A model generated the notes under the pieces. The model saw only the letters and a program-made list of their open reading frames with translations, did not search any database and was not told the DNA's origin. Made by a program: the position numbers and the translations under genes. Positions 1-44,466 of a DNA stretch of 44,466 bases are shown here, one piece after another. Each line of letters starts with the position of its first letter. Position 1 is the first letter of the stretch. This DNA comes from a virus (taxonomy: Duplodnaviria > Caudoviricetes): positions 1-44,466 of IMG/VR virus record IMGVR_UViG_3300018073_000008; one strand, 5' to 3'.

Positions 1-1058
1 CGCGCTTGAAGGCGCGTGTCTGCCATCAGTTCATTAAGTCGTTCTGCAATTCCGTCAGGTGAAGGGGGCAGTCCCCAAGTAACATCGGCTTGGGAAAGGG
101 GACTCCATCGGTGCTCCTGAACCCTTGTGCTAACGGCCGAAACGCAACCGTACAGCATGGCCTCAAGCATAACACAGGATGTCTGTCCGTCGAATCTTTG
201 CCCACCAATAGAACCGCTAAGATCCACGCTGATATTGTGCCTACGATAAATCCCAGGCAGCTCGGCAGGTAATTGTGCTCCCCAATATTGGTGATCAGGT
301 CGCCCACGGCCACGACGGCGACCAACATGGTCGAGGCCGATGCCATCTTTCCAACCCGCCCCCACTTTATTCCGCGCATTGTGGTACTCGATCCCGGCGT
401 TGTACATATCGACAGGGTGCTCTATCTGTGGCAGTGCCTTAATGAAAGGATAGATGCCTTTCCACTTCTTCCATTGCGGCATCCAGCAAATAGATCCAGT
501 CTTCTCTGGATGGTACAAAGCCGCTTGACTGACGTCCAACGGGGTGGGCAGAAACACGAAGTGTCCGGGCAGACGCGCCAGGGAGTCGTATTTGGATTGA
601 TAACATGTAAACATGTGTAGGCTCACCAAGTCCGATACTTGGCGATACCACGGGTAGTAGGTGTCCCACAGGTTGTCGTGGATCATCACCATAATCGGAA
701 GCCCCGCCTCCGCGGCCTCCTGATACAACATCATCCACGACATATCCCCGGTATTGCTCTTGATATCGTGCGGGCATGGCAACATGAACATGACAACATC
801 GTAGTCGCGCAAGAGCGTACGATATTGCCTCCTCGCCTCATCGCCACGGTACGGTAGTTGCTTAGCAGGTAAGCGGTAGTACCTGCTATTGACCATCGTA
901 GGGGCCGTCTGGCTTAGGCTGCGTACCCTGCCGGCCTTACTGGCCCAAAAGTAATCGAACGTGCACCCGATAGCTTCTAGACCATACTGCAATCCTTCGA
1001 CAATGCGGTTTATCCCACCGCGTTCGATGATTTCAAAGTCAATTACCAGGAATCTCAT
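1..1058 (-). CDS. GT-B fold glycosyltransferase, phage DNA alpha-glucosyltransferase-like (3' end beyond window edge)
   Basis: Not in ORF track. Manual translation from ATG at 1058 (ATGA overlap with stop at 1055) is open to base 1: MRFLVIDFEIIERGGINRIVEGL...PIMVMIHDN...WKKWKGIYPF...NAGIEY...VMLEAMLYGC. N-terminal GG loop, HD, WKG and LEAMxxG are GT-B/GT4-type motifs. Confidence 0.8.
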   Translation of the reverse strand, partial: MRFLVIDFEIIERGGINRIVEGLQYGLEAIGCTFDYFWASKAGRVRSLSQTAPTMVNSRYYRLPAKQLPYRGDEARRQYRTLLRDYDVVMFMLPCPHDIKSNTGDMSWMMLYQEAAEAGLPIMVMIHDNLWDTYYPWYRQVSDLVSLHMFTCYQSKYDSLARLPGHFVFLPTPLDVSQAALYHPEKTGSICWMPQWKKWKGIYPFIKALPQIEHPVDMYNAGIEYHNARNKVGAGWKDGIGLDHVGRRRGRGRPDHQYWGAQLPAELPGIYRRHNISVDLSGSIGGQRFDGQTSCVMLEAMLYGCVSAVSTRVQEHRWSPLSQADVTWGLPPSPDGIAERLNELMADTRLQA

Positions 1059-1597
1059 ACGGGTAGTTTATCACCTACCGTGTTCTGGCTCAACTGCGCC
1101 GTTAGGTCATCGTTATCCTGAACCTGATACAGCAGGTAGTCAGCAGCGGCATCAATGCTATCGAGTACCACCAGGCTCATTGCCCGCCATGCTGCATAAT
1201 CTCCAGCGCCGCCCGTGAGATCCACAGTGACAACAGGTTTACCCCAAGCATAAGCGGCCCCCACTTCATGAGCAGAATCAATGGATGGGTATGTCGGGTA
1301 GATGCAAGAAAGCACAAAGTCACAATCGTGGATAAGACGTAGGTTGCGAGGAATGTAAAAGCCAGCTCTGGCGGCACGATCCCCATCTCGAACAGAAACC
1401 GGGGGACGAGGATGTAGCCAAACCACGCGACCAAGCAGGTGATCAATGTCTTGACGAGGCCGACTATAATCCGCTGGAACTTTGATGGTGGACCACTTGG
1501 CTGCGATAGTTTCACGGATGATATCTTTGTATTTGGTTTCTAGTTCATCGCGCCAACCTACTTGCATAGTGCCCGATGTATACGGTCTGATGATCAC
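1055..1597 (-). CDS. nucleoside 2-deoxyribosyltransferase / nucleotide N-glycosidase family protein
   Basis: PYTSGTM start, DCDFVL, SAHEVGAAYAWGKPV with the family's catalytic Glu. Confidence 0.75.
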   Translation of the reverse strand: MIIRPYTSGTMQVGWRDELETKYKDIIRETIAAKWSTIKVPADYSRPRQDIDHLLGRVVWLHPRPPVSVRDGDRAARAGFYIPRNLRLIHDCDFVLSCIYPTYPSIDSAHEVGAAYAWGKPVVTVDLTGGAGDYAAWRAMSLVVLDSIDAAADYLLYQVQDNDDLTAQLSQNTVGDKLPV

Positions 1598-2019
1598 TAG
1601 TCACTCCCGTTTTTTCTCTCATCGTCATCATCATCAAAGTTGAGTTCGAACCAGGACAGTATCATAAGGCTGCGCACCAGTATGTCGTACAGAGTACCCC
1701 TGAGTTTGTCTACGTCCCAGGTAAGGATGGCCCCACTGTCGCCAGCAGACTGCAAGCGATACAGCTTATCCTTGAGATCTACCAGGGACGTAACTGGTCC
1801 GTCTTTCTGCCATGCATCGCCGTACTGCTGGTTCTTCTGCTGTACCAGCGCATCGTACTTTACCAGTGCTGAAGCAAAGTCGAGGTTGAGCTCACCTAGC
1901 CATAACTGTGTCTCGTATGCCTCTTCCTCCGGGTTTAGCCCTAGTACATGCTCTGCGAACTGGTCAAGCAGCCAACCCTGTTTGATCTCAACACGAATCA
2001 TATCTTCTGGTGTTGCCAC
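1597..2019 (-). CDS. DUF1599 / nucleotide-modification-associated domain protein
   Basis: KNQQYGDAW...LKDKLYRL...TLYDI pattern; acidic tail; coupled to the NDT-like gene. Confidence 0.65.
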   Translation of the reverse strand: MATPEDMIRVEIKQGWLLDQFAEHVLGLNPEEEAYETQLWLGELNLDFASALVKYDALVQQKNQQYGDAWQKDGPVTSLVDLKDKLYRLQSAGDSGAILTWDVDKLRGTLYDILVRSLMILSWFELNFDDDDDERKNGSD

Positions 2020-2035
2020 GTATCACTCCACACAA

Positions 2036-2065
2036 AGCAATGGGGGTGGTTTCCCACCCCCACGC
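2036..2065 (-). terminator. stem-loop, probable weak terminator after the DUF932-like gene
   Basis: Minus strand TGGGGGTGG-GAAA-CCACCCCCA (9 bp stem, GNRA loop) followed by TTGCTTTG. Confidence 0.5.
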
Positions 2066-2088
2066 TTCCTCCGACCAAGGAGTTCCGC

Positions 2089-3198
2089 TTACGCCTCCTG
2101 CAAAGCCGCCACGCGCCGCCGCTCACGCTTGGGCATAACGCGATGGCAGGTTTCGCAGATGCTGTGGTGCTGAACGATGTTGCCGCCAACCCGCATCAGC
2201 CGCCGTACCAGGGAGGGATCCTCCAAGACCCTGCTGTAGTTGGAGGCCACGTAGGTCACGTGGTTAGCCAACTGATACAGGTTCTCCACAGGATGGTTGA
2301 CCAGCCTGTTGCGGATCATGTCCCGTACAACGGGCGGGATGCCAAAGTCTTGCAGCATGGCCGCAAGCTCTTCGTCGGTATGCTGCCCGACCGCCACATC
2401 CTTCAGCGCCTTGAATCGATCAACCTCCGTCTCAACTTTGTTGAGGATGGTGGGCACGTTAGTGGTGATCCACTCTTTGTCGTCCGACTCATCTGCCCGC
2501 TTGGTGAAATGCATGACATTCTGGGTACTGGTCATGCCATTGGTGCACAGCAGGCGCTCCCAGTATCCCGAGAGGTCTAGACCGAGTCCGGTACCACCTG
2601 GGGCACTGTACCCGTATGGGCTAATGTACAACTGCACGCCGCTCGCTACGACGTCGTTGACCTTAGCTCCCTGGGCACCACCTTCGAGACGCTGGTAGTC
2701 GCGGCCACCCATGCTAATCTCTTTATCAGTGACCAATGAGATATACTGGCGGTCCTGAGTACCCCAGACTTTGTAGCCCTTGACATGCCGACGGCCACCC
2801 ATTGCCCGCTCTGCCGTGCGCATGTAGTCTACGGGGTCACGCACTTCGACCCTGCCATCGATGATGGCCTGGATCTCACCATCACGGGTTAGCGCCTTTA
2901 GATTGCCCTGGCGCTCTCGGAATGCGTGATCCAACAGACCTACAACGTGCTCCTGCGCTGGTGTACCCATGAACTTGAGCATGCTGTTCGTCTGCAAGCC
3001 GCTAACTCGGAACAGCGTGTCCCATGCCCCTGGCCCAAGAGGCAACACGTCGTCCTTGTTACCGAACCGATACTGAACTTTGCCGTTTGTGCCCGTCTGC
3101 AATCCATAGCTGTCGTCTGGGGCAAACTGGCGTTCCTCAAGCCCACTGAAGGGTAGGAGCGTCTGCAGCGCCGTTTCACGATCAACCATTTGCGTCAT
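2089..3198 (-). CDS. DUF932-family protein
   Basis: ERLLCTNGM signature; C-terminal HHSICETCH possible metal site. Confidence 0.65.
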   Translation of the reverse strand: MTQMVDRETALQTLLPFSGLEERQFAPDDSYGLQTGTNGKVQYRFGNKDDVLPLGPGAWDTLFRVSGLQTNSMLKFMGTPAQEHVVGLLDHAFRERQGNLKALTRDGEIQAIIDGRVEVRDPVDYMRTAERAMGGRRHVKGYKVWGTQDRQYISLVTDKEISMGGRDYQRLEGGAQGAKVNDVVASGVQLYISPYGYSAPGGTGLGLDLSGYWERLLCTNGMTSTQNVMHFTKRADESDDKEWITTNVPTILNKVETEVDRFKALKDVAVGQHTDEELAAMLQDFGIPPVVRDMIRNRLVNHPVENLYQLANHVTYVASNYSRVLEDPSLVRRLMRVGGNIVQHHSICETCHRVMPKRERRRVAALQEA

Positions 3199-3202
3199 TG
3201 TG

Positions 3203-3427
3203 TTATGCCACTGCTTTCTTCTGTTTGACTTCGGGGCGTAGTTTGGTGATCTTAACCACCTTCGTCCCGCACTTGGTGTGATTACCTTCGATCATGCCAC
3301 GGTTGTTGGGTGTTACGCGGTACCTCCCTCGCAGGTTCTTGACCTTGACGCGGCACTTCATGCAATACCCATCGTATAGCTCTTGGCCTTCTTCGAGGAC
3401 TGCCATTAGTTTCTCCCTGGGCTGCAT
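3203..3427 (-). CDS. DUF5679-like small zinc-ribbon protein
   Basis: YCMKCR...NNRGMIEGNHTKCGTKVVKI. Confidence 0.6.
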   Translation of the reverse strand: MQPREKLMAVLEEGQELYDGYCMKCRVKVKNLRGRYRVTPNNRGMIEGNHTKCGTKVVKITKLRPEVKQKKAVA

Positions 3428-3441
3428 GGGCCGACCTGTAC

Positions 3442-3471
3442 ATTATGGCACACCGGACGGTCCCCATGCAA
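3442..3471 (-). promoter_or_regulatory. sigma70-type promoter
   Basis: TTGCAT-N18-CATAAT with TG extension, just upstream of ATG at 3427. Confidence 0.55.
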
Positions 3472-3513
3472 ACCCCTATAGATTACCTAGTCTGCTCTAA
3501 CCGATCGAAAAAA

Positions 3514-4509
3514 TCAGCGTCGACTGCCGAGTGGACGCTTGGTTGTTGTGGTCGTTGGACGAGAGGTGGTTTTCGTAGTCTTCCGTCGTGGCGCTTCGTC
3601 CTCTTCGTCCTCATCCTCCTCATCGTCTTCATCAGTATCTTCGTCCTCGTCCTCCTCTACGGCTGCGGCTTTGCTGGAGCGTCCGGCGGCAGCTTTGGTG
3701 CGGACTGGGCGCTCGTCTTCATCTTCGTCTTCTTCATCTTCCGATTCATCTTCTTCGCCCGATTCGTCTTCCTCATCCTCATCCTCGTCGGCCACAGGAC
3801 GACGCTTGGTTGTTGTTTTGCCCTTGACTACCTTGCGAGGCGCTTCCTCTTCGTCCTCGTCCTCCTCGGTATCCTCAACATCTTCCACGTCCTCTTCATC
3901 ATCGTCATCGATGGCGGACGTATGTGCTTTCAGCTTGCGGCTGCCGTAATACGCCTGGGCCTGCTGGTCCAGATACGCATTGATATCGATCTGCTTGGGG
4001 CGTTGGGTAAACGCTTCCTTCTCTTCGGCCTCGATATGGTACTTGGTATCAGTACCTTCACCCGTCCGAGTAATGCTGTAGTCGCGATCCATGATAGTTC
4101 CGCGACGCTCGAACTTGATGATGAGGTTCTCGACCATTGCACCAGTCAGCTTGAGAAGCCGGACCTGCTTGCTATCCCGGTCCCAGACATTGACATACCA
4201 GCGTTTACCTGGCCTGAAGTCGGCATCCAGCGTGCAGTCTTCGATGCACGGGACATACCCACCGTTGTTGCCGCCACCACCCTGAATGTAGTGTTCGCCA
4301 TACTCCACCCACGGATTGCGGCGGTCGAACGGCTCGTGCAGAAAGCGAACGGTACGGGCTTCGCCTTCCTTGAATGTCAAACGCACATTTGGCGTCTGCT
4401 TGGCGGAGTCCTGCATGCTCCTGGCATCTGCGTGCGTTACGGTTCGCACCTTGATGCTCTTTGGCGCATCGTCCCCATTGCGTGAAAATGCACTGCTCTT
4501 AGTTGCCAT
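3514..4509 (-). CDS. single-stranded DNA-binding protein, gp32-like, with long acidic/basic tail
   Basis: ARTVRFL...EHY...WYVNVWDR...RDYSITRTGEGTDTKY core; D/E-rich C-terminus; RBS GAGGAG before ATG at 4509; next to primase and helicase. Confidence 0.7.
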   Translation of the reverse strand: MATKSSAFSRNGDDAPKSIKVRTVTHADARSMQDSAKQTPNVRLTFKEGEARTVRFLHEPFDRRNPWVEYGEHYIQGGGGNNGGYVPCIEDCTLDADFRPGKRWYVNVWDRDSKQVRLLKLTGAMVENLIIKFERRGTIMDRDYSITRTGEGTDTKYHIEAEEKEAFTQRPKQIDINAYLDQQAQAYYGSRKLKAHTSAIDDDDEEDVEDVEDTEEDEDEEEAPRKVVKGKTTTKRRPVADEDEDEEDESGEEDESEDEEDEDEDERPVRTKAAAGRSSKAAAVEEDEDEDTDEDDEEDEDEEDEAPRRKTTKTTSRPTTTTTKRPLGSRR

Positions 4510-4548
4510 ATATCTCCTCACTTAGGCCAGTCCTGGCCCTACCACCAA

Positions 4549-4577
4549 AGTGTACTTGTCCCAGCTTTGCGGAGCAA
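4549..4577 (-). promoter_or_regulatory. sigma70-type promoter for SSB gene
   Basis: TTGCTC-N17-TACACT. Confidence 0.6.
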
Positions 4578-4587
4578 GCTGCCACGT

Positions 4588-4830
4588 TCAGCTCTTATTC
4601 TGGGTGGCTCCTCCGTTACCTGTACCTGAACCAATACCAGCGACCTTGTGACGTACCGTCTGGACCTGTCTCTTCAAGACTACGTTGGTGTACCGTCTAG
4701 AGCGCATCTCTATAGCCGAAGTACGACGTTGTTTCGCCGCCACTACTATAGGATCTTTCTCTTCAGCAGCAGTACCCCACAAGACCCACATCACAGCTAT
4801 CACACCCAGGATAACCATGACTACTTCCAT
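4588..4830 (-). CDS. small membrane protein
   Basis: N-terminal hydrophobic helix; overlaps primase stop. Confidence 0.55.
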   Translation of the reverse strand: MEVVMVILGVIAVMWVLWGTAAEEKDPIVVAAKQRRTSAIEMRSRRYTNVVLKRQVQTVRHKVAGIGSGTGNGGATQNKS

Positions 4831-5795
4831 GGGTCGTAGTCCGGTTCCACTAACGTAGTCCAGTGAATACGGTCACGCAGCAGCCTGCGCATTGCTGGCT
4901 CAGTGAGCTCATTGGGATCTTTCTTCCCAATGCTACGCCATTGTACAACAAATACACGCGGAATGCACTCTGCTAATTGCTGGCACATTTTCAGTTGTGC
5001 CACTTGACCAGCGGCGTCGTTGTCGCTGAACACAGTTACCTCATCGAACCTTTCGGCTAGTAAAGCTAGCTGTTCGCGCGTTAGCCCGGTACCTAGCGTT
5101 GCTACTATGTTATCCAACCCATATTCGTATGCGCGGAGTGCATCTTTGGCACCTTCGACAATAATGCAAGAATCTCGGCGGGCAGGTATGTACGGCATTC
5201 CGTACAGGACATGGCGGCGATCAAAGTCTTTAGAGTAGAGATATCTTGGGTGTTGCCACGCATTGACGGCACGGCGGATAATACCGACCCACTTTCCATC
5301 TGCTCTAACTGGGATAACCGATCGCTTAGAGCTTCCGTCGTAGCCAAGGCGAAATCGGTCGACAGTTTCCCTAGAGAACCTACCGTATGGTAATCCATTG
5401 AACCACCACCATGATTTACCCTTCTGGTACCGCGATATATCGATTGCTTTGAATTTGTGTCGTGGAGGGTTAAGGATTGTGTCAAGCTGGGCCAACCCAC
5501 GGTTACGCATGCTTACTATATCTAATGGGCTGCCGTACTCGCTGACAACGTCTATGGCATCACGGTAAGTGGTGCCCTGCGTTAGCATTACCAGACGGGG
5601 CAGGTTACCCCGTTCTCCACAGACCCAACAATGCCAGAGACCAGTTACGGTATTGATCTCCAGGTTGGGTGCGCCCGTTTCGCCGTGGAAGATGCACAGC
5701 GCCACGAACTCCTGCTGTATAACTTCGCCTTCTATCTTGAGTCTATCAAGTACCTGTGGTACATTGATCTCAAGGTCGTCAATATCATGGAACAC
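4821..5795 (-). CDS. dnaG: DNA primase (CHC2 zinc finger + TOPRIM)
   Basis: CIFH...WHCWVC; IIVEGAKDAL; FSDNDAAG; KDPNE. Confidence 0.92.
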   Translation of the reverse strand: MFHDIDDLEINVPQVLDRLKIEGEVIQQEFVALCIFHGETGAPNLEINTVTGLWHCWVCGERGNLPRLVMLTQGTTYRDAIDVVSEYGSPLDIVSMRNRGLAQLDTILNPPRHKFKAIDISRYQKGKSWWWFNGLPYGRFSRETVDRFRLGYDGSSKRSVIPVRADGKWVGIIRRAVNAWQHPRYLYSKDFDRRHVLYGMPYIPARRDSCIIVEGAKDALRAYEYGLDNIVATLGTGLTREQLALLAERFDEVTVFSDNDAAGQVAQLKMCQQLAECIPRVFVVQWRSIGKKDPNELTEPAMRRLLRDRIHWTTLVEPDYDPWK

Positions 5796-6009
5796 GGGTA
5801 TTTGGTCTTGACTGTGGGGTAGACTGATAGTTTACAGGGGGAGTAGGTCTGTTTCCCGCAGCCATCACAGTCAGGTATGCAGCCAAACAGAACACCGCTA
5901 CGATAAGCACACCTACAACTAGCTCGCGCCAGTTAATCTTCGGACTCTTCGGTGTTGCGTCCCCGGCGTGCCCTGGTACCCTCGAGCTCTTGGATGACTC
6001 CATTGTCAA
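5785..6009 (-). CDS. small membrane protein (start uncertain)
   Basis: One TM helix (LVVGVLIVAVFCLAAYLTVMAA); fills gap between helicase and primase. Confidence 0.45.
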   Translation of the reverse strand: MTMESSKSSRVPGHAGDATPKSPKINWRELVVGVLIVAVFCLAAYLTVMAAGNRPTPPVNYQSTPQSRPNTRVP

Positions 6010-7240
6010 TGTCCAGTTCGAACTTGATTGTATCTCCTGTACGACCCCGCCTGTTCTTCTTCACAACCATCTTCAGGTCGCCCGCCCTGTATCGAAGGGA
6101 CAACACCTGGTCGCTATCTGCGCCCAGAGCATCCGTCAATGAGATATGGTCTAGCTCTGGCGCATCTTGTGCATCTACGCCCTTGCGGTTCGCTTGTGCA
6201 TTTAGCACAAACGGGATGTCAAATTGGCGGGCGATATTGTGCTTCGCCATACGGCTTGTCTGGACTGCCTGAATCCAGTTGTCTCCGCCCCGCACCACGT
6301 CGTTGCCCACACCCAACCCGAAGTAATCGAAGAACGCAATGTCCGGCCTGTGCTGCTCGCACTTAGCTACCATCGTAGCCATCGAGAACCCACCCTGCGC
6401 ATTGGGGGTGATAAAGCCAGACTTCAGGTGTTTCTTGGCTCTGATGAGAAACCGCCTGTACTTGGGCAGGTCTACGGCACCCATCATCATACCCATGTTG
6501 CTGAAGCGGTCCTTGAACTCGTCTTGCATACTGGACGCCAGCATGTTGTTCATCAAGGTCTGCACCCGCATACCAATCTGGGCTGGCGACATCTCCAGGC
6601 TGGCATACAAAACCTTTGCACCTTCGATAGATGCTTTGGTTGCGAAGAACAGAGACATCCACGTTTTGAACTCGCCCTGGCGGGCCACGATGGTAATCAA
6701 GTCTGGGGCCTGCATCCCACCCGTGAATTTATCCAGGGTTGGTATACCAAACGGGTACCCAATGGAATGCCCCGATTCAATCTGATCGTGGGCACGCTTC
6801 ACGTGGTTGTACGTGTGCTGCCAGTTATTGACCAGATCGACATCCTCGCCCTTGGCGTATAACTGAAGAATTTGTCGGATATCGCCTTCGAGTTCGGTCG
6901 CAAGCTGCGTTGGCTCGACACGGCCCAGACGTCGCATGGCACGCTCGAACATCTTTCCCAAGTCATACTCTGCCTTGGTGCGCTGCGCCTGTTGCACCAG
7001 CAACGGCATCTCTTCCGGGTCTGTGGTATAGACTCTGAAATTAGGAAAGCGCGCTTTGAATGTTTCTTTGCTTGCTGTCCTATGTTCCTGAAGCCATAGC
7101 CACTCAGCCTTTCGCCGCATAAACACGGTATCGGTTGCACCATGTCTAGATGCAGTGCCTACGCCATGTCCAGGCCCGCGACTGTGTCGCACAATCGCAC
7201 TAATAAGCAAGTCCTCGTTTGTCGCCACTACGTACCCCAC
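5933..7240 (-). CDS. dnaB: replicative DNA helicase, DnaB-like (SF4)
   Basis: GIPTLDKFTGG, ARQGEFKT (Walker A variant), SLEM, FFDY, AQANR, KNRRG. Confidence 0.9.
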   Translation of the reverse strand: MGYVVATNEDLLISAIVRHSRGPGHGVGTASRHGATDTVFMRRKAEWLWLQEHRTASKETFKARFPNFRVYTTDPEEMPLLVQQAQRTKAEYDLGKMFERAMRRLGRVEPTQLATELEGDIRQILQLYAKGEDVDLVNNWQHTYNHVKRAHDQIESGHSIGYPFGIPTLDKFTGGMQAPDLITIVARQGEFKTWMSLFFATKASIEGAKVLYASLEMSPAQIGMRVQTLMNNMLASSMQDEFKDRFSNMGMMMGAVDLPKYRRFLIRAKKHLKSGFITPNAQGGFSMATMVAKCEQHRPDIAFFDYFGLGVGNDVVRGGDNWIQAVQTSRMAKHNIARQFDIPFVLNAQANRKGVDAQDAPELDHISLTDALGADSDQVLSLRYRAGDLKMVVKKNRRGRTGDTIKFELDIDNGVIQELEGTRARRGRNTEESED

Positions 7241-7246
7241 ATTAGG

Positions 7247-7276
7247 TCTTTTTGCTGCACCCCACAGTATACCAGT
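7247..7276 (-). promoter_or_regulatory. extended -10 promoter/leader, copy 1 of a duplicated 30-bp element
   Basis: Minus strand ACTGGTATACTGTGGGGTGCAGCAAAAAGA; TGnTATACT; 26/30 identical to 8220-8249. Confidence 0.6.
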
Positions 7277-7298
7277 CCCAAACCTGGGATGCCAGCCA

Positions 7299-8198
7299 CT
7301 AGCGACGGACTTCCGAGTACAATTCCCAATTATCTTTCATATTCTGAAACATGACCTTATGCAGTCTCTCTTGTCGTTGTTTTTCCATCCGAGCTTGATG
7401 CTCTGGAGTACGCGATACATCCCACAGATGCTGCATGTACACTCGGTTCATCTCCCGAGAACGCTCGAGCATCTTTTGCTTGCACCAAGGAAAGACCCAA
7501 TCGTCATGGTAATCATCCCACAGATCCTCATCATCTTCCCAATGTTGCCGCACCTGTTCATAAAGGGTACTGTGGTAGAGCGAATTGAGACCCTGAGGTT
7601 TGAAGCGTATGATACTGAAAGCAATCTGCAGGTATCGCTTTACAGACTTAGAACTGCCAAGACGCTTCATCAACGATCTGGCTGTGCCACAGCAGATAGA
7701 CCAGTCTACCTCTGGCATTTCGCCAAATCTTGTATGGTACAGCCAACGATAATAACAAACGATGTCTGTGGGTCCCCACTTACTCACCTGGTCCCATTTC
7801 TCACGAAACTTTTTCATGGGGCCGTCACGGTTTACCCGCCGTGACTGAGGAAGAGGTAGAGAACCTTCATCATTCGCTACACGTATACGCGCACTCCCAA
7901 ACACGCCCTCGCGCTTGCTCGTTTTATTACCCCTACCTAAAGGTAGGGGGAGGGGGTTATTATGGCTAGAAAGATTGTCCCTAGGAGACAAGACTTTGTA
8001 TTTCGTTGGTCGGTGCCCGGCCCCTTTAAGAAGCTCTGCCAGGTAACCCATGCTGACCATATTGCTCAGTATCTTCTGGGCATACGGCTGTGACCATCCG
8101 AAAACCTCTGCTATCCGGCTGTTACTGCACCGGATAACTCCAGACTGGCTGCTGTTTTCCTTCAGCCATACCAGCACGAGACGTTGGTTCTTAGTCAT
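7299..8198 (-). CDS. N-terminal winged-HTH protein, putative replication initiator
   Basis: SNSRIAEVFGWSQPYAQKILSNMVSMGYL...PTKYKV wHTH; directly upstream of DnaB/DnaG. Confidence 0.55.
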   Translation of the reverse strand: MTKNQRLVLVWLKENSSQSGVIRCSNSRIAEVFGWSQPYAQKILSNMVSMGYLAELLKGAGHRPTKYKVLSPRDNLSSHNNPLPLPLGRGNKTSKREGVFGSARIRVANDEGSLPLPQSRRVNRDGPMKKFREKWDQVSKWGPTDIVCYYRWLYHTRFGEMPEVDWSICCGTARSLMKRLGSSKSVKRYLQIAFSIIRFKPQGLNSLYHSTLYEQVRQHWEDDEDLWDDYHDDWVFPWCKQKMLERSREMNRVYMQHLWDVSRTPEHQARMEKQRQERLHKVMFQNMKDNWELYSEVRR

Positions 8199-8219
8199 AG
8201 ACCAGAGACCCGCTTACCC

Positions 8220-8249
8220 TCTTTTTGCACAACCCCACAGTATAGCAGT
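8220..8249 (-). promoter_or_regulatory. extended -10 promoter/leader, copy 2 of the duplicated element
   Basis: Minus strand ACTGCTATACTGTGGGGTTGTGCAAAAAGA upstream of ATG at 8198. Confidence 0.6.
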
Positions 8250-8303
8250 TACGACGTTCCTAGCCATATCAAAACAAAGTAGATTAGACGTCTAAGTTAT
8301 AGA

Positions 8304-8332
8304 TTGCTACGGGACATTTGGTTTGCTACAAT
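8304..8332 (+). promoter_or_regulatory. sigma70-type promoter for SF2 helicase operon
   Basis: TTGCTA-N17-TACAAT with TG extension. Confidence 0.7.
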
Positions 8333-8345
8333 AAAAGGTACACCA

Positions 8346-9875
8346 ATGGCCAGACAATCTAGGCAAATCATCCATGCGACGGTTGGGGGAAGACTGTTCG
8401 TCCCAAGAGACGAGATACCGCGACCATTATACCAGACACTCATGTCGCACCTAACGTGGGAGAATCCCGAATACAAAGACCGCGTTTTTAGACAACTGAG
8501 CACCAGCACATACAACAAGAGTTCAGGTACATGGAATGAACTCCCGCGATACATATATGGGATCGAGACAAGTGAAGACGGGTCTGGATACTACATCGCG
8601 AGAGAGTTTGTTCCCGAGTTTGAGAAGCTGTGCAATGAGCTAGAGATTGACGTAGAGTGGGAAGACCTGCGTGTTACGTTCGATCCCAAGCCACTACCCC
8701 ATGACATAGAATTATGGGAACCGCAGAAACCTGCGGTTCGGGACCTATTGCATGATGACTATGGACATCAGGGTGTACTCGAGGCACCATGCGGTTCTGG
8801 GAAAACGGTCATGCTGCTATATGTCGTTGCGGAGCTTGGACAGCCCACAATCATTCTGGCTCATACAGATGATCTTCTCAAGCAATGGCAAGATTATTGC
8901 CGCGATCTTCTTGGCTATGAACCCGGACTTATCCAAGGGGATGTCTACGATATAAAGCAAATCACGCTGGCTAGTGTAATGACGCTGGCGCGTAGAGAGC
9001 TTACTCCTGAGTTTGTGAACATGTGGGGATGCATCATACTGGACGAAGCACACCACTGTCCCGCACAGTGCTTCCAAGAAGTGATGACGCAGTTTCCCGC
9101 GTACTACCGCTTTGGAGCCACGGCTACCCCCAGACGAGAAGACAATCTGCAAGGGCTTCTGTACGCCATCTGTGGGCCGGTAATAGCAAAGGTCGAGCGT
9201 AGGGCACTAAAGCGCGCAGGACTCATTGTAGACCCTGTCGTGATGGTCCACGACACAGGGTTCAACTACCCTTATACTAACATGCGCCAATGGCACAATA
9301 TGGTGCGTTCTCTGATCAATGATAGACGAAGGAATGACCAGATCATCGAGAACATCATCGCAGACCACGACAGCGGCGACCACGTCCAACTTGTCCTATC
9401 TCAGCAAATCGACCACCTCGCACTCCTGGCAAGCACTCTCAGGTCGCGTCGGCCTGACATTTCCCAAGAGCTCCTTATCGCCGGAGGAACTAAAAAGGAT
9501 AGCTATGGACGTGTCACACGCAATATTAGCCGTACAAAGAAAGAAAGGCAAGGGGCTATCTCAGCAGCTAGAGAAGGCACTTTGCGCGTTCTATTTGGAA
9601 CAAAACTGGCAGATGAGGGATTGGATATCCCAAGGCTCGACAGACTCCACCTTGTGTTTCCCTCGCGGGCTCAAGGCAAGATTGCGCAGCAAGTTGGACG
9701 AATTCAACGTGTCCATCCCAGAAAGAGAGACGTTATCGTCCGCGATTACGTGGATGTCCCGAGGGTCCTCGTTAGCCAGTGGTACGAAAGAAGAAAAGCC
9801 TACGCAGAAATGGAGCTAGAGATTATACGTGAAAGTCAAGGATCGGGCCGAGCTACTAGGCTGGTTGCGTCTTAG
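8346..9875 (+). CDS. superfamily 2 DEAH helicase (UvsW/XPB-like)
   Basis: APCGSGKT, DEAHH, ATAT, EGLDIP, QQVGRIQR; start moved to ATG 8346 because the track's TTG start is the promoter -35. Confidence 0.9.
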   Translation: MARQSRQIIHATVGGRLFVPRDEIPRPLYQTLMSHLTWENPEYKDRVFRQLSTSTYNKSSGTWNELPRYIYGIETSEDGSGYYIAREFVPEFEKLCNELEIDVEWEDLRVTFDPKPLPHDIELWEPQKPAVRDLLHDDYGHQGVLEAPCGSGKTVMLLYVVAELGQPTIILAHTDDLLKQWQDYCRDLLGYEPGLIQGDVYDIKQITLASVMTLARRELTPEFVNMWGCIILDEAHHCPAQCFQEVMTQFPAYYRFGATATPRREDNLQGLLYAICGPVIAKVERRALKRAGLIVDPVVMVHDTGFNYPYTNMRQWHNMVRSLINDRRRNDQIIENIIADHDSGDHVQLVLSQQIDHLALLASTLRSRRPDISQELLIAGGTKKDSYGRVTRNISRTKKERQGAISAAREGTLRVLFGTKLADEGLDIPRLDRLHLVFPSRAQGKIAQQVGRIQRVHPRKRDVIVRDYVDVPRVLVSQWYERRKAYAEMELEIIRESQGSGRATRLVAS

Positions 9876-10257
9876 GTTTACCCTGGACGAGAAGCGAAAG
9901 AAGCTTACTCGCAGTATAGACAACATCAACGCAGCAGTCATATCCTACTACGAAAGACGCAACCTTACAGACGTCGTAGACCCTGAAACTGGTACCAAGT
10001 GGCAAAAGCGGCAGGGTACTACGCAGATCTGGAACAACGAATCGCTGAAGGCATTGTTGAAGCGCAAGCGCATACCTGAGGAACTGGTGTTCACCATTGT
10101 TCCTACCGAGGTGCGCAGCGACGAGGCAATCTTCCAGCTTATGCGGGATGGTATACTAACCATCGAAGACATCGAAGGTGTCAGCACACTACAGACGCAC
10201 AAGTCTTACATAGTTGGGTTGAAGAATGCCACGGGACACGACGATCAAGAAGATTAG
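9829..10257 (+). CDS. hypothetical protein
   Basis: 142 aa ORF overlapping both neighbours in the operon. Confidence 0.65.
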   Translation: MKVKDRAELLGWLRLRFTLDEKRKKLTRSIDNINAAVISYYERRNLTDVVDPETGTKWQKRQGTTQIWNNESLKALLKRKRIPEELVFTIVPTEVRSDEAIFQLMRDGILTIEDIEGVSTLQTHKSYIVGLKNATGHDDQED

Positions 10258-10456
10258 CCCCATCGATATTGGGGATCGCATAGGCGTAAGCTTTGGGGTT
10301 ACCCTCAACATGGGCGAGTATCAGAGCTTGCGCGTAGAGTCTTGGGCAGAAGGTACCAAGCGAGAAGGGGAAACATCTGCGGAAGCATATAAACGCCTGT
10401 TCGATGTAGTAGAGCGCGAGGCCAATAAGAGGGCAGGGGAATACAAGAAGCCATGA
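10226..10456 (+). CDS. hypothetical phage protein
   Basis: 76 aa; VSFGVTLNMGEYQSLRVE resembles a recurrent small phage protein motif. Confidence 0.6.
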   Translation: MPRDTTIKKISPIDIGDRIGVSFGVTLNMGEYQSLRVESWAEGTKREGETSAEAYKRLFDVVEREANKRAGEYKKP

Positions 10457-10593
10457 TGATATTCCTCCTAGGTGTTCTGTGCGGTATAGGCATGACCGTG
10501 GGCCTGTACCTGTTCTTGGAGAAGATGTCTGGCCTGGAGCCCTGGGAGGATCCACTTCTACCTTCACAAGGACCTCCGCGCGAAGAAAAATAA
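10453..10593 (+). CDS. 46-aa membrane peptide
   Basis: Manual: MMIFLLGVLCGIGMTVGLYLFLEKMSGLEPWEDPLLPSQGPPREEK; ATGA overlap with previous stop. Confidence 0.55.
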   Translation: MMIFLLGVLCGIGMTVGLYLFLEKMSGLEPWEDPLLPSQGPPREEK

Positions 10594-10596
10594 AGC

Positions 10597-10625
10597 TTGC
10601 ACCCCAGAACCGTCCGTGCTATAGT
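10597..10625 (+). promoter_or_regulatory. sigma70-type promoter
   Basis: TTGCAC-N17-TATAGT with TG extension; A-rich upstream element. Confidence 0.7.
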
Positions 10626-10697
10626 GCTTTTGTGCAGCAACCGATTATCAGGGAAATCGGACTTCCCAATCTATTGTGGTTGCTAAGGAGAATCGAA

Positions 10698-11147
10698 ATG
10701 CCAACCAAAAAAGTTACGCCTGTCAAGGCGTCTCGCAAGCCCGTGGTCGAAGACGAGGATGAGGATGACGAAGAGGAAGAGGTAGTCGTAGTCTCGAGCA
10801 AGAAGAAGGCTGCTGCTCCTATCGCCAAGTCCAAGACCAACGGCGTTGCCAAGACCAACGGTGCTGTCAAGAAGACTGTCGCCAAGGCCGATGCTGAAGA
10901 AGGTTCCTACACCCCTAATGCCAACAGCATGAGAGACTTCATCATGCGGGCAATGAAGAGGGGTGGTACCTCGGCAGAGATCAAGAAGCGTGCCGCCGGC
11001 TTCGCCAGTAAGAAGGGTATCGAAGAGCTTTCAGACGCCAAGAACTACAAGAACTTCGATGTCGCTTTCTACGCCAAGTTCCTCAAGAGCAAGGGTTTCG
11101 ACGTGGAGATCGACGAAGAGGCTGATAGCTACACGCTTTCTGGCTAA
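10698..11147 (+). CDS. 149-aa Lys/acidic-rich protein, possible DNA-binding/nucleoid protein
   Basis: RBS AAGGAG before ATG 10698; MPTKKVTPVK-EDEDEDDEEEE-KKKAAAPIAK, then a compact C-terminal domain; own promoter and terminator. Confidence 0.7.
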   Translation: MPTKKVTPVKASRKPVVEDEDEDDEEEEVVVVSSKKKAAAPIAKSKTNGVAKTNGAVKKTVAKADAEEGSYTPNANSMRDFIMRAMKRGGTSAEIKKRAAGFASKKGIEELSDAKNYKNFDVAFYAKFLKSKGFDVEIDEEADSYTLSG

Positions 11148-11167
11148 CATCGTTCCGACTAGTTTCA

Positions 11168-11202
11168 AGCCCCGCTAGTGATTGCTAGCGGGGTTTTTGT
11201 TT
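11168..11202 (+). terminator. intrinsic terminator
   Basis: CCCCGCTAGT-GATT-GCTAGCGGGG followed by TTTTTGTTT. Confidence 0.8.
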
Positions 11203-11210
11203 GCTACACT
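11182..11210 (+). promoter_or_regulatory. sigma70-type promoter embedded in the terminator
   Basis: TTGCTA-N17-TACACT with TG extension; predicted start near 11217. Confidence 0.65.
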
Positions 11211-11215
11211 TACGC

Positions 11216-11355
11216 TGGAGTTAGCAGGCGAGGGTGACTGTAGGTCTGCATACGGGGTGGGCCTACGGCGGTGAGGCGATTGGATTGTCGAGCGGCAGTT
11301 TAATCCAGTGGGTGGCGGTGTTGTCACAAACGTCGCAAGTAGCCTGCTAACTCTA
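11216..11355 (+). ncRNA. candidate structured RNA (four-way junction), family not recognised
   Basis: Closing stem GAGTTAGCAGGC (11218-11229)/GCCTGCTAACTC (11342-11353); internal stems 11238-11249/11257-11268, 11279-11287/11301-11309, 11315-11322/11329-11336; many G-U pairs; starts at the predicted transcription start. Confidence 0.6.
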
Positions 11356-11378
11356 CTTTCAAGGGAAGGAGGGAGCAT

Positions 11379-11531
11379 ATGTCAAGTCCACAGGAGCCTC
11401 GGGATCCACGGGATCCTCGAGAGCCGGGTGAGAAGCCGGCGCAGCCGAGGCCAGGCGAGCAGCAGGAGCCAACAACTCCGCCTGCTGAGCCAAACCCGCC
11501 GACGCAGCCCCAACCCGCACCCAAGCCGTAG
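11379..11531 (+). CDS. 50-aa Pro/Glu/Gln-rich peptide
   Basis: Manual: MSSPQEPRDPRDPREPGEKPAQPRPGEQQEPTTPPAEPNPPTQPQPAPKP; strong RBS AAGGAGGG; terminator right after stop. Confidence 0.6.
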   Translation: MSSPQEPRDPRDPREPGEKPAQPRPGEQQEPTTPPAEPNPPTQPQPAPKP

Positions 11532-11533
11532 GT

Positions 11534-11577
11534 AAAAGAGACCCCCTGTGTAGGACATCCACAGGGGGTTTCTTTTT
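11534..11577 (+). terminator. intrinsic terminator (possibly bidirectional)
   Basis: AAAAGAGACCCCCTGTG...CACAGGGGGTTTCTTTTT. Confidence 0.8.
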
Positions 11578-11588
11578 ACGAGGATCCA

Positions 11589-12659
11589 ATGATCAAGCGC
11601 ACTATCCCTTGGTGGTTCTTGTTGGTCGGAGGAATGCTACTTGCACTCCTCGTCCCACTCATAACTACCGCTGTTGCGACACCAGCAAAAGCACACACCA
11701 CTGACGAGGACGAAGAAACTTATTCAGCCTGCTACGAAGATTGGGATTACTACTGTCAGGCCACAAAAACTCCCTACCCTACAAAGACCAAAACAGCTAC
11801 CCCTGAAACAACACCAACCTGGGTAGCACCGACAAGTACTCCTGGTCCTACCAACACGTCGGCTCCAACCAATACGCCAATCAACACGCCGACATCAATT
11901 CCGCCAACATCAACACCAGGATCGGGTGGCGGAGGAACACCAACTTCGGTCCCGCCAACTAACACACCGCCGCCATCAGGTCAGTTCGGAACTACACCGA
12001 CTCCTGCTACGGCGACACCGATACCAACGGCTGCGGCCACTAACACTCCACCAGCCAACACGCCAGTGCCATGCCCAGACTGTGGGCCAGGTGGACAGAG
12101 TTTACCAACCCCGATCACAACCGCACCAACACCTACAGGAGGTGGAGGTTCGGGTGGTGGGTGCCCTGACTGCAATATAAATCCTGCCAGCAGCCCAGGT
12201 GGAGTACCTGGACAGTTTAGCGTTCCAGGCGGTACAGCAGGCGGAGAACAGCCTAGTGCTTCAAGCACAGGAGGCGGTGGAGGAAGTGGCGGATCAGGAG
12301 GTGGTTCTACTCTGAGTGAGTACTGCCACTACGAACCCGCCAACCAGATGTGGGAAATTCGCCGCAGCAATGACGTCCCCAAGGCCGTTGCTCAGGGTGG
12401 CGAGATGCCACTATTACCTCATATCTGTGACCAGCACTTGGCAACCGTAGTTCCGACCGCTACCATCGTCCCAACTGTGGTTCCCACAGTTACACCCACC
12501 CTCGTTCCCACTGTGGCTGCTACAACTACGCCAGAGGTACTGCCAGTCGTAATAGTCCAAGAAGCAGTGCCAGCAGTGGCTCCTCCAGCAATCCCAACAG
12601 CAACCCCGACACCAGAGGCAATCCCAGTAACAACACCAGCTCCAGCTCAAATTCCCTAA
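11589..12659 (+). CDS. secreted/membrane-anchored Pro/Thr-rich protein with Cys pairs
   Basis: Signal-peptide-like N-terminus ending AKA; PTNTP/PTATP runs, Gly linkers, two CPDC motifs, YCH...IC mini-domain. Confidence 0.75.
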   Translation: MIKRTIPWWFLLVGGMLLALLVPLITTAVATPAKAHTTDEDEETYSACYEDWDYYCQATKTPYPTKTKTATPETTPTWVAPTSTPGPTNTSAPTNTPINTPTSIPPTSTPGSGGGGTPTSVPPTNTPPPSGQFGTTPTPATATPIPTAAATNTPPANTPVPCPDCGPGGQSLPTPITTAPTPTGGGGSGGGCPDCNINPASSPGGVPGQFSVPGGTAGGEQPSASSTGGGGGSGGSGGGSTLSEYCHYEPANQMWEIRRSNDVPKAVAQGGEMPLLPHICDQHLATVVPTATIVPTVVPTVTPTLVPTVAATTTPEVLPVVIVQEAVPAVAPPAIPTATPTPEAIPVTTPAPAQIP

Positions 12660-12662
12660 GTC

Positions 12663-12703
12663 AGAATCCCCTGCACGAATGGAGTATGCAGGGGATTCTT
12701 TTT
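12663..12703 (+). terminator. intrinsic terminator between convergent transcription units
   Basis: AGAATCCCCTGCA/TGCAGGGGATTCT 13-bp stem then T run. Confidence 0.8.
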
Positions 12704-12809
12704 GCCAAGAGAAAGACCCCCTACTCCGGTTGCTAGCGGCGGGCAAGCGCCGCAACCGTTTCAGGGGCCTACTCTCACCCGCCCGTGGCAAAACGGGTGA
12801 TCTGGAAAA

Positions 12810-13103
12810 CTACCGACTTGGTGGTGGGTCGGTATTCTTTTCTGGCCTTGTATTTCGAAACGTGGCTTCCCGTACCAGTGCTTCGGCTGGCTCAAGCAGA
12901 TACTGTGAGAAGTCACGATAGTAATCGATATCCTTCTGCATCTGCTCTTCTCGACGTAGCATTTCCGCCTTTAGACTTTCTATCTGCACATCTTTAGAAG
13001 CGATCAAAGCCCTGGCTAGGAAAGAGATCGCTCCTGTAAGTATGCCCATGATGCCCCCAATCGCTGCCATTGTAGTGAGATTGAGGACAAAGGTTTCTTC
13101 CAT
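12810..13103 (-). CDS. membrane protein with coiled coil; holin- or lysis-accessory-like
   Basis: One N-terminal TM helix then heptad-like KDVQIESLKAEMLRREEQMQKD; last gene of lysis cassette. Confidence 0.6.
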   Translation of the reverse strand: MEETFVLNLTTMAAIGGIMGILTGAISFLARALIASKDVQIESLKAEMLRREEQMQKDIDYYRDFSQYLLEPAEALVREATFRNTRPEKNTDPPPSR

Positions 13104-13104
13104 A

Positions 13105-14232
13105 TCACGGCCTGAATGGCAAGTCCAACGTTGGTAATGGCGGGCGCGGTGTAAACGTTGGCCTTGGTGTGAAAGTCGGACGTGGAGTGAATGTCGGACG
13201 TGGAGTGAATGTAGGGATTGGAGTACGTGTTGGCTCAGGCGGAGGCCTACCAGTTGAAGGTGGTTCAGTGGGTACCGGCGTTGGAGGCGGGACTGGAGTA
13301 TTGGTAGGTCTCGGGGTGGGTTGTGGTGGGGGTACGGGGGTATTAGTGGGTATTGGTGGGGGAACAGGTGTAGACGTTGGTGGCGATGGTGGTACAGGTG
13401 TCGCAGTAGCTTGTGGCACTACTGGCACTGAAGTAGCTGTAGGTACCTCTGGAGCAACGCCAGACGTAGGTATGGAAGTAGGTACCACAGGAGCAGCCGT
13501 CGCCACTGGAACAGGAGTATTGGTAGGTTCTCCAGGGGCTACCGGCACAGATGTGTTGGTTGGAGCCGGAGTAGCTGTGGAGGCTGCACTGTTCCTCTGT
13601 TCCTCTTCCTCCTCGGGTAGGGGGGTGGGGGTAGGGGCTGCATTTGGCTGCAACCCTGCAACCGCAGGAGTCTCCGGCATCTCCTCTGGCTCACCCTCTA
13701 CTATAGCTTGTTCAGGTTCCTCAACTGGCACCGGCGTTGGAGTATTGATAATCACCGTGGCTTGCGGCTTGACAGCAGGCTTGGGCAGAGGCTGACCAGC
13801 AGGTACCACCAGCGTAGCCACAACTACTGGAGTAGGTGTAGGCTCTGGCTCACCCGTTTCAGCATCTGTTACTATGGGGATCTCCCCTTGATCCTGAGTA
13901 ACCGTTATTACCCTGTCGCCATCTTGATCATCAATATTGACGGCCAGAGAAATAGGTGTAGGAGCACCAGGAATTGGGGTACCTTCTGGGGTAGCCTGTG
14001 CAATGGCAATCTGAGCATCACCCTCGTCGTTCTGGTTCACCGTAACCTGAAATACTACAGGCGGCAGAGGGTTAGTCGTCGGAGCAAGGGTAGCTGTAGG
14101 TAATGGATCTGGCACAGCATCAGCTACCCTTACCGCTGTGATGTTGAGAAGTAGAATAGTGCCCGCTACTCCACCAACACCACAGACAAATAACCAAGCC
14201 CATGTTCCCAGAATGCCACGGATATTCTGCAC
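13105..14232 (-). CDS. membrane-anchored Pro/Thr-rich protein
   Basis: N-terminal TM; PTNTPVP repeats; C-terminal PTFTPR tandem repeats. Confidence 0.75.
   Translation of the reverse strand: MQNIRGILGTWAWLFVCGVGGVAGTILLLNITAVRVADAVPDPLPTATLAPTTNPLPPVVFQVTVNQNDEGDAQIAIAQATPEGTPIPGAPTPISLAVNIDDQDGDRVITVTQDQGEIPIVTDAETGEPEPTPTPVVVATLVVPAGQPLPKPAVKPQATVIINTPTPVPVEEPEQAIVEGEPEEMPETPAVAGLQPNAAPTPTPLPEEEEEQRNSAASTATPAPTNTSVPVAPGEPTNTPVPVATAAPVVPTSIPTSGVAPEVPTATSVPVVPQATATPVPPSPPTSTPVPPPIPTNTPVPPPQPTPRPTNTPVPPPTPVPTEPPSTGRPPPEPTRTPIPTFTPRPTFTPRPTFTPRPTFTPRPPLPTLDLPFRP
13142..13216. repeat. 18-bp coding tandem repeat (PTFTPR x4)
   Basis: GGACGTGGAGTGAATGT present twice exactly, plus two synonymous-variant copies. 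Confidence 0.75.
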
Positions 14233-14244
14233 GAGTCTAGGTCA

Positions 14245-14403
14245 TTAGCCAGTCAGACCAGCCAGCACATAGCAAGCTAGACCAGCCCAACCAAGAGTGT
14301 GCCCGTAGGCATGATTCCAATCTGGTCGCCAAGACCAGGAAGACAATGCTGCAATCAACAGCAATATAAATGCTGCGACCTGTAGTAATTGATGTACCGC
14401 CAC
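14245..14403 (-). CDS. 52-aa two-TM protein, holin candidate
   Basis: Manual: MAVHQLLQVAAFILLLIAALSSWSWRPDWNHAYGHTLGWAGLACYVLAGLTG; GGAGG RBS; follows lysin genes; not in ORF track. Confidence 0.6.
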   Translation of the reverse strand: MAVHQLLQVAAFILLLIAALSSWSWRPDWNHAYGHTLGWAGLACYVLAGLTG

Positions 14404-14408
14404 CTCAG

Positions 14409-14966
14409 TTACCTCCGTATCCAAATGGCCTGAAAGCTGTTGAAACGTTCGAACTCGATGCGACCCATCTCATTGCGGATAGGGTTCCACGAGGGATAGT
14501 TGGGCGCGCTGTTTGCTATCCAAATCTTATTACCGATGACCCCCCTCAAAGCAACGTAGTGGTACCACGCCGTACTGTTCAGCAGTCCAGTAGTTTGAGT
14601 AGCTATCTCATAGGCTCTGTCGAAGTTGAGCCATTCCTGGACAACGTTGCCTTCGCCAAAGAATCTTTCAAGTAGGCGAATAGCAGCTTGAGAATTACAT
14701 AGGCCAGCACTAGAGCTAATACCGACACCAGGCCCACAGTACTCATTATACCCCAACTCGCCGACAACCCATTCTCTAGTACAGCCCGGATAGACACCTG
14801 TAGCTCTCAATACCCAGTCAATAGAACACGCACTACAGGTCCAATCTCGGACCTGTCTTGGCATGTCCATATCCCGATTCTCTTGGAAGACATCCCACCA
14901 AGTAACAGGATCTGGTAGTGGAGGTAGGAGCTTCTGGGTTGGTGGATAGAACGCAGCTACCGTCAT
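14409..14966 (-). CDS. C39-like cysteine peptidase, putative lysin subunit
   Basis: RQVRDWTCSACS (Q..C), WYHYVALRG (H), IWIANS. Confidence 0.7.
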   Translation of the reverse strand: MTVAAFYPPTQKLLPPLPDPVTWWDVFQENRDMDMPRQVRDWTCSACSIDWVLRATGVYPGCTREWVVGELGYNEYCGPGVGISSSAGLCNSQAAIRLLERFFGEGNVVQEWLNFDRAYEIATQTTGLLNSTAWYHYVALRGVIGNKIWIANSAPNYPSWNPIRNEMGRIEFERFNSFQAIWIRR

Positions 14967-15589
14967 ACCCGTCTCACATTCAAGTCAAGCGGGGTGTCTG
15001 TATACTGCTTCATCAGGCATTGCTCCCACCCTCCAAATGGAACAAAGCCCTTGTTTACGTCTGGCGATCCATCATAGATGGACACCCATAACCCTCGGTC
15101 CGACCAGTAGTTACGATGAGACCAACCTAGTCTGTCGAAGACCCACTTCCCAGTGTACATGCCGCACTTCTTACCCATGTACTCGTCGCACAACTGGAAG
15201 TCGTTATCGACATCCGAAGGCAACAGATGCATGTCTTCGACATCTAGCCACAGATCAATGATTGGTATCCCCTCAAACAACTGAAGCCTGCGGTTAGTTA
15301 CTGGAGCTTCTCCAGTACACCAGATGTACCCGTTGATCTCCCAGCCTTTCTCCTCTGCTTTCCTAAGCTGACGAGCAGTCAAAGTATGCCCATCCATGCC
15401 AGTTACGGCTTGGACTATGATACCAGAGAACCCCTTTGCACTCCATTCATCAAACCACTTGTCTGTCAGAACACCCTGATAATTAGACACATCTATCAGG
15501 TACTGTTCTCTGGGAGCTACAGGTGGTTTGGGAGGCAATACTTCTAGCCGCTTGCCAGGCGGATAGAAGAGACTAACAGAGGTAGGCAC
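14963..15589 (-). CDS. GH25 lysozyme (endolysin catalytic domain)
   Basis: IDVSNYQG, WLDVE (DxE), GMYTG, LWVSIY, KQYT, LDLN. Confidence 0.85.
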   Translation of the reverse strand: MPTSVSLFYPPGKRLEVLPPKPPVAPREQYLIDVSNYQGVLTDKWFDEWSAKGFSGIIVQAVTGMDGHTLTARQLRKAEEKGWEINGYIWCTGEAPVTNRRLQLFEGIPIIDLWLDVEDMHLLPSDVDNDFQLCDEYMGKKCGMYTGKWVFDRLGWSHRNYWSDRGLWVSIYDGSPDVNKGFVPFGGWEQCLMKQYTDTPLDLNVRRV

Positions 15590-15800
15590 CGTTTTCAGGA
15601 TCCCAATGTATAGTTACCCCGCTGGTAAAGCCTTGCTCCTTGGAGCCAGCTGGACCAGGCACATCTATTTCTGGGGTGCAAGGTACGCCAAGCGGGTTAC
15701 CATTGTCACGTTCTTCTCGCCACTTGGTAGGGATGGCATTCGCATACACATAGTCTAGCTGCATGACAGAAGACCATATGACGTGGTCGATCTGGCCCAT
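15573..15800 (-). CDS. stand-alone LGFP-repeat-like protein
   Basis: AIPTKW...PLGVPCTPE...EQGFTSGVTIHWDPENGA fits the LGFP pattern (W..LGxP..E..QxF..GxIxW..GA). Confidence 0.55.
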   Translation of the reverse strand: MGQIDHVIWSSVMQLDYVYANAIPTKWREERDNGNPLGVPCTPEIDVPGPAGSKEQGFTSGVTIHWDPENGAYLC

Positions 15801-16093
15801 CAGTGTTCCTTCACACCATTTACTTGCAGAGGTATCGGAGCAACATATTGAGTTGTCTCCTGCTCGGTGATGATAATCTGGTTCAGTTCACTGTCAAACG
15901 TGACAGCAAAGTTGTCAGGTATCTTCTGGCCATCCTGATCTGCAATCATGGCAATCATGTCATGAACATTCCTCTCGGCAGACCTTGCTGCCTGAGTAGC
16001 TGCCCCAACCACAGCATTTGCTTCATCAGAGCGACCTATGCAGTAAGACAGATGTCTGGCTGTCTTGGGATTGAGTTTGAGAATAATTTGCAT
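15800..16093 (-). CDS. hypothetical protein (possible fibre assembly factor)
   Basis: 97 aa, RBS GGAGG, follows fibre gene. Confidence 0.6.
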   Translation of the reverse strand: MQIILKLNPKTARHLSYCIGRSDEANAVVGAATQAARSAERNVHDMIAMIADQDGQKIPDNFAVTFDSELNQIIITEQETTQYVAPIPLQVNGVKEH

Positions 16094-16101
16094 CTGACCT
16101 C

Positions 16102-17202
16102 CTACTTCGGGTAGCTATACTCGGGAACGAACTTGATCTGCGCAACGTTGTCCACCACGTTTCGGCCAAAGGATTCATTGGGTGCCTCGATATAGGCATC
16201 GAAGCCTACTCCCTGACCTGCACCCATGAACACCAGAGCACCTACCGCGAGCATGGTGTCAGCAGTGTTGTTGTCCGGTTTCAAACCAGCATTCCGACCT
16301 TCGAGCAACCCGTTGTTCGGACTACTAAGTCTTAGTCTCCCTCTGTTGCCGCTGTTATAGCCACTATCGTATCCAGTGATAGTAGCATACCAGTAGAGGA
16401 AATAGTGGCCTGTTACGGGAGCGTAGAACACCCCTACCTGGGTCCATAGGTTCTTCTGAACATTCTTGTTGGCGAAACCAACGTCATAGCTCCGGATACC
16501 TGGGGGCCTGTACGCAGCCTGAGCAGCAGCGTCGCCAGCGTTGTACTGATTCGTCCACACGTTGGGATCATTGTGTGCGGCATTGATCCAGTAATCTCTC
16601 TGGGCAACCATGTCGTTATAATAGCCGACATAGGCTTGGTAGAGAGCTTTGTAGGTAGAACCAGTATTCCAGGCTTCAGCAGGACCCCAATAGTAGTCCG
16701 CCTGTCCCTTCCAAAGTTCAGCAGTATTTTTCCAATAGACACCATTAGCTGGTTGCCCTGGATAGCTGTAAGGGAACCCTTGCGGATCTCTAGCAGCCCG
16801 CCACTCGATGCCCCACATTTCGCACCACTGCTGAGCAGTAGCGGACCATTGTTGTCCTGCTACCCACCCTGTAGGATGCTGAGCAGCTAGTCCATTGCCA
16901 GACTGTCCTGCAGAGTTGTCCCTAGCATTGGTCCACTCTGTACCCCACATACCGTTCCATTGGGTAGCTGTTACAGACCAGAGTTGCCCAGATACCCAAC
17001 CTGTTGGATGCTGGTTTCCGCTTGGCTTACCAGGCTGACCAACAGATGTATCTCTAGCAGACGAATACTCGGTATTGAACATGGTCTGCCATTCGCTAGC
17101 AGTCTCAGACCAACGCTGCCCATTGGTCCATCCAGTAGGGTGGTTGCCCGTACTGAGATCGTTAGCTTGGCCGACCCAATAGCCAAGATTCTGGTATGTC
17201 AT
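16102..17202 (-). CDS. fibre/receptor-binding protein: Trp-rich repeats plus C1q-like C-terminal domain
   Basis: Three HPTGW..GQ.WS.TA..W..M...E...ARD repeats; GVFYAPVTGHYFLYWYAT resembles the C1q GxFxAPxxGxY strand; ATG 17202 overlaps prior stop. Confidence 0.6.
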   Translation of the reverse strand: MTYQNLGYWVGQANDLSTGNHPTGWTNGQRWSETASEWQTMFNTEYSSARDTSVGQPGKPSGNQHPTGWVSGQLWSVTATQWNGMWGTEWTNARDNSAGQSGNGLAAQHPTGWVAGQQWSATAQQWCEMWGIEWRAARDPQGFPYSYPGQPANGVYWKNTAELWKGQADYYWGPAEAWNTGSTYKALYQAYVGYYNDMVAQRDYWINAAHNDPNVWTNQYNAGDAAAQAAYRPPGIRSYDVGFANKNVQKNLWTQVGVFYAPVTGHYFLYWYATITGYDSGYNSGNRGRLRLSSPNNGLLEGRNAGLKPDNNTADTMLAVGALVFMGAGQGVGFDAYIEAPNESFGRNVVDNVAQIKFVPEYSYPK

Positions 17203-18053
17203 ACCGCTCTCCACTGAATGCCATTGCTTTTGTAGGTAAAGGCTTCTGGGGCGACAATGACACCGTTCTGAACAGCGCCTGTAACCAGATTCGTAGAGCC
17301 ACCTATGATAGTCGAACCTCCAGTGGCCGTGAGGTTCATCTGGCCTGCTTCGGCAGCAACAGTAATGGGGCGCTCATTGATGGTTGGGTCAGGCAGTACC
17401 ACTGCTTGAGCAGATGCCAGATACCCAAAGAGATAGAGTTTACCTACCAACATCGCAGCAGTCACAGGGGTGACGTTGGTCCGCAATGTCGTGGTCTTAA
17501 ACATACTCTCGGGATCGGTACCCGCACTTGGGTGCAGGTAGGCCAGGCACGTACCGCCTGAGGGGTTCTCCAGAGCAATCCCAAACGCTGCGCTGCTACC
17601 TAGTGCACTACCTGCCGCTATAACGCTAGCGTTCTGTGTCACGAGATATTGTAGACGGCTAATACCCGTGACCTTCGTCCGGACAAAGCCTTCCATTGCG
17701 ACACGCCCGACAGCACCAGCCGCGATATTTGCCACTACAACCCCGACGGTAGGACCAACAGCATTGGCTACAGGCAGGATAAAGCCACGGTCAACATTGG
17801 GATCAAGCATCACCACGTCACCAGGAACTCTGGCTGCTCCGGTGTTGTTGACCAGGTCCTGGCTCAACCCACCTGTAAGCGTGATAGATCCAAAGCTCCA
17901 GTTGCCCGTGATAGTTTCATCAAAGTCGTAGAAGGTAGAGCGGTCACTCAACCCTGAATTGAATCTGGTGGTGTCCCGCACACCCGCGTTGGGTGTAGGG
18001 TCATCATCAGTTACTTCCGGAAGTAAGAATCCATGTCGCACAGTTGTTTGCAT
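17199..18053 (-). CDS. baseplate-attached fibre/structural protein
   Basis: Follows XkdU-like gene; TTVRHGFLLP fibre-type start; PGDVVML...VGVVVANIAAGAVGRV resembles DUF2190/cement-like folds. Confidence 0.55.
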   Translation of the reverse strand: MQTTVRHGFLLPEVTDDDPTPNAGVRDTTRFNSGLSDRSTFYDFDETITGNWSFGSITLTGGLSQDLVNNTGAARVPGDVVMLDPNVDRGFILPVANAVGPTVGVVVANIAAGAVGRVAMEGFVRTKVTGISRLQYLVTQNASVIAAGSALGSSAAFGIALENPSGGTCLAYLHPSAGTDPESMFKTTTLRTNVTPVTAAMLVGKLYLFGYLASAQAVVLPDPTINERPITVAAEAGQMNLTATGGSTIIGGSTNLVTGAVQNGVIVAPEAFTYKSNGIQWRAV

Positions 18054-18707
18054 CTATCCAAACCTCAGATCTGCCCAAGATACGTTACCAAGATCCGCCC
18101 AGGTATTGTTCCACATATTGGTTGCATCGCCATGCCAGGTTACTTCACTGTAGATAATGGAGTACCCTAGGTGGGATGGCTTGATGCGTCTAACCATGAG
18201 ATCGATGTTCGTTGCCACATTGGGCGGGAAACCCTTTGGTTTGAGGATGCGGATATCGAAGCTGTACCGTCTAAGGTCATTCCCTGGTAGATCGAACTTC
18301 TCAACGATTACCATCTCTTCAGCATACTGTTCAATCTGCTCTTTGATGTATGCTGGTGTAGGGGTAGCCGTTGACTTCATGCGAGTGATGATGCCAGCCC
18401 TGCGTTCTTCAAGGGTTAAGCCCGGATCGGCAGGCGCGCTGAACATCTCTTCCCACAGATTCATTGCTGCTTCGTTAGCTGTGCGCGCAAACCAGGCCGA
18501 GTGCATCGGTTCCAGGTTAGCAACTAGTCTTTGGTCTATGGCAGTTTGAATTTCGCTATCTACCATGAATCTGGTAAAGCGATCTACAGGGTCAAACTCA
18601 AACCCTATAGCCATCAGGAACTGCTGCATGAAGTCGTCTTCTTCCCAGTATGTGGGCAGATTCTCCATGAGAATCTGGCCCCAACCGTAAAAGTCTTTGT
18701 CTCTCAT
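18054..18707 (-). CDS. baseplate wedge protein, XkdU/DUF2313-like
   Basis: LPTYW...TANE.AMNLWEEMF...LEERRAGI...IKPSHLGY. Confidence 0.8.
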   Translation of the reverse strand: MRDKDFYGWGQILMENLPTYWEEDDFMQQFLMAIGFEFDPVDRFTRFMVDSEIQTAIDQRLVANLEPMHSAWFARTANEAAMNLWEEMFSAPADPGLTLEERRAGIITRMKSTATPTPAYIKEQIEQYAEEMVIVEKFDLPGNDLRRYSFDIRILKPKGFPPNVATNIDLMVRRIKPSHLGYSIIYSEVTWHGDATNMWNNTWADLGNVSWADLRFG

Positions 18708-20350
18708 ACAGCCGTAATCGTCCCCGCAATTGGTTTCTCGGTGCCAGTAACCGTGACGTTGTTGGTACTGAACGTCGATGCCCCTGACCTGCGGATACCG
18801 TAGCCAGAGGTGTACATGTCAAAAGTATCGATACCCTTGACATCTTCTAGAGCTGCCTGCTGCACACGATAGAACAACACAAAGCCTTCGTCGCCACCAA
18901 CAGGCTGAGAGTTGAGAAATGCCCTAATGGCTTGTTTCACTTCATCCTGCACAGACGCCAGGCTAAAACCTTCCTCGACTGTCAAAGTAAAGCGAGCATC
19001 AACACCTGCCGCCACGGCTGCTTCTACGGTAACATGCGCCCCGATAGGTCTACGAGTTTGTATGTAATCATACACTTTGGAAACCGTAGCCGCATTGGGA
19101 ATACTATTGTCAGAGTTGACAATGACTACCTTGACGGTACCGTAACCGTTCCATTCGGGCAGCACACTGACTGCTCCCAGGCTGGTGCCATCTGTTTCGC
19201 GTGCCCAGATCTGATAGTCTGTGTCGTTGCCGCCTGCTGAACGTTGTCGTACTGTCAGTAAGAAGCGGCTAAGGAACAGCCTATCAGACTCCCTGTTTAC
19301 ACCACCATCAGCAGCTACAGGGTTACTAACAGCGGTCACGAAAGCAACAGGTGTCGCAAGTCTATTGATGGCCCCTGCTAGAACATTACCTGATCTACCT
19401 GCGGCAGCAGCCTGAACAGCTACACCAGTGAAGAGTCTGTAAGTGGATGTAGTATCGGGAGCAGCACCAACATCCCAGTCAATAACAGACAGCGTATTGG
19501 CCGTATTGTTGATGACCTTTCGCCACTGTCCGGTACCTTTACCGAGAGTGAGCAGAACGTAGTAGTTCTTCCACTCATCTACGGCCCAGGTTTTGCCAGT
19601 ATCAGTCAGGCTAGATTGAGTGCTGCTGGTTACCAGACCAGCTATAGGATCTCTCTGTACAACAGATGCTGTCTCAATACTGTTGTAGACGATAGGTCTA
19701 TCGGTAGTGTTGGGTACCGCCGTAGTACTGAAGGTGATGGTGCTGGGAATGACAGTGCCGACAGCAGCTGTGATCTGCATTACTGTCTTGGAAAAGCTAG
19801 CTGGATTCCGCAGTATACCATGCTCTTCAGCACGAAGGTCTAGCAGTGCGCCGCCCATAAACTGCGCGAAACCTTGCGGAAACAGATCATCCAGACGCTT
19901 ATAGATCCGCTCAAACTCGGGGGCCTGTGCAGCGGTCATATCCCAAGGAACTTGACCTTTACGCTTGTCGTATGGTAGCCCGTTGGGAGCAAACCCAATC
20001 CGGTCCATGATACGAGCCTGGATGATATCTGTAGTGTTGTTAGTCTGGAAGGGGCGGGTTGGGAGGTCGACGCTAATGCGGAATGCGTTGTCTATCTGCG
20101 CAATGTCCTCGCCACCATTATCTACCAGAACCGAGTAAAACCCGATTGGGATACTATTGGCTGGAACTTGCGCTCTCATGATCTCACTGGTGATAAGTGA
20201 GAAACCTGCCAGCGGGTATTCAACTGGAGGGTCCTCAGGACTCAACAACCTTGCGGTCGTGGTAGTAAGGAACCCAGTCCCAGTGATCTCCAGCGTTGTA
20301 TCGGAGCCAACCTGGGTTAACGAAGGAGTCACTGAGTTGATTGTTGTCAC
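18704..20350 (-). CDS. baseplate J / XkdT-like protein with N-terminal IPT/TIG-like domain
   Basis: LDLRAEEHGILR, AGRSGNV, GGVNRESD, GGNDTDYQIWA, WNGYGTVKV, RPIGAHVTV; starts INSVTPS...LEITGTGF. Confidence 0.9.
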   Translation of the reverse strand: MTTINSVTPSLTQVGSDTTLEITGTGFLTTTTARLLSPEDPPVEYPLAGFSLITSEIMRAQVPANSIPIGFYSVLVDNGGEDIAQIDNAFRISVDLPTRPFQTNNTTDIIQARIMDRIGFAPNGLPYDKRKGQVPWDMTAAQAPEFERIYKRLDDLFPQGFAQFMGGALLDLRAEEHGILRNPASFSKTVMQITAAVGTVIPSTITFSTTAVPNTTDRPIVYNSIETASVVQRDPIAGLVTSSTQSSLTDTGKTWAVDEWKNYYVLLTLGKGTGQWRKVINNTANTLSVIDWDVGAAPDTTSTYRLFTGVAVQAAAAGRSGNVLAGAINRLATPVAFVTAVSNPVAADGGVNRESDRLFLSRFLLTVRQRSAGGNDTDYQIWARETDGTSLGAVSVLPEWNGYGTVKVVIVNSDNSIPNAATVSKVYDYIQTRRPIGAHVTVEAAVAAGVDARFTLTVEEGFSLASVQDEVKQAIRAFLNSQPVGGDEGFVLFYRVQQAALEDVKGIDTFDMYTSGYGIRRSGASTFSTNNVTVTGTEKPIAGTITAV

Positions 20351-20814
20351 CGAACAGTCCTTGCGAAGCTGAATTCTTTCTCGTGTCCCGAGATACTAAT
20401 TACCCGGAACGACAAGTATAGCGTATCACCTGCCACTCGTGCAAAGAATTGATCAATCTGGCGGATGAGATCAATGTTGCCAAGAGCCTCCCGTACATAT
20501 CGCTCCGAGATTGATTGAATTGCCAGGTCGCTCAGGTGTCGCCCAATAATGACCCAGAAGTCCGAACCAAACTCTTTATCATAGGCAGCATACATCAGAC
20601 GCTCAGTAACTAGCGACTTGACGATCAACTGCTCCAAATCCATGGCAGGGTTAGCGAGAATAAACTCGTTAGAACCCGTGAACATAAACATCTGCCCATT
20701 GGGGTCATCCCACTTCAACTGTGGTGATACACCCCATACAGGTGCCGTGCTAGGATCTACAGCATCAACGACAAATGCTGGATCCTCAAATCTTGGAACA
20801 GTTGCCAGAGGCAC
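20347..20814 (-). CDS. baseplate protein, XkdS/DUF2634 (gp25-like)
   Basis: LEQLIVKSLVTERLMYAAYDKEFGSD...ERYVREAL; directly upstream of baseplate J. Confidence 0.8.
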   Translation of the reverse strand: MPLATVPRFEDPAFVVDAVDPSTAPVWGVSPQLKWDDPNGQMFMFTGSNEFILANPAMDLEQLIVKSLVTERLMYAAYDKEFGSDFWVIIGRHLSDLAIQSISERYVREALGNIDLIRQIDQFFARVAGDTLYLSFRVISISGHEKEFSFARTVR

Positions 20815-21116
20815 TAGAGTGCTGGCTCCTCCGTAGCCAGAACTACTTCGTCAACAAGCTTGACGATGTTACGATCAATAACTGCCCATTGCATCGCAAC
20901 CGTCTTACTCTTTAGGTATTCCCAGTCCGAGTCCTCAAGCTCTAGCACACCATTGCTGGCGTCGATAATATCGAGCAACCTGATACTCTTGCGCATTTCA
21001 TCAATGTCCACCCCACGCTGAGGATCGAGTGGGCGCTGAACTACTTGTCGCAAGATTTCAGCCCACTCGAGCTCATTACCATCTAGTTTGATTTTGCGAA
21101 GCTTGATACGCTTCAC
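20814..21116 (-). CDS. hypothetical protein (fibre-associated)
   Basis: GTG start at 21116 just after prior stop; ~100 aa. Confidence 0.6.
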   Translation of the reverse strand: MKRIKLRKIKLDGNELEWAEILRQVVQRPLDPQRGVDIDEMRKSIRLLDIIDASNGVLELEDSDWEYLKSKTVAMQWAVIDRNIVKLVDEVVLATEEPAL

Positions 21117-21117
21117 C

Positions 21118-21399
21118 CTACATCCCCACAATCTGGCTGATAAATGTCAGGTCCACAGCATCCAGGGCGGTGTCCAGGTCCGTGATCGCACTCTTGAGCA
21201 CAGCTTCCTGCTCCGGGCTGAAGTAGTACGGGGCAGCCTTCAGGTCAGTCACAGAAAAGAACTCATGGTCCTGGTTGATATGGATCTTTACAGCCAGGAA
21301 GTCCCGCAAGTGTGTACCGACCAACCCGTTGATCTCGACAGCACTCCGGGGTTGCGTACCTATTGTGTCTGGTGGTGTAGGTTCTACGGGTAGAGTCAT
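21118..21399 (-). CDS. hypothetical protein (fibre-associated)
   Basis: 93 aa; ATGA overlap with fibre gene. Confidence 0.6.
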   Translation of the reverse strand: MTLPVEPTPPDTIGTQPRSAVEINGLVGTHLRDFLAVKIHINQDHEFFSVTDLKAAPYYFSPEQEAVLKSAITDLDTALDAVDLTFISQIVGM

Positions 21400-23627
21400 C
21401 GTTTCTCCTTGAGTAACTGGATCTCAGCACGCAGGTCTCGTACTGCTTCCCACAGAATAGGAATCATGCCAACATAGTTCATGCCTTTGATTCCCCCAGG
21501 AGCATCGACCACCAACTCAGGAAAATCCGCAGCCCACTCATCCACGTCGAACCCGTAGCTGTACGGTTTGTCAGCTTTAGGCTCATGCCAGATGTAGTTA
21601 CCAGGATGCTTGTCATCCCAATCGATATCCATCTGCTGGTACTTGATGGTCCTTCGTTCGCGGTTCCATAGTTGCCTGGTCTGTAGCGGTTGGATGTTCC
21701 GCTTGTGATCGGTCTGACTCCAGGTGACGAACGATCCGGTGGTTGAGTAGTAGACGCCGCCGTAGTAGTTAGCATGGACCGACAGCAGCACGCCGTTGGT
21801 CCCAACGTTGGTACCACCCATGCTCAGCGAGGGATTGTTATATCCGTCACCCAGAGTCAAGCGGTAGGCCACTGCACCTGCACTCCAGCCGCCGACCCTG
21901 AAGATGTTGTCGGTATCCAGGCCGAAGTACGTAGCATAGGAACCCGGACGGTGAAAGCAGATCATCGACGCGCCGCCACCGCTGTTAGGTTGGATTTGGA
22001 TAGCCCCTAGACTCGATCCAGGGTCGGCAACACCCGCACTGCTCGGGGTGAAGAATGTTGTATATGCACTAAAGCTACCACCACCAGCAATCGACAGGTT
22101 GCCTCCAGTGGATGTTATGTTACCAGTGACCGAAAGGTTACCACCATTCGAAATCAGATTACCACTAACAGACAGGTTGCCACTCACGTCAACACTCATG
22201 ACGGTAGCAAAAGCAGGAGGCACCGCTGCTGCTGCACTCGGCGCTGTATAGAACGACATCGCTCCAGGCAACATCTGGAGAGTGCTCGCAGCCCCTGTGG
22301 TGATACGCGTCCAGGCCGACCCATTCCACAACGCATTGGATGTGATCTGAGTGGTATTAGTGGACGCTAGCTGTGCTCCTCCAGTACTTACTGTGCTGGC
22401 AACGACGATGCCTGGGACGCTGCCCGCGACGCTGTAGATCTGGCCATTACTGCCGATATTCGCTGTTCCAGCCAGGTACAGGTCGCGCGGCCGGACGGAA
22501 CTGCTAGCGCCGATGTCGAAAGCGTTGTCAGTCTCGGCCCACAGATCCCCGGTCGTGTGGATGCGCCACTTGGCGACGTTGCTCGCATAGAACTGCAACG
22601 TTGTGGCCGACTGCACCAGCGGGGTCGCCACCACTGGCGTGATGACGCCGGTGCCGACGTAGACATAGCGTGGTCTGCCTGAAGCTGATGCCCCAATGTC
22701 GTAGGTGTTGTCAGCTCCCGCGAGCAGATGGCCCGCCGTGCTGATCTGCCAGCGCTCTGTGCCCTGGATCCTCAGTGACAGACCCTTACTAACACCCGTG
22801 CCTGACTTGTTCGAGTCGAGATAACTTGCGGTCGCGTCGATGCCCGACAACAGGTAGGCCGAGTTGTTTACGTCTGAGGCGTGGTAGATACGATAGCCGC
22901 CACCGACACCAGTGCCCGCCGGTGTGACATTCAGCACTGATTCGCGGTTGGCCCAGGCATTGATGATAATCAGGGTGTCGGTGCCGCCGTCAATGTTCAT
23001 CCGCGCCGTCATGCGCGAATTGGTACCCGTGGATTCCCACGAGTTGGCATAGAGGCGGCTGTTAGCGTACAGGTTATCAGCGCGAACAGCACCAGATGTG
23101 TAGATGTCGCGAGGCCTGCTCGCACCACTAGCACCGATGTCGTAGGTTGCATCGGGACTGAAGGTAAGGTGCTGCCCCAACGGTAGTGTGATTCCACCAC
23201 CACCGCCAGCAGGAGTTATCCAAGCAAGATTGTAGTTTGTTGCATCAACCTTGCTGAGTACCTGACCAGCAGTACCTCCAGTGGGTACTGCCCCTGGACC
23301 TATGAAACTTGTGGCAGCATAGACAGTACGGGGTCTGGTAGCACCTGCTGCGCCAATGTCGTAAGTGTTATCTGTCGCGGCGAGCAGGTGTCCGCTGGCG
23401 GTGATATTGAACCTGGGTGTCCCGGCCGTCCCGAACTGCATGACATCAGTCGCGCTAGGGGTGATATAGACGCCGCCTGAGGAAGAGCCCAGGGTCAGCG
23501 TGTACGGACTCAGGCCTGCCGCGACAAAGCCCCCGACATACACCGCATTTGGCCGACTTGCGCCAGCCGCGCCAATGCTGTAGCTGTTGTCGTTAGCGAA
23601 TAGTAGTGGCGAGATGACCTTGGGCAT
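21396..23627 (-). CDS. tail fibre with C-terminal peptidase S74-like intramolecular chaperone
   Basis: Five DNTYDIGA..RPR-type repeats; WSQTDHKRNIQPL...YGF...FPELVV...NYVGMIPILWEAVRDL coiled-coil end. Confidence 0.8.
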   Translation of the reverse strand: MPKVISPLLFANDNSYSIGAAGASRPNAVYVGGFVAAGLSPYTLTLGSSSGGVYITPSATDVMQFGTAGTPRFNITASGHLLAATDNTYDIGAAGATRPRTVYAATSFIGPGAVPTGGTAGQVLSKVDATNYNLAWITPAGGGGGITLPLGQHLTFSPDATYDIGASGASRPRDIYTSGAVRADNLYANSRLYANSWESTGTNSRMTARMNIDGGTDTLIIINAWANRESVLNVTPAGTGVGGGYRIYHASDVNNSAYLLSGIDATASYLDSNKSGTGVSKGLSLRIQGTERWQISTAGHLLAGADNTYDIGASASGRPRYVYVGTGVITPVVATPLVQSATTLQFYASNVAKWRIHTTGDLWAETDNAFDIGASSSVRPRDLYLAGTANIGSNGQIYSVAGSVPGIVVASTVSTGGAQLASTNTTQITSNALWNGSAWTRITTGAASTLQMLPGAMSFYTAPSAAAAVPPAFATVMSVDVSGNLSVSGNLISNGGNLSVTGNITSTGGNLSIAGGGSFSAYTTFFTPSSAGVADPGSSLGAIQIQPNSGGGASMICFHRPGSYATYFGLDTDNIFRVGGWSAGAVAYRLTLGDGYNNPSLSMGGTNVGTNGVLLSVHANYYGGVYYSTTGSFVTWSQTDHKRNIQPLQTRQLWNRERRTIKYQQMDIDWDDKHPGNYIWHEPKADKPYSYGFDVDEWAADFPELVVDAPGGIKGMNYVGMIPILWEAVRDLRAEIQLLKEKR

Positions 23628-25393
23628 CAGCCGACAATCGTCGCCCGGATAGTGTTAGCTGTCTGGCTAAGCCCGAAGGTGATTGTCACATCGCCGTTGG
23701 CTGCGACCGAGATATCAGGCAGAACCATCTCCCCTGTGGCTTCAATCTGTGCCTGGACGACCAGACCGCGTGTGGCGCGAAGCAAGTGTGTTGCCTGGGG
23801 AATAGAGATTGTTGTTCCCGCACCGTGGGTGGCACTGGAGTAGTACCCTGCCGAAAGCAGACCAGACTCACGAGCCGCTTTGGCAGTAGTCTGACCTGTA
23901 CCACCGTTGGCTAAGCCAATTGCTGTACCGTTCCAGGTGCCTGCCGTGACAGTCCCCAGAGTAGTGATAGACGTCTGACCAACATACGTAGCTGAAATGT
24001 CAATAGAGTCTGCCGCAACAGAGATACGGTTGGTCGTGCCGATTACGTCAAGCGTGTTGCCCGTCTTTGTCAGGCCCGCACCAGCAACGACTGAACCAGC
24101 ACCCGAGAACTGTGCGAAAGTCAAACCCGTAGTGCCCAGGACAATCGGGTTATTAGTCGTCAATGTCCAGCCACTATCTGCGTTGACTGTACCTTCTTCA
24201 ACGAAGGTATACATGCCAGACGTAACTTCAGCACTAATATCTGCGTCAGGCGTGCGAGTCAGACCTAAGCCAGCAACATTGAATATCCAGAGGCCATTCT
24301 CAGATGGTGTGGTCTGGTCTTTGAGCAATATCCGGTCGCCCAATACCATCGTCACGCCGTCGAGCGTCGTTGGAGCCGACGAGATACTGATATTGCCTGT
24401 GGATGCCAAACGGACTGATTGCTTTATATCTAAACCTTGAACAGTAGCATCTACGTAGTTCTTGGTCGCACCATCCTGTGGTGAAGCAGGATCCGCTAGA
24501 CCTGTGATACGCTGACCATTGTGGGCTACTGGTCCTGTCGGTAAAGCGATCGCATCCAGAGTACGGTTGCCAGGCATTGCCTGTGTTGCACCTGAACCGA
24601 GCGTGCGCATGCTCGCGGTGCCTACCGCACCGTCCTTGTTAGCTGCGTTGACGTCAGCGTCGGTAATGACCCCCGCTGCAATCTGAGGGCTTGCAGCGGT
24701 ACCTGTTAGATCACCCGCTAGCTGAATGATACCCTGTGTTGTAGTTGTAGCTGGCGGTGTCGCACCACCCACGCTAAAGACCGACTCGTTGCCTGCACTG
24801 TCCAGCCTGTAGAAGTTGCCGTCCGACTTGGGGTAGAACTTGAACGAGCCTGCGGGCGGATTGGCTGGCGTCGTGATCCCGGCGATCTGGGCGAAGTTAC
24901 TCAGGTACAGACTGCGGACGCGCCTGACTGGCAGTGTGTTGCCGATGTCGATTGCAGCGTCGGTGTTCGGAGTCAAATGGCCGCCGTTGTAGTCGATGTA
25001 CCAGCGGTCTGCGCCGTTGACGCCGAGCACCATGCTGCCGCCAGCAGCCCCGGCGATATATACGCCGGGAGATGCTTGACCAATCGTTACTGATGTCCCG
25101 GCACTACCTGCGACAATGCCAGAGGTGGCGTAAATCGAGCGAGGACGGTTGGCTGCAACAGCGCCGATATCATAAGTGGCGTCAGGGGTGAACAGTAAGT
25201 GTTGGCCGAGCGGAATCGTCAGCCCACGCCCAGATACCCAACCGATGTTGTCGCGCCAGTACAGCGTGTTGTCGGCAGTGTTGTAGTAAAGCTGGCCTGT
25301 GACAGGAGATGACGGAGCTGCGCCTAACTGGTGCGCTCGCAGGCTGCGCGCCTCATAGGTAGCGAAGTCAAGAGGAGCACCAAGCGTTGGCAT
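23627..25393 (-). CDS. tail fibre-like protein
   Basis: RITGLADP..QDGATKNYVD; KQSVRLAST..LDGVT...GDRILLKDQT..ENG; QFSGAG..AGAGLTKTGNTL; ATTTTQGIIQLAGDL. Confidence 0.75.
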   Translation of the reverse strand: MPTLGAPLDFATYEARSLRAHQLGAAPSSPVTGQLYYNTADNTLYWRDNIGWVSGRGLTIPLGQHLLFTPDATYDIGAVAANRPRSIYATSGIVAGSAGTSVTIGQASPGVYIAGAAGGSMVLGVNGADRWYIDYNGGHLTPNTDAAIDIGNTLPVRRVRSLYLSNFAQIAGITTPANPPAGSFKFYPKSDGNFYRLDSAGNESVFSVGGATPPATTTTQGIIQLAGDLTGTAASPQIAAGVITDADVNAANKDGAVGTASMRTLGSGATQAMPGNRTLDAIALPTGPVAHNGQRITGLADPASPQDGATKNYVDATVQGLDIKQSVRLASTGNISISSAPTTLDGVTMVLGDRILLKDQTTPSENGLWIFNVAGLGLTRTPDADISAEVTSGMYTFVEEGTVNADSGWTLTTNNPIVLGTTGLTFAQFSGAGSVVAGAGLTKTGNTLDVIGTTNRISVAADSIDISATYVGQTSITTLGTVTAGTWNGTAIGLANGGTGQTTAKAARESGLLSAGYYSSATHGAGTTISIPQATHLLRATRGLVVQAQIEATGEMVLPDISVAANGDVTITFGLSQTANTIRATIVG

Positions 25394-25839
25394 CAGTTCA
25401 AATACGCCTTTCCTGAGGTGGCCGAACCAAACTTGATGGTTATGGCGTTGGAAGAGTCATAGTGGACATCAGGAATGATGACGGTGTTACCCGTATCGAC
25501 CACTGTAACTGAAGGGAATCCATTCAGGGCATGTGTGACAGTCCATGTGGCTTGCGGCATCAACTGTGTGTAAATAAAGGATGATGCTGCTGGTGGTCCC
25601 GCCGTGCCGCTACCTATAGGGGTCTCTACGCCATTGGCATCCAGGACATAGTATTGCCCATCTGATTTGGGATAGAGGCGCATCTTCCCTGCTGGAGGGG
25701 TAGATGGTTGAGCAATCTGGGCTTGCTCAACGTAAGAAGGAGCTAGCAATGCACCAGGCAGCGTCAAAGGTGCCGCGAGCTCAATACCATCCCACGGTAT
25801 ATCCTGAAGCATCAGGTTGGCTACACGTTGTCGACTCAT
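25393..25839 (-). CDS. small fibre-associated structural protein
   Basis: TWTVTHALNGFPSVTVVD...SGKAYLN; shares YPKSDG module with the next gene. Confidence 0.65.
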   Translation of the reverse strand: MSRQRVANLMLQDIPWDGIELAAPLTLPGALLAPSYVEQAQIAQPSTPPAGKMRLYPKSDGQYYVLDANGVETPIGSGTAGPPAASSFIYTQLMPQATWTVTHALNGFPSVTVVDTGNTVIIPDVHYDSSNAITIKFGSATSGKAYLN

Positions 25840-28800
25840 TACCTCACCGGAGTAAACTGGTCAGTAGAATCTTTCCATCCGGTAATGTCACCATCACCAG
25901 TGATGACAAATTCCGTATTATCCCATAATACTACAGGGTTTGCTCCACCCAAAGCAAAAGTAGATCCGTTCCAGACCACAATAACAGAATTGGAGATTGC
26001 CGAATGCGTAGTGGAGATACCATTAGCTCCGGCGCTAAGATTCCTGTACCTTCTGGGCGTCTGTGTGCTTACTGTCGCCTTACCCGCAACAGTAGACAGC
26101 GGTACTATAGTTATCCTGCGAGTTGGTTTCAGGGCTGTAGCGTCTGCCACACCCTTCGCCCATATCTGCCCAAGGAAATCTATAGCTATGATGGTCTTGA
26201 TCCTGGTAATGCCAGTAGTTACGGTACCCGCCACACCCACTGATGTATTGGGGCTCGTCACAGTGCGTCCTACCCGAACTATGGCCGCACTTGTGCTGGT
26301 ACCCCCACTATTACCAGACAGTAGTCTCCTACGCAGTATGGAGGTGCTCGCAGACGAACTACCTGCGGATACTGCGGTTATCTTACGCCTTCGACTAACA
26401 CTAGCACTGGCTACAGTAAAGCTGTAGACATTCCCACGCATAAACGTGGAGCTGGTGGTAGGAGATCCTGAGGTTGCTGTACTGCCAACGACAGGGTTCG
26501 CATTAAGGACACGCCTGGCATTGATGTTCGCCGTAGTCGTGGTTGTACCCACGACTGGAGAAGGTACAAGCGCAACCCTGGTCTTCAATACCTGTGCACT
26601 CGTAGTGCTATTACCCGTAGATGTTCCTACGAGTCTGTGCTGTACAGATACTATGCCATTGGATACTGTACTTGCAGCACTGGAGGCAAGTAGCTGTCTC
26701 TTACGGCTCGCGATAGCTGTAGCACTGACAGAGCCACCATTGGATACTGCTAGTAGTGGGCGTCGTCTGGTTATAGACGTACCCGTAGCAGTAGATGTAC
26801 CTGTAGCAGTAACTATCAGGTTGCGCTCGTGCTTGAAGATAACAGCTACAGTAGTGACACCTGCTGAAGTAGCAGTAAGTCTGCGCCATGCTGTAACAGA
26901 GACAGCTACAGTTGTCTTACCTGCACTATTAGCAAGCAGATCTCGGTAGACTGGTGCTCCAACTTTGGCTAGACTTCCAATAGCCTGGGTGCTTCCAGCA
27001 CTGGAGGTAGTTGGAATTACTATTCTCTTGGCATTAGCAGTTGCGAGTGTAGCTGTAGAGCCTGCACTTGTTGCTACTACAGATCGGCGTCTAGTTACCG
27101 TAGCACTGGCTGTAGAGCTACCTGCACTGCTGATGTACAGCGAACCACTCTTCTGCAGATTACCAGACGCAACCGTGCTGCCTACCGATGTTGCTGTAAG
27201 AAGGCGCTTGGCTCTAACCTGTGCCCCTGCGGATGCTATACCAACTGTCAGACCATTGTAGGTCTTGCGATTAGCAATAGTAGCTGAGGCAGTTGTACTA
27301 CCAGACGAAGCAACAGTCAGGAGTACTGCGCGCTTGATAGACCCTGTAGCAGATGCGGTGCTATTACTGGATGCAGTTAGGGATCTTCTAGCTACGATGG
27401 TGGATACAGTAGTGCTAGTGCTCGTCGCAGCAACAGTCAGACTTCTACGGCGAGATAAGGTTGCTGTCGAGCTAGCGACGCCAGCACTGACTGCAGTCAG
27501 AGATCTTTGACGTGTAGCTGTTGCTGTAGCAGTGCTAGCCCCAGATGCACTACCCGTTAGCTCACGGGTGATCGCGGATACACCAACCTGCCGACCAAGA
27601 GCAGTCTGGTACGCCTGGACCACGGTGTAGAGATCGGTTGCATTCTGGGCCGTCAGCCCCTCGCCAATAGAGGCGAAACCGAATGGGATGTCCGAGTACT
27701 CGCGGGCGTAGCCGTTCAATCCCCCGATGAGCACCGGGACATTCGGTAGCGCGTAGACCGCCGACGTGCTCGACCCGATCAGGACCCCGTTGCGGTAGCC
27801 CGCCTGATAACTTCCACTGGTCCGCGTGGCGATATACAGTCCGCTGCCATCCCCACCCGACCCACTCGCGGTATCGGTCGCAGCCATCGAGAAGTAGAAC
27901 TCGCCGCTCGTGTAGTGCGAGATGATGTGGAACCGGCCCGTAGCGCCGTCCCAGTTGTAGTGACCCATGTCGCAGCGAGCTGCGTTACCCATAGTCGACA
28001 ACGAGTAGAGCGACAGGTGGGTAGAATTGATATCGAGCGGCCCAGACGGAACAAAGTGTGTGTCGCCGCAGAAGAGCGTGGAGTCCGGGGCGGCGTTCGG
28101 CTTGTAGCCCAGGGCTGTCGAGTGTGTACCACCATTGAACGTCAGCCGGTAGGCCGCGTCGAGGTCACGCGGGTCTTTGAGGTTCCACTTGTGAAGAGCT
28201 GCCGTGCCGCCAACAAACGGGTAGATGGCAGCCATCTTGGTCCACAGGCCAGCTGTCTTGAGACCTATGACCAGGCCATCGAGTGTCTCACCATATGTAG
28301 CCGCATCCAGCCCACTAGCGGCAAGATAGGCGGCAGTGTCTGGGTCATATGGTGATGCGGGTATGCTACTGATCGTTGCGACTGCTGTCGCGATACCAGC
28401 AACACTGACAGATAAGCTACGCCGACGAGTAGCTGTCGCGACTGTTGACGCAATACCTGTTGACGTAGCAACAATGGGCTTGCGTCTGGTTGGCTGTCCT
28501 GTTTCAGCAGCTACACCAGCCGAAGATACTGTTGGCAGGATTCTCTTACGAGCAATACTAGCCGTAGTTGCAGCTACGCCAGGTATCGTAGTTGGGACTA
28601 CTGGACGCTTCCTGGACGATGTTGCTGAAGCAGTTGCAACACCCGCACTGCTGGCATTCAGACTACGAAGACGGGATGCGGTTGCTGTCGAACCAGCTAC
28701 ACCGGCACTGGCGGCAACCAGAGGTCTTTTACGTGTAACCGTCGCCGCAACGCTGCTAGCCCCGGATGCGCTACCTGTTAGATTGCGAGTGGTCCCAGTG

Positions 28801-30893
28801 GATACACCACTCGCCTTAAAGGTCGCCATCGTGATGAAATGACCCTGCGGGCTGGTCAGGGTATGGACCGGCGTCGCAGCGGCTGCGGCAGTCTGGATCA
28901 GGTAGCTCGAGCAGGAGCCCAGGATGCTGCCGCCAGTGCCTGCGAAGCCCAGCGCCGCCGACCAGCCACTAGGCCCCCAGGTGCCGATCGTGGAGCTATT
29001 GTCGAACTGGTCAATGGCGATCAGCAGCTCGCCATCCTCGGTGGGGGTCAGCGTTGGGCCGCTCATGACATCGGTGTAGTCAATGGCTTGGCCGGTCTGG
29101 TCGAGCGGTGTCGCCACTGACCCGCTGAAGGCGTAGAACTGCGCCGAGGCGTAGATGTCAGTGCCGGTCAGGGTCAGGATGTGATTGGTGCCCACCGTCG
29201 GCACCGCCAAGTACGAGATGGCCGAGTTCCGATCCCCGCCATCGTTTTCCCTGGCCAGGACGTAGGTATTGCCCTTGTTGTCAGACAGCGTCGGTTTGTT
29301 TTGCGCCTGGCACCAGCAGACGACCAGCAGGTTCGCCCCGGTCGTATCAATTGCCGCCGTGCTAAAGGTGTCGTGACCCTGCCCCGAGATCGACGCCACC
29401 AGAGCGTAGCCCGGAGGAGGTGTTCCGGTAGTACCCTTGCTGATCGTGCCCGCAGCCGTGCTCGTACCAGATGCTGTACCTGTAAGATCCTTGTAGGTAG
29501 TCCCACCAGATGTGCCCTTGGTGATCGTACCAGAAGCCGTGCTCGTACCAACTGAAGTTCCTGTAAGACTACGTTTCGTCGTCAGTCCGCCACCACTAGG
29601 GACTGATTTGAAGAACGCGATCGTCGACCAGTTGGCGGGTGATCCAGGTAAGGTCCAGGTCGGATTTGCCGCCACTGCTGCTGTCTGGACCTGATATGAC
29701 AGGTTTGACATCTGGCGACCGCCACCGTCCGCAACCGCTAGTGGCGTTGAGAAGCCGGCGCTGATTGTCACCGGAGTTGAGCTGCTGTCCTGGCCTCCCT
29801 CGGTCGTAACGACCAGCGCATTGGCAACGTCAGGAGTAATTGAGCCAGGTATCGACGTCGCCGACCCAGGGTTTGAGATGTGTGAGCTAGGCGAGCCAAG
29901 CGGACTGGCCGCTGCGTTACTATAGGCAGCGACGCAGAGAGCTGTGAAATTAGACGTGCCCGCAATGGTGAACGTATGCCCCGAACCGCCTGTCCCTGTG
30001 GCATAGTAGATAGCATTACCACGAGGGTTGCCGAACCCCGAGCCGTCGATATACTCGGCCTGAGAGTAAGTGAAGCCCTTAGAATCTGTCAGAGTCCAGG
30101 GGCCGTTGATCCCGCCAACGCCGATAACGAATAGGTTTGCACCTGTAGTGTCTAGCGCACTGGTCGTGAATCCATGGGACGTGCCAGGACATTCGGCGAG
30201 AGAAGCGATTAGAGCAATCGGTCCACCGCCCCCACTAGCCGAAGCTATAGCCTTACCCGCTGAAGTACCAATAAGGAACTTGGGCCGAAGCAGTAACCCG
30301 ACACCTGACTTGCGATTGTTAGTAGCACTCAGGGTCGGAGCAAATGCGGGACACGTCACACCCGAACCAATCGGGTTAGTGTTGTTGTGCCCGAGCGAAA
30401 CTGAGATGGTAGTGCTATTGGCCTGGGTCTTATCGACCGTCATGCCGCTAACAGCGTTCAGAGTAGCGGCTGAAGTCCAAGCATAGAGAAGGACCTCATA
30501 GTCACCAGCCGTAGCCGACACTGGTGCGCCAGTGACCATCGCAGTGTTGTTACCCGTACTGGTCGCACCCACAGGTGCGACGTCAAGTGAGACTGTTCTG
30601 CCAGCCTCGAAGTACGAGTTACACGCCCAAGCCCCGAGGGCTGAGACGTTCGTAAAGCTGAGTGTTAGTCCCGCGCTATATTGTGCGGTATAGACTGAAC
30701 ACGATTGCAACGTGCCCGCACTGCCTGTGTACTGTCTCGTCCAGCCAGTTGGAGCTGTTGGTCCTGTCGTAGCAGCCGTACCAATGACGACAACAAGATA
30801 GTCTCCTGTTGTCGTACTGGTCGGCAGCGTTATAGAAAACGACGCGCCCGAAGCAGCGGTGCCGCTAGTTGCAGTACGCGCCGAGATAGCCAT
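25839..30893 (-). CDS. 1684-aa Ala/Ser/Thr-rich repetitive virion protein (fibre/adhesin-like)
   Basis: About 30 ~21-aa repeats RRRxLxAxSxGxxTxxAT interleaved with globular modules, including two DTTGANL domains. Confidence 0.7.
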   Translation of the reverse strand: MAISARTATSGTAASGASFSITLPTSTTTGDYLVVVIGTAATTGPTAPTGWTRQYTGSAGTLQSCSVYTAQYSAGLTLSFTNVSALGAWACNSYFEAGRTVSLDVAPVGATSTGNNTAMVTGAPVSATAGDYEVLLYAWTSAATLNAVSGMTVDKTQANSTTISVSLGHNNTNPIGSGVTCPAFAPTLSATNNRKSGVGLLLRPKFLIGTSAGKAIASASGGGGPIALIASLAECPGTSHGFTTSALDTTGANLFVIGVGGINGPWTLTDSKGFTYSQAEYIDGSGFGNPRGNAIYYATGTGGSGHTFTIAGTSNFTALCVAAYSNAAASPLGSPSSHISNPGSATSIPGSITPDVANALVVTTEGGQDSSSTPVTISAGFSTPLAVADGGGRQMSNLSYQVQTAAVAANPTWTLPGSPANWSTIAFFKSVPSGGGLTTKRSLTGTSVGTSTASGTITKGTSGGTTYKDLTGTASGTSTAAGTISKGTTGTPPPGYALVASISGQGHDTFSTAAIDTTGANLLVVCWCQAQNKPTLSDNKGNTYVLARENDGGDRNSAISYLAVPTVGTNHILTLTGTDIYASAQFYAFSGSVATPLDQTGQAIDYTDVMSGPTLTPTEDGELLIAIDQFDNSSTIGTWGPSGWSAALGFAGTGGSILGSCSSYLIQTAAAAATPVHTLTSPQGHFITMATFKASGVSTGTTRNLTGSASGASSVAATVTRKRPLVAASAGVAGSTATASRLRSLNASSAGVATASATSSRKRPVVPTTIPGVAATTASIARKRILPTVSSAGVAAETGQPTRRKPIVATSTGIASTVATATRRRSLSVSVAGIATAVATISSIPASPYDPDTAAYLAASGLDAATYGETLDGLVIGLKTAGLWTKMAAIYPFVGGTAALHKWNLKDPRDLDAAYRLTFNGGTHSTALGYKPNAAPDSTLFCGDTHFVPSGPLDINSTHLSLYSLSTMGNAARCDMGHYNWDGATGRFHIISHYTSGEFYFSMAATDTASGSGGDGSGLYIATRTSGSYQAGYRNGVLIGSSTSAVYALPNVPVLIGGLNGYAREYSDIPFGFASIGEGLTAQNATDLYTVVQAYQTALGRQVGVSAITRELTGSASGASTATATATRQRSLTAVSAGVASSTATLSRRRSLTVAATSTSTTVSTIVARRSLTASSNSTASATGSIKRAVLLTVASSGSTTASATIANRKTYNGLTVGIASAGAQVRAKRLLTATSVGSTVASGNLQKSGSLYISSAGSSTASATVTRRRSVVATSAGSTATLATANAKRIVIPTTSSAGSTQAIGSLAKVGAPVYRDLLANSAGKTTVAVSVTAWRRLTATSAGVTTVAVIFKHERNLIVTATGTSTATGTSITRRRPLLAVSNGGSVSATAIASRKRQLLASSAASTVSNGIVSVQHRLVGTSTGNSTTSAQVLKTRVALVPSPVVGTTTTTANINARRVLNANPVVGSTATSGSPTTSSTFMRGNVYSFTVASASVSRRRKITAVSAGSSSASTSILRRRLLSGNSGGTSTSAAIVRVGRTVTSPNTSVGVAGTVTTGITRIKTIIAIDFLGQIWAKGVADATALKPTRRITIVPLSTVAGKATVSTQTPRRYRNLSAGANGISTTHSAISNSVIVVWNGSTFALGGANPVVLWDNTEFVITGDGDITGWKDSTDQFTPVR
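29430..29570. repeat. imperfect ~81-bp direct repeat within the 1684-aa gene
   Basis: CCCTTG.TGATCGT.CC.G.AGCCGTGCTCGTACCA...G..G..CCTGTAAGA occurs twice (LTGTxxGTSTAxGTIxKGT). Confidence 0.6.
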
Positions 30894-30920
30894 TTCGGAT
30901 TACCTGAGGAACTAGTAGTT

Positions 30921-31322
30921 TCAGTCCTCAGTAACGGTGATAGCCGAAGGGGCAAAACGCGGGATATCACCGACGCTCATCACCGTACTAGTACAGTCTC
31001 CCCAATACAATTGGTTACCCGAGCTAGCAGCGTCCATGATAGCCCAACCGACGACCGTATATGGGGTGCTGGTAACAGCCGGGAAAGCAACCTCGGCATT
31101 GTTGCTCATGCTGGAAGAAGTACGTGTCCAACCTGCTGCGGCGACAGCCTGTCGGGCATAAGCCGAACCAGCCACTTCAGTACCACCCGCAGAGTCAGAC
31201 GGTACAACCGTGTAGAGTGCGACGTAAACAGTGGACAGAGCAGTCAGGGCAGGCGTTGCGCCACCCTTGAAGATGTGATCAAGAATGCGTGCTTCGAACG
31301 CATCGGTTTTGGAGCCAGCCAT
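30921..31322 (-). CDS. conserved phage tail-associated protein
   Basis: ILDHIF...VYVALYT..PSD..GTEV.GSAYARQAV...DAASSGN; RBS GGAG. Confidence 0.7.
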   Translation of the reverse strand: MAGSKTDAFEARILDHIFKGGATPALTALSTVYVALYTVVPSDSAGGTEVAGSAYARQAVAAAGWTRTSSSMSNNAEVAFPAVTSTPYTVVGWAIMDAASSGNQLYWGDCTSTVMSVGDIPRFAPSAITVTED

Positions 31323-31330
31323 TAGTTCTC

Positions 31331-32512
31331 CTATGCTGGTGGTGGTGGAGGACCACCTGGGTCTAGAGTTGCCATGATAGTCTGGATGTATTCGCGCAGT
31401 TCGATATCCACTGCGGCTCCCTGCGCGGTTGCTGCCTCAGGTGGTGGTACTCCTCCTGGATCTAGGATTGCCATCATGTTTTGAACGTAAACACGTAGCT
31501 CTGAGTCTGCCCCGGACATAGTGGCGGCACCATAGGAGATTATAACACGTTCGCTCCCATTGAAGGGGTCTGTAAAAGTAACCGTGTTGCCACCTCCAGT
31601 TAGAGCATAGTCCCCATTGACATATGACTGAATAACGCCGCCTCTGGACACCATCAACAAGAGTGTCGCCTGGGTACTTAGGGTGACTACTGTAGCACCG
31701 TTAGCTGGGACAAACTCCTCATGTGCACCTGTAGTCGTAGCACCTGTTTCACCCATTGCCCCCTGCGGACCAGGAGAACCTTGAGGACCAGCCGGGCCAG
31801 TATCACCTTTAGGTCCAATTGGACCAGGCATACCTTCATAGCCGCGCTGTCCCTCTAGTCCTTGTGGACCAGTAGCACCAGGGTCACCCTTCAGGCCCGT
31901 TGGACCTGGATTACCCTGGGGTCCCGCAGGGCCAGTGACCCCGGGAGGGCCAGGAACAGTAGATCCAGGACCGACTGGACCTGCTGGACCGGGCGGGCCT
32001 GCTGGACCCTGCGGGCCTACAATGACGTCTTCGGCGATCTCTGAGTTATTTACAAAGACGTTATCGCCATTGACATTCGTGGTGCCACCGACAAGATTAA
32101 TAGTGACAGCATGAGTTACGGGGTCCATTATAACTTCTAGCCCCGCAAAGTCACCGCCATCTCTATCTTTGTTTATACCGTATCTGGCTCGGTATATCTG
32201 CTCGTTGGTGGTACGAGTCTTGAACATGATTACCCACTTTCTCTTGGAAAGTGGGGCCATGACCACCGTATCACCCTTGGTGAGCATTAGATCTTCGGGC
32301 ACCAGCAGGTCGCCCTTGTGCTCAGCAAAGATCATCGGCCCACCCAGAGAACTTTCGCCATCCATGGCTACAGTGATCTCTGGCAAACTACTGAGAACAA
32401 TGCCTGTTCTCAGGACCAAACCCGTACCCGCTAGGGCATTGAGCTTGTCCTCGTTGTCTGCGATATTACGCAGAACATCGAGTAGTTTCTGGGGTCCATC
32501 AATAGTGGTCAT
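31331..32512 (-). CDS. baseplate spike-like (XkdR position) protein with collagen-like region
   Basis: [12 protein letters not shown]...[11 protein letters not shown]-fold-like N-terminus directly after hub; Gly-X-Y run ~31743-32018; duplicated C-terminal helix. Confidence 0.65.
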
Positions 32513-34731
32513 GAGCCAATTGGGATCCTATTGATTACAGTTTGTTTCCAAGACGGCCACTGTGGTCCTGGGCATTCAGTATTGGACCCACCGGCTTCCT
32601 TATGGCCCTCAATGGTAAGCTTCTTGCCCAATTGCCTCTGAGCAAACCCGATAGCCTGCGCCATACCTGTTATCTGGGCATCGTTAGGAGCTACGTCGCC
32701 AGCATAACAGATACCGATGTAGTGTGTGTTCCGGCCTGGACCATTGCTGTGCCAAGGAGCTCTAGCGAGATCCCAAGCCATGACGACCTTACCATCTTGC
32801 TCTACGAAGAAGGTGTAAGCCAAGCCTGGGAATGGAACGTTAGCCCCTGTCTGGCCCCTGGCTGCCTCAGAAGTCTGGTACTGTGCTACCTGATAGGCTG
32901 ATTGGCTAGCAGGGCCAGCCGTGTAGTGCAGGGTTATTCCAGAGATCCCGCTAAGCTCTCTAGCAGCGTAATCACCCTCGTGGTTGGTGGGTAGCTTGCC
33001 GCGCATATCTGTAGGCGTCCAGTTCGTGTTGGCCGTGTTCCCACCACTGGCAACCAGAGCACGAACTTCAGCCATCTTGGCGTCAAATGCAGATTGTGGT
33101 GTTCCTGCTCCAGCACCGTTCCAGTTAGGATATACGTGCCATTGTCTGAAACCTGCTTCGCCGCCACCAGCCCCAGACCACACCCCGAAAGCTGCCTTGG
33201 CGCTCATTCGGGGATTGACTAAGACGTCAGGACCACCATATCTCGGCCAGTGCACCGCATTGATCTGCCACAGGCTCACGTCATTGGTAGTATTGACTGC
33301 ACCCATGTCACAGTTGCCGCATTCGTACAGACTGATGGTTACCATCTTGATGGCATCATCACCAGGCTTGAAACCTGCGGCTACAGCCAGCGCATAACGG
33401 TCTGGAATGGAGATTGAACCAGACATCTTGGTCCATTCCCGTCCTGCTGGTCCTGCGGCTGGTGTGGTAGGCCCAAAGAACCCACCATCGTTATCGCCGC
33501 TCTTCTGTTTTTGGGGCCTGGCTGCGTATGCTTCTGGCAGTGCATCTTCGATATTCACCGTCAGAGACATTGACGTCTCCTGGTCACTTACCATATGGCT
33601 ACCAGACTTGACGAAGTATATCCCTACCAGACCAGTGATCTCATCCCTGATATGTACCTGGTCGCCAGCCCGCATGGTATTGACGTTGAAGGTTGTTATG
33701 GTGCCAGTGTTCTCAAACTTGCTCAGCTTGGCATACAGTTTCATACCCTGCTGCTCAGCATTAGCTTTATCGTTGCCAAGATCTAGAGCAGTTTCCCCAG
33801 GCATATGCAGATCTACAGACTCAACAAACATACCGTATTTGTTGATTTCTGCTACGTTGCCTGATTCGATAAGCTCCTGAGCTGGATACTGAAACTGTAA
33901 GGACGGTGCATCGCCCGTGCCGCCGCCACCAAAGAAGTCAGAGCTATTGCTAGATGAGCTGCCACCCTTGTAGACTCTAACAACGTTGGAGTAGTTCTCC
34001 ATACTAAAGCTGTTCTGGCTAGAGAAGATATTCCCAGGGTTATTGTTCCAAGAGTCTGGACCAGGCTGGAAGTAGCCACGGTGAAAGTTCCAGACCCCAG
34101 AAGGATTGACCCTGGAAACCAGCTCAATCTTGCCATCTTTCTCTTGCAAGATGAAGCGTGCATCTTGGTTAATATCTCGGGTATAGGACAGCGTCGATAC
34201 CCACATATCCCAGATAGTACGATTCATGAACGGCTCGCGCTCAAGAATCACACCTGTATCTTGTATGGTACCTAGCGGAATACCATAATAGGCAGCCGTC
34301 CTCTTGATGAACTGGCTAGCAGTTTCATTCTCCAGCATGACGGTGTCTTTGTTCCGCATGATGTACCACATGACGTTGTAGCCTGTGGCACGTAGCGTTC
34401 CACCGTCTTCACTACCAATGGTTGTCTGGGCAATGAAGATACGCTTTAGCAGCTCCCAATAGATCTCCAGGCTGCTGCCAACGGGCCGCACTGCATACCC
34501 GTACAGCTTGACCCTATCACCAGGCTTGATCTTGAAAGCAATGTTATCAATATGCACAAAGCTGAGCTGATAATGCTCAGCAGCCTGGTCAAGATCATAA
34601 TCCCACTGTATGCCTGAGCACAGCTGCGATAGATCCTGGCTGGTGCCCTTGTCAGCATCCACCACAACCACTTTATATTCGCCGATCTTCAGGTCGGCAA
34701 TGTTAGGAGTAGTAGAAGTTAGTAGAGGCAT
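32509..34731 (-). CDS. baseplate hub (XkdQ-like) fused to lysozyme-like and amidase_2 domains
   Basis: Hub N-terminus ([16 protein letters not shown]); ISLYEC...SLWQIN lytic transglycosylase-like; LHYTAG...WHS...GHKE...ECPG Zn amidase. Confidence 0.85.
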
Positions 34732-36338
34732 CAGCGGGGCAGCCCACCACCTTGTCGTGGGACCTCAATAGGCTTGTTCGTAGGCACCCCGCCTGAAACA
34801 ACCGTGCTTGGATCTGGGCGACCTGCACTCAACAGCGGCCACAGGTCAATTGGCTTGGTCAGCCAATCTGGAGGCCTGATAGCATTATTGATATCTTCCC
34901 ACGCCTTGGCAATTGCTTCCGTCATAGTACCCACACCCTCGACAATTGCCGCGCCAGTCTGCACTGCTCCAGATGGGGACAGTACCGTCGGATTACCTGC
35001 TGTCTGAGGCGTTTCCTTATAGTATCGTACACCGCTACCAACAGGAAGCTGAGAAGTGCGTGTATTATAGCCGTTGTCTGTCACCCATTGGTTCAGTGGC
35101 AGCATGTTTTCCAACGTGTTCGGACCTTCTTTGGCTAGCCGAAACACAACATCCTGGAACGTCTCGCTGAATGCAGGGAGTTTCTGATCCGCCTTGGCTG
35201 GCTGCCCCAAGACAGTAGTAGTCTCGATGGTAATAAGAGAATTGCGGTTAGCAACACCAGGATTGACAGTGTCGTTAGGTGGTACCTGCCCTGGAGCAGG
35301 TGGGTCTGGCTCTACAGTTACAAGCAGATCGGAGGGCGGTTCTTCCGCTGGCGTAACAACCCCATCAGCAGGGGAGCCAGTAGGAGCTTCGATGCCTCCA
35401 CCTGGACGCCTAGGGTCTTTAGGCCATCGGTCCTTGACAGAATCTGGCGCAGGTGAGGTAGTGACAATTGGAGCCCTGTATCGCTTCAATGCGATCGTAT
35501 AGTAGATGTCGTCTACTTCACCTGCCTTATGACGGTAAGTAAAGTTGGTGATAACTACACGATCATTCCAAATCCCACCACCTACCAGCAACATGCAATC
35601 CATCTTGAACCGCATGGTCCAGATGATACGTGCTGTTAGAGACTTAGGATCTTCAAGCTCCGCAGGGGCAACATTGACGTAATCCATGTCATAGTAGCGG
35701 GGGAAGAAACTATCCCAACTGATAGTTTCCATCGACTGCCCGCCAGGCATGATAATCTCGCCAAGCCCGACTACTCTAGGTGTCCAATACTCATGAGTAA
35801 AATCTGCACCAAACTCCTCAGGCATAACAGGAAACTTGATGTCTCCACCGTATGCCCCCAGGAGGGTGATATCCATGAGTCCGCGCTGCGCGTATTCTCC
35901 CATAGTGGGAGACCCATCATCTTCAAAGCACGGTGTCCACTCATGCTTCTCAATGATCTCAGTACCTGGAGAAGGCTTGCGCACCAGAGGGAAGATGTTG
36001 GTACCACTATTGGTACCACCCTGACCACCCACACCATTAACCAACCAGGGAGCATAGCCTGGAGGTGGCGGATCCTTGGTGCTTAGTCCCCACACATCTG
36101 CATCGGTACCAAGCCCACCAGTTTTCATGGTCCCTTCGGGCCACTTGGGACCAAATTTGGGACCTACTGCTTCATATGTACTGAACTCTACATCGCCCTG
36201 CCAGTAGGTGCTCTTCTTCATGGTGAGACCCAGCGAGCCTGGGTATTTCTCATCCAGCGCCTGCGGGTCGAAGTACTCTGACTCCTCTACCAGTACGGCA
36301 TCGAAGCCTTCACCAGTTTCAGGGTTCATAGGGCTCAT
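34731..36338 (-). CDS. tail tube initiator, XkdP-like
   Basis: FPVMPEE...GLGEI...ISWDSFFP...DIYYTIALKRYR; possible degenerate LysM; follows TMP. Confidence 0.75.
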   Translation of the reverse strand: MSPMNPETGEGFDAVLVEESEYFDPQALDEKYPGSLGLTMKKSTYWQGDVEFSTYEAVGPKFGPKWPEGTMKTGGLGTDADVWGLSTKDPPPPGYAPWLVNGVGGQGGTNSGTNIFPLVRKPSPGTEIIEKHEWTPCFEDDGSPTMGEYAQRGLMDITLLGAYGGDIKFPVMPEEFGADFTHEYWTPRVVGLGEIIMPGGQSMETISWDSFFPRYYDMDYVNVAPAELEDPKSLTARIIWTMRFKMDCMLLVGGGIWNDRVVITNFTYRHKAGEVDDIYYTIALKRYRAPIVTTSPAPDSVKDRWPKDPRRPGGGIEAPTGSPADGVVTPAEEPPSDLLVTVEPDPPAPGQVPPNDTVNPGVANRNSLITIETTTVLGQPAKADQKLPAFSETFQDVVFRLAKEGPNTLENMLPLNQWVTDNGYNTRTSQLPVGSGVRYYKETPQTAGNPTVLSPSGAVQTGAAIVEGVGTMTEAIAKAWEDINNAIRPPDWLTKPIDLWPLLSAGRPDPSTVVSGGVPTNKPIEVPRQGGGLPR

Positions 36339-39300
36339 GGCGCAATTGTCCCAGTTTGGCCTGCTACTGAACCGCCATTAGACAACGATCTCAGCATATC
36401 TGCCATCTGCCCCATCAATGCCCTGATGTCTGTATTGCCATCAATTGAATCAACATTCATCAAGTTGTTGATGTTGATGACTGTTCCACCTGCACCACCC
36501 GGCCCCATGCCTGTAGCTGCCTGTCCCTGAAGTGCTGCGATGTCTGCCTCGGACACTCCACCCTTACCTGTGCCACCACCGTACACAGCCCCAAGCAGAG
36601 GTCCAAGCTTCATCATCTCTTCAGGGGTCATCCAGTCCTTACCGCCCTTGAGAGCAGTACCAGATGCACCAACATTGAAGCGATTACTGGTTGGATCCCA
36701 ACCACCAATCTGGAAGAAGTGTCCTGGGAAGCTGCCTCTAGGTCCGACGTTTACAATGCCTGGCTGACCAGCACTGGCACCTTCGGCTAATCTACCCCAA
36801 TCTACATTGCCACCCTGGTAGACGTCATTACTAACGCCCATCTGGTTCAGGGCAGCCCCGATAGTAGCTACGCCTCGGGTACCACCTGAGCTAGCTGGAT
36901 CACCACCCTGTAGCTGTGTGATCAGGGTGTAGGCTTCCTTCAGGGTTGGGTTGCGACCATATGCACGAGCGAAGAATGCTGCTGCCGCTGGACCACATGC
37001 AGCAGCCGCCTGATCAGGAGTAAGCTGCGTAAGATCCATCTGGTTGACGAAGCTCTGGTTGGGTGCTCGGGAACCGGCAGGCATAGTTCCGCCCGCAGTC
37101 GGGATAGGAGCACTGAAACCACCAATAGAACCGCCACCACTACGGATCAATACATCACGGATCTGAGTCAACAACGGTACGGCTTGAGACGCATCTACGC
37201 CAGTGGCAAAGACTTCTGCCATCGCCAAACGTTCTGGAGCTTCTGCTTCAGCAGCGCCCATGCCAGTAGCCGGATGGAACATGTCGTATAGACCACCACC
37301 AGCGGCTCGGCCCAGACCACCACCAACCATGCTACCCAGGAGACCCGTGAGAACGCTTGCGATGCCTCCGCCAGCTAGTCCACCTAGTGCGGCACCCCCA
37401 ACACCACCAATGGTGCCACCAATAGCACCCCAACGCTCCCTATCGCTATCAGCACCAAGGATCTCACCTGCACCCATTATGCCTGCGAGCAGAGCGTTGC
37501 CACCCATCCGGCCAGCACCCTTGGCAATAGTCCCATATCCAGGCCAACCACGCCCAATCGGGAACATTCTGTTGGGATTAGGGAACCTTCTGGTACTGGC
37601 TGGATTAGACGTTGGTAGGTTTCGTTCGTTAGCCAACAACGAGACTGTGCCCATAGCATCATTGAAGTTGCGGATAGGGCCAGCAGGACCACCTACACCG
37701 CCACCACCAAGGATGTTTCTAGCTGCACCACGTCTTAGCGCGGCAACTCCAGCGCCAGCCATGATAAGACCACCAAGAGCTGGACCTGCAATCCCAGCTA
37801 TACCACCAGCGTCTGAAGAACCTTCAATCGCAGCGGTCCCAGCCACAGCCGCACCACGACTAAGTGCTGGAGACATCCAACCCTTGGTAATATAGCGGAT
37901 GGCAACCATCTCGACTAGTGCCTTGGTGAGCGAGCTACTGATGACTGCCTTCAACAGTTCTGGTAGAGTATCCCCAATAGCCTGAACAAACGATGTACCG
38001 AAGGCTCTAGCAGCTTCGATCATCACGTTGTCTGGGCTACCCTTGAAGAAGGTTGTGATAGCCTCGCCAATAAACGTGCCGAGTTCTCTACCTACGGTCT
38101 GGATCTGGCCGCGCCCACCACCGAGAAACCAACCGGAGAACGCCGCCATCAGTTCTCCGCCAAAGATGCGCAGCTTACTCAGGAAGTTACCAGACTTGAA
38201 GTCGGCATTATTGAGCATCTGAGTGAATAGGGCAGTAATAGTATTGCCGCCACCCACCAGACTAGGTTCTAGCGACCTGAACATCTCTGTCTGGAGTTGT
38301 CCCCAGGCAACACCCATCCTACCCTGGACTGCGGCGAAGCTCTTGTTCATCTCAGCTTCGCCGCCTGCGACAGACCCTTCCCGACCTTCGTTATAAGCTT
38401 GTTCAGCTCTTTTGAACTGATCTACTGAAGTGAGCTGGAAACCACGGACAGCCCGCATGTCTTCGAAGTACGCCTGCATGAGCTGCATCTGACCCGTGAC
38501 ACGAAGAGGATCTTCCTCAGCCGTGTTGCCCATGCGACGCTGTTGAGCCACGTAGGCATCAACCATCTTTCCGCGTAAGTCGAAGATCTGGCGCAGTTGA
38601 ACAATGGCCCTCATGGGGCCACCTTTGAGCAAAGCCGTAGGATCAAGACTTTGGTCTTCGCCCAAGTTCTGTGCCTTACGGACGCGCTCCCAGCCCTGGA
38701 CCAGTTCCTTCTGCTTACCAGTCATCTGGGCAATATCTTTGAAGATGTTACTGAATGATGTTGCCGCTTGTTCAGCAGGCATTACCTGAGTCATTGCCGC
38801 AAAGGCAGCAAACGACTCATTCATCACTGTCATCTTCTCTCCGGCGGTATCGTAGCGTGCGATAAGAGGACCCATCGCAGCCGAAACGCGCGGCAGAACA
38901 TGCTCCAGTTCGTTGAAGCGTACTGTACCTACGTCAGTAATAGCAAACAGTGAATCAGATACAGCCGCCACGTTCTCGATCTCAAGACCATAAGTAGCCA
39001 TAGTCTGGATCAGAGTAGTAGTGGCTTCTGACGCATTGGTACCTGTTGCAAAGGCCAGACGTGCAGACGACTCAGCTAGTTGGAAAGCTACACTGGCATC
39101 GTAGGCAGTCTTACCTAATCTATCTAGTTCTACCTGATTGATCTTGATGGCAGACACGCTGGATGATGCCGTCGTCATCAAATCCCGCATCGAATCGGTG
39201 GCAACGTTGTACTGTATTGCCATCCCGCCGACTTGTCTGCTTAACGTCTGAAACTGCTCTTCATTCAGGCGCAGCAGAGTGTTCGAGACGCGCATCTGGT

Positions 39301-39706
39301 CCTGCCACGCAGAACCAACCTTGATAAAATCGCCAAAAGATTCTATAGCTCTCTGGGGTAACTGCACAATAGGCAGCAACACCGAGAATAAGAGCATCGA
39401 CTTGGTCAGGGATAGGATGTTGTCGGTGAAACCCCTGGTAGCCCTACCGCCCTGCTGGATCTGGTTGCGGCCTCTGTCAATAGCATTGACGAAACCCATG
39501 AATCCACTAGAGACCTGACGAAGGCTAGTGTTCAGCGCCCCCATCGCGGCCGATGTAGTGGTCGTGGTGGTAGTAACTCTAGATAAGGTGCGTTGAGCGC
39601 TTTGAGCAGCACGCTCAACAGCTACATACCCAGACGCAAGGCGGTCAATATTGCGCTGCCCATTGATGACAACGTCAATAGCAGCTACAACTCTACGTAC
39701 CGCCAC
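36335..39706 (-). CDS. tape measure protein with C-terminal C39-like peptidase domain
   Basis: Helical Ala/Gly-rich body with TP901-type segment; NQ...ACGPAAAA...PGIVNV...GHFFQIGGWD. Confidence 0.88.
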   Translation of the reverse strand: MAVRRVVAAIDVVINGQRNIDRLASGYVAVERAAQSAQRTLSRVTTTTTTTSAAMGALNTSLRQVSSGFMGFVNAIDRGRNQIQQGGRATRGFTDNILSLTKSMLLFSVLLPIVQLPQRAIESFGDFIKVGSAWQDQMRVSNTLLRLNEEQFQTLSRQVGGMAIQYNVATDSMRDLMTTASSSVSAIKINQVELDRLGKTAYDASVAFQLAESSARLAFATGTNASEATTTLIQTMATYGLEIENVAAVSDSLFAITDVGTVRFNELEHVLPRVSAAMGPLIARYDTAGEKMTVMNESFAAFAAMTQVMPAEQAATSFSNIFKDIAQMTGKQKELVQGWERVRKAQNLGEDQSLDPTALLKGGPMRAIVQLRQIFDLRGKMVDAYVAQQRRMGNTAEEDPLRVTGQMQLMQAYFEDMRAVRGFQLTSVDQFKRAEQAYNEGREGSVAGGEAEMNKSFAAVQGRMGVAWGQLQTEMFRSLEPSLVGGGNTITALFTQMLNNADFKSGNFLSKLRIFGGELMAAFSGWFLGGGRGQIQTVGRELGTFIGEAITTFFKGSPDNVMIEAARAFGTSFVQAIGDTLPELLKAVISSSLTKALVEMVAIRYITKGWMSPALSRGAAVAGTAAIEGSSDAGGIAGIAGPALGGLIMAGAGVAALRRGAARNILGGGGVGGPAGPIRNFNDAMGTVSLLANERNLPTSNPASTRRFPNPNRMFPIGRGWPGYGTIAKGAGRMGGNALLAGIMGAGEILGADSDRERWGAIGGTIGGVGGAALGGLAGGGIASVLTGLLGSMVGGGLGRAAGGGLYDMFHPATGMGAAEAEAPERLAMAEVFATGVDASQAVPLLTQIRDVLIRSGGGSIGGFSAPIPTAGGTMPAGSRAPNQSFVNQMDLTQLTPDQAAAACGPAAAAFFARAYGRNPTLKEAYTLITQLQGGDPASSGGTRGVATIGAALNQMGVSNDVYQGGNVDWGRLAEGASAGQPGIVNVGPRGSFPGHFFQIGGWDPTSNRFNVGASGTALKGGKDWMTPEEMMKLGPLLGAVYGGGTGKGGVSEADIAALQGQAATGMGPGGAGGTVININNLMNVDSIDGNTDIRALMGQMADMLRSLSNGGSVAGQTGTIAP

Positions 39707-39938
39707 TTGGGAGTCCCTTCGCTGTCCGCACCTTAGCTAGCATTGTCTTCACATTCTTGGCAGTTGCCGCTCCACCACCGCCACCTTTGAACTTGGCTCC
39801 TGTGATGACAGATGCATACACCAGAGCTCGTTCGCCACGGGGTAGGTTGTAGACTTCATTGGGAAACCGGCCTGTTTCAATGAAGATCCTAGCCAAGAGA
39901 TTGGTTTCTGGATGCGCCTCAATCAGAGCTTTTGGCAA
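39693..39938 (-). CDS. tail assembly chaperone C-terminal extension (likely frameshift product)
   Basis: Overlaps chaperone end; GRFPNEVYNLPRGERALVYAS; no clear RBS. Confidence 0.65.
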   Translation of the reverse strand: MPKALIEAHPETNLLARIFIETGRFPNEVYNLPRGERALVYASVITGAKFKGGGGGAATAKNVKTMLAKVRTAKGLPSGGT

Positions 39939-40470
39939 CCTCCACGAGGTCTTCGTGGAACCCGCTTAGCTCTAATACAGCATTAGACACATACAACATC
40001 AAACCAGGCTGGTTCTTGTAGATCTCCAGCACCAGGCGGTCTTCCTGCGTCGCACGCATGTTGTACTTGCGCATCACCTTGGCATCTCTATGATTAGGGC
40101 TTTTTACCCCATAAGCTACCACCAGCGCCTGAAACTTCTGACCGTCCATCTGCTTCTGGAGGGTACCTGCGCCAGTGTTCTTGACCACGCGGCTACTGCG
40201 CTCGATCAACTGCATATGCTCTGGGCCAGTAAGGTTCGTGATAACCCACGGTGCCTTGAAACCGTACTGGCTCATGTCCAACTCGTCGTTGAACTTCTTA
40301 TCTGAGTCGTAAGCAAGAAGCTCCTCCAAAGGATCTACTGGCTCGCCTTGGTACTCAGCGGCAGCTTCCTCTGGAGTGAGCTCTACTAACACGTCAGGCT
40401 TGTTCGGCAGCCTACGCATAGGCGTGCGTACATCCGCAGCCTGAACCTGTGTGTCGATGCTATCGGTCAT
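39919..40470 (-). CDS. tail assembly chaperone, XkdN-like
   Basis: Between tube and TMP; ends VLELSGFHEDLVEVAKSSD. Confidence 0.8.
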   Translation of the reverse strand: MTDSIDTQVQAADVRTPMRRLPNKPDVLVELTPEEAAAEYQGEPVDPLEELLAYDSDKKFNDELDMSQYGFKAPWVITNLTGPEHMQLIERSSRVVKNTGAGTLQKQMDGQKFQALVVAYGVKSPNHRDAKVMRKYNMRATQEDRLVLEIYKNQPGLMLYVSNAVLELSGFHEDLVEVAKSSD

Positions 40471-40485
40471 GCCCGCTATTACTCC

Positions 40486-40959
40486 CTAGTTGCAGTCTTT
40501 ACCTTCGGATTCCCACTCTTGCAGGTTTCCGTCGATGCAGGACAGCAGGTTGTGGTTGATGAATGTGAACGGAATGGCTTCTTCGACTAGCTCATCAACC
40601 TGAAAGCCAATCGGCACTTCCCAGAACTTGACGCCCAGAAGCTCGACAACCTCAGACCCAAAGGCCTCGGGATCATCCAACTCGTAGCGAATCAGAGCTG
40701 GTACCTGCCGAGAACGGCTGTGCCTCTGGTAGGCACCCACCATCCGCAGGAAGTGGCTCGTGACTTTGAAACCTGTGATGGTTCCATCGCCCGAGGTTCC
40801 AGTCGCCTTGTAGCCCGTCTGGCGTGCTCCGGCCAAACGCACCTCTCGGCGGTTGATAGTAATACGGCCCTCGACTCGCTGTACCTGGGTCTGCCACACA
40901 CCATCTAGGAACAGTTCGCCGTAAGAGCCATTGATAGTACGGTCTGGATTCAGCGCCAT
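40486..40959 (-). CDS. tail tube protein, XkdM-like
   Basis: RTINGSYGELFLDG...LDDPEAFGSE...EEAIPFTF. Confidence 0.9.
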   Translation of the reverse strand: MALNPDRTINGSYGELFLDGVWQTQVQRVEGRITINRREVRLAGARQTGYKATGTSGDGTITGFKVTSHFLRMVGAYQRHSRSRQVPALIRYELDDPEAFGSEVVELLGVKFWEVPIGFQVDELVEEAIPFTFINHNLLSCIDGNLQEWESEGKDCN

Positions 40960-40961
40960 GC

Positions 40962-42449
40962 TTATGTCCCAACCTTCACGGTCATCAGGATGACATCAAT
41001 GGTATCGACCACTGTCATCGAGATGTCCAGGTATAGTCGTTCGCCTTCTGACTCACGGGTTTCGCTGAGACCTACCGTGTAGTTATTGCGGATAGCTCTC
41101 TGACCAGCCATCACACGCAGAAAGTCGCGCACCACACCAACTACAGCCTGCTGGCCGTCCGTGTCGTTGGGGACTTTCCCAATGTAGTTCGTTCGTGCAG
41201 CTAGCTCAATCGCCGCTGCAATGGCATCGCACGTGTTGACGATTGATACCTTCTTGAACCCCTGTGGGATTGGATTACCGTCAAGCGCATACCCCGGGAC
41301 CACCAGAGTTGTCACACCCTTGACCACGTGGAAACTGAGTCCAGCTTTGCCAAGGACCGTCACCCCGCTCTTGATCAGAGTATCAACCGTGCTACCCTTG
41401 TTCTTGGCTTCTAGGGCGATCACCTCCTGCAAAGGATAGTACGTCATACCCTGGCCCAACGGGAGTGAAGCCCGCACGCCAGCAATCTGAGCAGCGAAGG
41501 CAGCCCCACGCTTGACAACCAGATTACCTGCTGAATCGGTCTGATTCACGCCTGGGTAGACGTACTGCACACCTTCCTGATTGATGGTCGATGCAGCTGT
41601 CTCGGCCGCTACGGCAGTTTCAGCAAGGCCACTGCCGAGAACCATTGCCACCCGATAACCTTCAAGACGAAGGTCACGCAACCAGGAAGCGAACGTGGCT
41701 TCGATACCAGCCAGGTCGGAGTTCTTGACGTCGCAGGTGAAGACGTCCCACTCGTCTGCTTCCAGGGCGATAGTAGTGAGCAGGTTGATGTAGTCCTGCA
41801 TCACGGGGGCGGACCCTTCGCTTCCAGAAGCAAGAGTCAAAGACGCGCTGGCCGGGATGCTGTTGCCTTCGCCAATAACCGTGGCTGTGACCCAATAGTT
41901 ATTGGTATCCGCGTTGACAAGATCAGCCAAGTTCTTCATGTGGCCTACTGTGCCGCGATTCACATTGCTGGTCCATGTTGCCATCAATGTCGCGCCAACT
42001 GTCAGTAGGACATCTGTCTTGGTGACGTCTCCGGGATTAGCACGGGTCTGCACAATAAACGAGTTGCCGTAGGCCCCCGCATTCTTGGCATCGAACCTGA
42101 TGGCGTTGCTAGGCGTCCCAGCCGTATCCTGCAAGTTTACCGTAGCCTTGGCGCTACTGGCCCCCAGGAGACGGTACATGCGAAGCTCACGAGCTCCACC
42201 CAAAAACGCCTGACGACCAGCGTAATAGGCATTGTTGGTGCCTGTTTCGTTGGGCGTGAAATAGTTGAGCAGATCCGCAAATCCGTCAACTACCTGCACT
42301 TGATTTGCCGGTCCCCACGGTGCCCTGACGATCATTGCCACCCTACCCCGGACGCCAGCGGTAATCGCCGCAATAGCATCAGAGATGAAGTTGACGTATA
42401 GACCCGGCCTGGTTGGAGGCGCGGCTGGAGTCCAAGGACCACCTGGCAT
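40962..42449 (-). CDS. tail sheath protein, XkdK-like
   Basis: MPGGPW...RPGLYVNF, WGP, GAYGN, NYIGKVPNDTDG. Confidence 0.92.
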   Translation of the reverse strand: MPGGPWTPAAPPTRPGLYVNFISDAIAAITAGVRGRVAMIVRAPWGPANQVQVVDGFADLLNYFTPNETGTNNAYYAGRQAFLGGARELRMYRLLGASSAKATVNLQDTAGTPSNAIRFDAKNAGAYGNSFIVQTRANPGDVTKTDVLLTVGATLMATWTSNVNRGTVGHMKNLADLVNADTNNYWVTATVIGEGNSIPASASLTLASGSEGSAPVMQDYINLLTTIALEADEWDVFTCDVKNSDLAGIEATFASWLRDLRLEGYRVAMVLGSGLAETAVAAETAASTINQEGVQYVYPGVNQTDSAGNLVVKRGAAFAAQIAGVRASLPLGQGMTYYPLQEVIALEAKNKGSTVDTLIKSGVTVLGKAGLSFHVVKGVTTLVVPGYALDGNPIPQGFKKVSIVNTCDAIAAAIELAARTNYIGKVPNDTDGQQAVVGVVRDFLRVMAGQRAIRNNYTVGLSETRESEGERLYLDISMTVVDTIDVILMTVKVGT

Positions 42450-42740
42450 TTACTGGACCTCCTGGGGCGTTTCGTACTGCTTGTCCGGAGTAGCCATCAT
42501 CTGGTCAATAGCGCCCTGCACCTGACCTGGTGTGTACTGCTCATTCGGATCAAGCTGTCCTGTCGAGAAAACAGCATCTACAACCCACACTGGCTGATTG
42601 TACAAGGACATCGAGTATGTACGATGATCCGTGTAGCCAAGAGGGGCCTGACCCTGTACTTCCTGATTGGTTGCTTGAGCATCCTTTTCCGTCTGGGTGG
42701 GCGGAACAGGCGGCGAGTTCTCGGGAGGAGTTTCTGTCAT
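42450..42740 (-). CDS. small pre-sheath protein (YqzN/YkzM-like position)
   Basis: 96 aa; EQYTPGQVQGAIDQMM; directly upstream of sheath. Confidence 0.55.
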   Translation of the reverse strand: MTETPPENSPPVPPTQTEKDAQATNQEVQGQAPLGYTDHRTYSMSLYNQPVWVVDAVFSTGQLDPNEQYTPGQVQGAIDQMMATPDKQYETPQEVQ

Positions 42741-43627
42741 AACACTTCTCCTACGACAATGGTAAATTTGTCGTCAACGTTTAGCGTGGTCTCTGCCTCA
42801 ACATACTGAATAAGCGGTGCCTGTTCTCGGTCATGCTCCTGTTCCACAGTGGTTTGCAGAGTGATGTTCCCCGTAAACACACCATTAGTGACATCATCTT
42901 CTCTGCTTCCGGCCGCATAGCCCGTGACACGTAGAAACTGCCACCTGACCCTAACTGTATCACTTGGCTCCAGGGGGGCGGGGCCGCTGCCAAGTAGATT
43001 CTTTATCGCAGTTTGAGGATAGAAAGCACCGCCGTATCTTTCAGGCAAGTCTACGGAGACTTCTCGATGCCCGTTGACGTACACGTTATACTTCTTGAAC
43101 AGAGGCTGGCTATATGGCACACGCGGGATACGCACGCCTATAGAGTTCTTTGGCGCAGCTACGACTACTTCTTGCGCGACACTGGCCGCACTTTCATTAT
43201 CGCAGAGATCAACTGCGCTAACCCGTACAAGATACGATCCAGGAACAAGAGAGCCATCACCAGCAGTGGTAAGCACAACCTCAGGATACTGCCAATCAAA
43301 CCGCCATGCGGGAATGAGATTAACCCACCTGAAACGCTTGCCGCCAAACTTTATAGAGCGCTCGAAGGCATTCATCTTATCCATGACATCAGCCCTGCTG
43401 ATACCATAGTAATCGATGATCCAGTCTACAACCTGTCGATAGCGCCGAGAAGTTAGCTGTTCGTCACGGTGGGTCAGGTATGAGACGCGCCAGCTAGGAC
43501 GCACCAGGGTATTGGGTCGGCTTTCCAGCACCCTGGCCTTACTGCCAACTGGATAGATCTGCCAGATAGCGTGCTTCACAGAGTGAAACTGCTCTTCTAG
43601 ATCCATAGTAGCCGTTGACCTAGACAT
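42737..43627 (-). CDS. putative tail terminator with Fn3/Ig-like insert
   Basis: Position between neck and sheath; start at MSRS (43627); insert GSLVPGSYLVRVSAVD..NESAAS...KYNVY. Confidence 0.55.
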   Translation of the reverse strand: MSRSTATMDLEEQFHSVKHAIWQIYPVGSKARVLESRPNTLVRPSWRVSYLTHRDEQLTSRRYRQVVDWIIDYYGISRADVMDKMNAFERSIKFGGKRFRWVNLIPAWRFDWQYPEVVLTTAGDGSLVPGSYLVRVSAVDLCDNESAASVAQEVVVAAPKNSIGVRIPRVPYSQPLFKKYNVYVNGHREVSVDLPERYGGAFYPQTAIKNLLGSGPAPLEPSDTVRVRWQFLRVTGYAAGSREDDVTNGVFTGNITLQTTVEQEHDREQAPLIQYVEAETTLNVDDKFTIVVGEVL

Positions 43628-44387
43628 TACGTCGTCTGCCCTTGTATGGTTGTCGACGCCGACCCGTCTGCCCCTGCAAGGCAGCGTTGACAGACCCTTC
43701 AACAATGTCATCCGACTGGGCTTCTGTCTCAGCAATACCTTCTTCGATAAAGTGTACGCCTTCCCAATGGGCTTTCACAGGCGTAGCCCTGGGATTACCG
43801 TAGGGCTGAATCATCATGGAGCCGCCGTCGTTTGCCAGGCCCGCATAGGGTAGGAACGTCCCGACGTCTACAGACCAGACGTTGCCTTTGACACGCTTGA
43901 TCTCGGTAATGGCACCCATCTCGACCTGTAGCTCTTCACCAATATCGGTACCTTCTTCGATGTCAGGGCTACCTGCCACACCGTTGACTGCCGCCCATTC
44001 CTCATGCTTTTCCTGGATGGGGACAGAACCTACGTCGTCAACCTGACCACGCATCATTTCCGGTGTATATATACCCCACGCCGCTGCTAACCTGCCTTTA
44101 GAGAACTCGAACGGCTCACCAGTGCTTTCTCTAGGTCGCCATCCAGGGGCAGGCATATGGCGACGGATAGCTTCTTTGGTGTTTCTTGTCAAGGCATTGG
44201 CTAACTGAACAGCGGAATCACGACCCATAACCAGCAGTCTGGCATCTAGAGCTGCCATATCCGAGATAGCACCATCAAAGTCGTTGACTTTCTCGCTAGC
44301 GTAAGTGATACCGCCCCGACCTGGCCGACCTCGTTGCGTAAACGACTGCCCGGAGCTAACGTACATTGACAAGCTACTAGCAGCCAT
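43620..44387 (-). CDS. neck/tail-completion protein (HK97 gp10-like)
   Basis: GRLAAAW...DVGTFLPYAGLANDG...WEGVHFIEEG. Confidence 0.7.
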   Translation of the reverse strand: MAASSLSMYVSSGQSFTQRGRPGRGGITYASEKVNDFDGAISDMAALDARLLVMGRDSAVQLANALTRNTKEAIRRHMPAPGWRPRESTGEPFEFSKGRLAAAWGIYTPEMMRGQVDDVGSVPIQEKHEEWAAVNGVAGSPDIEEGTDIGEELQVEMGAITEIKRVKGNVWSVDVGTFLPYAGLANDGGSMMIQPYGNPRATPVKAHWEGVHFIEEGIAETEAQSDDIVEGSVNAALQGQTGRRRQPYKGRRRNV

Positions 44388-44466
44388 CAGCGTACCACCC
44401 TTCCGGCTTCGCAGTTGACTTCGTAGTGATGCATGGTGAAACGATCATCTACTTCGTCAATGGAGA
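44387..44466 (-). CDS. C-terminal fragment of probable head-closure/head-tail protein
   Basis: Manual: SIDEVDDRFTMHHYEVNCEAGRVVR-stop; TGATG overlap with next gene. Confidence 0.45.
   Translation of the reverse strand, partial: SIDEVDDRFTMHHYEVNCEAGRVVR

Follow-up and report, generated by a model that had tools for sequence, protein, structure and literature searches.

The window analysed here (the whole stretch of 44,466 nucleotides of phage DNA) carries a folded RNA structure of 138 nt at positions 11217-11354 of the plus strand, and this structure is an undescribed RNA element, so far confined to one small phage family and best filed among the 5' structured leaders. Among the related phages the outer stem of the element is kept, and the inner hairpins are swapped or lost. 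The predicted transcript of about 360 nt consists of the leader, a Shine-Dalgarno site, a proline-rich ORF and a terminator (Table 1). The structure is probably not a stand-alone gene, because no terminator follows it in the window and the Shine-Dalgarno site and the ORF do; the free-standing RNA gene of about 140 nt proposed in an initial annotation of this DNA is thus not supported. The function tentatively favoured, at a little under an even chance, is that of a 5' leader with a variable interior that stabilises the message.

Secondary structure of the element

The fold of positions 11217-11354 was computed for both strands. The plus strand gave -67.8 kcal/mol with a z-score of -6.78, against -37.4 kcal/mol and -3.11 for the minus strand. 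None of 200 shuffles was as stable on either strand, and the GC-corrected energy was lower in only one of the 1286 tiles of 138 nt taken from both strands of the window. G-U pairs account for 12 of the 51 pairs of the minimum-energy fold, in accordance with the initial view that G-U-rich stems work on the plus strand. The perfect terminal stem described at the outset was recovered as well: 12 Watson-Crick pairs join 11218-11229 to 11342-11353, and the stem lengthens to 14 through the G-U pair 11217/11354 and the U-A pair 11216/11355. Three hairpins lie inside it, as had been claimed, and their computed lengths are 11, 12 and 6 bp in place of the 12, 9 and 8 bp first given. In hairpin B one G-U pair becomes A-U in the near-identical locus L022. 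The best fold of hairpin C pairs 11312-11327, and the register resembling that of the relatives (11312-11336) is 6 kcal/mol less stable. The best fold makes the neck of the window an internal loop of 4 by 5 bases.

GUA is predicted to pair with GAG across the neck in a loop-E-like manner. The neck may be closer to one half of the loop E of bacterial 5S rRNA. With the bulged-G motif of sarcin-ricin/loop E (PMC1865062) it shares a GUA strand that faces a GA strand directly on a Watson-Crick pair. It differs in that the neck reads AGUA-GAG in three of the four full forms and UGUA-GAG in the other, and the GAG strand is absent from the 22 sequences in Table 2 of that source.

A pseudoknot had been suggested between GTGAC (11234-11238) and a last loop GTCAC (11323-11327). 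The two are indeed complementary, but GTCAC sits in a stem of the best fold and the pairing finds no support as a feature of the family, as three relatives yield differing best pairings. Forcing the five pairs as a nested helix costs about 9 kcal/mol, a figure that does not give the energy of a real pseudoknot. By eye, L003, L007 and L024 could form a loop-loop pairing between G-rich and C-rich stretches, and the window could not. A G-quadruplex was also considered and rejected, the GGG tracts showing no clear enrichment (p 0.04-0.80).

Table 1. Features of the leader locus in window coordinates
Feature	Positions	Strand	Basis or remark
Upstream (anchor) gene, 149 aa	10698..11147	+	acidic Lys-rich N-part, conserved C-domain
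Predicted intrinsic terminator of upstream gene	11167..11196	+	contains -35 box
Predicted sigma-70-type promoter TTGCTA-17-TACACT	11182..11210	+	predicted start 11217
Closing stem P1, 5' strand	11217..11229	+	fold; compensatory changes
Neck, 5' side, GAGG	11230..11233	+	within the sole 8-mer common to all 4 full forms
Inner hairpin A, 11 bp	11239..11267	+	mean pair probability 0.96; sequence not conserved
Inner hairpin B, 12 bp	11278..11305	+	mean pair probability 0.99
Inner hairpin C, two alternative registers	11312..11336	+	best fold pairs 11312-11327
Neck, 3' side, AAGUA	11337..11341	+	GUA kept in 4/4 full forms
Closing stem P1, 3' strand	11342..11354	+	fold
Shine-Dalgarno site AAGGAGG	11366..11372	+	ahead of mini-ORF in 10/10 lineages reaching it
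Pro/Glu/Gln-rich ORF, 50 codons	11379..11531	+	ATG at 11379
Predicted intrinsic terminator, hairpin and T run	11535..11576	+	from sequence; unlisted by consensus scan

Promoter, mini-ORF and terminators

Counted from the -10 box, +7 is G11217, where base pairing begins; this agrees with the earlier proposal that the 5' end of the RNA fits the start of a TTGCTA-N17-TACACT promoter. This promoter is unlisted by the consensus scan, and promoters of the same form stand at 8327 and 10620 of the window. The original start of the annotated feature at 11182 took in the promoter and half of the upstream terminator, and the Shine-Dalgarno site, the ORF and the terminator that follow had been omitted. 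A hairpin resembling the upstream terminator was seen in L004, L024, L027 and L028 and is absent in L003, L005, L007, L008 and L029. The leader is placed upstream of a ribosome-binding site and an ORF, with no terminator between them.

In the ten lineages that reach that far, the relatives of the mini-ORF encode 26-68 aa with 22-48% proline. The product gave no Pfam or PHROG family and no homologue in a word-based protein search. A terminator hairpin like that at its end occurs in eight of the ten lineages, L027 and L028 being the exceptions.

Leader forms in related phages

Relatives were found among viral and metagenome contigs by means of the upstream 149-aa protein, which served as positional anchor. 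Eleven related phage lineages, the window included, were left after removal of near-copies (L002, L021, L022, L023 and L033, for the window; L006, L026, L030, L031; and repeated viral loci). L032, which ends within the anchor gene, and the unrelated L040-L042 were left out. The full multi-hairpin form was found in four lineages (window, L003, L007, L024) and a single long hairpin in four others (L004, L005, L027, L028). Two lineages (L008, L029) are leaderless; they retain promoter, Shine-Dalgarno site and ORF, with the Shine-Dalgarno site 11 bases from +7. The contig of L025, the remaining lineage, is cut off, so that ten lineages reach the mini-ORF.

The -10 box is kept in all eleven lineages. 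Each of the four full forms comprises the closing stem, the word GGCGAGGG, three hairpins and GUA ahead of the 3' strand. In all eight leader-bearing lineages the closing stem starts at, or at most one base from, the predicted +7 start, and the Shine-Dalgarno site lies 11-20 bases past the stem. Close relatives differ in the length of the interior, which spans about 25 to 150 bases. For the full forms of L003, L007 and L024 the gain in stability over shuffles is only modest (z -1.8 to -2.1). In folds of the complete predicted transcript, the first five bases were paired with a probability of only 0.26 in L007 and 0.56 in L003; in both the C-rich ORF competes with the stem.

The order of leader, proline-rich mini-ORF, terminator and downstream gene is seen in the window, L003, L005, L008 and L029. 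In L004, L007 and L024 the next conserved element comes only 73-103 bases after the mini-ORF stop, and no gene lies there. The lineage tree is weak, with two of its eight inner branches well supported. None of 200 bootstrap trees groups the full forms as a single clade, and the leaderless lineages do form one. This distribution fits an ancestral element repeatedly reduced, or cassette exchange.

The full form of L024 and the short form of L004 share one 15-base hairpin base for base. L004 also carries, at 5373-5495, another RNA that lacks an ORF and is flanked by a promoter and a terminator of its own. Positions 1026-1107 of L025 begin a similar RNA, with words of 12 and 9 bases in common. This RNA opens with a hairpin whose loop is Shine-Dalgarno-like, no start codon being present. 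As L004 carries such an RNA and L025 begins a similar one, the locus can make an ORF-free RNA.

Conservation and covariation

The closing stem was examined for compensatory changes, covariation being one of the checks named in the initial annotation, and they were found. In the full forms all 49 cells of P1 are paired and four of ten pairs are altered on both sides, a count over five rows of which one is a near-copy of the window. Over all leader types (nine sequences) 96% of 75 cells are paired and six of nine pairs are altered on both sides. Slid-register controls for the closing stem gave 12-53% paired. These counts are biased towards the structure, which was derived from the window, and the alignment of two of the rows is poor.

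The interior of the full forms is 0.55-0.73 identical, compared with 0.53-0.58 for shuffles, and the upstream gene is 0.70-0.81 identical among the same phages. The sole 8-mer common to the four full forms lies at the neck; short purine-rich linkers are also kept. Because the interior is mostly near chance identity, the inner hairpins rest on per-sequence folding in place of a covariation test, for which four independent full forms are too few to reach significance.

Searches for known families and further copies

Rfam 15 returned no match at the gathering threshold in the window or in ten related loci, and neither ARAGORN nor Rfam found a tRNA or tmRNA. This upholds the initial statement that the RNA matches no tRNA, SRP RNA, 6S RNA, tmRNA or riboswitch. 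The sub-threshold Rfam matches neither cover the RNA nor recur across homologues. The best of them, CRISPR-DR10 (24.9 bits against a cut-off of 39), sits on the upstream terminator, its matching end is not kept in relatives, and it was rejected.

Two pattern scans of 2.9 million viral contigs detected no instance of the element outside its small phage family. The promoter-plus-neck pattern gave 20 viral matches (3 true, 17 unrelated) and the neck-and-linker pattern five (3 true, 2 without the stem). A pattern for the start of the mini-ORF gave nine, six within the family and three unrelated. Model R1, searched against 31 sources (349,953 bases), recovered only training sequences or their copies plus one match at E 1.8, and it missed the plain-hairpin forms. 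The motif was not found in isolated phages, where one match at E 0.1 lies inside the mini-ORF, and one scan of bacterial genomes gave a single weak irrelevant match. Descriptor and model searches revealed one copy of the element per genome. The literature searched yielded no description of the motif. Its short motifs are absent from four of the six supplementary files of the PMC10690425 catalogue, and they may be present elsewhere in that catalogue.

The GGCGAGGG pattern also caught an unrelated, highly conserved element of about 120 bases in L043, L045-L047, L049, L050, L053-L056, L059 and L060 (around 575-700). In other viral contigs this element mostly adjoins tRNA genes, and the three copies tested had no Rfam match.

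Expression

Assembled contigs from four sequencing runs of four studies, each holding a small share of the region, were aligned to 9800-13200. The runs had been picked using 10600-12850; that X3 is an RNA run is a guess, and DNA may have been carried over. Among the contig pieces listed, the long ones cover 10621-11049 and 11233-11548. RNA-library contigs overlap the 138-nt RNA in two of the four runs, X2 and X3, with the same possible carry-over. The X2 contigs span 11233-11383 (no difference from the window) and 11378-11528. The X3 contig spans 11277-11471, again without a difference, and crosses both the RNA and the ORF. No contig of the four runs falls on 9800-10597 or 11624-13200, a gap that proves nothing. 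The overlap is consistent with transcription; strand, ends and level are not readable from contigs.

Phage genome and neighbouring features

The window is a linear virus record with a completeness of about 47%, and it encodes a DnaB helicase, a primase, a second helicase, a GH25 lysin, a tape measure protein and tail sheath proteins. A complete relative of 90.6 kb additionally has a DNA polymerase III alpha subunit, RecA, thymidylate synthase and a 5-hmdU kinase domain. The best matches of the tail sheath among isolated phages are at most 25.5% identical and come mostly from Bacillus and Clostridium phages. Positions 2769-6695 of L082 (genome G001) hold a 5-hmdU kinase domain with radical SAM and deoxyribosyltransferase-like genes, thymidylate synthase being encoded elsewhere; this gene set suggests modified DNA bases in the phage family.

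The RNA and mini-ORF unit is placed in a variable island with the helicase operon on one side and the lysis genes on the other. The upstream 149-aa protein has 45 related protein clusters and no Pfam or PHROG family; its Atlas leads are all sub-threshold, among them HARE-HTH at 0.77. Beyond the mini-ORF, the variable slot 11589-12659 of the window encodes a 356-aa Pro/Thr-rich protein with a hydrophobic N-terminus, which gave no Pfam, PHROG or Atlas match. The equivalent slot holds differing ORFs in L003, L027 and L028 and an 83-aa ORF in L005, L008 and L029, and is empty in L004, L007 and L024.

The 2.2-kb island holds two further uncatalogued conserved RNA structures. One, better conserved than the leader, lies at 12709-12805 on the minus strand, just past the last lysis-side gene. 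In it a small hairpin precedes a long stem, which is interrupted by a GAA/AGUA internal loop and capped by a nearly invariant loop whose sequence complements part of that hairpin. A search with an exact 20-base pattern located this structure in ten viral contigs, five of its 27 predicted pairs are altered on both sides (seven sequences), the minus strand folds better, and Rfam gave no match. The other (10632-10697, plus strand) is a structured leader of the 149-aa gene, with an inner hairpin and a stem that ends at the Shine-Dalgarno site. Its mean column identity is 80% in six lineages, and it is possibly a self-regulation site. Elsewhere, the stretch 31771-32016, inside a predicted ORF, shows unusually stable folding of both strands (residual z -3.3 and -2.5).

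Proposed function of the leader

The 5'-protecting leader is the most likely reading because all eight leaders share a stem at the predicted first base and paired 5' ends block decay that depends on RppH and RNase E (PMC3997798, PMC7509114). As stated in the cited part of PMC3997798, secondary structure at the 5' end stabilises mRNA since both enzymes need single-stranded ends. In the proposed mechanism transcription would start at 11217 and the RNA and the ORF would form one molecule, whose paired first nucleotides would shield it from 5'-end-dependent decay. Stabilisation of the short message would be the function. Selection would hold the paired 5' end and a nuclease-resistant fold, leaving the inner hairpins free to grow, shrink or be exchanged. 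Counted for this reading were the covarying closing stem, the near-chance identity of the interior, the plain hairpin that serves in four of the eleven lineages, the two leaderless lineages and the overlapping contigs. In the passages cited from the same two sources, the ompA- and papA-type 5' stem-loop stabilisers resemble the element: their messages begin in base-paired sequence, as this one is predicted to, and the ribosome-binding site lies separately downstream. The present stem differs from them in that it closes a three-hairpin junction with a conserved neck and an interior of widely varying length. Against a stabiliser, one hairpin would be enough for that purpose, and the three hairpins and neck kept in the four full forms exceed it. 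The modest z-scores of the three related full forms and the limited pairing of the first bases in the whole-transcript folds of L007 and L003 also count against it. The neck, the extra hairpins, the hairpin reuse and the ORF-free RNA of L004 are unexplained by it and may point to an RNA acting alone.

An unlikely alternative, yet the main rival, treats the RNA as a product in itself. It would serve as a decoy or sponge domain, either transcribed along with the mini-gene or released from it by cleavage, and its constant stem and neck would present interchangeable hairpins to a host protein that binds RNA or acts in defence. The neck and the short purine-rich linkers are kept and the hairpins diverge much faster than the neighbouring gene; the identical hairpin of L024 and L004 suggests module reuse; the full form is scattered in the trees; L004 has an ORF-free RNA at the locus; and the unit sits in a variable island. 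Still, the analysis turned up no target, no binding protein and no host RNA that the element might mimic. The four RNAs tested gave no match of at least 12 bases elsewhere in the genome, which also speaks against an antisense role, and GGG tracts lack clear enrichment. The RNA is missing in two lineages, the tree is weak, and fast divergence also fits relaxed constraint. Somewhat less likely again is the specific proposal of a modular decoy, in which a constant scaffold of stem and neck would carry hairpins swapped faster than neighbouring proteins change and, together with a disordered proline-rich peptide, would titrate host defences that sense or cleave RNA.

Phage early regions have RNase III processing stems, and a ribonuclease III-type site that frees the mini-gene message from upstream read-through RNA was considered improbable here. 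In five of ten lineages the upstream gene and the element are not separated by a terminator, and every leader has a long double-stranded stem, that of the window with its internal loop at the neck. P1 is, however, only 9-14 bp in the full forms, and since the stem begins at the predicted start of the promoter there is nothing to remove from the transcript of that promoter.

Control of the gene past the terminator, by a riboswitch or by a proline-codon leader attenuator, was judged slightly more improbable. Attenuators of the mgtL and mgtP type have a proline-rich mini-ORF and then a terminator; the order of leader, mini-ORF, terminator and downstream gene in five lineages is in line with this, as are the alternative folds of the window RNA 6 kcal/mol apart. 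The attenuator fails in L004, L007 and L024 because no gene follows the terminator, so that a downstream gene is wanting in three of ten lineages; no terminator was seen in two of ten (L027, L028), and no antiterminator was seen. The riboswitch-like leader of the initial annotation found no support. There is no conserved ligand-binding core, with one shared 8-mer only. No expression platform was seen either, there being no terminator before the ORF and no consistent pairing of leader with Shine-Dalgarno site. The leader is, moreover, missing in two of eleven lineages.

A template for a retron-like or UG27-like reverse transcriptase, or a decoy for a host retron, is a poor candidate. The retron-like layout noted at first is real: as in retron ncRNA (10.1101/2024.01.25.577267), a terminal inverted repeat longer than 8 bp encloses several hairpins, and in four of four full forms an unpaired G directly follows the 5' arm. 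In the cited part of that source the inverted repeat exceeds 8 bp and the priming G is often preceded by TTA; here G follows GGC, and a proline-rich mini-ORF comes after the RNA. No reverse transcriptase adjoins the element, RVT_1 was found in none of five records (two of them at least 98% complete; the three searched full-form genomes 32-59% complete), and no reverse-transcriptase family appears among the 120 ORFs of G001. The passages cited from 10.64898/2026.09.22.753630 describe UG27 phage RNAs of about 150 nt that are diverse in sequence and conserved in structure, arranged in arrays. The present element is likewise phage-borne, of similar length and structure-conserved, with short internal-loop motifs and gain and loss. 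In contrast to UG27 it is single-copy with no array, lacks the three-protein system and has other motifs, and no RVT_1 was found, though RVT_1 may miss divergent enzymes. Of the retron idea, the decoy part lives on in the main rival described above.

Catalytic cores carry many invariant bases, and a new self-cleaving ribozyme is the least probable reading: the compact multi-way junction and conserved neck would suit one, but no known ribozyme family matches, the junction lacks many invariant bases and half of the leaders are plain hairpins.

Significance

To our knowledge, few structured RNAs of lytic phages are understood. The outer stem and neck of the element are fixed and its interior is near chance identity, a pattern missed by alignment-based screens, and the natural full, short and absent variants are a ready test series. 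If the 5'-protecting leader is the right reading, it would be a new if modest case of phages shielding a message that they favour. If instead the decoy is true, it would be a new form of RNA counter-defence, the RNA counterpart of variable anti-defence genes.
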